Of a stretch of 64,000 bases of DNA, positions 1 through 64,000 are shown one piece after another (the first letter of the stretch is position 1; every line of letters starts with the position of its first letter). The position numbers were made by a program, and so were the translations under genes. The DNA is from Carcharhinus amblyrhynchos (Eukaryota), in NCBI GenBank assembly GCA_965287045.1, contig OZ336887.1, positions 39,742,001 through 39,806,000 on the forward strand, read 5' to 3'. The notes under the pieces were generated by a model. It searched no databases, was not told the origin of the DNA, and saw only the letters and a program-made list of their open reading frames with translations.

Positions 1-499
1 GCCAGATATAAATTTCAAACAATGCTTGACTAACTGTTGGTCACTATCAACTGGTGCATTTTCCATGGCAGCACCTCTACTGATCAGAGTCCACTTGCCA
101 GCCACCCTCTTCTCATTCAGTATAAAGCTGTTTTCCCTGCCATTGATATTCTTGTGATTGTCAGGATGAGTGCCAATATACTTTGACAAAATGCCTTTTT
201 TTCAACAATACTCTGTCTACGCTATAACATTTTTGGTTTGGTGTGAGATGACCACTGTCATTTATTTTTCACTATGATTTGGTTTTATTGCAACGAGTCC
301 TGTCCTTGATAGACAGCTTTGGAGTTTTCATTTATAAATTACTTATATATACAAATGAGCATTTAGTCATTATTAGTATATTGGAGGTGAGAAATAGATC
401 TCTCTTTACCACTTTTGTTAGCCAGCATCAGCATTAAACTTCCCTGTATTAGATAAAGCACAACCCAATTCCCTACCCAATCAATGCTCCAGTGCCATT

Positions 500-750
500 A
501 GCAATCCCGCAATATCAGGCATGGAAGGGGGACCTCTCCTCATGCACTAGTCCCCATTATTTCTTTTAATCAGCTGTACCAAAAATAGATTAACTCACCT
601 TTTGTCATATTTGCTGTTTGTGGGTATTTGCTTTTGTGCAAAAACTTAGCTGCTTTTCCCTGTATGACAACTGCAACTAGATTTCAAAGTAATTAATTGC
701 TTTGAGAGGTTGCTGAGAGATGTGCTAGGATACCTATAATTACACTCTCT
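500..750 (+). mobile_element. Degenerate Deu-domain SINE (SacSINE1-like) 3' part
   Basis: ttgctgtttgtgggta-ttgctt-tgtgcaaa...ttcaaagtaattaattgc resembles the copies at 33920 and 62610. Confidence 0.45.
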
Positions 751-1057
751 TTTGATGTTTTACTATTGTTCTTTTTCCCTTGTACTTTCTTATAGTGGCT
801 CTTTTTATTTCATAGAATATTTCAAGAGGACAGCAGAACATCTATTGTCTCCTGTTTTAATCTGCTAATGTCAAAATTCATTTGCAGCAACAACAAATGT
901 TCTTAATTAAATAAAGAGTAATTAGATAAATAAATACTAGCAAAAATAACTGTGTCCTATTCTGTAAATGGACTACACAGAGGCTAATGAATTGTTGATT
1001 TAGAATTGATTTGCTCGTTCTATTTTCCCCCTGTCTTTCTACCTCGTCCCGAATCAG

Positions 1058-1275
1058 ATGCACGTTTGTTGGGAACCAGGACACCTATGAAGCTCACCTG
1101 GAGGTATGCAAGTTTGAGGGCCTGAAGGAGTTCCTGCAGCAGACTGATGATCGCTTTCACGAAATGCAAGTAGGCCTGGCTCAAAAAGACCAGGAAATTG
1201 CCTTCCTTAGGTCAATGCTTGGGAAGCTATCTGAGAAACTTGACCAGCTGGAGAAGTCTCTGGAGCTGAAGTTTG
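1058..1275 (+). CDS. TRAF7: TRAF7 coding exon (end of zinc finger, start of coiled coil)
   Basis: cag|A TGC ACG...AAG TTT G|gtacgt; encodes [36 protein letters not shown]...LELKF, matching vertebrate TRAF7. Earlier exons lie upstream of the window. Confidence 0.96.
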
Positions 1276-2235
1276 GTACGTAAAACTACGCGGAGTCTTT
1301 AATACAGCAAAACATAGAAACTCTTTGTGGTCATTCCCAGGCAACTGAGATAGATGTAAAGTTTTGAGTCCAAAGGATTCTGAGTATCAGCATGTACCTT
1401 TAAACCGTTGACATGCAGTAATGTTGCAAACCAAAATAAGGCACTGGCATTGATTCAGAGTTACAAGTGCTATATTCAGTCATTTTATTTTAGTTAATAT
1501 TAATCAAGATGTCAAGTCTAATTCTAATTGTTTGTGCAGCTGCTGCTAGCTCCTAATAGATGCTTACACTGCATAAAAATTGAAAATCTGTTCAAAACTG
1601 TCGAGAACAGTTAAAATATTTCCCGTCTTCCAGCAGCGGGAAAAAGGCAAATGAGAATAGTCTGAAAGCCAACCAATTTCAGATTTAAAAGAAACTTGAA
1701 TTTAAATGCCACGAGCTGCCGTGGTGGGATTTGAACCCATGTCCCCAGAGCATTAGCCTGGGACTGTAGACACTACCACTATTCCATTGTCTCCTATTGT
1801 AGAGGATGGCCTGGAAGCAGATTGTTTTTTGGTCACAAGGGATGCAGGTCCTTTATGTAGAGATGCAATTGAAGGCACGCCCTGAGTCCCAATCTATATC
1901 CAGTGGATCGCACACAGTCAATATCAGATCGCCTCTCATTCAGAGCAGGATCTTGTCAAACTTGTTGGTATTCTGCACTTTTTGGAAAACAAACTATCTG
2001 GACATTGTTTGTCATTAAACTGATTCAGTCATAATTATTGTGTCAGTAACTTGTGAGGGGGCAACTGTTGAAAACCAGAATGCATGTTGAAAGTTGCGAG
2101 GTACGTTCAGTATCACAAGGGTTAACTATTTCTTTAGTTTAGAGCTTTTGCAATGAACTGGCTGCATGACATTTGTAACTGTTTATAATGGACTGTTGAA
2201 CATATTAATTATTTTGGACTGGGAATTGAAACTGA

Positions 2236-2481
<246 letters not shown>

Positions 2482-3063
2482 TGAGGATGTTTGTTTTCTG
2501 CATGTTGTACAGATGGCACATCCTGATAGTCTTGAGATTGCTGGCAGTAGTACACAGCAGTGGAGTTCAAAAATGCATTTGGCGTATCGTTGCAAAGCAC
2601 AGAAAGATATGAAACAGGACAGTATGTTTCAGTTCCTATTTCCTAAAATTGTCCAACCGCCCATACATTACACAAAGCTACAGTCACTTAAATTTATTCT
2701 TGGGCTTTAGGCATTTTGTGATTTAATCTTTTATTTTTTGGGCACAGCAATTGCATGCAATTTCTTTACTTTCTCTGAACTATATCTGTGGATATTCATT
2801 AAGTGGTTGTGCGCAGGACCTCCCCTTAAGCACGTAGGCTGCTTCTGCCGCTGTAATATATTTACAGTTCAGTTCATGAAAGCATTTACTGTAAGACATA
2901 TCTAACTTAAAAGACAATACTTAAGAAAATTTTTGTATTTGCACAAACTAAATGAAAAATTGCATCATTGAGGACAACTTGTTTGGAGTTTTGAGAACAG
3001 GCGATGTAAAATCAAAGCAATTGGAATTTTCCTTAGCTTTCATTAGCTATTAAGTTGTAGAAC

Positions 3064-3374
3064 AGAATCATAGAATCCCTACAGTACAGAAGGAGGCCAG
3101 TCAGCCCATCCAGCCTGCACCAATAACAATTCCATCCCATTCCAGAAACCCCACATATTTGCCCTGTTATTCCCCCCGAAATTAGGATCAGTCTAGCACG
3201 GCCAATCAACCTAACCTGCACACCTTTGAACTGTGGGAGGAAACCAGAGCACCCGGAGGAAACCCACGTATACACGGAGAGAATATACAAACTCCACACA
3301 GACAGTCACCCAAGCCAGGAATCAAACCCGAGTCCCTGACGCCGTGAGGCAGCAGTGCTAGCCACTTTGCCACC
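3064..3374 (-). mobile_element. tRNA-derived V-SINE (HE1-like) with CR1-type tail
   Basis: Reverse of ggtggcaaagtggctagcactgctgcctcac...gggtttcctccgggtgctc...gggattctatgattct. Confidence 0.9.
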
Positions 3375-3379
3375 GAGAG

Positions 3380-4215
3380 CATTTCCAAGTCTCTCCGAGG
3401 AAAAATGTTGAAGTCCAAAGAGACTTGGGTGTTCTTGTTCAAAAGTAATCAAAAACTAACATGCAGGTACAGCCAGCATTTGGAAAGGTGAGTGGTGAAT
3501 TAGCTTTTAGTGCAAGCGAATTTAAAGTACAGGAATGTGGAAATCTTGCTGCAAAGTGTCTAAAGCCTGGAGTATTGTGTGCCATTTTGGTTTCTTTATC
3601 CAAGTAAGGATATACTGACCAGGGAGGGAGTGCAACAGCAGTCCACCAGACTAATCTCGGGGATGACAGGATTGTTTTATGAGGAAAGATGGAGGGGACT
3701 GAGGATGGAATTTTCCATGCATGTTACGCAGAGGTGACCCATCGTTGGCCAGCAGCAGGATCTTCTGGTCCCTCCATTGTCAACAGAGTTTCCCAATGAA
3801 TCCTTTGCCACCGGGAAACCCCAAAACAGAGTGCATGAACAGTTGGAAATTTCCAGCCTGAGTCTGTATTCTCTAGAGTTTTGAAGAATGAGAGATGATC
3901 TCACTGAAGTGTACAAAATTCTTACAGGGCTGTAGAAGCAGAAAGGATGTTTTCCCTGTTTGGGGGCCTAGAACTAGGGAACACAGTCAGAGGTAAGCTT
4001 CTAGGGCCAAGATGGGGAGGGATTTCTTCAGCCAGAGACTAGTAAATCTTTGGAATTCTATATCCCATAGGGCTGTCGAGGCTTAGTCATTGAGTATGTT
4101 CAAATCAGAAGTCCTTAGATTTCTAGATACCAGTGACATTTAAGGATGCAGAAACATGGGCATTGAGGTAAACGATCCATCGTGATCAGGTTAAATGTCA
4201 AAGTAGGCGCAAGGA
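3380..4215 (+). mobile_element. Degenerate CR1 LINE 3' fragment with nested MITE
   Basis: CR1 RT C-terminal motifs (ctggagtattgtgtg, tattctctagagttt..gaagaatgagag..gatctc, tggaattct) and the CR1 3' tail. Confidence 0.8.
3703..3858. mobile_element. PIF/Harbinger-like MITE
   Basis: TIRs ggatggaatttt / aaatttccagcc with a 3-bp TGA target duplication; removing it restores the CR1 sequence. Confidence 0.7.
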
Positions 4216-4898
4216 GCTGAATGGCATACTCCTAATAGGTGGATTACTAAATTAACAGTGAAGACCTCCTCAGTATTCTTGATTGATAAACACTAGTATC
4301 ACAGTTTTAATCTGGCTTCTTCAGTGTGTGCTCTATAAATCCAGAAAGCTTGCACAATCCACAATGTACATTTTGATACTTAGAAGAAAGCTTCAAAGCC
4401 ACTGTGAAATGTAAATGCTGTGGAAATCAGTGCAGATTTGCCACATCTATACTTGTGAATACTACAGTATAGGGTAACAAAATAGAACCATTTATTTGAA
4501 GTTGATTTAATTCCTGCATTTACATTTCTAAGAAAATGCAAAGGTTGTAAATGCCTATGATGGGCAAAAAGCCTTGTTTATATTATTCCATATCGCAATG
4601 CATTTTTTTTGCCTTCTGGTCAGTGCTTTGATAATTGTCCATATCCAGAAGGAAAAACCGAATCTTGAGGGTATTTTGCAGTGACGATTCAAGCTGTGGC
4701 ACACAGATTTTTTAAAAAAGATCAATTCAAAATGTTATAGTGGACTTCAGTGTAGTTTGGAGACGTACAGAAATATGATGCAATCCCCTCAACCGTATAA
4801 ATATTTTTCTTTAAATGTTGAAACCTTTATGTGTCAGGATGTTATTGTATTATGCTGTTATGTAATTTGACAGTAATGTGAATTTTATTATATTATAG

Positions 4899-4947
4899 GA
4901 TGAACTTTCACACATCAATGCCAGGTTAAACATGGGAATCCTGGGCT
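4899..4947 (+). CDS. TRAF7: TRAF7 coding exon
   Basis: tatag|GAT GAA CTT...GGC T|gtgagt; DELSHINARLNMGILG. Confidence 0.95.
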
Positions 4948-5169
4948 GTGAGTACTTGTCTAAATAATTCAGTCCATGCTTTCTTTCAAAGTACAGACAG
5001 TTGTAAAAGTAATTTCTGTGCACTTGGTGAATGCTGAGTAATGTAAAGTGGATGTACAGAGGAAGCCCAGTAATTTCCTAATGAAAAGAATTACACTGTG
5101 ATTGTTCTGAACACTATACTAAATTACTCTTGTAGCCCAGATACTGATATTCTTCCATTCTGTTTTCAG

Positions 5170-5297
5170 CCTATGACCCTCAGCAGATATTTAAGTGCAA
5201 GGGTACTTTTGTGGGCCACCAGGGTCCAGTTTGGTGTTTGTGTGTCCACTCTACTGGTGACCTACTCTTCAGTGGTTCTTCAGATAAAACTATCAAG
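5170..5297 (+). CDS. TRAF7: TRAF7 coding exon (WD40 repeat 1)
   Basis: ttcag|CC TAT GAC...ATC AAG|gtgtgt; [43 protein letters not shown]. Confidence 0.96.
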
Positions 5298-5544
5298 GTG
5301 TGTTTTTGAATCTCTGTTAGAAGCTAAGAATGTTAAGTTGTATTGTCTTTCCACAAAGCACCTCAACAAAATAAAAATTTATCTTAATTTTTCACCATCC
5401 TGTCTAGGTACAATTTGAGGAAACTGTCTTTCTAAGAATTTTGGGTGTATCCTAATCTGTTGTACTTTGCAGTCTCAGCCCTATGCTTTTCCAAAACTTA
5501 ACTGCCTTGTGACTTCTCTCCCTTATTTCAAAATAATTGTTTTC

Positions 5545-5680
5545 AACCAAGCTCCAAGAGTCATCCAGACGCAAAACGTTAGTTCTATTCTCTCCCACAG
5601 ATGCTGTCAAACTTGCTGAGACTTTCCAGCATTCTCTGTTTTTGTTTCAGATTCCAATCACTGCAGTATTTTGCTTTTGC
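5545..5680 (+). mobile_element. Penelope-like terminal repeat remnant
   Basis: aaacgttagttctattctctcccacagatgctgtcaaacttgctgag...tttcagattcca; related pieces at 13815-13870 (-), 17560-17710 and 29490-29600. Family assignment is from recall, not a search. Confidence 0.5.
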
Positions 5681-6392
5681 CATTTCAATTAATGTTCAAT
5701 ATCTGTGGAGCAACTTGGGGTATTTTCCATATTGAAGATACTGTCATTGCTGTTAGTCAATTTGCTGAATTTAAAACTATGAATTAAATAATAACAAATT
5801 TAAATTATTGGGTTCCTCCTTAGTGTGTAGCACTGCTGAGGCTCCAAATTGCACAGTGAATTGTAGCATCTGTAACTTTGGAAGGTTTCTTTGAAGCCTA
5901 CTATCTAATGTACTACTTCTAACACCAAACTCGTGAAGAAGTGCACCAAAAAATAATTTAAGCAATTTTTATTTGAAAATAAAACTGATGTCACAAAAAC
6001 CTCAAATCCTATCCAAATAGACTTTGTATTAAGCATTCAATAATGAGATGAAATTATGCTGTAAGGCAGTGGCTTCTTGTTGAACATGTCTCCAGCTGCT
6101 TCACAAAGCAGGAAAGGATGTTGAACAATATTTGAAATGACTTATTAAATTGCTTTCTCAGCTATTTTAACAGATACATTATATTAATGTGTTTAAATGG
6201 GTTAGCAGTTTTGCTAACATAGCACACACAGAAGTATTCATATGCTAATGCAAGACAAATTTTCATCCCTGTGTTGCATGGAGGACTTCTACTGTTTGTT
6301 GAGTTTTAAAGATTAATTTGTGATTCATAGCAATAAAGTAAATTCTCTAACGGAAATAAAAGCTAAGAATTGATCTTTGACATCTGTTTTAG

Positions 6393-6488
<96 letters not shown>

Positions 6489-6507
6489 TAACAAAGTTTT
6501 CACCAAA

Positions 6508-6872
6508 CAGAATCATAGAATCCCTACATTGCAGAAGAGGCCATTTAGCCCCTCGAGTCTGCACAGACTCTGATGGAGTATTTTACTCAGGCGACCTTCC
6601 CTATCCTATTTCTGTAACCCCACACATTTACCATGGCTTGCCCATCTAACCTACACATGTTGGGTCACTAAGGGGCAATTTAGCATGGCCAGTCCATATA
6701 ACTTGTACATCTTTGGAGTGTGGGAGGAAACCGGAGCAGCTGGAGGAAACTGGATCACCTGGAGGAAATCCATGCAGACACAGGGAGAATGTGCAAACTC
6801 CACACAGGCAGCCACCCAAGGTTGAAATTGAATCCGGGCTCTGGGAGCTGAGAGGCAGCACTGTGCCACCCG
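6508..6872 (-). mobile_element. V-SINE (HE1-like)
   Basis: Same family as 3064-3374; starts ~30 nt after a TRAF7 donor. Confidence 0.88.
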
Positions 6873-8229
6873 GTTTGAAGAATAAACCTGCCCTCGCCTA
6901 GTTTATTCCTGTCTATCCAATCTTAGCCAAGAATGACTTGTCTTCCCTTTCCCAGGCTATTGCTTCTGGACTTCCCCAAGGATCTATCCTTGCTGCCTCC
7001 TATTTCTCATCTACCCCCTGCCCCTTGCTTACATAATCTGATAACTAGCATCAGGTTCCTATGCACACTGTGACACTTGGTTCTCCCTCACCATCATCTC
7101 TCTGGACTGCTCCACTGCCTCTGACCTGTCATGCTGGTTCAACTCGGACAATGCAACGAGCAGAAATTCCTTTTAATATTGGGAAGACCAAAACCAGCTA
7201 ATCCTTATCTTAGCTTATCAGCTGTTAAAATACTCCTGTGAGCTTTTGTTAGCTCTAGACTTGACTATCCAGTATTCTCCTGGCTGGCCTCTCTTCTTGC
7301 ACCTTCTGTAAACTTGTTCAACCAAACTCTCCTCCCTGTACCTTAATACACACCAAGTCTCGTTCACTAATTACCTCCATGCTCACTGACTTATATTGGC
7401 TTATATGATGTAAAATTTTGTTTGCTTAACAGTTCTTAGGATGTTTGCCTTTGTTAAAGGCAGAACAAAAATGCCAGTTGTTTTTGCTGGCACTTAGGCC
7501 TCAATTTTACACACAGTGAGGCCAGAAACAGACGTTAGATGCACTTCAGGCTGTGATGAGCCCAGCAACGTGATGTCATGCTGGTTGGCCAAGTAATCTG
7601 CAGCCAGCATGAAATGTGTGGGTGAGAAAGGCTCAGTACTGCCATGGGTGCATGAAGCGAGCAGGTGCCAACGGAGGATACAGGCTGATGCTTCTATTGG
7701 GCTCCCTCTAGGCTGATAGCTGTTGTGGAGCTGTCTCAGAAAACTGCAGACCACTACAAATTAAATGTGATGTAAAAACATTGCAAATTATGCAGCAAAT
7801 TGAAATACGTAACAGCAGAATTCCAAAAACCTCCTTCCCCCAGGTGTCTTTTTAAATATTATTTCACCCCAGGCATTTCATCCCACCTTGGATTGAGGCT
7901 GTAGTAAGAAATACATGGTCACCTGGCCAGTTGGCCCATTGGCTAACCATAAAACTGGTCAAGCCACATAAAGTCACTTTTGATTGATTTCTTAATGGGT
8001 TTAATTGTCCATTTAGATGTTGGTGTCTGAAATGTGCAACATTTCATTTGGCAAGTTCCCCACTCCTGCACACGCACACTGACTGAAATATCACGCAATT
8101 TCTCGTGTGTCGGACATGAGTCCACCCAAGCAACACAAAATTCCGACGTTAGTTTTCTAATGGATGTCACTCTTCAAATAAAGCAAATTCAAGTGTGCAC
8201 TCAAATTCTTTTTTAATTTTGATTTGCAG

Positions 8230-8269
8230 GAACAAGTTGTACAGTGGCTCTGCAGATTGCACAATAATT
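8230..8269 (+). CDS. TRAF7: TRAF7 coding exon (WD40)
   Basis: tgcag|G AAC AAG...ATA ATT|gtaagt; NKLYSGSADCTII. Confidence 0.95.
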
Positions 8270-8314
8270 GTAAGTTTACTAATAGAAATTACTGTAAAAG
8301 TAATTTGGACAGAT

Positions 8315-8940
8315 TTCATTGGTCAGAACATTGACTACAGGAGTTGGGACGTCTTGTTAAAATTGTACAAGACTTTGCTAAAGCCACACTTGGAATACTG
8401 TGTGCAATTCTGGTCACCCTATTATAGAAAGCATAGTATTAAACTAGAAAGAGTGCAGAAAAGATTTACTAGGATACTATTGGGACTTGATGGATTGAGT
8501 TATAAGGAGAGGCTGAATAGACTGGGACTTTTTTCTCTGGAGCGTAGGAGACTGAGGGGTGACCTTATAGTAGTCTATAAAATACTGAGGGGCATAGACA
8601 AGGTAGATAGTCAATATCTTTTCCCAAAGGTAGGGGAGTCTAAAACCAGAGGATATAGATTTAAGGTGAGAGGAAAGAGATACACAAGTGTCCAGAGGGG
8701 CAATTGTTTCACACAGAGGATGGTGAATGTCTGGAACAAGCTGCCAGAGGTAGTAGTAGAGGCAGGTACAATTTTATATTATAAAAAGCATTTGGACAGT
8801 TATGTGGGTGTGATAGGTATAGAGGCAATTGTAGGCAATTGGGATCAGTTTAGGGGTATATTTATAAAAAAAAAGGCATCATGGACAGGTTGGGCTGAAG
8901 GATCTGTTTCCATGCTGTAAACCTCTATGACTATGACTCT
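8315..8940 (+). mobile_element. CR1 LINE 3' fragment (RT C-terminus plus tail)
   Basis: LYKTLLKPHLEYCVQFWSPY...LERVQKRFTR...LGLFSLERRRLRGDLI; ends in the ctatgactatgact tail. Confidence 0.93.
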
Positions 8941-9086
8941 AGGTGAATTTGTAAAAAGTATAATTACAAATGTAACTATATTGTTCTGCTGGATTTTTAT
9001 TAATTTCTGTTTGTGTCTATGTGTCTCACTCCTATGCTCACCATCCATCTCTCTCTCCATAATTGTCTCCGTACTTATGCTGTTGA

Positions 9087-9278
<192 letters not shown>

Positions 9279-9454
9279 TAATTCATCAGTGTCATTTTGC
9301 TTTTTGATGGAACTTGCTTATGGTGAAGGATCAGACGATTTCCTATAAATGATCCATGTCAATACTATAATGGGCTTTACAAAAGTAGAATTCATCAGTT
9401 ACCTTGGCAGTTTTCCATTTTTATTAACTTGTTTTAATGTGATACCCTCCTAAG

Positions 9455-9577
9455 GTTTGGGACATTGTGAGCACAGATCTGAATCTGAAGAAAGAGCTCA
9501 CTGGTTTGAATCATTGGGTACGTGCGCTGGTGGCATCACAAAATCATCTTTACAGTGGATCTTATCAGACAATCAAG
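9455..9577 (+). CDS. TRAF7: TRAF7 coding exon (WD40)
   Basis: ctaag|GTT TGG GAC...ATC AAG|gttagt; [41 protein letters not shown]. Confidence 0.96.
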
Positions 9578-9772
9578 GTTAGTTTTCTTCATTTTTGCGC
9601 ATAATTAAGTTTTCACATTTTGATACATTCCGATTATGAGGTTAATCGTTCTAAAAGAAGCCATTTAGAGATGCTTCAGTCGTTGTAAAACAGCAAATTG
9701 TGTGAACAAAATGATCAATAATACTTTTTAAATAACGGATATAATTTATAAAATAGCAGCTGCTGACTTGAT

Positions 9773-9899
9773 GGCCGGAATTTTACCGGCCCACCTGCCT
9801 GGGGAATTGGAGTGGGCGAAAGTCAGAGCATGGGAAGGTCAGCTGACCTGAGGCAGAATTTTATGGTTTCGGGACAAGCGAGGCTGTAAAATCCCACCC
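9773..9899. mobile_element. Short PIF/Harbinger-like MITE
   Basis: TIRs ggccggaatttta / taaaatcccaccc with a 3-bp GAT target duplication; relatives near 29362, 58103, 60136, 62190 and 63140. Confidence 0.7.
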
Positions 9900-11088
9900 G
9901 ATATGTGTAGCTTTTGTTCCATACTGATGTTTGATAACAGACATTTAAATTCCTCTAAATTTTTTAGACTAATTTAGCTTAATCTGTGTAAGAGCTAATT
10001 AATGGAACATATTAATAATTTCCCCTGTACTATTGCAGAGAGAGTCTCCAAGTTTCATAGTAATATAGTAAAAGGTTCAATTTTTGATTTAGAGAGTATT
10101 ATGTATAATTTTTTTTGTATTTCAATATCTATATTAGAATTAAATGCTTGGGTTTTTGTCCTTCGGAAGCAGTATATGTGGGCCTGGTATCAATCGTTAT
10201 ATTTAACCATTATAGGTCAGAAATTAACACCAGTTCCTAAAAGAGATGTATAACCTTCAGCTATATTTTTCTATACAATGATGCAGGTATTAACTTATTT
10301 CTCATTTACAAATTGCTTTGAGAAATATCTGCACATGCAATCCTGTTCTGAAGTCCTCCTTTAACAGCAGTCTTTGTAAATTGCCAAAGCTGTGTGTCAT
10401 ACCCATAAACCCAAATACTGACCCTGTATCCATGGTAACAATTGTATAACTCTTAACAGATGCGGCACTGTTCAATTTTTCCACCAGTATGATTTGTGTT
10501 GATGGGGGGGGCACTTAATGGAAATTAATGTTTATAAATGATCAAAATTGGACACAAACCTTAAAACCCAAGCTTAAGCCCTAAAATGTTTAATAACTTT
10601 ATAATTTTTATGAAATGTTTTTGTTGTATGTTGTTTTATAATTGTAATGCATAGCTACAGAAATTCCTTTACTTGAGGCGAATAGTCTGTTTGGAAGCTG
10701 GAAAAGCCACCTAGTGTTAAAAAGGGGTTAGCACTCTGGGATATGTAGCATACGTTCTGCAACGTATTTCATCTTTTAGCATTTATGCATTGTAATGAGA
10801 AGAATTGAGTTTTGTACTTGCTGACTGATGACTGCTTTATGTCCATTTGTATTGTGAAATACATCAAATAATGTTGAAAAGTAAATCAGAGATTTCATTC
10901 TTTTGAAAGCCCAATATGTCATTAAATCTTTGCAGCATCGCCACTTAATCAACATATATCCTATGGGTTCCTTATGTTTTTAACTGAATTAATTTACATT
11001 ATCCCCCCTAAAAGGATGATAACTTGAATCATTTATTTCAGACCAGAAGGATATGTAATAAGTTAACTTTGCTTGTTGAAAGTTTTTG

Positions 11089-11662
11089 CGGCTGTTTCTC
11101 CCAGCCCACTGTGCGCCATGGCCTCTGTGCATCTCCTGTGTGAATTTCTTTGAAGCGCTTTGTGATGCACAGAGTGCAGGATATTTGTTTTGAGAATCTT
11201 GCTTCTAAAAAAAAGTCAGCAGAATTACTCCCGTCTGGCGTTATCAACTCAGCGCAGAGCTGATTGAAATATTAAGATCAGCATTTGAGTATGATTAGAG
11301 GGCCCGGAATGGAAGTCGTTCCCCCCCACCGACCCTTCTCTGAGGAAGATAAGGGGCTCATTGGGTTGGGGTGGAATCGGTAGATCTTGAACCAAATCAG
11401 AGGGGCAGCAATGGGGAATCACGGGGCTACTGCACATGTATCAATCTCTGCTCTGATAGATCAGCACTACTCAGCACTATGCTGCCAGCCTCGCCAGCAG
11501 GAATAGGTCCTGCCCCCTGATTTCCAGTGTGAATCTCTCTGAGGCACTCTGTGTTGCACAGAGTGTGAGAGATTTGTTTTGAGAACCCTGATTTAAAAAA
11601 AACACAGCGGGAGTCTCTTCTTACATGAATTCGGCACTTAGAATCTTTGGGAGAATCCCACC
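11089..11662. mobile_element. GC-rich MITE-like element with internal inverted repeats
   Basis: Ends ggctgtttctccca / tgggagaatcccacc; repeated internal block gcacagagtg..gatttgttttgagaa..aaaaaaa..cagc. Confidence 0.5.
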
Positions 11663-11710
11663 TGTATTTTTAAGGAATATTAACAGCTATATTTTTACTC
11701 TTAACTATGA

Positions 11711-11872
<162 letters not shown>

Positions 11873-11943
11873 TAAAGAGTAACTTTATTAACGTACTTCA
11901 GAAGATTTAATTGATGAGAATGTTACAATCACTTTTTTCATAG

Positions 11944-12081
<138 letters not shown>

Positions 12082-12801
12082 TAATAGTTTCACATGAAAC
12101 TGTAAACAATGGAGACAAGTTGATCCATTTCCTTACATGTTATTGTCAGTAATCTTCCTGCTAGTATCTGCTATAGTTGAACAATGTACTTACATGAAGC
12201 ATTTGCACCATTTACAGTAACTAAAAGCACATAGAAAATACCACCATCAGCATGAGACTATATATTGATGTGGGAGAGTATGCTTGTAATCCTGCATTGA
12301 AGGTGCTAACTGCAAGCACGACTTTTATTTCCCTGAATCCCTAGTGTTATATTCCCCCTTGTTGTGTTCCCTCACAATTGTGCACCTGTGTTTTGTCAGA
12401 CCAGGTTTATGGAGTTTCAAGACTCCAATGCTTCATATTTGTGGTTGATATCCCCTAAAACCTTTAATTATGCAACAGCCTCCTAATACCTTTCCAGTTG
12501 TTGTTCAGGCTCACTCTCACGTGCTAATCAAACAAAGACAAATGCTATTACAGGGTTTAATAGAGATTTAACCAGGCGCAGACCTTTAAATGGTTCCATA
12601 GATATTTCAGGGCTTTAGTGTGTTTCTTCTCTATTCTAATAATCTTAAATGCAACTGTACTAGATTGATAGTAAATATCTTTTTATCTTGATAAATAGTA
12701 GATATCTTTTTATCTTGATAAATTTGAGGAAAATGATTAAGTAATCCACAGTATTACGGTGTGTGTAGTTGTTCTGTCATTGGTAGGAGGAGAAGAATTT
12801 T

Positions 12802-13416
12802 GGGCCGAATTCTCCCAATGCCATGCTATTGGGATGGCAGAGAGGGGGATGGGGAAGAATCCAGCAGGAGACCCAAAGATCAGTTTCATGCCAGCATGAA
12901 ATTACAGTGGGATTTTCCGATGCTGTCTGCCATGACACAGGGGAATCCTGCTTGAGGCCAGCATGAAATTGATTAGCATCCCGCTAATGCGATGCAGATG
13001 AAGATCTGACTGGACTATCTCTTCCACACCACCACCACCACCACCCCAATCCTGGAGTGACACAGCAGTGAATTGGAGGAGCACCTATCAGGTGTATCTT
13101 CCAACTTGAGTATCTTCGAGGAGGCCCATATTCTAGCCTCAATGTGTTCCTGTAAGTCCATCTTCTTTCTTCAATGGCGGGTCATTGACATCCAGTGCCT
13201 TTTAGATACGCATCTGGATAGGACAGCTAGTTGCACGCAAACAAACTTGCCCTGCTGCGTTAGATGGCACAAAATTCCCAGATGCATCATTGATTACGCC
13301 GGAGATGGAAAACATGGCCTGGTTATTTTTCTGTCACCTACGTGGTGGGAAATGGTCCCCCGTCACCACATTTGTCCTCGTCACGGGACTTAGTACCAGA
13401 TCGGAGAATTCTGCCC
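12802..13416. mobile_element. GC-rich MITE (Harbinger-like TIRs)
   Basis: TIRs gggccgaattctcc / ggagaattctgccc. Confidence 0.6.
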
Positions 13417-13529
13417 AGTGGTCTTGCAGTGTCGTACAATATAATCTTGCCTTTTCTTGGCAACTGTTCCTTGTACAAATAAATCTTTTAAAGTGATTGT
13501 TTTGATCAAATTTGATATTGTATGGAAGT

Positions 13530-14715
13530 GTTGATTTGAAAATAGGAGCAGCAGTAGGCCACATGGCCCCACAAGCCTGTTTAGCCAATCAGTAAGATCA
13601 TGGCTGATCTGCTCCTGGCTTCAACTCTTCTTTTCTGTCTGTTCATAACTTTAGACAAATCTCAGCCCTGAATATATTCAATGATTCAACCTCCACTGCT
13701 CTCTGGCTCAGAGAATTCCAGCAGTTCAATGATCCTCCTGAGAGAAGTTCCTCTCCATCTCCATTATCGATGGATGACCCCTTATTCTGAAACTAAGTCC
13801 CCAGTTTTAAAATAAAAACTATAAATGCTGGAAAAACAGCAGGCCTTGCAGCATCTGTCGAGAAAGAAACAGGACGGGATCACCTGGTCCCATCCACTGC
13901 CAAGATGGTCTGGCCCCGCCCCCTGCCAAGATGGTCTGGTCCTGGTGAAAGTCAATGGCCTTCTGACTGAGCCGCCAAATTTCTCCCAATGAGCCCTGCA
14001 TGGAAAGGCCAGAAAATGCCGGCCGGCGTTAACGCTTCAAATGGCTTTCTTCGGAACTAGTCTATTCTTTGGCTCCAAAACCCGCACAGTGGGATCTACC
14101 CTGCCAAGGCCCCCCAGAACCATATATGTTCCAACAAGATCCCCACTTATCCCTCTGGACCCCAATAAGCATAGGCCCAACCTGCTTAACCTTTCTTTAT
14201 AAGATAACACTTTCACCTAGGAATCAACTTAATGAACCTTCTCGAACTGTCTTGAACACGAGTATATTCCTCCCTCAATAAAGAGACCGAAACTATATGC
14301 AGTCCTCTCAGGTCTGGTTTATCAATGCTCTATACAGTCGTTGAAAAACTTTGATACTGTTATACGTCATCCCCCTTGCAGTGAAGGCCAACAACCATTT
14401 GTCTTCCCAAATACTTTCTATACCTGAATGCTAACTTGTTAGGTTTTATCTACAAGCACACCCATTACTGCAATATCCAGTCGTCTCTGTATTTAAGTAA
14501 TATTTTATTATTATATTCTTCCAACCGAAGTGGACAACCTCACAATTTCCCGCATTATACTCCATCTGCCAATTTTTTACTGATTCACTTAATCTATCTA
14601 TACCCCTGTGCAGTCTCTTTGTTTCCTCCTCACAAATTGCTTTCCCACCTATCTTTGTATTATCAGCAAATTGGCTAGAATAGGCTTGGTCCTGTCACCC
14701 AAGTCCATTAAATAG
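13530..14715 (-). mobile_element. Old CR1 LINE fragment with nested insertions
   Basis: Reverse CR1 tail (aataggagcagcagtaggcc) and RT motifs (tttgctgataatacaaagataggtggg on the minus strand). Confidence 0.7.
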
Positions 14716-14879
14716 ATTGGACATAGTTTCTACATCTTCCAATAATTGTTAGCAATATTTTATTTTTTAGAAATAAAATTTGGAATATTGGCATTTGGAA
14801 TAGCAAAATTTATCTTTTTATTCTTTCCCATGTATTCAAAGTGCCACCATGTTTTTAAACTAACCACAGGTAACCACAT

Positions 14880-17310
14880 ACCATAGAACCATAGAAGATT
14901 ACAGCTTAGAAACATGCCTTTTGACCCTTTTTGTCTGTGCCAAACCATTTTTTGCCTTATCCCACTGACCTGCACTTGGGCCATATCCCTCCATACCCCT
15001 CTCATCCATGAACCTGTCCAAGTTTTTCTTAAATGTTAAAAGTGACCCCGCATTTACCACTTTATCCGGCAGCTCATTCCACACTCCCACTACTCTCTGC
15101 ATGAAGAAGCCCCCCCCAGTATTCCCTTTAAATTTTTCTCCTTTCACCCTTAACCCATGCCCTCTGGTTTTTTTCTCCCCTAGCCGCAGTGGAAAAAGTC
15201 TGCTTGCATTCACTCTATATATACCCATCAAAATCTTATACACCTCTATCAAATCTTCCCTCATTCTTCTACGCTCCAGGGAATAAAGTCCTAACCTATT
15301 CAATCTCTCTCTAACTCAGCTTCTCAAGTCCCGGCAACATCCTTGTGAACCTTTTCTGCACTCTTTCAACCTTATTTACATCCTTCCTGTAACTAGGTGA
15401 CCAAAACTGTACACAATACTCTAAATTCGGCCAATGCCTTATATAACCTTACCATAACACTCCAACTTTTATACTCGATACTCCAATTTATAAAGGCCAA
15501 TGTACCAAAAGCACTCTTTACGACCCTATCTGCCTGTGACGTCACTTTTAGTGAATTCTGTACCTGTATTCCCAGATCCCGGTGTTCAACTGCACTCTTC
15601 AGAGTCCTACCATTTAGCCTGTGTGTTCTACTTCGGTTTGTCCTTCCAAAGTGCAATACCTCACACTTTTCTGCATTAAATTCCATTTGCCATTTTTCAG
15701 CCCATTTTTCTAGTTGGTCCAAGTCCCTCTGCAAGCTTTGAAAACCTTCCTCACTGTCCATTACATCTCCAGTCTTTGTATCATCAGCAAATTTGCTGAT
15801 CCAATTTACCACATTATCATCCAGATCATATAGATGACAAACAACAATGAATACAACACTGATCCCTGTGGCACTCCAGTAGTCACAGGCCTCCACTCAG
15901 AGAAGCAATCCTCCACAACCACTCTCTGGCTTCTTCCATTGAGCCAATGTTTAATCCAATTTACAACCTCCCCATCTATATCTAGCAACTGAACCTTCCT
16001 AACTAACCTCTCATGAGGGACCTTGTCAAAGGCCTTGCTGAAATCCAAGTAGACAACATCCACCGCTTTCCCTTCATCCACTTTCCTGGTGACCTCCTAG
16101 AAAAACTATGATTGGTCAAACATGACCTATCATGCACAAAGCCATGTTGACCCTCCCTAATAAGTCCCTGTCTATCCAAATATTTGTAGATCCTATCCCT
16201 TATCACACTTTTCAATAACTTGCCAACCAACGACGTCAAACTTACTGGCCTGTAATTTCCCGGATTTCTTTTGGAACCTTTTTTAAACAACGGAACAACA
16301 TGAGCCACCCTCCAATCATCTGGCACCTCCCCAGTGAATATTGACATTTTAAATATGTCTGTCAGTGCCCCTGCAAGTTCAACACTAGTCTCCCTCAAGG
16401 TCTGTGGGAATACCCTGTCCGGTCCTGGGGATTTATCCACTCTGATTTGCCTCAAGACAGCCAGCACCTCCTCTTTAATCTGTAAAGGTTCCATGACCTC
16501 CCTACCTGTTTGCCCAATTTCCGTAGACTTCATGCCCGTTTCCTCAGTAAATACGGATGCAAAAAACCCATTTAGTATCTCCCCCATCTCTTTTGGTTCC
16601 ATACACAGTCTACCACTCTGGTCTTCAAGAGGACCAATCTTTTCCCTCACTATCCTTTTGCTCCTAACATACCTATAGAAGCTCTTTGGATTTCCCTTCA
16701 CTCTGTCTGCCAAAGCAACCTCATGCTTTCTTTTAGCCCTCCTGATTTCCCTCTTAAGTAGCTTCTTGCATTTTTATACACCTTGAGCATCTGATCTGTT
16801 CCTTGCTGCCTGTATGTTACATACAACTCTCTCTTCCTCTTAATCAGTGTTACAATCTTCCTCGAGAACCAAGGTTCCTTATCCCTATTTATTTTGCCTT
16901 TAATCCTGACAGGAGCCTACAAACTCTGCACTCTCAAAATTTCTCCTTTGAAGGCCTCCCACTTCCCATTTACATCCTTACCAGAGAACAGCCTGTGCCA
17001 ATCCACACTTCCCAGATCCCTTCTCATTTCATCAAATTTGGCCTTTTTCCAGTTCAGAGCTTCAACCCGAGGACCAGATCTATCCTTATTCATGATCAGG
17101 ATCCAAAGTGTTCCCTCACATTCACATCCATCACCTGCCCTAACTCATTTCCCAATAGGAGATCCAGTATGGCATCCTCTCTAGTTGGCATCTCTATATA
17201 CTGATGTAGAAAATTCTCCTGAACACATTTAACAAACTCTACCGTGTCTAAATCTTTAACAGTATGCGAGTCCCAATCTATATGTGGAAAATTAAAATCC
17301 CCTACTATTG
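14880..17310 (-). mobile_element. 5'-truncated CR1 LINE (~2.4 kb): end of the endonuclease plus RT, frameshifted
   Basis: IVGDFNFPHIDW, KSPGPD, PLFKKG..PGNYRPVSLTS, YLDFSKAFDKVPH, GVPQGSVL, KFADDTK, LGLYSLERRRMREDL; ttctatggttctatgg tail. Its 5' end lies ~65 nt from a TRAF7 acceptor. Confidence 0.95.
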
Positions 17311-17376
17311 TGTTCATGATGTTTAAAGTGTAGAACTGTTTACTGTCCTCATGTCCATATTTATAATTTGCTCTAG

Positions 17377-17526
<150 letters not shown>

Positions 17527-18486
17527 TGATGGCAAACGTCAAATGCTAGAAACATTAAAAGTAAAACAGAAAATGCTGGAAATGTACCTCAGATTAGTCA
17601 ACATCTGTGAAGAGGAAAGACTGCATGACAGCCCAGATACATACAAAATATCTTGTCTTCTGCCTTCATACATAATGACTGAACAATATGTATTTCCCAG
17701 CATTATTCTAGTTTGCATTTGTTAATAGTAATTCATTTCAAAATGTTTAACTGTGGTTGATTTTGTGTTGCTTAATATTAGGGCTGTATTGTAGTTTCTT
17801 TTTCAACTCAAAATGATTTATACTGTTAGAGAGGAGAGGGAAAATTATAACAACTAAAGTTAGAGGAGCTGGGGGGACACTTGATTAGAAACATCTTGGT
17901 GAGAGAAATGTAACAATTTGAAAAGGCTTAAGGGAATTCCAGAGTGCAGGAAGTGCAGGCTTGAAGCTCTGCAATGGATGTTGGAGAGAAGAGTAGGGAT
18001 TATGAGGGTGGACAAGCCAGAAAACTCTGTAATGCAGGCATGAAGGAGGTTGTAGTCTTGGGATGAGGCAAGGTCCTGGAAGCATTTGTGTAATAACTGC
18101 TGATCCCAGGACTTGGCCATTGTTAACCAGCTCACTTCCTTGTGGAAAAACTCCTGGTATTCATGTTACACCTCTCCATAAGGGCAAGGCTGAGATTAGG
18201 GACATGGGGCTATCAGGTTGAGAGCTTTCTCCTGACCATATATTGACCCGTTGCACTGGAGCTGCACCGTCTATGACAGAACGTCTTATGATGCATAAAG
18301 TTGGATCTGTAAGTCAGTGTTAAAGGAACAATTTTCAAATGTAAATATTGCCTGGAAGAGATTTTGTTGTTGAATGTTTGGACATTTTAAGACAAACCAA
18401 AATAATTTAATTAGAGGTACAAGGCCCTTGCTGAATTTTATTTTGCAAGAGGTCTATTAACACTTTCATTATTTTTCTCCCTCCAG

Positions 18487-18501
18487 GTCTGGACCTGTTA
18501 G
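18487..18501 (+). CDS. TRAF7: TRAF7 terminal coding exon (VWTC-stop)
   Basis: Pyrimidine tract then ctccag|GTC TGG ACC TGT TAG; same C-terminus as human TRAF7 (VWTC). Confidence 0.94.
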   Translation, partial: VWTC

Positions 18502-20764
18502 GACACAAGGTTTCATTAAGTGACTGCAGTGTTCTCTGTGACTTGCCTTTATGGATTTTTTTTGGGAATAGAAACAATGCCACTGCCAATTGGCTGCCAC
18601 AGCGCAATCTGTTCTAAGATTGCTGTCCAATTTTGAGACTGACCAGCATGGCGTGCTTTCTGCAGCAGTGGAAGCTACAGTTCTGGATTTACAACAGGGG
18701 ATTGATGTTTTAACATTGTCAGTTCAATAGAATTAAGCGTTTTTGAGTAATTGACTGGAGACGGTTAAGAAGAGCACAAGACTGAAATGCACACCAGTGG
18801 AATGGCTTTGGAAAACATTACAGGGTTGAACTTTTGTGTGTGTGTGTGCGTGGGGAAGTTACTGGAAAATGTTCTGTATTTCGCTGAGTCTTCAATGGCA
18901 GGAATTGTACACTGCAGCATTGTAGGTGACTGCATCTTCCATTAGTTTGGCAGTCTCTGCGTGTTGTTTTATACTGATTTAACCCACACACGTACACACG
19001 CTCACACTATTTCTAGGCCACAGGCAAGTAAAATATTCAACCCATGTATTGGCTAACCATAATTTGATCTGTTTGCTTTAGAAAAAAACAATTTGTAATA
19101 TAATAAGGTAGGCAGATTATTGAAGCTGTGATCTTTTTACCTTCTAAATGCCGCCTTAAAAGAATAATAGTGAAACAGCTGTAGTGAGGTACGATTTCTT
19201 CATCACTACTTCCTCAAAGGCAAATTCTGTATTCCAAAGTTCTACTTTTGCCAATATATGTGTGGCTGAGATGTAATAATTTCACATTGTAAGTAATATA
19301 TACTGCTGCTAAGTTTTGACTTCTGTTTATAGCGGTTTATATAATATCATTGCATAATTGCTCTCGCAATTAATTAACAAAGCTTTAAAATCAGACTGTT
19401 CCAGAACAAGCTTACTCCAATCAGTGTTGTACAATTATTGATCTTTGACATGCAGTATATGATTTCTTAATAGGATGATTCAATAGATGTGAGTAGAAGT
19501 ATGGGATCTTCTGAAGAAAATTAAGTTCCTCTTTCATGTATTTTTCAAAATTGGAAATCTACAAGCTCTTCCCGTTTTTCTCCCCCTTTCTCTCCCATCC
19601 TCCCCCAGCCCCCTCCTCACACGGCTTCCCTGAAGATTAGCTGAGTAGACAGACAGCGTGGTGTGGTACTCGGCCACGTTATCTGGGAAGTTATCTGATT
19701 TAGTACCTGGTATGGTCAGCCAGGATAAAAATGAGGGTGCTACACTTGACCTGTGCCTTGTTCAGTTAGGAGAGGTCAAAGTCATCCAGGATTCTCACTC
19801 ATCATTGTTGTGCAGTTATCTTTGTTGTAAGTGTGTACCATATGGATTTCTGGTCAAGCTGCCAGCTGTCGACTTGTGAGGCACTCTGGCACTCAGTCCA
19901 AGTTCCTGACTTGTGAGAAGGACACAGAGGAGAAATAACTGGGAAGATATTGGCGGGAGGGCGGGTTAGTTTGGGGTGGACACCATATTTTCCCATAGTC
20001 ACATGCTACAGAGGTTCATAAGATATATATTATGCAATGCCTGTAAAGTAGCAACTTACGCTAAGAAGAGTTCTGGAAATGATGTTCAATGTGAATTATG
20101 TGTTTGCTGTAAGGCTTTGCCTCTTTTCCAACTCAAGAAAATTCTTACATTTTCCCATTACTATATCATAATGCCATATGGATCCAATGCATTTTCTAAT
20201 GAAGCAAATAGCACCCATATAAATATTCATCCTTCATAAGTGGTTTCAGTTATGTGGCTCCTGATTTTAAAATATAAATTAGAACCAGTCTAGAAATCAT
20301 TGAGCAATCATACTGGTTTAGCTACTCTATAATATACTGTCACAGTTCGCCTTTAGCAAAATAGACTTCAGTTAGAATAAGGTTGACATATAGATTTTAC
20401 CTGAGTAAAGATCCATCAGCTAAGAAGATAGTATATATCTGAGTAGATCAAGTATTTCGATAAGAGTTACAAAATTATAGCTATCATGTGCTTTGAGATT
20501 GTGAATGGAAATCGATATTCAATAATGAAACGTGACTGAATGTTGAATGTTTTATCTGTGTATATGAGAATTACAGATATACATTTGCAGTTTACAATGC
20601 AAACATATTTCAACACAGTGAAGTATTTACAGTGAGAATATTTAGTTGTTGAATTAACCTGTTTTAAAAGATTGTTTTTACAAATGTAACAAGTGCCTAA
20701 TTTTTAGAATCCAGCTGTACTTGCATTTAAACCTTAAAATGCCAATCATTGGTTGTACTGACTA

Positions 20765-21180
20765 TTTTTATTCATTCATGTGGTGTGGGCATTGCCATCA
20801 AGGCCAGCATTTATTGCCCATTCCTAACTCCCCTTGAGAAAGTGGTGAGCCACTGCATTTAACTGCTACAATGTGGAGTTTACACATTCTCCCCGTGTCT
20901 GCATGGGTTTCCTCCGAGTGCCTGTTTCCTCCCACACTCCAAAGATGTGTGGGTTAGGTGGATTGGCTATGCTAAATTACCTCTTCATGTCCGAGGGATT
21001 AGCAGGATAAATATGTGGGGTTATGGGGATGGGGTTTGGGTTGGATTGTGGTCAGTGCAGACTCAATGGGCCAAATGTTGGCCTCCTACACTGTAGGGAT
21101 TCTATGATGCAGTCCGTAAGGCGAAGGTACTCTGACACTGCAGTTCAGCAGGGAGTTCCAGGATTTTGACCCTGAATGCA
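20765..21180. mobile_element. LINE 3'-end fragment (minus) with nested partial V-SINE (plus) in the presumed TRAF7 3'UTR
   Basis: ggccagcatttattgcccattcctaa..cccttgagaa interrupted by tgtggagtttacacattctccccg...gggattctatga. Confidence 0.75.
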
Positions 21181-22074
21181 TCCTAGGTGGGAGATATTTA
21201 AAAAACTAGTCACCAGAAGTTAAAGTAAGATAACTAACAGCTGTAACCATGTAACTCCCATAGTCACAGCGCCATAACCTGTTTGTTTAATTGACTGATC
21301 TTCCTGTTGAGGAAGAGGGCTGACTTGATGTTGACTTGCCAATGGGAAGTTATGCATTGCATGCGTACATGCACAGATGCTTAGCATGGATGTATTTTGT
21401 ATTGAAATAGAGACTGTTTGTTTTAAATACCTAATTTTTAAAGCGTCTTGAAGAATGAACAGTTGGAAATAAAACAGAAGAGGAAGACGATGGTACGTTT
21501 TGCATGCCTTGTGTTGTCTTGTGTTTTGTAGAAGAACTGTCCAGAAATGCCTTATTTGTTTTGTTCAGGAGTTCAGTAATTAAAAGCCAGATCATTGTTT
21601 TAAGGAAAGCAGTTTGATGGGTTCAGGATATCTCTGAAGGATATGATTGGTAGATAAAGTAATTTGCTGCAGTCCTGTCAACTGCGCACCTGATTGAGAC
21701 ATAAATTATAACATGCCACTCCCAATTCACTGCTTTATTTCAACGTCTTTATCATAGCAGAACCCTGGTCTAAACAGAACACAGTGTGGCTGATCAGCAA
21801 TGTATTATCAATGCATTTCATTGTAAGTGACCAGGCCCAAGGCAGGGGTATTGTGACCATGAAGCATCGCAACTGTGAACCGCTACAAGTGGATAGCGTA
21901 TGTTACTCCATTTAGCTGCTGCTTTAAGCATCTGGTACCCACTAACCTAAAGAAGTAACCAAAGCTCCCTTCAATTATTTTGCACCTGTATTGTATTGAA
22001 AAGATTATGAAACTAATGGAACTGATGTATCATGTGACTGTAGATTTTTATCATTTTGTTAAATGATTTACAAC

Positions 22075-22080
22075 AATAAA
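22075..22080 (+). promoter_or_regulatory. Candidate TRAF7 polyadenylation signal
   Basis: AATAAA at the end of an AT-rich, TE-poor 3'UTR-like stretch, followed by U/GU-rich sequence. Another AATAAA lies near 21468. Confidence 0.4.
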
Positions 22081-22861
22081 TCTTCCTCCCTAATTTTTGT
22101 ATGTTTAATTCAATTTCTTAATAGATTACAACTGGAGTAGTGGATTTTGTAAATGGTTGATATTGTCCCATGTAATAGCATACACTGAACAGTATTGTTT
22201 CTTGCGCGGTATAGGCAAAACATACCACTCATGAAGTACGCAGGGGACAAGAATAAGATGCAGAATGTAGTGTTACAGTTGCAACACTGTTCACAGGTAG
22301 GGTGACGAGAAAGATCAGCTTAATATATGATAGAACCACTCAAAAGTCTGATGACAGCAAAGAAGAAATTGTTTTTGAGTCTGAATGTGTTTTCAGAGAT
22401 TTGTATCTATTTCCCGGTGGAAGAAGAGCCGTAAGGATAAGCTCTAAGAATACCAATCTTGGTTATTGCATTTTTTTTTAGGAGAAGTAAATGGTGTGCC
22501 TGTAAATCTCCTACCTTCCCTGTGCTACTGCAACTCCTGTTCACATCATGAGAACCATCAATGTGGAATTTCTGATGCTGTGCACTGTACCACAAGATTG
22601 CCTTGTCTATTGTCTATATGTATATGAAGAACTTGAATTTCAGTAGTGCTTTTTGCAACTTCAATAGCCTCAATACTTTTGCAGTTAGCTGTTGAAGGAC
22701 AGTCATGATGTGAGGAAATGCAGCAATCAATTGGAACACAGACCATAACCGATAAATAGCCAGTCTGTTTCAGTGGTGTTGGGTTGAGGGACAAATATTA
22801 GTGAGGCACTGGGGAGAATTCCCTGCTTTTCTTGAAATAATGCCACAGGATCTATTATGTT

Positions 22862-23137
22862 TATTTATTGTCACAAGTAGGTTACATAAACACCGCAATG
22901 AAGCTGCTGTGACAATCCCCTAGTCGCCACACTCTGGCGCCTGTTTGGGTACACTGAGGGAGAATTCAGCATGGCCAGTGCACCTAACCAGCACATCTTT
23001 TGAAAGGACACCAGAACACCCAGAAGAAACTCATGAAGACACAGGGCAAACTTGCAACTCCGCACAGTGACCCAAGCTGGGAATCAAACCCGGGTCCCTG
23101 ATGCTGTGCGGCAGCAGTGTGAACCACTGTGCCACCT
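22862..23137 (-). mobile_element. V-SINE, alternative-tail subfamily
   Basis: tRNA head and V domain plus tail ...gcgactagggga..cttcattgcgg..acttgtgacaataaa. Confidence 0.85.
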
Positions 23138-24049
23138 GACTCTCCATAAATTATTTATCCTGACCAAACTTGTTTCATACTGAACAGGCGATCTCTAATT
23201 TAAAGTGCCTTTTTAATGTGATTTATATGCGTTCAACAACTCATCTAAGGATCTTACAACTATGGGTGTAGAAAAGGCTTTTTGATAGAACAGAATGGGA
23301 CTGACTACTTTTTCTATGATTCTCCATTCTTTAGAAACTTTTATAAATAACTATTACATTCCTCCCTGATTGGCTTAGTGCACAAACCATGCGTACTTGA
23401 AACATTTTGACCTTCACCAAGGGAGCAGACAGGTCTGTCCCCTTTCCCTACCCGACACTTTCTGCTGTTGCTGTTGCTATTGAGCCCCTGGCAATCTCAC
23501 TATGGACCTGTGGCGATGTACAGGGCGTTATGTCGAATGGAGTTGAACAGAAACTCTCCGTATAAGCTGATGACCTGCTTGTTTCCGATCTGGTTTCATT
23601 GCTCCTACATATCGGGTGTGAATTTCCAGTCATGCCCACCCCCAGACCAGAAATCTCTGCCCTAAGCAAACGGACCTTCAAATGGTTCATCAAATTGTCT
23701 GTCCCGCCTGTAACAATTCCAGTGGTGGGCAGGAGTGAAAAGAATTACTGCATGTTCTCTATTCTTGAGCCATTTGGTAATATTTCTGGTTTTTAAATTA
23801 ATTTGCAAGAGTGAAATTTTTCCCATTGCCAAGAATAATTATTTTCTCCGCTGGCCTTCAGTTTTAATTATTGAGTAATTTTAGTTACTTAGTTCCTTGG
23901 AGACCTTTTGTAAGCTTAACTTTGACCCTTTTGTTGGAATGTATGAAGCAAGAATTAGCACATTGGTGCCAAATTTACCCCCTTCTTCAGCTGATCGTAT
24001 AAATTCTGTAATTTTATCAAAGTGTCAATACTTATTTCAGTGCATTTCA

Positions 24050-24395
24050 CTGTTTATGAGGGGCATTGACAGAGGATGTGGAAGCTTTTTCCCAGGGTAG
24101 CAGTCAATTACGAAAGGACTTGAGACTAAGGTGTGAGGAGCAAGGTTTAAAGGAGATGTGCGAGTCAAGATACTTATACAGAGGGTGTTGGGTGCCTGGA
24201 ACTCAGTGCTGGGGGAGGTAGTGGAAGCAAATAAGATAGTGAATTTAAGGGTTGTCTGTACAAATATAGAATGGGAATAGGGGGATATGGTCCCTGGAAA
24301 GATGGAGGGTTTTAGTTCAGTTGGACAGCATGGTCAGTGCAGGGTTGGAGGGCCGAAGGGCTTGTTCCTGTGTTGTAATTTTCTTTGTTCTTTGT
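24050..24395 (+). mobile_element. CR1 LINE 3' fragment
   Basis: gagggtgttgggtgcctggaac...ggccgaagggcttgttcctgtg...ttctttgttctttg tail. Confidence 0.8.
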
Positions 24396-25061
24396 TTATC
24401 CTCAATTAATCACTTTTATTTGGAATGATAAAATATCCAGAATTTGCAAAGTGACTCCACAAAAGCCCAACCGTTTCAGTTTTATTATTGGTCTGCTGTT
24501 ATTTGTTCACGGGATGTGGGTGTCATGGGCTGGCTGGCCAGCATTTGTCGCACCCATCCCTGAGAACATTTTAAGGGTCAACCACATTGCTGTGTGTCTG
24601 GAGTCACATGTAAGGGCAGCAGATTTTCTTCTCTGAAGTACATTATAATAATATAACATTCATAGACCAGAGCTTTCCAGTCAATTGACACCAGTAGGAT
24701 CTTCTGGTTCCGCTGATGACACAATCTGGGTTTTCTAGCAGCAGAGGGTGTAATCAACAGGAAACCCTGTTGACAATGGAGGGACCAGAAGATTCTACTG
24801 CCAGCCAATGGCAGGCTGCTTCCACCGCCATGAAACACGCCACAGAAAATCCCACCTAAAATATTTCTGGCTTAATATAAGCACCAGAAGTTTAGCTTAG
24901 ATTCAACTGCAGGCAGCATTCTATCAATCCACACCTCCCCTCCTCTGTTCTGCTCTTCTATTCCTTTCTCAACTAGTCACTTTTCTTTAAACCTTATCAC
25001 CAGATAGTCACATAAGATGTCGCCACTGTTCAGAACATCCTTTGAGCTACAATCTCTCTAC

Positions 25062-26880
25062 ACAAAACACAGAACAAAATCAATAATATAAGATGAACAA
25101 AAAAAAAACTTGGAAAAGGAAAAGTTAGACGAATGAGATGCTAAAACAAAACCACAGTGACTGGAAATGGGAAAATCCAATATCTACTTTAGGGAAAGAT
25201 AAAGGTGACTGTGTGGTGTAGTGGGGGTGGGGGGTGGGGAGGGGGCGGTGGTGGGTGGTCGGTGAACTGGAGAATGCTGTTGATCCAATCTTGGAGTCCA
25301 TAGAAAGCATTCTTTCTGGTTGTATCACAGCTTGGTGTGGCTTCTGCTCTGTCCAAGACCACAAAAAATGATGAAGGGTCGTGAATGAAGGCCAATCCAT
25401 CACACACAGTCTCTACACAGTCCTATTGATGCAAGTCATTTATTCCTGTTGTTATTAGGCCTTTCAAGTTTGGCATGTGAGAGGTGTGAAACCTTTGCTG
25501 ACCTATGCATTGATAATTCTTTTGATTCTCTCTCTCTCTTGGAAATATGATTAGCCCCACACTTTCTTCGCTACTTTACAGATCCGGGATTTCGCACACA
25601 AATAATTTGCTGTTTCCTTTATTGCCCCTAATTCATTAATTGATATTTTACAACAAAATCCTTTTGTAAGTGGGTTCTGATAATTTGGATGGGAGGCTGG
25701 TTTGTGTAATGGATTGGGGTATGAGGAAAGATTGAATAAATGGGGCTCTTTTCCCTTGAAAGACGGCGACTGAGGGGGGATCTAATAGAGGTAGATAAGA
25801 TTATGAAGGGTATAGATGGAGTAAACAGAGGTAAGCTATTTCCTATGATAGAGATACATAGGGCAAGGGGCCATGGGCTTAAGGTGAGGGGGGGAGAGGT
25901 ATAACACAGATATTAGAGGGAGGTTTTTCACACAGAGGGTAGTGGGGGTATGGAATGCTCTGCCAAGAAAGATGGTGGAGGGAAACACACTAGAGTCATT
26001 TAAGAGTAACTTAGACAGGCACATGACTGGGTTGAAGATGGGTGGATATAGGAGATTGTTTTAAATAAGGGTCATTAGCATTGGGGCGTCCCTGGTAAGG
26101 TAAATGGATATGGTACAACAATAATGTGTTTTTCTCTCTTTTCATTCACAGGTTTTAAGTCGGTCCGCCTTGTGTCCAACGAGGGGCATACACGTGATGG
26201 GTCGTACTTGGGCTGCTCTTGGTTGTTCGAGATTGGCCTAGTGCTTCACGTCATTAGTGTGTGCCTAAACTGGACCAGATACTGGGCAAGATGACAGCTC
26301 AGTGACTGTCACTGATTGCTGTGCAGACACATGGATTTGGGCCAGTGTCTGTGGGAGTTTGCGCATTCTCCCCGTGCTTGCGTGGGTTTTCTCCGGGTGC
26401 TCCGGTTTCCTCCCACACCCCAAAGATGTGCTGTTAGGCTGATTGGTAGTAATAAATTGTCCCTAAATTAGTTTCCCTCAATGTGGATAGCCATAAAACA
26501 TTAGACAAGGGTCATGGGTGGAAGGGGGGACTGGTGGTGTTAAGATGGCGGTGTGGGCTCGTTGGGCCGAAGGGCCTGGTTCCCAGGCTGTTTTTGTTCT
26601 TTGTTCTTTAACCAGAAAGAGCGCTTTCTATGGATTCCAAGATCAGATCAACAACATTCTCCAGTTCACCAACCACATCTGCTGCCCCCCGCACCCCCCC
26701 CCATCCCCAATCATCTGCCACACCACACAGTCACCTTCATCTCTCCCCAAAGTAAATATTGGATTTTCCCATTTGCAATCACTGTGGCTTTGTTTTAGCA
26801 TTTCATTTGTCTAACTTTTCCTTTTCCAAGTTTGTTTTTTTTTGTTCATCTTATATCATTGATTTTGTTCTGCGTTTTGT
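25062..26880. repeat. Long inverted repeat (arms 25062-25321 and 26610-26880) around a composite insert
   Basis: The arms are reverse complements with scattered mismatches, e.g. ttggaaaaggaaaagttagac vs gtctaacttttccttttccaa. Confidence 0.88.
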
Positions 26881-27364
26881 TCTCCCGGAACACTCTTCCC
26901 AGCCAAGTCTCCTTTCTGAACATCTGTGTTTACATCTCTACTACAGCAACCAAAATGAAGGTTGCGCAGCTGTGACCTTGGGTGTCAAGGGACCTCAATT
27001 ATAACATGCATCCTCATCATAATACGCTTTTTGGCAGCCTCCTGTTTTCTGGATTGTGATGTACTGGAGAAGCCTGTGGCTGCTCACTGAGTGTCAATCT
27101 CAACTTTTGTCTGCAAGGCAGGTTGCATGTGATGTAAACAATAATAGTGTGCTTGCAACTGAGAGCTGCAAAGCTTTGCTCTTATTTCACCCCATTTAGG
27201 GTAGGGTGGCATTGTGGCACAGCGATTACAAAAAATTCAGACTGCTGCACCCCCTCCATTCCTTTCCAGCATTACTGGCTAGCTGCATTATTCGATTAAA
27301 TTAGAGGCAGTCTGCTTGTGTTAATTGGATACATGATCTTATTCAGCATCTCTCTGGAGCAGAA

Positions 27365-27620
27365 CGGTGGCACAGTTACTGCCTCACACCCCGATTTGAT
27401 TTCCCAGCTTGGACTGCTGCATGTGCGCCTCGTGTCTGCATGGGTTTTCTCTGGGTCCTCCAGTTTCCTCCCACAGTCTGAAAGATGCGTTGATAAGGCT
27501 GTGCTAAATTCTCCCTCAGTGTTACCCGAACAGGCGCCGGAGTGTGGCAACAAGGGGATTTTCACAGTAACTTCAGTGCAGTGTAAATATAAGCCTGTTT
27601 GTGACATTAATAAACTTAAA
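27365..27620 (+). mobile_element. V-SINE, alternative-tail subfamily
   Basis: cggtggcacagt...gctaaattctccctcagtg..cccgaacaggcgccggagtgtggc. Confidence 0.85.
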
Positions 27621-28699
27621 CTTTATAACTTACGGTAACTCATGCTTCGAATGTTTCTCCTGAAAAAAACTGTGGTTGGAATGAACAGCGGAGTTCAGAT
27701 AAATTGAGTGGTCCAAAATGTGTGGGTATCAGTGATACGTAGCTGATAGTTGTTAGCCATCCTTGAGAAGGCAGTGGCGTGTTACCTTCTGAGCCGTTAC
27801 AATCCATTGGGTGAAGGTATTCCCACAAAGCGGTTTGGCAAGAGGTTCCGGGACTCTGCGTCAACGATGTTGAAGGAGTGGCTGGTATATGTCCAAATTT
27901 GTACAGTGTGTGATTTGGGAGTCATTACAATAGTGACTGATTGCACTTCCAAAGTATTTAATTGCAACTAAAGCCCTTTTGAATGCCCTGAGGTGATGTA
28001 AATGCAAGTAAGTGCACTTGTTAAACAGGGCCATGAACACTTGATTGCAGTCCACACTGGACCATAAGCACAGCTATGCAAAAATATCAAGATCCCATGA
28101 GCAGCAGTGAGATAACCTTTCAGTTACCAGGGTTTTTATTTGGTTTGATAGGGGAATGTTAACCAAAGTGCTAAGAAGTCTCTGATTTTCTTTACATGTT
28201 GGTATTGGACCTTTAATACCCCTGTAGGGTACAAGATGGGACTAGGATTCACCCATTCCATCATCAGGCCTGGACCCTTCAATAATGTTGCATTCTCTCA
28301 AATCACTCTTAGATTAAGCGTTAAAGCCTGAAGTAGACTTGAACCCTTACCCCTCCAGTTCTGCACTGAGCGTCCAAGCAGAGTAGGGTGGCACCATGGT
28401 TACCACTGCTGCCTTGCAGCGTCAGGGATCCAGGGTTCGATCCCCAGTAACTTCATTGCAGTGTTAATCTAACCTGCTTGTGACTAATAAATAAATAATA
28501 ATAGTATGTGTATTAATATTGTTGACATGACACATTGCAGCCCTTATCATTTCCAGATTGATTAGGGCTTACAGCTGACTAAACTTCATGGAATTAGAAT
28601 TAAAAATACACTCGTAATGATGGTGTTATAATGTTAGTACCTACCAGATGGCAACATGAATAAAATGGTTACTATGGTAACACCATAGGTACATTAGTT

Positions 28700-29215
28700 T
28701 TACATAGAAAGCAGAAGTAGGTCATTCAGCCCTTTGAGTCTGCTCGGCCATTCATTTTGCTCATGGTTGATCATCAAATTCAATATCCTGATTTCCCCCC
28801 TTCCCTCTAAATCTCTTGATCCCTTTAGTCCCAAAAGCTATATCTAATTTCTTTTTGAAATCAACAATGTTTTGGCCTCAACTACTTTCAGTGGTAATGA
28901 ATTCCACACATTCACCACCCTCTGGGTGAAGAAATTTCTCCTCATCTCAGTTCTAAAAGATTTATCCCTAATCCTCAAATTACGACCCCTGGGTTTGGAC
29001 ATCCTCATCATTGGGAACATTCTTTCCAAATCTACCCTGTCTAATCTTATTAGAATTTTATAAGTTTCTATGAGATCCCCTCTCACTTTTCTAAACTCCA
29101 GTGAATATAGTCCTAACCGACTTAGTCTCGCTTCAGATGACAGACCCGTCATCACAGGAATCAGTCTAGTAAACCTTCACTATACTCCCCGTATAGCAAG
29201 GACATCCTTCTTCAC
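28700..29215 (-). mobile_element. CR1 LINE 3' fragment
   Basis: LSRLGLYSLEFRKVRGDLIETYKIL...RRNFFTQRVVNVWNSLP. Confidence 0.9.
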
Positions 29216-29809
29216 GATGCTGACAGCAATTTCTTAATGGACACTATTTGCACCATTCCTAGCCTTTATCATCACCATTTACATTCCCTTTCTCTTTTTC
29301 TCTTTGCCATCTGTATCATTTATAGCCCACTGCCACTCCACAACCCTTACAGTAGAAATCTTGGGTGGGACTCCCAAAACCGGAAAATCCTGTCCGAGGT
29401 CAACGGATCATTCCACGATCCACCCCCCCCTCGCTTGTAACGATTTCCATGATGGGGAAATTTGCCCCCCTGTCCGATTTTCCTTGTCTTCAGCTCTGAC
29501 AAAGGGTCATCCAGGCTCTCAAGGTGGGCTCTATTCTCCTTCCACAGATGCTGTCAGACCAGTTGAGATTTCCCAGCAATTTTCTGTTTCCGTTTCATCC
29601 GATCTTTACCTGACTGCTATTTCTGAGAGTGGATGGTGCTTAAATTGTCTTCCTATGTCACAACGTCGACTAAACTTCAAAGATGGCACCGTGGACTGGA
29701 TCCTGCAACGGTTAATGGTGCGACATGAACACAAGCCCTTTTCCCCCCGAAGTTGTTAATGGTTTGTAAAGAACTGGAAAAATCAGACAAAGTAACCTTT
29801 TTTTTAACA

Positions 29810-29815
29810 TTTATT
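29810..29815 (-). promoter_or_regulatory. Candidate distal CASKIN1 polyadenylation signal
   Basis: AATAAA on the minus strand (plus tttatt) followed by a U-rich downstream element, at the end of a ~1.3-kb TE-free, minus-strand U-rich block. Confidence 0.4.
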
Positions 29816-31207
29816 TAGAGTCAATGGCAGTAAATGCACTCAGTCAAGCACAACACTGCCACATGCCTGTCATGTTGGCTATGATACAGTCATTGGCAGA
29901 GTCTAACAGGACATACACATTTGGTGACCAAACACAGGAGGAGTTCCACTTGAAAACGTAAGTCCCTTTTTTTTCCCCCAAAAAAGATAAAAATAAACTG
30001 GCTTCCCAGAATACATTAAAGTGGACAACCTTCTCCCCTTCTGACTCTCTGTAAGATCGAAGTTGCTTCTTGTAGATGTAGCTGACAAGAAAATGGAATA
30101 TCCTCTTCGAACACCACAACACACCGAACAACATTAATCACTTTCAATAAAGCACAGAATAGCATGAAGCGTCAAGATGCATAGCTTTACATAATGAAAA
30201 TACGATACAGTTTCATAACTTAATAAAAATATAACAGTCGTACAATTTTTTTATGGGCTTTCTAAATTTTTTGTTTTTTTACAATTTACATCGGTTATTT
30301 TTTTTTATTTTTCAGGCTTTGAAGAAAGTTCCAAACTGTGACAAACACACTGGGGTCATTGGACACAATATCAGACGATTAATAGCTCAAATCCGAGAAT
30401 TACAATTGACACTTGATTTTGTTTTTCTTCAAATCACAGGCAGATAGATGCATTCGTCATAAATTCAGGCGTCAAAACCAGACTTTATACACTGTTTGTA
30501 CATTTGATATTACAACAGGCGTGTTCCTCTCCAACACACGTACAAGTGAATTTGAAAATGAAACTCAATGTCTCAAAGCAATCGGTCAAAAAGAAATCTT
30601 CAACTTAAAGAAGGCACATCATTGTTCATTTTTAGAAAAAAAATGCATACAATGCTTTTGCGTCGACATTGAAAACACCAAAAAAAAACACAAATTAAAA
30701 TGATAATCTAAAAACATCATTTATATATATCTTATTTAAAAATGGCATCAAAATAAAGTAGAATTTTACAGGAGTCTTCAGCTTGTGCTAGAGTAAATCA
30801 TCTTAATATATAATTTAATATAGAATCTTGGGTCAGTATAATCTCTTATCTGTGAACAGGATCATTGGCAAGTATTCTAAACATTTTCTCTTTCTCGCTA
30901 ACAGGGTGATGATGTGGGTTAGATTCCCTTGCAGGGGAATTCCACTGTTTTACTTTGTAACTACTGTCACTGCGATAATGGATTTCTACTCCTGCAATGA
31001 CCTAAGGCTGCCACAGGGAGGCAGAGGATGCACATCTGGAATTGCTTAACCCGGCTGAACTTCTAAGTTTTTGCAAACAGGCCCTACTTAACCAACATGG
31101 AATTAGAATGTGTGCAAACAAAAAAAAGCCCTTTGAGATCCTTGAGCGTAAAACCAAAACCAGGGAATTTTGAAATAAGTGTGTGCATAAAAGGCTCTGT
31201 TTGTTCA

Positions 31208-31485
31208 GGTGGCCCAGTGGTTAGCACTGCTGCACTCACAGCGCCGGGGACCTGGGTTCGATTCTGTCTGTGCGGAGTGTGCACGTTCTCCCCGCACCTG
31301 TGTGGGTTTCCTCCGGATGCTCCGGTTCCCCCCCCACCATAGTCTGAGAGAGGTGCATCAGCCTTGCTAAATTCTCCCTCCGTGTACCTGAACTGGTGCT
31401 GGAGTGTGGCGACTAGGGGATTTTTCACAGAAACTTCATTGCAGTGTTAATGTAAGCCTAGTTGTGACACTGATAAGATAAACTT
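31208..31485 (+). mobile_element. V-SINE, alternative-tail subfamily
   Basis: ggtggcccagtggttagcactgctg...gcctagttgtgacactgataa. Confidence 0.85.
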
Positions 31486-32789
31486 TAAAACCCTTCCAAA
31501 GGTGGAGACAGTAACAGAGAGCGTATGGTTCTGCTGTGCTGTTTGCATTCTTCATAGTGTCACCAATGAACCTCCTCTCAATGTGAAAACAGACTGGGTG
31601 ACATGTTAAGTACCGTGGGTGTATGGCAAAGAACGAGGAATAATTTGATTATTTGAGCTAATACAATGAAAGTGGTGTTAAACCTACGGACATGTCCAAT
31701 TGGGCCACACTGAGGGCATCCACACAAAACCAAGGCAATTGCGGAGGCTGGCTGCGTGAACGGGTGTGTTAAAATCTCTCCAGTATGCGACTGTGGTCGC
31801 CTAGAGCAGGGCATGGACCACCTAATGACTCAACACATCCCAGCGATACACTCAGCCACACAATGATCTAGCTTAACCACCCGAATGCAAAACTATAGCA
31901 GTCCATTTTAAAAACTTTATTTGCTCAGGGGATGTAGGCAACGCTGGCTGGGCCAGCATTTATTGTCCATTCCATTTCAAAGGGCATTTTTAAGAATTGA
32001 CCACATTGCTGCTGACCTGGAGGCCAGACCTCCACATCTACATCAGACAGAAGGAGGTGACTATATGACAAAGCATGTGTGGCAGCCATTTTTTAACTTG
32101 CCCTGTTGCAGACAAGGACAATGGAGCAAGTACCTTTCTATAGACAGGAATGAAAACCAGGATAGTGGGGAAGGAAGGTGGAGACGGATAGACTGTCTGC
32201 TTGTTCAGGTATCATATCTCTTTCTAGCAAGTCTTTTTTACGATGGTTTTCGGAGACAAGTGACTCCAACTAAAGGTACCTCACTAGAAAAACTTATAAT
32301 GTTGGCCTGACGGGATATTATGACACTCTGTAAAATGCTTCCAGGTACTTCAAGCACTGAAAGGTTTGAAACGAGAGGCTGTTGCTAAAAGCAAATAAAC
32401 AAAAAAAGCACCTTTCAGAAACAGGCCAACACACTTGGGATGATCCGATGAATTTAACTGGTGCACAATGTACATTGAGCACCGGACCCAAAGACAACAG
32501 AGCAATTAAATGTTCCTTTTTAATTTAATCCTTTTTTCTTTCCTGAGGGCAAATGGGGCCTGGGGGGGGTGGGGGGGTGGGGATTGTGGAGGTTGAGGGC
32601 TTTCCTCATCCACCCTTGGCAAACTAAAACTGTTTTGGCTTTGCCATTTCAGCTTCTCTGGTAGTGACTGAGTTTGCAAAGCTCTCTCCTGGTTTAAGCT
32701 ACTTGAGGTTAACCTGCCTTACTGTACTAGGATGGAAGGCCTCCATGAATCTCACTCAAGTTCAAGGGAAACAGCAACCTTTGACAGTC

Positions 32790-33800
32790 GTGGGGCAGAG
32801 TATGAAAGCAAGGAGGTAATGTTGGAGCCGGACAGAGTGTTGGTTAGGGCACAGCTGGAGTACAGTGTGCAGTTCTGGTCACCTCACTATTTTTTGATTT
32901 GATTTATTATTGTCCACATGTATTTGTATACAGTGAAAAGTATTGTTTATCGCAGGAAATACAGACAAAGCATACCATTCATAGAGAAGGAAAGAAGAGA
33001 ATGCAGGACGTAGTGTTCCAGTCAGAGCTAAGGTGTAGAGAAAGATCAACTTAATGCAAGGTAAGTCCATTCAAAAGTCTGACAGCAGCAGGGAAGAAGC
33101 TGTTCTTGAGTCAGTTGGTACGTGACCTCAGACTTCTGTATCTTTTTCCTGAAGGAAGCAGGTGGAAGAGAGAATGTCTGGGGTGCGTGGGGTCCTTGAT
33201 TATGCTGGCTGCTTTGCCAAGGCAGCGGGAATCGTAGACAGAGACAATGGATGGGAGGCTGCTTTGCGTGATGGACTGGGCTATATCGACAATATTCTGT
33301 GATCACAGGAGAGGGGGACACAGAGGAAGTTCACCAAGATGTTGCCTGGGGTGGAGCATTTAAATTATTAGGAGAGACTGGATAGGCTTGGATTGTTTTC
33401 TTTAGAGGAGAGAAGGCTGAGGAGGGGACATGATTGAAGTTATAAGATTTTGAGGGTATGGACAGAGTGAGTAGGGAGCGGCTGTTGCCCTTGTTTGAGG
33501 GGGTCAATCACGAGGGGGCACAGTTTTAGGGTGAGGGGTGGGAGACTCGGAGGGATGTTGAGAAAAAAAGAGTTTTTCCACACAGTGGGTGGTGGGAGTC
33601 TGGAATGCACAGCCTGGGAAGGTAGTGGAGGTCACAAACCTTACAACCTTTAAAAATATTTGAATGAGCACTTGAAATGTCATAACATTTAAGGATATGG
33701 GGTAAGTGCTGGAAAGTGGGATTAGTGTGACTTTAATGGTAGTTATTGTCAGTTCATACTCGACGGGCCAAAGGCTCTTTTCTTCACTGTATGACACCGA
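32790..33800. mobile_element. CR1 fragment (+) split by a nested LINE 3' fragment (-, 32895-33300, possibly Rex1/Babar-like)
   Basis: CR1 ctggagtacagtgtgcagttctggtcacc resumes at ~33305; the insert has an (aatca)n tail and aagaacagcttcttccctgctg on the minus strand. Confidence 0.75.
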
Positions 33801-33919
33801 GAGCAAGAGAGCTGAACAAACTTGTTCAGTGTACCTCAGAGACGCAATCAATGCCCCTCCATTCCTTAGCTAAAAAAAGTCAGTTTTTCCAATCTCACGC
33901 AAATGAAGTACTCTATCCT

Positions 33920-34430
33920 GACACTCCCAGTGCAGAACTGAGGGGGTGCTGCACTGTCGGAGGTGCGGTGTTCCAGGTAAGATGTTAAACTGAGGCCTCA
34001 CCTGCCTGCTTAGGTGGATGTTAAAGATCCAATGACACCCTTCAATATCTATCCCTCAATCCCATCAATAAACCCGATTCGCTGGTCATTTATCACCATG
34101 CAACATTCTCGGGGGGGGGGGGGGGGGGGGGGGGGGTGGGTTCTCTGGCCTCTAGTCAGTTATCCTGACACTGTCTTTCCGATGGGACGTTAAGCCACAG
34201 TTGTGAGATGCTATCTGCCCTCTCTCTCGTGAATATGAGACTCCACAGCACTATTTGTGAGGGGGGGTCTTCTCTCTGGTGACCTGATTAATACACCTCG
34301 CTCACCCAACTCCTAGAAGTAGATGATCTGGCAATTTATCTCATTTGTGGGAGCTTGCTGTGTACAAAGATGGCTGCCACACTTCCACCAGCGGCTATGT
34401 TTCAAAGAGATTTCAATGCTAGCGATGGGC
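33920..34430 (+). mobile_element. Deu-domain SINE (SacSINE1-like), rearranged, containing a G26 run
   Basis: ctgagggggtgctgcactgtcggaggtgc...ttaaactgaggcc...gtggatgttaaagatcc...tgtgggagcttgctgtg. Confidence 0.7.
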
Positions 34431-34437
34431 CTGAGAT

Positions 34438-34650
34438 AGAACATAGAACATAGAACACAACAGCACAAACAGGCCCTTTGGCCCACAAGTTGCGCCGATC
34501 ACATCAATACCTACCAATCCATAGACTTATCTATAACCCCCAATCCCATTAAATCCCATATACTCATCCAGAAGTCTTTTAAAAGACCCCAGCGAGTTCG
34601 CCTCCACCACCACTGACGGCAGCCGATTCCATTCACTCACCACCCTCTGA
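34438..34650 (-). mobile_element. CR1 3' end
   Basis: (catagaa)n tail; same subfamily as 57780-57985. Confidence 0.85.
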
Positions 34651-34856
34651 GATGGTGCAAGGCGCCACAGAAGTGTAAGCTCTATCTTTCTCCGCATGAT
34701 GCTGGTCTGCTGTGACAAAATTCACAGCCATTCAGAATTCAAGCCTCTCCTGCCACAGCCTGTACCTTCACAGCATTGGCCAGAATATTCTGGGTGAGCG
34801 AAAAATACTCAAGAGGATCAAATACAGGATTCATCAGTTTTTTAACTCATTAACTG

Positions 34857-35148
34857 TGGGTGGCGCAGTGGTTAAGCACTGCTGCCCTCACAGCGCCAGC
34901 AACCCGGGCTCGATCCCCGGCTTGGGTCACTACCTGTGCACATTCTCCCCGTGTCTGCGTGGGTTTCCTCTGGGTACTCCAGTTTGCTCCCACACTCTGA
35001 AAGGTGTGCTGGTTAGGTGCATTGGTCATGCTAAATTCTCCCTCAGTGTACCCGAACAGACATTGGTCAGAGTGTGGCAGCAAGGGGATTCTCACAGTAA
35101 CTTCATTGCAGTGTTAATGTCAGCCTACTTGTGACTAATAAATAAAAA
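34857..35148 (+). mobile_element. V-SINE, alternative-tail subfamily
   Basis: Full head, V domain and cttcattgcagtgttaatg..cctacttgtgactaataaa tail. Confidence 0.88.
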
Positions 35149-36094
35149 ACTTGACAAAACTATGTGGGGAAAATAAGAAACACTGATCTAAGTACAATGG
35201 ATTTCACTAATTCTTAGTGAATGGAAGTGACCACACTCTGAATGAATGAAGAACGATTAGCCTTGAATGAACAATTTCACTCAAACTATATCGACAGCTG
35301 TTGATTTCATTTAGTTCCACTCACAGCTTAATCCTCCTTTACTAATGATGTGGAAAAGCCCTTGACTGATGCTTTGTCAACCCTGTCACTGAAAATTAAT
35401 TTTCAATACCTTTGTTTCTCCCTCCTTAAAACAAATTGTCTTTACCTGTAAGGAGCTGGATTGAGAATATTACATTTCATATTCAGACGTTGGAATTTGT
35501 TTTAACTTCTCTCCCCCGCTCCACCTCAAACCCAACAACAAATCGTGCTCCAATAGAAACATAGAAGATCGGAGCAGGAGGAGGCCATTTGGCCCTTCGA
35601 GCCTGCTTCACCATTCATCACGATCATTGCTGATTGCCCAACTCAATAGCCTAGTCCTGCTTTCTCCCTATAACCCTTGATCCCCTTCGCCCCAAGTGCT
35701 ATTATCTAACTGCCTATCTATGTATTCAAGAGGCGGCAAGTTGTTACGCGTTTGAACGCTCCTGTTTTAGATTGTTGTACCTTGCTCTGTGATTTCCTTT
35801 TTTTCCCAAGGATCACTGGTCATGTCAGTCCTCTGGTGCCCATCCAACTGGTCATTCATCAGCTAGGAACTGGACAGTCAATGGTGGCCGTTTACTCCAT
35901 TAACTGTAACTGTGCCCTCAGATGTGCCAGATGGACACTTTCCAACAGCAGTCACTGGGCAGTGATCAGGAGCAGGGAATCTGTCTGGGTAGTCCTTTTT
36001 CCTGACCCTGCCTTGATCCCTGAGTCTGCTACACGTGACACTTGTCCACTAAACCATACAGTGGCTCATTTCCTCTATTAAACAGTCAATTTGA

Positions 36095-36710
36095 CAGCAC
36101 GGTGGCACAGTGGGTTAGCACTGCAGCCTCACTGTGCCAATGACCTGGGTTCAATTCCAGCCTTGGGGGACTTATCCATGTGGAGTTTGCACATTCTCCC
36201 TGTATCTATGTGGGTTTCTTCCGGGTGCTGCTCAGGTTTATTCCCACACTCCAAAAATGTGCAGGTTAGGTTGACTGGCTAGGCTAAATTGCTCTTAGTG
36301 TCCAAAGATGTGCAGGTTAGGTGGATTAGCCATGCTAAATTGCCCCTTCATGTCCAAAGATGTGCGGGTTAGGTGGATTGGCCATGCTAAATTGCCCCTT
36401 CGTGTCCAAAGATGTGTGAGTTAGATTTATTGGCCACGCTAAATTGCCCTTTAATGTCCAAAGATGTGTAGGTTAGATAGATTGGCCATGCTAAATTGTC
36501 CCTTAGTGCCCAAAGATGTGCGGGTTAGGTGGATGGCCATGATAAATTGCCTCTTAGAGTCCAAAGATGTGTAGAATGGGTGGATTAGGCATAGTAAATG
36601 GGATTATGGGGATAGGGGTAAAGAGGTGGGCCTGGGTGGGATGATCTTTCAGAGAATTGGCGCAGACTCGATGGGCTGAATGGCTTCCTCCTGCACTGTG
36701 GGGATTCTAA
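36095..36710 (+). mobile_element. V-SINE with internal ~52-bp tandem amplification (~6.7 copies, 36250-36600)
   Basis: Repeats of tccaaagatgtgcaggttaggtggattggccatgctaaattgccccttagtg. Confidence 0.9.
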
Positions 36711-37546
36711 TGGTAACTGTTCATTCCTCCTTAACCAGTTGAGTGTTTGCAAATTACTCTCCGTCCTTGACCAATCGAGTGTTGTTATATAGGCCTCGCA
36801 CCTCTCCCTAGCCCCTCAGGAGTCACCGCTGTCCGTTCTGACAAAAAGACATTGAGGCGAAGCTCAGTTCCTGGCTCTGCACAGGTGCCGAGCACTTACG
36901 GTGGTGTTCTGTTTTTAATCTCCCTAGCACCTCTGACTGACAGAATGACTAATACTATTCGACAGGAAGGAACGTAAAGCCAGGCCAGCCCAAATCCCAT
37001 TAGCCTCCGTGATTATCATTGCAACCGTTGTTGTTGGTGGTGGAGGGTGGAATTTAGTCTCACAATTAAACCATGTTCTTGTGCACAATTCCCATCATCT
37101 GCGATGAAAGTTTACAAACCTATGCTCATGCTTACAGTGTACATATACATCTCACATTAACACCTTTTTAAAAATTTTATTCTAAGAGTTTAAACACCCT
37201 CCGGCTTGCAAAATCTTGGATCTGTATAGTTACAATTCAACCTCGCATCACCTCTATCTGCTGCAGATCCCATATCGTTAGCCTTTTTTTTTTCTCTCTC
37301 TCATTGTTCTGGTTGAAAGATGGTCTAGATAAATTCAATCCAGCAGATCTTCATACAAGGAGATCCTGAGGTAATCTAATTGGTTTCTTTTTTTTTTCCC
37401 TTTCAAACCAAAGAATTAAAAACCAAATGTGTTCATGGAGGGGAAATTGTGTCCGAGACCGGTCTTGGATTGGATTGGATTCTAAAGATCACTGTGCCCA
37501 CTTTTTTTGAGTCCTGAGGTTTTCTTGCCGTTTCACTGTTTCTCTG

Positions 37547-37643
37547 TCACTCTAACATGGCGTCCAGCTGGTCAGCCAAGTCATCGAACATGCTGCCAAT
37601 GTCATCGAGAATACTACCTGTGCTCTTTGCTTCAGACGCAGCC
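37547..37643 (-). CDS. CASKIN1: CASKIN1 terminal coding exon
   Basis: ccgcag|G GCT GCG...TTA GAG TGA; [31 protein letters not shown], the conserved Caskin C-terminal motif. Confidence 0.95.
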
Positions 37644-38789
37644 CTGCGGAGAGAAAAGGCAAAACATTTCACCTACAATGAGCCATTGAGAAGAGGAAAG
37701 CCTGTTTTATCTGGACGCTTGAATCCTGGAGATGTAACCAAACACAGTTATTGAAGTTTAAAACCTGATAGTTTAAAATTTATTGATTCTTTGCTCTTTG
37801 ATTCGTGTCACAAGTAGGCTTATATTAACACCGCCATAAAGTTAGTGTGAAAATCCCCCCACCATTGACAGTAATTCCCCAAAGCTCTGAGATGTAGTCA
37901 CTAAATCATTTGTCCCTTTCTCGCTCTCTCTCTTGCTTTGCCTTCATAAGTTCATAAGAAATAGGAGCAGAATTAGGCCATTCGGCCCATTGAATCTGCT
38001 CCGCCATTCGATCATTGCTGATAAGCTCCTCATCCCCATTTTCCTGTGTGGACGGCTACCACAATAATCCAACAACAATAGTGGCAATACTGGGTTTAAA
38101 ATGGCTATTCTGGCTTGAGAGCTAAGCATGCTGGGAATTTTGGTCAATTTATAGATTAAAACCAGATGCAGGTAGCAAAGAGACTCTGGTCTGGGAGCTG
38201 TGATCTGAAGCTTCCTGTATTGGTCAGATCAGGGAAGTTGCTTACATTAACTGAGACAATGTGACTCTGATTTTTATAGCTGCTTTGTATGGAGTATGCA
38301 GTTTGAACCAAGTGTAATGACATTGTTCAAAAGTAATTTCACTGGATATTTGAGCCATGTGATCACTTTCTGGTGACACAGTTCGCTGGATGACAGAGAA
38401 TCTTCTGAAAACAAGTGGAGAATCATGAATAAAAGACATGTGAGTTCTTTGTTTGGTGGGGATAACTCCAAAAGAACAACCAAGGCAACAAGACCTTGTA
38501 CCCTGAAGGAGACTTCAGACAGAAGAAGATAAATTCTACAGCGAGGATATTTCTTGGCCAAGGATTTCCTAAACTCAATAGTATCTATTTTCAGTTGAAA
38601 AGTTAAAATTGATGTTCCATTAAAGTGCAGTTTAAGAATTAAAGTTCAGTTTGATGTTGAGTTAAAGTTCAGTAAAGAGTTAATGTTTGAGTCACATTTT
38701 ATGTTTCAGTTGGTAAAAAAAATTGACTTACAGTCTTTGTTTGTCTCATTAGACTGGAATGCATGAAAGGTGTTTAAATTGAAACTGTA

Positions 38790-39030
38790 TAACACCTGCC
38801 TTCTCCCCATAACCCTTTAACACATTATCAATTAAACATCTGTCTAACTCTTCCTTAAATTTACTCTCTGTTCCAGTACCCACCACACTCTGGGGTAGCA
38901 AATTCCACAGACTCACAACCTTTTGGGAGAAGTAGTTTCTCCCCAACTCTGTTTTAAACTTACTACCCCTTATCCTAATACTGTGGTCTCTCGTCCTAGA
39001 ATGCCCCACCATTCTAAACATCCTCTCCAC
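38790..39030 (-). mobile_element. CR1 fragment
   Basis: IRGSKFKTELGRNYFSQKVVSLWNLLP. Confidence 0.8.
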
Positions 39031-39759
39031 ATCCGCTCTTTAAGAAGCTCCTTAAAACTTACCTCTGAAGCCAAGCTTTTGATCATCTTTCTTGTGGCGC
39101 TATCAATTCAATCTAGCTCTCGGAGCGAAGGGATTTTGTAACCCTCCACCCACTCCCCCTCCCCATCCCTCAGACCCTTGATCTCGCTGGAAGGCCTATC
39201 ATTGGTGTGGGGAGCCTCTGCATGGTTTGCCCCAGTTAAAAAGCTTCATTCAAAGGTACTTCTGCCTAATGTAACTAATCGTGTGATGCTACAAAGCTAA
39301 CTGAGATTAATTCAGCCACATTTCAAAACTCAGTTCGGAATTCTGGGTTCAGCCTGGAAAATTGTCTACGTTTGAAAATGCAATGTCAAGCAGAAATGGT
39401 TCTTCCAATAAACAGGCTTTCTCATGAGGTAAACCGCAGTGTTCCATGGTCACAGATGCCAATTGTTTGTGTAGCTAGACACAGATTGTACCCAACTCCT
39501 TAAAAACATGGATGACCAAACCTATTGTTAATAATAAATATCTGTTCAGTTCTGATCAGTTGTATTGAATCCTGTACAAGCTTTTGGATCAAGTCTGTAT
39601 TGGCTCTCTCTCTCATCAGTAAATTAATATTTTTCGCTTTCTGTAAATGTTACTTTTAAATGATGTTCAATAAATTAACTGTTACTTCGGACTAGTTGTG
39701 CCTGCATCTATTCTGAGAACAGGCCCTACAGCTGGCCTGGTTAAGATGCCTCAGTGGGA

Positions 39760-40620
39760 CATTATTAAACTAGAATGAATGCAGAAAAGATTTATTAGGA
39801 TGCCACCGGGACTTAATGGTTTGAGTTATAAAGAGAGGCTGGATAGATTGGGACTTTTTTTTCTGGAGTGTAGGAGGCTGAGGGGTGATCTTATAGAGGT
39901 CTATAAAATAATGAGGGGCACAGATCAGCTAGTTAGTCAATATCTTCTCCCAAAGGTAGGGGATGCTGCAAGCCTTCCCGAAGAGAGGCGAGACAGGGCT
40001 CTAGTCAGCTTTCTGACTGGCGATTGAGAACCCCCATCGCCTCCACAAGATTCCGCTCCCTGAGGGAGAGCTCTGCATCCGTACCAACTCGTACTAAATC
40101 ATGTGCAGTCTGACGCTAAGATCCTGGCCAGAGTGTTTCCCTTACACAGGTGGAGAGAGAGAGAGAAAAAGACTGGATCGATTGGAATTCTTTTCTTTGG
40201 ATCAGAGGGGGCAGTGAGGAGTTTTAATTGAAGTGTATAAAATATGAGGGCCTATGTAGAGTGGATCCCTTGGTAGAGAGGTCAGTAACCTGGGAGCATA
40301 GATTTAGGGTTTGAGGGAGGAGATTTAGAGGGATTCAAAGGGAGGTCTTTTCACCCAGAGGATGGTGAGGATATGGAACTCAGTGTTAACTAGCAGAAAC
40401 CCTCATAACGTTTAAAAAACACTTGGATATGGATTTGAGATGTCCAAAGATGTGCAAGTTGGGTGGATTGGCCATACTAAATTGCCCCTTAAGTCAGGGG
40501 GACTAGCTAGGGTAAGCAGATGGGGTTATGGTGGTAGGGCTTAGGTGGAATTGTGGTTGGTGCAGAATCGATAGGCCTATTGGCCTCCTTCTGCACTGTA
40601 GGATTCTATAATTCTATGCC
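39760..40620 (+). mobile_element. Cluster of CR1 fragments and a partial V-SINE
   Basis: MQKRFIRM...LGLFFLECRRLRGDLIEVYKIM; tccaaagatgtgcaag...ggattctata. Confidence 0.8.
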
Positions 40621-41017
40621 TGAAGTGCTGGAAGCCACTAACTCAAAAGACGATGGGCTATGTGAGAGCTGGAAAGTAGAGTTATACTAGATGGCTACCT
40701 ATTGGCAGATGCAGACACGATAGGCCCAATAGCCTCTGAAAGGGTTAATAATCACAAAAGTTTAAGAATCACACTGGCTGCAAGTTGAGTCTCAATTACA
40801 CAGGAAAATCTATGTGCAATCACCAGGTCTTAATTAAAACAGACCCAGATAAGAGTCAAGGACCATTTAATTGAACAATGTGCAGCTGCAGCTCATGTTT
40901 GTGCATTAGAACAAGGAACAATGGAAAGGGAGGTTAATATACTATTGGTCAGAGATGGAGCTATCATTCTTGATGCTATAACATGCAGAAGTTGTAACTG
41001 GATACTATATCTATCTT

Positions 41018-41337
41018 GGATGGCACAGTGGTTAGCACTGCTGCTTCACAACTCCAGGGACTTGTGTTCGATTCCCGGCTTGGGTTACTGTCTGATTGGA
41101 GTTTGCACATTTCCTTCGTGCCTGCGTGGGTTTCCTCCGGGTGCTGTGGTTTCCTCCCACAGTCCAAAGATGTGTGGGTTAGGTTAATTGGCCATGCTAA
41201 AATTGTCCCTCAGTGTACTGAGATGTGGGGATTAGCGGGTGGGATATGGGGGTAGAGCCTGGGTGGATTGTGGTCAGTGCTGACTCGATGGGCCAAATGG
41301 CCTTTTTCTGCATTGAAGGGTTTCTATGATTTCTATG
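41018..41337 (+). mobile_element. V-SINE (HE1-like)
   Basis: tggcacagtggttagcactgctgcttcac...ttctatgatttctatg. Confidence 0.88.
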
Positions 41338-42075
41338 GCCTGGTAGTCTGCCCCTCTACCTACGCAACTAGGAATCCCTGGAGTGGGAGTGTGCGGTGCC
41401 TGAGGGCACTGTCAAGGCCTTCCCTGCTCATTGGCACCACAATTGGGGTGTACTGTCGACCCCTTTAATCACATTTTAGTTTGTTTTTTTAAGTTTCCTT
41501 TCTACCTTGGTTTTTCTTTCAGGCAGTTCCCTCCTTTTTGGAGGCTGCACTTCTTAATTTGTCCCTCAGTTAATTTGGTTTACTTTATTTGGTTAGTCAA
41601 AAAGATTGACACTATAGCCCTATGTATGCGTGATGTAATCTCAATCAATAACTGTGAATGGACAGAGATAACTCCTGTGTCTTGATTGGTCTCTGCTAAT
41701 TGTAATCGAGTTTGAAACTGTAACTGCTTGTGTATTTCTTGATTCTGTACTCCAACTGGCCTTGGTGACTGGAGTCGGAGTCCACTTGCTATTGTCTTTA
41801 ATAAATCATCTTTAACCCACTCTGTGATTTTCTTTGGCTATTTGGGAGTGGTAGCTTTAACTACTACAACAAACAAAACATCAAAGAAGTCTGGTAACAG
41901 CCTCTGTCCTTGTCTACCATTCCATGTTAGTCTGATTCATGAGCCGGACTCAAACTCTGTCAACCTCACTGCGTCACCCATAGATGATGTGGCGATGCCG
42001 GCGTTGGACTGGGGTAAACACAGTAAGAAGTCTCACAACACCAGGTTAAAGTCCAACCAGTTTATTTGATAGTAA

Positions 42076-42115
42076 ACTCACAAGCTTTCGGGGTTTGCCC
42101 CTTCGTCAGGTGAGT
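42076..42115 (-). ncRNA. Minimal type I hammerhead ribozyme motif (Penelope-associated)
   Basis: ACUCAC CUGACGA A GGGG-CAAA-CCCC GAAA GCUU GUGAGU: intact core, 6-bp helix I, 4-bp helix II, palindromic AGCU helix III. Confidence 0.8.
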
Positions 42116-42998
42116 GGGGAGTTCTGATCTCAAACAGAGCACATAAAAGGCACACACAGTTTACAGAATACTGATTAGAATACGAGTCTTTACAGCTAAC
42201 CTCCACTCAAGCCTTAAAGATGCAGACAATGTGAGTGGAAATAGCATTAAGCATAGGTTAAAGAGATGTGTATTGTCTCTAGACAGGACAGTAAGTGAGA
42301 TGTTGCAAGTTCAGTCAAGTCATGGGGATTACAGATCACAGCAAACTACCCAGCCTTCAGGAGAACAGTGACCACAACACCACACAACCCTGCCACAGCA
42401 ACCTCTGCAAGGCATGCTGGATCATCGACATGGATGACATCATCTCACATGAGAACACCATCCACCAGGTACATGGTACGTACTCTCGCAACTCTGCCAA
42501 CGTTGTCTACCTGATGCACTGCAGGAAAGGAAGCCCCGAAGCCTGGTACATTGGGAGACCATGCAGGTGCTACGACAACGGATGAATGAACATCACTCGA
42601 CAATCACCAGGCAAGACTGTTCCCTTCCTGTTGGCGAACACTTCAGCAATCATGGGCATTCAGTCTCTGATCTTCGGGTAAGCGTTCTCCAAGGCAGCCT
42701 TCACGACACACGACAGCGCAGAGTCGCTGAGCAGAGACTGATAGCCAAGTTCTGCACACACGAGCATGGCCTCAACTGGGATCTTGGGTTCATGTCGCAC
42801 TATCTGTAACCATGTCACTATCTGTACTGTCTGGAGACAATACATATCTCTTTAACCTATGCCAAATGCTAGCTCCACTCACATTGTCTACATCTTTAAG
42901 ACTTGAGTAGCAGGTTAGCTGTAAAGATTCGCATTCTAATCAGTAATCTGTAAACTGTGTGTGCCTTTTATGTGCTCTGCTTGAGACCAGAAGCTTCC

Positions 42999-43038
42999 AC
43001 TCACCTGATGAAGGGGCAAACCTCGAAAGCTTGTGGGT
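42999..43038 (+). ncRNA. Minimal type I hammerhead ribozyme motif (second copy)
   Basis: ACUCAC CUGAUGA A GGGG-CAAA-CCUC GAAA GCUU GUGGGU; differences from the other copy leave G-U pairs. Confidence 0.75.
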
Positions 43039-43135
43039 TTACTATCAAATAAACTGGTTGGACTTTAACCTGGTGTTGTGAGATTTCTTACTGTGTTTAC
43101 CCATACATGGCAGAAGAAAGAAACAAGGAACTTAC

Positions 43136-43517
43136 TCTGCTTCCTGGCCCTCGTCATGTTTAATCTTCTCCTCCACGGCCTGTAAAGCTGCTGCCAATGA
43201 GGCGCTGGTTTCCTCCAGCTTCAGTTGTGCTACTTCTGTGGTGGCCATCTCCGTGGACGACCCGGCTATCGAGGACCTCGGCGGCTTGACTGGGACCTGT
43301 TGTGGCTGACCTCCGGCGATCGGTTTAGCTGGGCTCGAACACAGGGACGGTGGTGTGCTTGCTGCTTTGATAGTTGGCTGTTTGGCAGGTGAGGGGACGG
43401 GAGTCGGGCCTGCGCTCAGGGACTGGAGAATGGTGTGGGGTTTGATGGGCTTGGGTGGAGTCAGAGGGGGAGGTAGGATTGGTTTCGGGGACACAGGGGG
43501 CGGGGCACGTTTCACTT
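43136..43517 (-). CDS. CASKIN1: CASKIN1 penultimate coding exon (proline-rich)
   Basis: ttcag|AA GTG AAA...GCA GA|gtaagt; [13 protein letters not shown]...[21 protein letters not shown]; phases 1 and 2 fit the neighbouring exons. Confidence 0.94.
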
Positions 43518-43674
43518 CTGAAATAAAGATGGACACAAATAATCATGTCAAAGTCACCATAAAGAGATCGCCCACCATAGTCCAACATAGCCAGATAATC
43601 ATCCCAGGACAAGATCTCATTGCTTAATGTATCTACAGATTTTTAAATCAAAATTTATCTACTAGAATCTAGGG

Positions 43675-44340
43675 AGGCACAGATTCGATACCAGCCTTGG
43701 GTCACTGTCTGTGTGGAGTTTGTACATTCTCTCCAGTTCTGCGTGGGTTTCCTCCGGATGCTCCGGTTCCTTCCGACAGTCTAAAGATGTGCAGGTTAGG
43801 TGAACTGGCCATGCTAAATTACCCCTCAGTGTCCAAAGATGAGTAAGTTGGGTGGATCAGCCATGGTAAAATTTATTTATCATTGTCACAAGTAGGCTTA
43901 CATTAACACTGCAATGAAGGTACCGTTAAAATCCCCTAGTCGCCACACTCCGATGCCTGTTCGGGTACAACGAGGGAGAATTTAGCATGGCCAATGTACC
44001 CAATCAGCGTATCTTTTGGACTGTGGGACGAAACTGGAGCACCCAGAGGAAACCCACACAGACACGGGGAGAATGTGCAAACTCTGCACAGTGTCTGAAG
44101 ATGGGAATTAAACCCAGATCCCTAGTGCTGTGAGGCAACAGTGCTAATCACTGTGCTGCCGTGCCACCCAACCATGGTAAGGCTTACATTAACACTGCAA
44201 TGAAGTTACTGTGAAAATCCCCCAGTCGCCACATTCTGGCCCCTGTTTGGGTACACTGTGGGAGATTTTAGTATGGCCAATGCACCTAACCAGCATGTCT
44301 TTCAGGTTGTGGGAGGAAACCCATGCAGACACGAGGGGAA
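43675..44340. mobile_element. V-SINE cluster: (+) 43675-43870, (-) 43875-44168, (-) fragment 44170-44340
   Basis: Typical V-domain sequences in opposite orientations. Confidence 0.85.
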
Positions 44341-45162
44341 CTCGTGTGGGGTCATGGGGATAGGCTGGGGAGATGGGCCTTGGTCGGATGCTCTTTTGGT
44401 CTCCCAGTATAAGATTTTGGATGGACATAAAGGCTCTGTGGTCACGTGTAAAAAACAAACACCTAAAATTGGCAAGTATACAGCTTATTCTTTGGGATTA
44501 ATTTATGACATCGATAAAAGTATCATACTGCCTTTGACATTTTACTGAGTTAAAATTAACATAACTGCATTCTCCCTTTAAATTCACAGGAATAAATCAG
44601 GCCATTGAGCAATGTGCTTCTGAAGGCTGACCTCGCCACTAGTGTATGCGTTGCAGCAATTAAATAGGCAAGGTGATAAAACCTATTCCTTTAAGCAGAG
44701 GAATTAGCTTGTTTCTCCTACTCATTCATGTGAAGGATCCTATTTATTGTCTCAGCCCCATTGTGCCCTTTGAAGATGGTGGTGGGCTTTCTTCTTGAAC
44801 CAACAGTGGTTCACTGGGCCATGTAAGAGAACAATTAAGACTCAAACATGTTGCTGTGGGATTGGAGTCAGGATAAAAATGGCAGATTTATTTAGGATAA
44901 TGTTGCAGCTATATAAAACCTTGGTTAGGCTGTATGTGTGAACTGAGATGAATGTGCAAAGCAGTCGATTACAAAGTTAGCCAATTCAAATTTTTACTAT
45001 TATGTATTGGAAGCATGATTGGTTGTTTTATATCCCAACAGCAATAAATAGATTTTGCCTCCCTTTCCTCCCCTAAAATGTTCCTCAAATCCTACTTTCT
45101 TGACCCAGCTTTTGGTCACCTGTCCTAATGTCCCACTGTGAGTATTGGTGTCAAATTCAGTA

Positions 45163-46135
45163 ACATAAGAACATAAGAAATAGGAGCAGGAGTAGGCCAT
45201 CTAGCCCTTCGAGCCTGCCCCGCCATTCAATAAAATCATGGCTGATCTGAAGTGAATCAGTTCCACTTTCCTGCCTGCTCCCCATAACCCTTAATTCCCC
45301 TTGTCTATCAGAAATCTATCTACCCATGACTTAAGCATATTCAATGAGGTAGCCTCCACCACTTCAATGGGCAGAGAGTTCCAGAGATTCACCACCCAAA
45401 GAACATTGAATAATGTCTTTTATTGTGCCAAAGGCACCATCATCATATCATAGAATCCCTACAGTGCAGAAGGAGGCCATTGGCCCATTGAGCCTGCATC
45501 TACTTGTTGACAGAGCATCCCACCCTGCTCCCATTCCCATAACCCCGCTAATCCCTCTAACCTACACATCTTGGGACACTAAGGGGCAATTTAGCATGAC
45601 CAGTCCGCCCAACCTGCACATCTTCGGACTGTGGGAGGAAACCAGAGCACCCAAAAAAAACCCACCAGGACATGTGGAGAACGTGCAAACTCCACATAGT
45701 CACCCGATGCTGGGAATTGAACTCAGGGCTGACAGCAGTGATAACCACTGTGCCACCATGCCGTCTCTACTACTGTGCCGCCCCCAGATGTAGCGATAAG
45801 GGCGGCATGGTAGCACACTGGTTAGCACTGCTGCTTCACAGCTCCAGGGACCTGCGTTCGATTCCCGGCTTGGGTCACTGTCTGTGTGGAGTTTGCACAT
45901 TCTCCTTGTATCTGCGTGGGTTTCCTCCGGGTGCTCTGGTTTCTTCCCATAGTCCAAAGATGTGTGGGTTAGATTGATTGGTCATGCTAAAATTGCCCCT
46001 TAGTGTCCTAAGGTGCGTAGGTTAGAGGGATTAGCAGGTAAATATGCAGGGACATGGGGGTAGGGCCTAGGTGGGATTGTGGTTGGTGCAGACTCGATGG
46101 GCCAAATGGCCTCTTTCTGCACTGTAGGGTTTCTA
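45163..46135. mobile_element. CR1 3' end (-) and head-to-head V-SINE pair: (-) 45446-45763, (+) 45800-46135
   Basis: cataagaacataagaaataggagcagg; two near-complete SINEs ~35 nt apart. Confidence 0.88.
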
Positions 46136-46802
46136 AGATGTAGCCAAGATGTTGTTATTGAATACAAATTCAAATATGTGCTACCGTGCTACCCATGATC
46201 ACCCTGGAGAATTGTATCTAATGCATGGTTCTGACGTGCGAGGGAAAAGTGACCTAACCACATGAAGGAGAATTTGATCTCACAGGATCCTTTTTAAATT
46301 CATTCATGAGATGCAAGCCTGGCTGACCAGCAGAGCATTTATTGCCCATCCCTAATTGCCCTTGAGAAGGTGGTGGTGAGCTGTCTTCTTGAACCCGCTG
46401 CAGTCCGTGTGCTATAGGAACACCCACATTGTTCAGAATTCCAACCCAGTGACAGTGAAGAAGATGAACCTGCAGGACTACAGGGATAGAGGTGGGAAAG
46501 AGGACTGACTGGATTCCTCCACAGTCACTGGCATGGGCCTGATGGGCCAAATGGTCTCATTCGGCGTCATAACTGGTTTTAGAACTATATACAGACTTGT
46601 TATCTTCCATTAAATAACTCTACTGGTGGGTGTTAGGATGGAGTGTTCAGCACCTTTTGCAATTTATCAGAACCTGAAGTAACCCGCGCCCATATACAGC
46701 ACGAGCTGAACATTATTAGGCTGATAAGTATCAAGTAATGCCCTGGCTGGGGTGGGGGTGGACCACTTTAGCATCCTTGAGAGGGAACAAAGGATATTTG
46801 CC

Positions 46803-47620
46803 AGCACGGTGACACGGTGGTTAGTGCTGCTGCCTCACAGTGCCAGGGATCCGGGTCTAATTCCAGCCTCAGATGACTGTGTGGAGTTTGCACATTCTCC
46901 GCATGTCTACGTGGGTTTCCTCAGTGCTCTGGTTTCCACCCACACACCAAAGAAGTGCATGTTAGATGGATTGACCATGGTAAAGTGCCCCTTAGTGTCC
47001 CAAGATGTGTAGGTTAGCTGGCGAGTGGGCAAGGTTACAGGGATTGGGCGGAGGGAAGATATCCCTTGGTAGGATATTCTTTCAGAGAATTGGTGCAGAG
47101 TTGAAGGGCTGAATGGCCTCTTTCTGCACTGTAGGGACTCTATGGTTCTATGGATTCTACGGTTCTCATGCAGATTACACCCCTGGAAGGGTGTAACGGT
47201 AGCATAGTACAGTGCCAGGGACCTGGGTTCGATTCCTGGCTTGGATCACTGTCTGTGCAGAGTCTGCACGTTCTCTCCATGTCAGCATGGGTTTCCTCCG
47301 GGTGCTCCGGTTTCCTCCCACAGTCTGAAAGACGTACTGGTTAGGTGGATTGGCCATGCTAAATTCTCCCTCAATGTACCCGAACAGCCGCTGGTGTGTG
47401 GCGACACTCCGGTGCCTGTTTGGGTACACTGGCGGAGAATTTAGCAAGGCCAGTGCACCTGACCGGCACGTCTTTTGGACTGTGGGAGGAAACCGGAGTA
47501 TCCGGAGGAAACCCAGGCAGACAACGTGCAGGCTTCACACAGACAGTTGCCCAAGCCGGGAATCGAACCCGGATCCGTGGAGCTGTGAGGCAGCAGTGCT
47601 AACCACAGTGTCACTGCCCG
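46803..47620. mobile_element. V-SINE cluster: (+) 46803-47160, (+) 47205-47397, (-) 47396-47620
   Basis: The last two are fused tail-to-tail at gtacccgaacag...ctgtttgggtac. Confidence 0.88.
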
Positions 47621-47730
47621 CGTACTGCCTTCCATCCCACTCTAGACTGGAGGGATGTTGGTGGATGGTGGGAGGCATGTGGGAGAGGATGTTAGCTGCT
47701 GCGTACTTCCAGGAAGATTGGAAAGTGTAC

Positions 47731-49974
47731 CTGGGCTTCCAGGACCTGGCAATGGAGACTTCTTGGTGCCGGCTGATGGCGGTCCGTGACGCTTCATGCC
47801 TGTTGGCTGAGCGAGCGAAGGTTTTGGAGACACTGGCGGTTTAACAGGCCTCTTTGTCTCTCCATCCGAAAGGTGGGAGGAATGCTCCCCGCTGTTTCTT
47901 CTGGGGATTTCTCCGACAGTCAAGAAGCTGGGATATGTCTCACCCCCGGTCATGTCTGACACGGGCCTTCTTTTGATGGTGCCCGTGCCATTCTGGAACA
48001 TGGCGTGGTGCTGGGCCTCCTGGGGAGATTCCAGCTGCTCCTTCTCCCTGCTTTTCGGTCGCCTCTTCACGGTGTTCGACTCCGTTAGGTGGAAGGCCAT
48101 GACTTCCTGCTGCTGGGTGGGCCTGGGCTTCCCTCTCCTCTTCAGCGTGCTGGTCAGCTCGAACGCGGTGAAGCCCGAGTACTGCTGTTTGATGGCCTCG
48201 GAGTTAACCTGGAGGTGGGGCAGGCATTCCGCCGTGTCGGGCTTCAGGGGCTGGCGTGGCCGTTGCTTTATCGTCAGGTTGCCTTCTTCAGCGAACGGCA
48301 AGTTCTCGGAGGAGCTGTTCCTGGACGGGCCGGCTTGGTCCACCTGGAGCCGATCCACGGCCGGCTCGGGCTCGGCCGCCGGTTTGCCGCTTTCGGGCTT
48401 GTCTTTCTTGGCAGCGGCGATCAGGCCGGTGACCGGTCCGCTGATCGTCCGCCTCCTGTTGATGATCTCGCCGTCTAGCCCGATCGCGTCCCGGGACCTG
48501 TCAAGCGGCCCCCGCTTCACCGTGGCCAGCACCGTGGCCACTCTGGAATGCTCCGAGCCGGCCGGCTGTATCATTTGGGCGTAGGAGACCCCGAGACCCC
48601 TCTCCGCCTTGAACGATCGGTGCAGGGTCAGCGCCCTGGCGCCGCCACCGATGGACGACATCTCCAGCATGGCAGCGATGCTCTTGACGCTGCCGGCGCT
48701 GCCCGTGTCCACCGTTCCCCCAAAGTCGCTGGCTCGCCGCTGCTCCTTAAACCTCACTTTGGCGTCAAAGTCCTTGGCAGCGCCCGCCTCCTTCTCCTTC
48801 GCCAGGTCGTCGGCCAGGTTGGTGCTGGATATGGCGGAGCTGGAGCGTTTCGGCGGGGGCGGGGGGGGCCCTTTCTTCTTCGGCCTCAGGGCGAACGACT
48901 GGCTGCGGTTGACGTTCTTGTCGGCGGCCGACTGGCCCCTCACCGAGTGACTCCGCGCCACGTGCCTCTGGATGGTGGCGTAAGGGCCGGCGTCCGGCAC
49001 GGCGAGCTCGTCCTTCTCCTGCTCGCTGTCCGACATGGCGTAGCGGCTCAAGCTGTGCGCCCGCTTCTTTGGCTTGGAGGCGTCCTCCTCGGACTCGTCC
49101 GTGTGCGGAGGGAGGCAAAGCACCGGGACGGAGACGGGCAAAACCGGGACGGCCTGGGCCAGCGGACTGGACGTGTGGCCGGGCCCCGTCATTCCTTCAC
49201 CTTCCACGGGCTGCGGGACCACGTAGGCGAAGCCTCTGTGTGTGGGGGACTGCGGCAGTGACCGCGGCGACATCGGCCGGTCTGTCTGTAGGAGCTGGGG
49301 GATGGGCTTCACTTTGGCCGTTGCCTGGGGGACATTCAGCGTCTGCGGAGAGGAAGGCCTGGCCTTGGTGGGCGTCTGCGGTGGGGTAAAGGTCGACATT
49401 GAGGCCATCGCTTGATGACTGTGGGAGAAGGTCTCCCTTGGCTTCCCCGGCGCTGGGGGTACACTTGCTCGTTGAACCCCTTGTCGGTGACTTCGCCTTG
49501 TGGGGCCGACTTGTTCTGTGATGACTGGCCGGTAGCTGGGGCCCTCCAGATTTTCCTGGCTCTTGGACAGAGCCGCTCTCTGTAGCTGGCTCCCTCCTCC
49601 TGCCACTTCTTGAGCAGTACCGTTCAGCTTCGTCTTGCCACCGCCACCATTGTCACTCTCCTGGACGCCTCTTTGTTGTTGGTACGCCGTGCCCTCTGGT
49701 GCCACGGCGGCATGGTTGGCCTGCCGCGGTTCTAGGCCGTCCTTGGCATCGCCAGCACTGGTCATGGCAGCTTGAAGCTCATTGCTCAGCTCACTGTCTT
49801 GGAAGGTGGACATCTTGGGAGACTGGCACTCAGCATTTTCACCCTGAGGAGATTCTATCGCCACAATCTCCAGGGACTGGGGAGCTTTCTTCTTCAGAGT
49901 GCCAGAGTCATAGCGGCTAGCTCGCTGGATTTCAGCCAGTTTCTTCACAGCCAGCATAAACTTCTTTTGATGGC
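47731..49974 (-). CDS. CASKIN1: CASKIN1 giant (2244 nt) exon: end of SAM2 plus proline-rich disordered region
   Basis: ctgtag|GC CAT CAA AAG AAG...AGC CCA G|gtacac; GHQKKFMLAVKKLAE..., NVNRSQSFALRPKKKGPPPPPPKRSSS, GSVKSIAAMLEMSSIGGG, RRRTISGPVTGL, LPFAEEGNLTIKQRP are Caskin1 hallmarks. Confidence 0.96.
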
Positions 49975-50099
49975 CTACAGGGACAAAAATACCAAGTTAA
50001 TGTCCAGATATATCAACATCAATTACAGAGAACCACCCACCCCCTCAACCTTAAACAGTGATTCAGTACAGGACAGGTCGAATGCTTTGGTATGTTCCA

Positions 50100-51410
50100 T
50101 CCCTCTTTCTGTCTCTGTCTCTCTCTGTCTCTCTCACTCTCTCTGTCAGTCTGTCTCTCTCTTTCTCTCTGATACTCTGCCCCCCTCTGTCTGTCTTTCT
50201 CTCTGATGCTCTGTTTTTCTCTCTCAGACTCTCTCTATCTCTCCCACTCTGTCTAACTCATTCTGTTTATATCTGTCTTTCTTTCTGTCTTAATATGTCT
50301 CTATCTCTCTGTCATCTCTCTTTGTCTCTATCTAACTCTCTCTATGTCTCTTTTCCTGTCTCTGGCTCTCTATCTCANNNNNNNNNNNNNNNNNNNNNNN
50401 NNNNNNNNNNNNNNNNNNNNNNNNNNNNNNNNNNNNNNNNNNNNNNNNNNNNNNNNNNNNNNNNNNNNNNNNNNNNNNNNNNNNNNNNNNNNNNNNNNNN
50501 NNNNNNNNNNNNNNNNNNNNNNNNNNNNATCCTTCTGTCTCTCTCTCATTTGCTCTGCCTCTCATTATCTATCTCCCTCTCTCCCTCTGTCTCCCTCTCT
50601 CCTTCTCTCTATTTCTGTGTGTATCTCTCTCTCTCCTCGGTCTCTCTCTCTCTGCCTTTTCTCAGCCTCTCTCTGTCTCTGTCTCCCTCTGTTTCTCACT
50701 CTTTGTCTTTCTCTATCTCTCCATCTCTTTTTTGTCACTTTCTGTCTCTCTCTCTGTCTCTCTCCATCTCTGTTTCACTCTCTATCTTTCTATGCCTCTC
50801 TCTGTCCCTTTCTCTCTCTCTCTCTCTCTGTCTCTTTCCTTCACTGTTTCACTCTGTCATAAGAACATAAGAAATAGGAGCAGGAGTAGGCCATCTCGCC
50901 CCTCGAGCCTGCCCCGCCATTCAGTAAGATCATGGCTGATCTGAAGTGGCTCAGTTCCACTTTCCCGCTTTCTCCCCATAACCCTTAATTCCCTTGCCTA
51001 CCAAAAACCTATCTACCCGCGTCTTAAATATATTTAGCAAGGTAGCCTCCACCACTTCAACGGGCAGAGAATTCATAAGAACATAAGAAATAGGAGCAGG
51101 AGTAGGCCATCCAGCCCTTCGAGCCTGCTCCGCCATTCAATAAGATCATGGCTGATCTGTCGTGGCTCAGTTCCACTTTCCCGCCTTCTCCCCATCACCC
51201 TTAATCCCTTTGCCTATCAAAAGCCTATCTACCCGCGTCTTAAATATATTTAGCTCTCCCTCTCTCTTTCTCCATCACTTTGTCTCACTCTCTGCGTCTC
51301 TCCCCTTCTCTGTTTCACTCTCTCTGTCTCTCTCCTTCTCTCTCTGTCTGTCTCTCTCAGTCCCTCCTTCCCTCTCTCTATCACTTTCTGTTTCACTCCC
51401 TCTCTCCTCC
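50100..51410. repeat. Degenerate (CT)n microsatellite region containing a gap and two tandem CR1 3' ends (50858-51253, minus)
   Basis: tctctctgtc-type low complexity; two consecutive cataagaacataagaaataggagcaggagtaggccatc units. Confidence 0.9.
50378..50528. other. Assembly gap (151 N)
   Basis: Run of n. Confidence 0.99.
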
Positions 51411-51914
51411 TTTTGCAGCATTTTTCAATTAAGATTTCTTCAGCTAATTCTCTGGAATGAAACACTTTTTGAATGTCACAAATCTCACAAAACTGTCAAT
51501 GGGAAAAGTTAAAGCTTTGATTTTGATTTTAGTTTTTAAGCTAAAATATATTCAACAGGTCAAAAATTCTTTGTTTTCTATATTGTTTCAGATTTGCTGT
51601 GTTTTGCAATTTGAGACCTTTGATTGTAATTTGAACATTATCCGCTGTGAAAGAAAGCTCTTTCAATCTGACAAAAGTGATGCATGGAACTCTTGTTTAA
51701 ACAGAGGGACTGACAACTTGACACTAATCGAGTGAGTGCTTGGGAGAAAGAGCAGACAAAGCAATGTGACACAATACTTTCAAAATATTTGAATACTCAG
51801 AGGGCCTGGCTGTAATCAGGCCTGGATTAAACGGGATGGTCAGATGTTGCCTAAGGCTCTGCAGACCTAACTTTCAGCTGTTCAACTGATCTCTCTTCAT
51901 AGTGTTTCACACTG

Positions 51915-52570
51915 AAACTGTAACCTGTCAGTAACTTCACCCTGTCTATAACTGTAACCTGTCTACAACTAAAATCGGTCTAGAACTGAAACCTGTCTGT
52001 AACTTCACCCTGTCTGTAACTGTAACATGTTTGTAACTGTAACCTGCCTATAACTGTAACCTGTCTGTAACTATAATCTGGCTGTAACTGTAACCTGCCT
52101 GTAACTGTAACCTGTCTATAACAGTAACCTGCCTGTAACCGTAACCTGCCTGTAACTGTAATGTGGCTGTAAACTGTAACCTGTCTGTAACTGTAATCTG
52201 ACTGTAACAGTAACCTGTCTATAACTGTAACCTGCCTGTAATTATAATCTGGCTGTAACTAACCTGTCTGTAACTGTAACCTGTCTGTAACTGTGACTTC
52301 TGTAACTTCACCCCATCTATAACTGTGACCTATCTGTAATTTCACCGTCCATAGCGTTAACCTGTCTGTAACTGTAACATGTTTGTAACTGTAACCTGTC
52401 TATAACTGTAACCTGCCTGTAACTGTAATCTGGCTGTAAACTGTAACGTGACTGTAACTGTAACCTGTCTACAACTGTAATTTGGCTGTAACTGTAACCT
52501 GCCTGTAACTGTAACCTGGCTGTAACTGTAAGCTGTAACTACAAACTATCTGTCACTTCACCCTGTCTAT
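51915..52570. repeat. ~17-bp minisatellite (aactgtaacctgtctgt)n
   Basis: Dozens of degenerate units; a few more follow the SINE at ~52885-52910. Confidence 0.92.
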
Positions 52571-52572
52571 TT

Positions 52573-53855
52573 GGGTGGCATGGTGGCACAGTGGTTAGCA
52601 CTGCTGCCTCACAGTGCCAGGGACCCGGGTTCGATTCCCAGCTTGGGTCACTGTCTGTGTGGAATTTTCATGTTCGTCCTGTGTCTGTCTGGGTTTCCTC
52701 TGGATGCTCTGGTTTCCTCCCACAGTCCAAAGATGTGTGGGTTAGGCTGACTGGCCACGTTAAATTGACCTTAGGGTCGGGGGATTAGTAGGGTGAATGA
52801 GGGTTGTGGGGGGTGGGGTCTGGGTGGGATTATAGTTGGTGCGGACTCCTTCTGCACTGTAGTGATTCTATTCTATGATTCTATAATTATAACCTGTCTA
52901 TAACTTCAATTTATCTATAGCCTATTGGTAACTGCAACATATAATGGTGGTACTGATACATATCTGTAGATACGTCTGAGACAATCATTTTTCTGCAAAA
53001 ATTACTCATTTTCAATCATTCCTCTGTCAATCCTTAACTCCCATTGATTTCGAATATAGTCTTTTTTTATTCTTTCATAGGAAATGGGCAGTGCTGGCTG
53101 GCTAGCATTTATTGCCCATTCCTAGTTGCCCTTGGAGGCAGGTGAGAGTTAACCACCAGGCCAGATCAGGTAAGGATGTCAGATGGGGCTAAAGGGATAT
53201 GGGGGGATAGGGGGAAATCGGGATATTGAATTCGATGATCAGCCATGATCAAAATGAATGGTGAAGCAGACTCGAGGGCTGAATAGCCTACTCCTGCTTC
53301 TAGTTTCTATTCCCTTCCCTAAAGGACATGAGAGAACCAGATGGGTTTTCTTAATTCCAGATACTTGTTATTGAATTCAAGTTCCACCATCTGCCATGGC
53401 AGGGTTCGAACCTGGGTCCCCAACACATTAACTGAGTTTCTGGGATCCGATAATACCACTAGGCCATCATCACCATCAATACCAAACCAGTTGGTCATTC
53501 TCTTCATTATAGTTTGAAAGACAGGCTGACCAGTGTGATTCATATCATGGAATTCCTACAGTACTGAAGGCCATTCAGCCCATCAAGTCTGTACTGACCA
53601 CCACCTCACCCAGGCCCTATTCCCATAACTCTCATTTACCCTAGCAAATCTCCCTGACACTAGGGTCAATTTAGCATGGCCAATCAACCTAACCCATACA
53701 CCTTTGGAGTGTGAGAGGAAACTGGAGCACCCAAAGGAATCCCATGCTGATATGGGGAGAACGTGCAGACTGCACACAGATAGTGACTTGAGGCTGGGAT
53801 TGAACCTAGGTCTCTGGGAGGCAGCAGTGCTAACCACTGTGCCACCGTGCCGCCC
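52573..53855. mobile_element. V-SINE (+) 52573-52883, second tRNA-SINE family (-) 53065-53470 with nested CR1 tail, V-SINE (-) 53545-53855
   Basis: Family-diagnostic heads and tails. Confidence 0.82.
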
Positions 53856-54454
53856 AGTGACTACACCACAAATGTAATGGATCAGTGGCGCAAAGTGCTT
53901 TGTGGCGTTCTGAGAATGTGGAAAGCGTTAATTAAATTCCAGCTCATTCTCACTATCGCTTTGATGGAAGAACTTGCACTGGCAAAAGGGGAATGAAAAG
54001 TCTCCATCTGTTCTGTGGTTTTGAGTGCTGAGAAGCAGGACAGAACATACTGGAAAATAAATGTTCTAATTAGCAAAAGGCAAGACAGCACTCCATACAT
54101 TTGCTTGCTTCTTCAATAAGGAGCCCCTTTTACTTTTATGTGCCTGTGCTGCAATCCAAAGTGCTTCTTTTCCCACTGACATTGAAAATCAAAAGCAGTT
54201 CCATCGTGCCCAGTTACATAACACAAGCTTAGGCACATTGACCATTGATGCATCTCCATGCATATTCATCTACGGTTGGGGCTCAGTGTTGAAATGCAAC
54301 CCCTAAATTTGTCTCACCAATGCATCTTTCAGTGTACATCAGGGAGTGCTCATATCTTTTGATTCAGAAAGTTGAGGATTCAAGTCCCACTCTGGAGACT
54401 TGAACACAAATCTCTAAGCTCCCAGCACTGTACTGAGAGAATAAAAACAGAAGG

Positions 54455-54960
54455 GCTAGGAGCAGGAGTAGGCTATCTGGTCCCTCGAGCCTGCTCTGCC
54501 ATTCAATAAGATCATGGCTGATCTTTTTGTGGACTCAGCTCCACTTACCTGCCCACTCACCATAACCCTTAATTCCCTTACTGTTCAAAAATCTATCTAT
54601 TCTTGCCTTAAAAATATTCAATGAGGTAGCCTCAACTGCTTCACTGGGCAGGGAATTCCACAGATTCACAACTCTTTGGAGGAAGAAGTTCTTCCTCAAC
54701 TCAGTCCTAAATCTGCTCCCCCTTATTTTGAGGCCATGCACCCTAGTTCTAGTTTCACCCGCCAGTGGAAACAACCTCCCTGCTTCTATCTTATCCATTC
54801 CCTTCATAATCTTTATATGCTTCTATAAGATCCTCCCCATTCTTCTAAATTCCCAATGAGTGTAGCCCCAGTCTACTCAGTCTCTCCTCATAAGCCAACC
54901 CCTCAACTCCAGAATCAACCTCGGCACCCCCTCCAGTGCCAGTATATTCTTTCTCAAGTA
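54455..54960 (-). mobile_element. CR1 LINE 3' fragment
   Basis: MKGMDKIEAGRLFPLAGETRTR...FFLQRVVNLWNSLP. Confidence 0.9.
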
Positions 54961-55079
54961 GTGTTGCAGTGTCTTTCTGATGACTTTCAGACCAAGGCCC
55001 TATATACCCTCACAGGTATATCCCTTAGAACTGCTTTGAAGAGCCAGGGAGTTATCCCAATGTCCATGTAATCATTACA

Positions 55080-55383
55080 TTGCAAAATGAAGCCATTCAG
55101 CCTATTGAGTCTGCAGCAACTCTCTATCAGAGTGTCTTACCCAGGCCCTATCCCCCGCCTTAACCCTGTAACCCCACACATTTACCTTGCTAATCCATCC
55201 AACCTACACATCTTGGGACACTAATTTAGCACAGCCAATCTGCACATCATTGTAGTGTGAGAGGAAACCCACACAGATATGGGGAGAATGTACAAACTCC
55301 ACACAGACAGTGACCTGAGACCAGAATCGAACCTAGATCCCTGGTGCTGAGGCAGCAGTGCTAACCACTGTGCCACCGTACCG
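55080..55383 (-). mobile_element. V-SINE
   Basis: Reverse head ...cagtgctaaccactgtgccaccgtacc. Confidence 0.85.
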
Positions 55384-55499
55384 CAGTAAAAAGTCTGACA
55401 ACACCAGGTTTTAGTCCAACCTATTTATTTGATAATATACTCATATATTATCAAATAAATAGGTTGGACTAAAACCTGGTGTTGTCAGACTTTTTACTG
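55384..55499. repeat. Perfect 56-bp palindrome (4-nt loop) derived from Penelope-like termini
   Basis: 55384-55439 is the exact reverse complement of 55444-55499; sequence matches 42020-42070. Confidence 0.93.
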
Positions 55500-56344
55500 T
55501 GTTTACGCCAGTCCAACGCCGGCATACCCACATCACTGTACCGCCCACAGGCCTGGAGTTATTTCTCAACCAATGACACTAAATCTGATTATCTGTCTAT
55601 TATCTCATTGCTGCTTCTGGGGGCTTGCTGTATGCAAATTGGTTGCTGCATTAGCACAGTAACACAGGTGGAATTTCAGGCGAAAGAACAGTGGCAATTT
55701 CCCCACACACGGTGATTCTTTTGGAGATGTATAGGATAGTTGGATTAGCAGGGTAAATGTGTATGGTTACTGGGATAAGGCGGCACATGGGGTTTTGAGA
55801 GGGGCAGGGCCTAAACACACCCAGCTTCATGGAGGTCGATCTGGCATTGAAACTGAGGATCCCCATCCCTTCCCCGTAGACATCAGGGACCTCCCCACTA
55901 CCTCATTGAAGGAGCGTTTACCCAATCCCCCTCCAAAGATCACTGGCACCAGGGCATTGGGGTCCTGCGAAGGGTTCCCTTCATGTCCCCACTTCATGCC
56001 CACTTTCATGACTTCCCTCATGAACCGCCCCCCCCCCCCCCCCCACATGACCCCCCACTTCATTCCCCTCTTCCTAACCACCTTACTCCTCACACCCCAC
56101 CCCCTTGGCACTGCTAGGTTGGCACTGTCAGGGTGGCAGTTAGCACTGCCAGATGAGCAATGCTCAGCCATGACTCTGACCGTGGGGGGCTTCAATGACC
56201 TCTGAATCCTGCCCCCCACAGTGTGGCCATCATGCCTGGTCTCTGTTTATGGCTGAAAGAAGCAGGGGCTGAAAATATAGCAACAACTTTAACGGTATCT
56301 TGAAAATCAGTCATCTCTATCGCCTAGAAGAGCAAGGGTGGGGA

Positions 56345-56688
56345 AGCACTGTGGTTAGCATTGCCGCTTCACAGTGCCAGAGACCTGGGTTCGATTCCAG
56401 TCTCGGGTCACTGTCTGTGTGGAGTTTGTGCGCTTTCTCTATGTCTGCGTGGGTTCCCTCCGGGTGCTCTGGTTTCCTCCCACAGTCCAAAGGTGTGTAG
56501 GTTAGGTGGATTGGCCACACTAAATTGCCCCTTAGAGTTCAAAGATGTTTGGGTTAGGATAATTAGCCATGGTAAGTACATGGTGTTGTGGGAATAGGGC
56601 GGGGGGCTGGGTAAGATGCCTCTTTAGATAGTCGGTGCAGACTCGATGGACCGAATGGCCTCCTTGTACATTGTAGGGATTCTATGAT
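56345..56688 (+). mobile_element. V-SINE
   Basis: gtggttagcattgccgcttcacagtgcc...tgtagggattctatga. Confidence 0.88.
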
Positions 56689-57123
56689 GGGTAGCTGGTG
56701 CAGGGAAACACCATCACCTCACAGCCTCACTCACACACACATTATCCGGACTTATCCCGCCATTTCTTCGTCTTCACACAATCAAAAACTTGTCAATTTG
56801 TACCAAACACCACGGCCAGAATCCAACCACTGTTCACACCGGCGGGATTTTCTCATCCTGCTGCAATGAATGGAGATTTGGCTGGGCGCCAAATTCTCCG
56901 GCACTGCTGCAGCGGGACCGTGGTGTTATCAACTGGTGAGATTGCACGGGTTTACCTCCACCTCATGGGACTGCACTGCCTCAGGGAGGCTGTTGCCCGC
57001 CAAAAAAGTTTCAAGAAATGGGCTGGCCTAGCCAAGGCTGCCACAAGCTGTCAATGAACAAACATAACGAAAAGGAAGTAGCAACCATTGTGGCACTATG
57101 ATTGTCGAAAAAAATTGCCATTA

Positions 57124-57985
57124 ATGCTGGAGTACTGTGTGCAGTTTTGGGCGCCGCACCTGCGCAAAGATATTTTGGCCTTGGAGGGGGTGCAGAGGAG
57201 GTTTACTAGGCTGATACCGGAGTTGAGGGGGTTGAGCTATGAGGAGAGGCTGAATAAACTGGGCTTGTACTCGTTAGAGTTTAGAAGAATGAGGGGAGAT
57301 CTCATTGAGACGTATAAGATGATGAATGGGATGGATAGGATAGAGGTGGAGAGACTCTTCCCGCTCAAAAAAGACAGTAGGACTAGGGGGCACAGCCTCA
57401 AGATAAAAGGGGGGCGGTTTAGAACGGAGTTGAGGAGGAACTTCTTCACTCAAAGGGTGGTGAATCTCTGGAATTCTCTGCCCGTTGAAGTGGTGGAGGC
57501 TGCCTCGCTAAATATTTTTAAGACGCGGGTTGATGGGTTTTTGATAAGAGAGGGGATTAAGGGTTATGGGGAGAAAGCGGGAAAGTGGAACTGAGTCACG
57601 ACAGATCAGCCATGATCTTATTGAATGGCGGGGCAGGCTCGAAGGGCTAGATGGCCTACTCCTGCTCCTATTTCTAATGTTCTTATTAGACTCTATAATA
57701 ACCCATAGTACAAATTGCCAAGATTTTGATTGTGTGAGGATGAAGAAATAGTGGTATTGGAGATGTCAGGCATAAGTTTTCACTCAGAGGGGGGTGAGTG
57801 AGTGGAATCGGCTGCTGTCGGTGGTGGTGGAGGCAAACTCGTTGGAGTCTTTTAAGAGACTTTTGGATGAGTACATGGGATTTAATGGGATTGAGTGTTA
57901 TAGATAGGCCTGGTAGGTAGGGATATGATCGGCACAACTTGTGGGCCGAAGGGCCTGTTTGTGCTGTTATGTTCTATGTTCTATA
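57124..57985 (+). mobile_element. Two adjacent CR1 3' fragments (first one young, uninterrupted frame)
   Basis: LEYCVQFWAPHLRKDILALEGVQRRFTRLIP...; both end in CR1 microsatellite tails. Confidence 0.92.
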
Positions 57986-58554
57986 GTAGAAGGCAGGGTG
58001 CAATGAGACATAATGGGGAAAATGTTCTTGTTTAGCCCACTAATTGAGTGGTCACGAGCGGGACAGACTATTTGACAGACCATTTAAAGGTCAGTTGACC
58101 TCGGGTGGGATTTTCCGGTCCTGGGGTGGGCCGTACAAGATAATCCTGCCCACTGTGCACAAAGCTAATTTTTATTTTTACAAGGTTGGGTCTTCAGTCA
58201 ATCCTAGTAGTTGGTGTGTGAGGTCTTATTTATAGTTTCCTCCAGGTGCTCCGGTTTCCTCCCACTGTCCAAAGATGTGTGGGTTGGGTGGATTGGCTAT
58301 AATAAATTGCCCCTTGGTATCAGGGCAATAGCAGAGGAATGCATGGGGTTACAGGGATTGGGTAGGATTGTAGTCAGTGCAGAGTCAATGGGCTGAATGG
58401 CCTTCTTCTGCTTTGTAGGGATTCTATGATGCTAAAGTGATAACACATGCATGAGATTTTTAAATGATTCATTCTTGTGATCTGAAATGCGCTACCTGAT
58501 AAGGTGGTGGAAGCATATTCAATTGTGACTTGCAAAACAAAATCAGATCTAGAC

Positions 58555-59225
58555 TCAGAGAATAGAACAGCACAGCACATGAACAGGCTGTTTGGCCCAC
58601 AATGTTGTATTGAACATGACACCAAATTAAACAAATCCCTTCCGCCTGCCCTTGGCCCACATCCCTTGATTCCTTATCTAAAAGCCCCTGTCACATCTGC
58701 CCCCACCACCACTCCTGGCAGTGCATTCCAGATACCTACCACTCTCTGTATAAGAAAACTTGCCCCTCGCATCTTCTTAGAGCCTTCCCTTTCTCAACTT
58801 AAGTGCACATCCCCTAGTATTAGACGTTTCAATTCTGGGAAAAGGATTCTGACTGTCAACCCTATCTGTGCCTCTCATCATTTTATAGATTTCTCCTCAG
58901 ACTCCGCTGCTCCAGAGAGAAAAACCCGAGTTTGTCCAGCCTCTCCTTATAGCTCATACTCTCTAATCCAGGCAGCATCCTGGTAAGCCTCTTCTGCAAC
59001 CTTGCCAAAACCTCAACACTCTTCCTGTAACGTGGTGACCAGAATTGAACGCAATATTCTAAACGCAGACTAAACTAAATTTTATAAATCTGCAACATGA
59101 CATCCTGACCCTTGTACTCAATACCCTGACCACCCTGTCTACTTGAGTAGCCCCATTTTCAGGGAACTATGGATTTGAACCCCAAGATACCTCGGTACAT
59201 CAATGCTGTCCAGGGTCCTGCCACT
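58555..59225 (-). mobile_element. CR1 LINE 3' fragment
   Basis: tatgagctataaggagaggctggacaaactcgggtt on the minus strand; tail at 58555-58600. Confidence 0.85.
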
Positions 59226-59454
59226 AACTTGAAAAGGAGAAATTTGCCGAGCTGAAGTTGGGGGGGGGTGGTGTTAATTGGGTCACTCTTTCTCTGAGCT
59301 AGCACAGGTACAATGGGTTGAATTCCACCCCCTGCCCCCGGAATTTTCGAATTTATGGTTTTATTAACCCTTTCTGCCCACACATGAGCCAGAGACAGCC
59401 GGTGCCTCCAACGACCCGAAAAGGAGTGGCATGTAAAGAATGGCCAACACTCAC

Positions 59455-59593
59455 CTAACTTTGTGATGCCAATTTCTTGCAGGTCCTCCCAGGTAATGTC
59501 AGTGATGAACTCAATGTTCTCGTAACCATTCTCCACTAACGTCTTGTAATATTGAGCAAGGCCAATGATTGTGAGCCATTCCATCAGATCATT
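59455..59593 (-). CDS. CASKIN1: CASKIN1 coding exon (second SAM domain)
   Basis: ttcaag|AAT GAT CTG ATG GAA TGG...TTA G|gtgagt; [42 protein letters not shown], closer to CASKIN1 than CASKIN2; synteny with TRAF7 agrees. Confidence 0.95.
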
Positions 59594-59834
59594 CTTGAAA
59601 AAAGGAAACAGAAAAGTATTGAGCGTATTGTTGCATTAGGATAAAAAGTGAATAACAATTCTTCTCAACGTCCAGTGGGGCTGGGTTAGACCTCGGGCTC
59701 AAATTGTAAATTGTAACCAATTTTCTTTTGGAAAATGGCAAGAGAGGATTTGCACCTTACATTTTGGAGCTTCTAGTAATGTGCTCACTTCGGATGTAAC
59801 ATTCTTATTTGAGGTCCGATACGGTGGGGGTAAA

Positions 59835-60130
59835 GGGTGGCATGGTGGCACACTGGTTAGCACTGCTGCTTCATAGCGCCAGGGACCCAGGTTCGATTCC
59901 AACCTTGGGTCACTGTCTGTGCAGACTCTGCACGTTCTCCCCGTGTCTGTGTGGATTTCCTCCGGGTGCTCCAGTTTCCTCCCGCAGTCCGAAAGATGTG
60001 CAGGTTAGGTGGATTGGCAATGCTAAATTCTCCCTCAGTGTACCCGAACGGAGTGTGGTGACTAGGGGATTTTCACAGTGACTTCTTTGCAGTGTTAATG
60101 TAAGCCAACTTGCGATACTAATAAATAATC
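59835..60130 (+). mobile_element. V-SINE, alternative-tail subfamily
   Basis: Full head, V domain and the alternative tail. Confidence 0.88.
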
Positions 60131-61441
60131 TTTAATGGCGACATTTTCGGTCTGCGTTTGCCCCAAGACTAGAAAATTGCGCCCGAGGTCAATGGATCTT
60201 TGCATGATCGTGTCCTGCCTGGTACCATTCCCGTAGTGGGGGGGGGGGGGATGGGAAAATTCCGCCTTAAGTTTCCACTTTGGACAAATCAGGAAATAGC
60301 TTCCAAAATGCAGTCGAAATTGCGTCGGTCATGTTGGAGACAAAGTTTGTGCTAACGGTGTCACAAACCTCGCTGCAAACTTTCACCCATCGAAACTGGG
60401 AAATGAATTTGAAATTTTAATGGCGTGACTGCCCACATTTTATGTTCAATTTACGTGCCAGAGTTTCTCGCCATCGCGTTGGAACCGCAGTCGACTCACC
60501 TCACACTGGTAAATGTGTGTTAACATTTGCTTCTGAATAAATTAACTTTTGAATTGCAGCCTAATTGATACCTGCCAAGCATTTCGTTCTGAGGAGTGCC
60601 TGGCAAACTGTGGCACGCTAGGTCAGTTCTGCTTGGGATGAAGCAAGGGTGGGGGCGAAGGCAGGAAGGGAAAGAAGCCGCAAGTTGCCAACACAAACGT
60701 GTCACCCTACCCCCCTCCCACTGCCATTCCCTTCTCCTCCACATACACCCCCTCCCCCTTCTCCCCCAGCACCATCCTACTTTTAATTACTCACCGTGGA
60801 AATGCATGATACATCCATAAAACTCTGTCAAAGATCATCGATTTACACCTCGGTATGAGTAAGGAAAGCATCATCGGGTGAGCTGGAGAATGGATGTCGG
60901 AGGAATGGTGGGGTGGCAAATGCGATGCGTAACTCTGGGAGTAGGAACTGACAGATTTCAGACACCCCCTTTCAAAGCCCCGAGGAGCTGAGGACCTTTT
61001 TTTCTTAAAACAGGGCTATTGTTAGTGGCAATTCTGTCGGAGCTTGAAATCATGTCTTTCCCTTTCAGAGAAGTACATTAACCACTGAAGCTGCATAAAA
61101 GCGAGGGTGGGGTGCGGTCTGTGCTTTAGAAATCAACGTTCAGTCAAAGGAGATCAAAGTGAAAAAAAAATCAAAAGACACACAGTGTGTAATTGAGGCG
61201 AGATAATAGAAGAGTCTTTCTTCCCTGCTTATTTGGCCAGGAAAGTGGCGAAGAAATTTTGATAGGCAGGTCCGCATAATAGACAGACAAAGGATCTATT
61301 GAATCTCTCATTCCCAAACGGCTGTGTCATTTTGATGGGTGTTCATGTCGGAACCCAGAGCACAGATTGTGCTGTGAGGAAAATTGGAAGCAGCTCTCGG
61401 ACTCAGTACGCTTTCACACATCTGATATTTCTTTACAATTA

Positions 61442-61958
61442 TAGAATCATAGAATTCCTACGGAGCAGAAGGAGGCTGTTCGGCCCATCGAGTCTGCACC
61501 AAAACTCCACCCATAGAGTCACAGAGACGTACAGCACAGGAACAGGCCCTTCGGCCCAACTTGCCCATGCTGACCAGGTATCCAAAACTGAACTCGTCCC
61601 ATTTGCCTGCGTTTGGCCTGTATGCCTTTCCTATCCATATACCTGTCCAAATTGCCTGTCAGTGGGTGGCTCCTTGCACGTAATGGCTTGGAATTCACCC
61701 GGTGGAAACCCCATTTCGGTATTGTCCACTACCCACCCAGGCCCTATTCTCGTAACCCCACATATTTACCCTACTAATCCCCAAAGGTCAATTTAGCATG
61801 GCCAATCAATCTCACATCTTTGGGCTGTGGGAGGAAACCCACACAGACATGGGGAGAACGTGTAGACTCCACACAGACAGTGACCCAAGGCTGGGATTGA
61901 ACTCGGGTTCCTGGGGCTGTGAGGCAGCAGCGCTATTCACTGTGCCACCGTGCCGCCC
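61442..61958 (-). mobile_element. V-SINE interrupted by a ~220-bp insert (61512-61735)
   Basis: SINE tail at 61442-61511 resumes at 61736. Confidence 0.8.
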
Positions 61959-62609
61959 ACTTATTCATTTTATCTTTTTTTGCCGGTCCTCGACCTCTGC
62001 TTTCGAAGGACAGTTGTGCCCTGTACCCCCTTGTGTTTTTTGACACATTAGTTGTGATGTGTGGGTATGGCCAGGTAACCCCCTACCTGTGAGGGGAAGG
62101 TGAATGGTCACTCCTCAGTCTCTGGAGGAGCCTAGCGATAGCGCTGACGTGTGAAGTTCACAATTCGATGCACTTCGATTCAATCATGCAACGGAATTTT
62201 CCTTCCCTGCCTTCCACGGGAATCGTGGCGGGCGGAACAGGACCATGCAGAGATCCGTTGAACTTGGGTGGGATTTTCTGGTCTTGAGGGCAAGCGTGGT
62301 TGGATCTTTGCATGATCCCGTCCTGTCCGTTACCATTCCCGTAGTAGGCGGGATGGGAACAGAGATATACCAGTGCAGAAACAGGCCCTTCGGCCCAACT
62401 CATCCGTGCTGACTAGGTTTCCTAAACTGAACTCGACCCATGCGTTTGGCCTCTAAACCTCTTCTAACCATGCACCTGTCCAAATTGCCCGTCAGTGGGT
62501 GGCTCCTTGCACATAATGGCTTGGAATTCACCCGGTGACGGGTATTACACTGAAAACCCCATTTCGGTATTGTCCACTACCCATTGCATGGGGCAACAGT
62601 AAGTCTGAG

Positions 62610-62985
62610 CCGTGGCTCAGCCAATCGCACTTGCCTCTCAGTCAGAACTTCATGGGTTCAAGCCTCACTCCGGGGCTTTCCCAGAGCAGTATTGCAGGAG
62701 TGCTGCATTATTGGAGGCGCTGGCTTTTGGATGGGGCGTTAAATCTGGTCTTTCTGGTGAGCATAAAAGATCCCGTGGCGTTACTTCGAAGAAGAGCCAG
62801 GGAGTTATCCTGGATGACAGTTGTATCTGTCATTATAATATAACAGCTCCGTTTGTGGGAGCTTGCTGTGCGCAAGTCGCCCACCCATGTTCCCCGTATT
62901 ACCACAGTGACCTCACTCAGGAGGCTGTGAAGCATTGCGGGAGTCCTAAGGTCACAAAGGGTGGTATTAATGAAAGCTATTTGTT
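62610..62985 (+). mobile_element. Deu-domain SINE (SacSINE1-like)
   Basis: tRNA-like head gtggctcag..gggttcaagcc, then ggagtgctgcattattggagg...aaaagatcccgtggc...tgtgggagcttgctgtgcgcaa. Confidence 0.75.
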
Positions 62986-63689
62986 CATGCACAGAACACC
63001 TCTCTTCCAACTACCATACGCAACAAAGCAGGTCACCGTCTCTCTTAGAAAATGTGCAGTTACTCTCTGAAAGGGGACAACTTTTCTTTACAATTTTCTG
63101 TTACAGCCCTCTACGTAAGAAGCAGGATTGCCCAAAAACTAGAAAATCCCACCCAAGGTGAACAGACCTTTGCATGGTCCACCCCCTTCCCCGCACCCCC
63201 CGCCCCCACATCAGCACACACCTGGAGGAAACCCATGCAGACTTGGGGTGAACGTGCAGACTCCACACAGACAGTGACCCCAAGCCAGGAATCAAACCGG
63301 GGTCCCTGATGCTGTGAGACAGCAGTGTTAACCATCGTGCCACCCTCATTTAAAACTCTGCTTCCCACGATCTTAACTCACTTCATGTTTTATTCACCCA
63401 CCTTTCTTGTGCTTATTGATTTACATTGGCTCCCTGTCTCAATTTTAAAATTCCCATCCCAGCTTTGACATCCCTCTCTGTAACCTCCTGCCAGCCTTAC
63501 AATCCTTCGAGAGCTCTGTATCTGTCCAATTTTGGTCTCTTTAGGATGCCTGATTTTAATCGTGCCATCATTGGCAACGGTGCCTTCAGTTACATATGTC
63601 CTAATCTTTGGAATTCCCTTCCTAAATCTTTCAGCTTTTCTCTACTTCTTTAAGACGCTCCTAATCACCTACACTTTTGTTCACCTTTT

Positions 63690-64000
63690 TTTATTCATTT
63701 GTGGGACATGGGCGTCGCTGGCTGGCCAGCATTTATTGCCCATTCCTAGTTGTCTTTGGAGGGCAGTTGAGAGTCAAGTACATTGCTGTGGCTCTGGGGT
63801 CACATGTAGGCCAGACCAGATAAGGACGGCAGATTTCCTTCCCTAAAGGACATTAGTGAACCAGATGGGTTTTTTCCAACAATCGACAATGGTTTCAAGG
63901 TCATCATTCGATTCTTAATTCCAGATTTTTTTTATTGAATTCAAATTCCACCATCAGCCATGGCAGGATTCGAACTTGGGTCCACAGAACATTAGCTGAG
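63690..64000 (-). mobile_element. tRNA-SINE with LINE-derived tail (second family)
   Basis: gccagcatttattgcccattcctagttg...gaattcaaattccaccatc..gattcgaac; relatives at 1690-1795, 24505-24640, 31915-32030, 44720-44890 and 53065-53470. Confidence 0.78.

Follow-up and report, generated by a model that had tools for sequence, protein, structure and literature searches.

The last intron of what is, from its encoded protein, most likely the shark CASKIN1 gene in Carcharhinus amblyrhynchos carries a Penelope-like insertion that we read as a neutral fossil, with a probability of roughly 0.86. In this reading, a hammerhead motif that lies in sense orientation on the pre-mRNA is predicted to be locked in a hairpin of about 270 base pairs, where it would not cut. 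The support from folding takes the form of equilibrium predictions for naked RNA. The stretch of 64,000 nucleotides that was analysed (here called the window) had been described in an earlier note, in which the pre-mRNA was proposed either to self-cleave in this intron or to form a long double-stranded RNA.

The host gene runs on the minus strand, and its exons match the Pfam SAM, Caskin-Pro-rich and Caskin-tail families. For the SAM exon, the score among chains of solved structures is higher with Caskin-1, at 96.6 bits, than with Caskin-2, at 69. The penultimate coding exon (43136..43517, minus strand) covers positions 1-29 of the Caskin-tail profile and is followed by a donor GT at 43135-43134. 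The last exon (37030..37643, minus strand) covers positions 34-63 and is coding to about 37547, followed by 3' UTR to the contig end. The last intron between them (43135-37644) is 5,492 nt long, of the GT..AG type, with the donor GTAAGT. The outer end of the element, at 43102, lies 33 intron bases past this donor, just where the earlier note had put it. This proximity is not telling, because a dozen or more copies are expected that close by chance: assuming 150,000-200,000 introns in the genome, 13-17 of the 4,894 copies should have an end no more than 50 nt from a donor.

Other repeats are found in and around the gene. One upstream CASKIN1 intron holds another remnant of this Penelope family, a short fold-back stub at about 55384-55535; it is a near-perfect palindrome, truncated downstream of the hammerhead, with a tail at its right end only and an apparent short flanking duplication. 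Another short repeat, which we take to resemble the shark HE1 SINE, has many dispersed copies in both orientations (41023-41210, 43640-43860, 45550-46000 and others), and some pairs of it flank the penultimate exon in inverted arrangement. Finally, a decayed LINE with reverse-transcriptase-like reading frames, presumably of the CR1/L2-like kind, occupies 14900-17430 on the minus strand.

The Penelope-like insertion in the last intron measures 1,119 bp (41984-43102) and is comprised of two 5'-truncated copies placed head to head, with their 3' ends outward. Alignment to a sister locus, L021, puts the junction of the copies at 42336/42337, so that the plus copy extends from 42337 to 43102 and the minus copy from 42336 to 41984. 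The earlier note had drawn the element at 41985..43135 and seen inverted arms of some 300 bp around a broken GIY-YIG reading frame. The element, its arms and the broken GIY-YIG piece are all there, but the limits had to be redrawn, and the frame does not sit between two terminal repeats, since two truncated copies have been joined. The arms (about 42012-42302 and 42811-43102) are 90.8% identical over 292 nt in a single alignment; the inverted pairs within them are 42012-42202/42912-43102 at 93% and 42205-42302/42811-42908 at 88%.

The minus copy (41984..42336, 353 nt, 91% identical to L021 1466-1818) contains the terminal repeat (pLTR), a hammerhead and a tail, and is sense on the CASKIN1 pre-mRNA. 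Its 28-nt tail (41984..42011, minus strand) is confined to the left arm, the right arm having none. Behind 43102, loose contig ends spell tail sequence in four of four runs. The terminal repeat of the plus copy (42811..43102, plus strand) is tail-less and lacks about 26 nt at its inner end; it is antisense on the pre-mRNA and is transcribed first. Inward of this repeat lies the 3' fragment of the reading frame (42337..42809, plus strand), which is the end encoding the GIY-YIG endonuclease and has a frameshift near 42552-42555. This endonuclease end is the whole of the coding remnant, and no reverse transcriptase is left in the window copy. A likely target-site duplication flanks the unit, its left copy at 41976..41986 (plus strand, 11 nt, overlapping the tail end by 3 nt) and its right copy at 43099..43109 (plus strand, a match at 10 of 11, overlapping the element end by 4 nt).

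A mirrored structure of this kind could be a falsely assembled repeat. Inverted Penelope-like structures are known to trouble assemblies, according to passages of PMC8557442, and among the contigs listed none bridges the left junction and none spans the whole element; in organism J, a contig with a depth of 2.5 stops at 41979 with five unaligned letters, and another stops at 43161. However, the arms differ by 9%, only one of them is tailed, the unit is bordered by a direct repeat, and 18 of 29 other loci show the same layout. Furthermore, the right junction is present in two DNA runs with other organism labels (30 element letters in X21 and 22 in X19, where the rule of the tool is 31). An artefact is thus extremely improbable. 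The insertion is probably not recent, the contig evidence being suggestive of an older, fixed one.

The element was called Penelope-like in the earlier note, and this is supported by the GIY-YIG match of a sister locus, by the hammerhead in the pLTR and by the published inverted layout. In L021, positions 907-1470 match PF01541 (GIY-YIG) with 23.6 bits, just above the cutoff of 22.6. The two reading-frame pieces of the window have no Pfam match when taken alone, and are 85% and 79% identical to this L021 piece. The upstream frame of L021 gives an E-value of 5.2e-6 against RVT_1, at 26.8 bits, which is below the cutoff of 29.6, and PF00078 is present in 4 of 19 longer homologues of the element protein. 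The best-named homologues are shark proteins. The C-terminal GIY-YIG domain and the upstream reverse transcriptase that characterise an endonuclease-bearing Penelope-like element are therefore seen through L021 and the homologues, the reverse transcriptase being absent from the window copy. The window itself has the pLTR with a hammerhead after the reading frame, and the inverted 5'-truncated copy with a tail at one end and a short target-site duplication.

Pieces of the element reading frame also occur in several annotated shark proteins (P0005, P0008, P0012, P0014, P0015, P0018 and P0019), among them NOXP20-like, CYP2C31-like, septin 5a, XRCC5, PPP1R12A-like, IQCK and USP8 isoforms. These are either exonised copies or errors in the gene models.

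Passages of PMC3846280 and PMC8557442 describe Penelope-like insertions with an inverted 5'-truncated copy, a tail of 30-40 bp at one end and duplications of 8-10 bp. The window copy shares with the insertions described there the head-to-head copies, the tail at one end, the short duplication, the C-terminal GIY-YIG domain and the pLTR hammerhead. It differs in belonging to a shark family with a sequence of its own, in its tail of 28 nt, in a duplication of about 11 nt that overlaps the ends by 3-4 nt, and in having no reverse transcriptase.

The family is abundant. The exact 31-nt hammerhead core occurs 548 times in the genome (266+282), compared with none for the reversed control, and a search with the arm gave 4,894 first-look candidates, 40 of which were scored. 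Twenty-nine sister loci were compared; they are the best matches to the tailed arm, and hence a biased sample. An inverted partner with its tail outward lies within 1.5 kb in 18 of these 29 (L003, L004, L006, L010-L016, L020, L022, L023, L025-L027, L029 and L030), and the 11 others include L017-L019, which look like one duplicated locus. With the window included, one tailed and one tail-less end are found in 17 of the 19 inverted loci. The tail-less ends of inverted copies fall short of the tail end by 28-43 nt, with 38-39 nt the commonest distance. At least 11 flanking letters are shared, with at most one mismatch, in 16 of the 19 loci (window included), a count that has no random control beside it; the flanking duplication in the family is about 11-14 nt. 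Two loci, L006 and L025, have tails at both ends and no clear flanking duplication, and the arms of L006 are 99.3% alike. The clustering of the tail-less ends, together with the double-tailed copies, may be a record of two start sites and of a second route to inversion.

How such copies arise is suggested by the green anole element Poseidon. Passages of PMC11167929 tie the Poseidon tail to two start sites of reverse transcription and report nicking and extension on both target strands. Taken together, these two properties offer a likely route to an inverted structure with one tailed and one tail-less end. The endonuclease would nick the target, and target-primed reverse transcription would then set out from each target strand, at the tailed start site for one end and at the tail-less one for the other. 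As far as those passages go, Poseidon shares the pLTR hammerhead with the shark family, and the position of its tail between the two start sites fits the ends seen here. Poseidon is, however, active and arranged in tandem, while the shark copy is dead and inverted.

The loose pattern CUGAnGA..GAAA has eight matches in the 64 kb. Two of them are inside the arms, and these two, the ones that were folded, have stem I and stem II pairing both by eye and by folding. This agrees with the hammerhead core that the earlier note had placed in each arm. The first (42076..42115, minus strand) is a minimal type I hammerhead and, since gene and motif are both on the minus strand, is indeed sense on the pre-mRNA, with a predicted cut at 42082/42081 after CUU. 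It has a stem I of 6 bp (42115-42110/42081-42076), the core CUGACGA (42109-42103), an extra A, a stem II of four G-C pairs (42101-42098/42093-42090), GAAA and a palindromic AGCU. Folded in isolation, its stems have probabilities of 0.88-1.0. The second hammerhead (42999..43038, plus strand) is antisense to CASKIN1 and folds with two G-U wobbles.

The triplet CUU, also read by the earlier note, is a weak hammerhead triplet. Comparison with sister copies identifies it as the family's own triplet and not as damage, and older-looking copies have A instead of U at the cut position. This U extends the palindrome to six letters, AAGCUU (42089-42082, minus strand), and a dimer could over-pair A14 with U17, which would hinder the active fold. 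Dimer cleavage is reportedly the topic of Lunse et al.

An Rfam search, which the earlier note had suggested, matched no hammerhead family at E<=10 in scans of 6 kb and of 101 nt, and returned two chance-level matches only; the missing helix III is a plausible reason. The motif does have the features of the minimal hammerheads of metazoan Penelope-like elements as given in parts of PMC4209133, in line with the type that had been proposed for it: the core CUGAnGA/GAAA/UH, an extra base after A9 (between 9 and 10.1), the pair G10.1-C11.1, stems I and II, and a palindromic two-base link (15.2-16.2) in place of a full helix III. In Schistosoma, stem II has 7-8 bp according to the same source, compared with 4 bp here, where the triplet is CUU. 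Those parts of the paper also describe hammerhead pairs 100-700 bp apart on opposite strands, and metazoan minimal hammerheads that do not cleave as monomers and cleave at a low level as dimers. Sharks are not mentioned in those parts.

Once the motif is placed in its transcript context, its predicted fold changes entirely. When 43200-41900 is folded as pre-mRNA, 267 pairs form between the arms, in agreement with the double-stranded RNA of about 300 bp that the earlier note had foreseen, so that a long intramolecular duplex of the kind bound by ADAR is likely in the CASKIN1-like pre-mRNA as modelled. Locally, the duplex is worth -65.9 kcal/mol and the self-fold of the hammerhead -14.7 kcal/mol. 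Holding the hammerhead stems in place would cost 52.5 kcal/mol, and at equilibrium in naked RNA they have probabilities below 1e-14. Transcription reaches the antisense arm about 900 nt before the sense arm, and in three transcript prefixes that end just past the motif, the hammerhead is already predicted to be zipped. The second arm would thus pair progressively with the first, starting at its inner end, before the hammerhead is complete. The two folds are exclusive, as the earlier note had held when it proposed that they could modulate CASKIN1 processing, but because the duplex is favoured by so much and the antisense arm comes first, they would not make a balanced switch.

Self-cleavage of the pre-mRNA finds no support either. 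The pre-mRNA contains a single sense hammerhead and hence no dimer partner in cis. The sense motif might still fold at times, by pairing in trans with a family transcript or with the aid of the element protein, and so, competing with the duplex, cut the last intron. Every core letter and both stems are intact, and RNA-like contigs of the family are plentiful in runs X1 and X2. According to passages of PMC11167929, Penelope-like hammerheads can be protein-assisted: that of the anole cut only with the element protein, and RNA-seq had no ends at its cut site. Intronic ribozymes are also discussed as possible regulators in parts of PMC6765202. Against this stand the energy penalty, the weak triplet and the lack of a second sense copy. 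The predicted trans dimer lies only 2.6 kcal/mol below two monomers and does not adopt the active fold, and the reading-frame pieces examined in four sister loci all have stops or frameshifts. We therefore hold such cutting to be very unlikely.

A hairpin that matters in its own right, with no part played by the ribozyme, is somewhat easier to envisage, though still unlikely. About 270 pairs of double-stranded RNA, bound or edited by ADAR, could slow or alter splicing of the last intron or shift the choice of 3' end, and so change the amount of full-length CASKIN1. The duplex is strongly predicted, it lies very near the donor, and among the 61 inverted pairs of the gene stretch 37000-64000 none scores higher. 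Inverted intronic repeats, such as inverted Alu pairs, are ADAR substrates whose editing is well established. Furthermore, a transcript that retains the intron would meet a stop one codon past the donor and drop the second half of the Caskin tail. An AAUAAA lies in pre-mRNA sense at 42066-42061 (minus strand), just downstream of the sense hammerhead; its use, like retention of the last intron, would cost the CASKIN1-like protein its last 31 residues.

However, this AAUAAA is a family feature and is buried in the duplex, and the same gene stretch has 11 inverted pairs whose arms lie no more than 2 kb apart. The donor GTAAGT stays outside the duplex, its positions being 0.64-0.97 unpaired by prediction; it is predicted to be slightly more open with the element than without it, a result that is strongly model-dependent. 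In run X1, a contig of 2,973 nt connects 43136 with 37643 (43520-43135 at record positions 1975-2360 and 37643-37030 at 2360-2973), as expected of normal splicing of the last intron. This contig, which is about 99% identical over both exons and is blind to minor isoforms, comes from organism A, a possible carrier of the insertion. Runs X1 and X2 are taken as RNA by guess, none of the 24 runs having a recorded RNA source. Under the fossil reading, U1 would still reach the unpaired donor, and splicing would remove the hairpin along with the intron. The hairpin may plausibly undergo some A-to-I editing, probably of no consequence. In the contigs, T>C and A>G differences are alike in DNA-sized runs, and thousands of paralogous contigs lie over the arms.

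The decay of the window copy gives no sign of upkeep by the host. The arms have decayed independently, like those of other copies: the minus copy is 3.8% off the majority of the sister copies (over 41985-42302) and the terminal repeat of the plus copy 6.5%, compared with a median of 4.5% for sister copies. The arm identity of 90.8% is close to the median of 91.4% in the 18 other loci, 10 of which are higher, although the comparison is rough as some of these alignments cross the junction. On this average identity, compensatory upkeep of the duplex is rejected.

No extra conservation of the window hammerhead was found relative to sister copies. It has 1 change in 40 nt, compared with 11 in 278 outside it (P=0.55 under uniform decay). 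Core and both stems are intact in 13 of 44 other copies, a set that excludes the window, two duplicates and copies under 86%. Decay of CpG is 24.7% at core positions and 25.0% elsewhere. Across copies, catalytic positions outside CpG are slightly steadier, being changed in 11 of 399 cases (2.8%), compared with 452 of 10,729 (4.2%) for other positions; this small difference, in a sample chosen for likeness to the window arm, counts a little against the fossil reading. On sequence grounds, the 'perfect' hammerhead is no more than the ordinary sequence of the family, an unselected passenger.

This sets the motif apart from intronic ribozymes that hosts have adopted. The hammerheads of RECK and C10orf118 and the HDV-like ribozyme of CPEB3 in amniotes and mammals resemble it in being sense-oriented intronic motifs of the self-cleaving kind, and are isolated, measurably cleaving and conserved, according to parts of PMC6765202 and PMC10761166. 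The shark motif is neither rare nor, by comparison with sister copies, conserved above neutral expectation: it has hundreds of identical copies, no helix III and an antisense mask, and as a monomer it is not predicted to fold and cut in its transcript context. A literature search found no paper that combines CASKIN1 and a hammerhead, and listed a single review in which sharks, Penelope and hammerhead ribozymes occur together. With inverted Alu pairs, the hairpin shares a long double-stranded RNA, about 90% paired, in a pre-mRNA, but it stems from a single insertion event.

The finding is thus of a known kind and, as it stands, of little importance: the copy is dead, its shark retrotransposon family is abundant, and both the layout and the ribozyme motif have been published. 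It is quite improbable that the insertion has become a control point of the shark lineage, where ADAR, by binding or editing the hairpin, adjusts last-intron splicing or exposes the AAUAAA or the hammerhead, giving transcripts without the C-terminal half of the Caskin tail. Were the hairpin or the ribozyme to act on CASKIN1, a neuronal gene of vertebrates would have taken a Penelope end into its service, which is rare. Taken together, the copies of the family are of modest use, as an extensive fossil record of insertion that can be compared with the two start sites measured in vitro.
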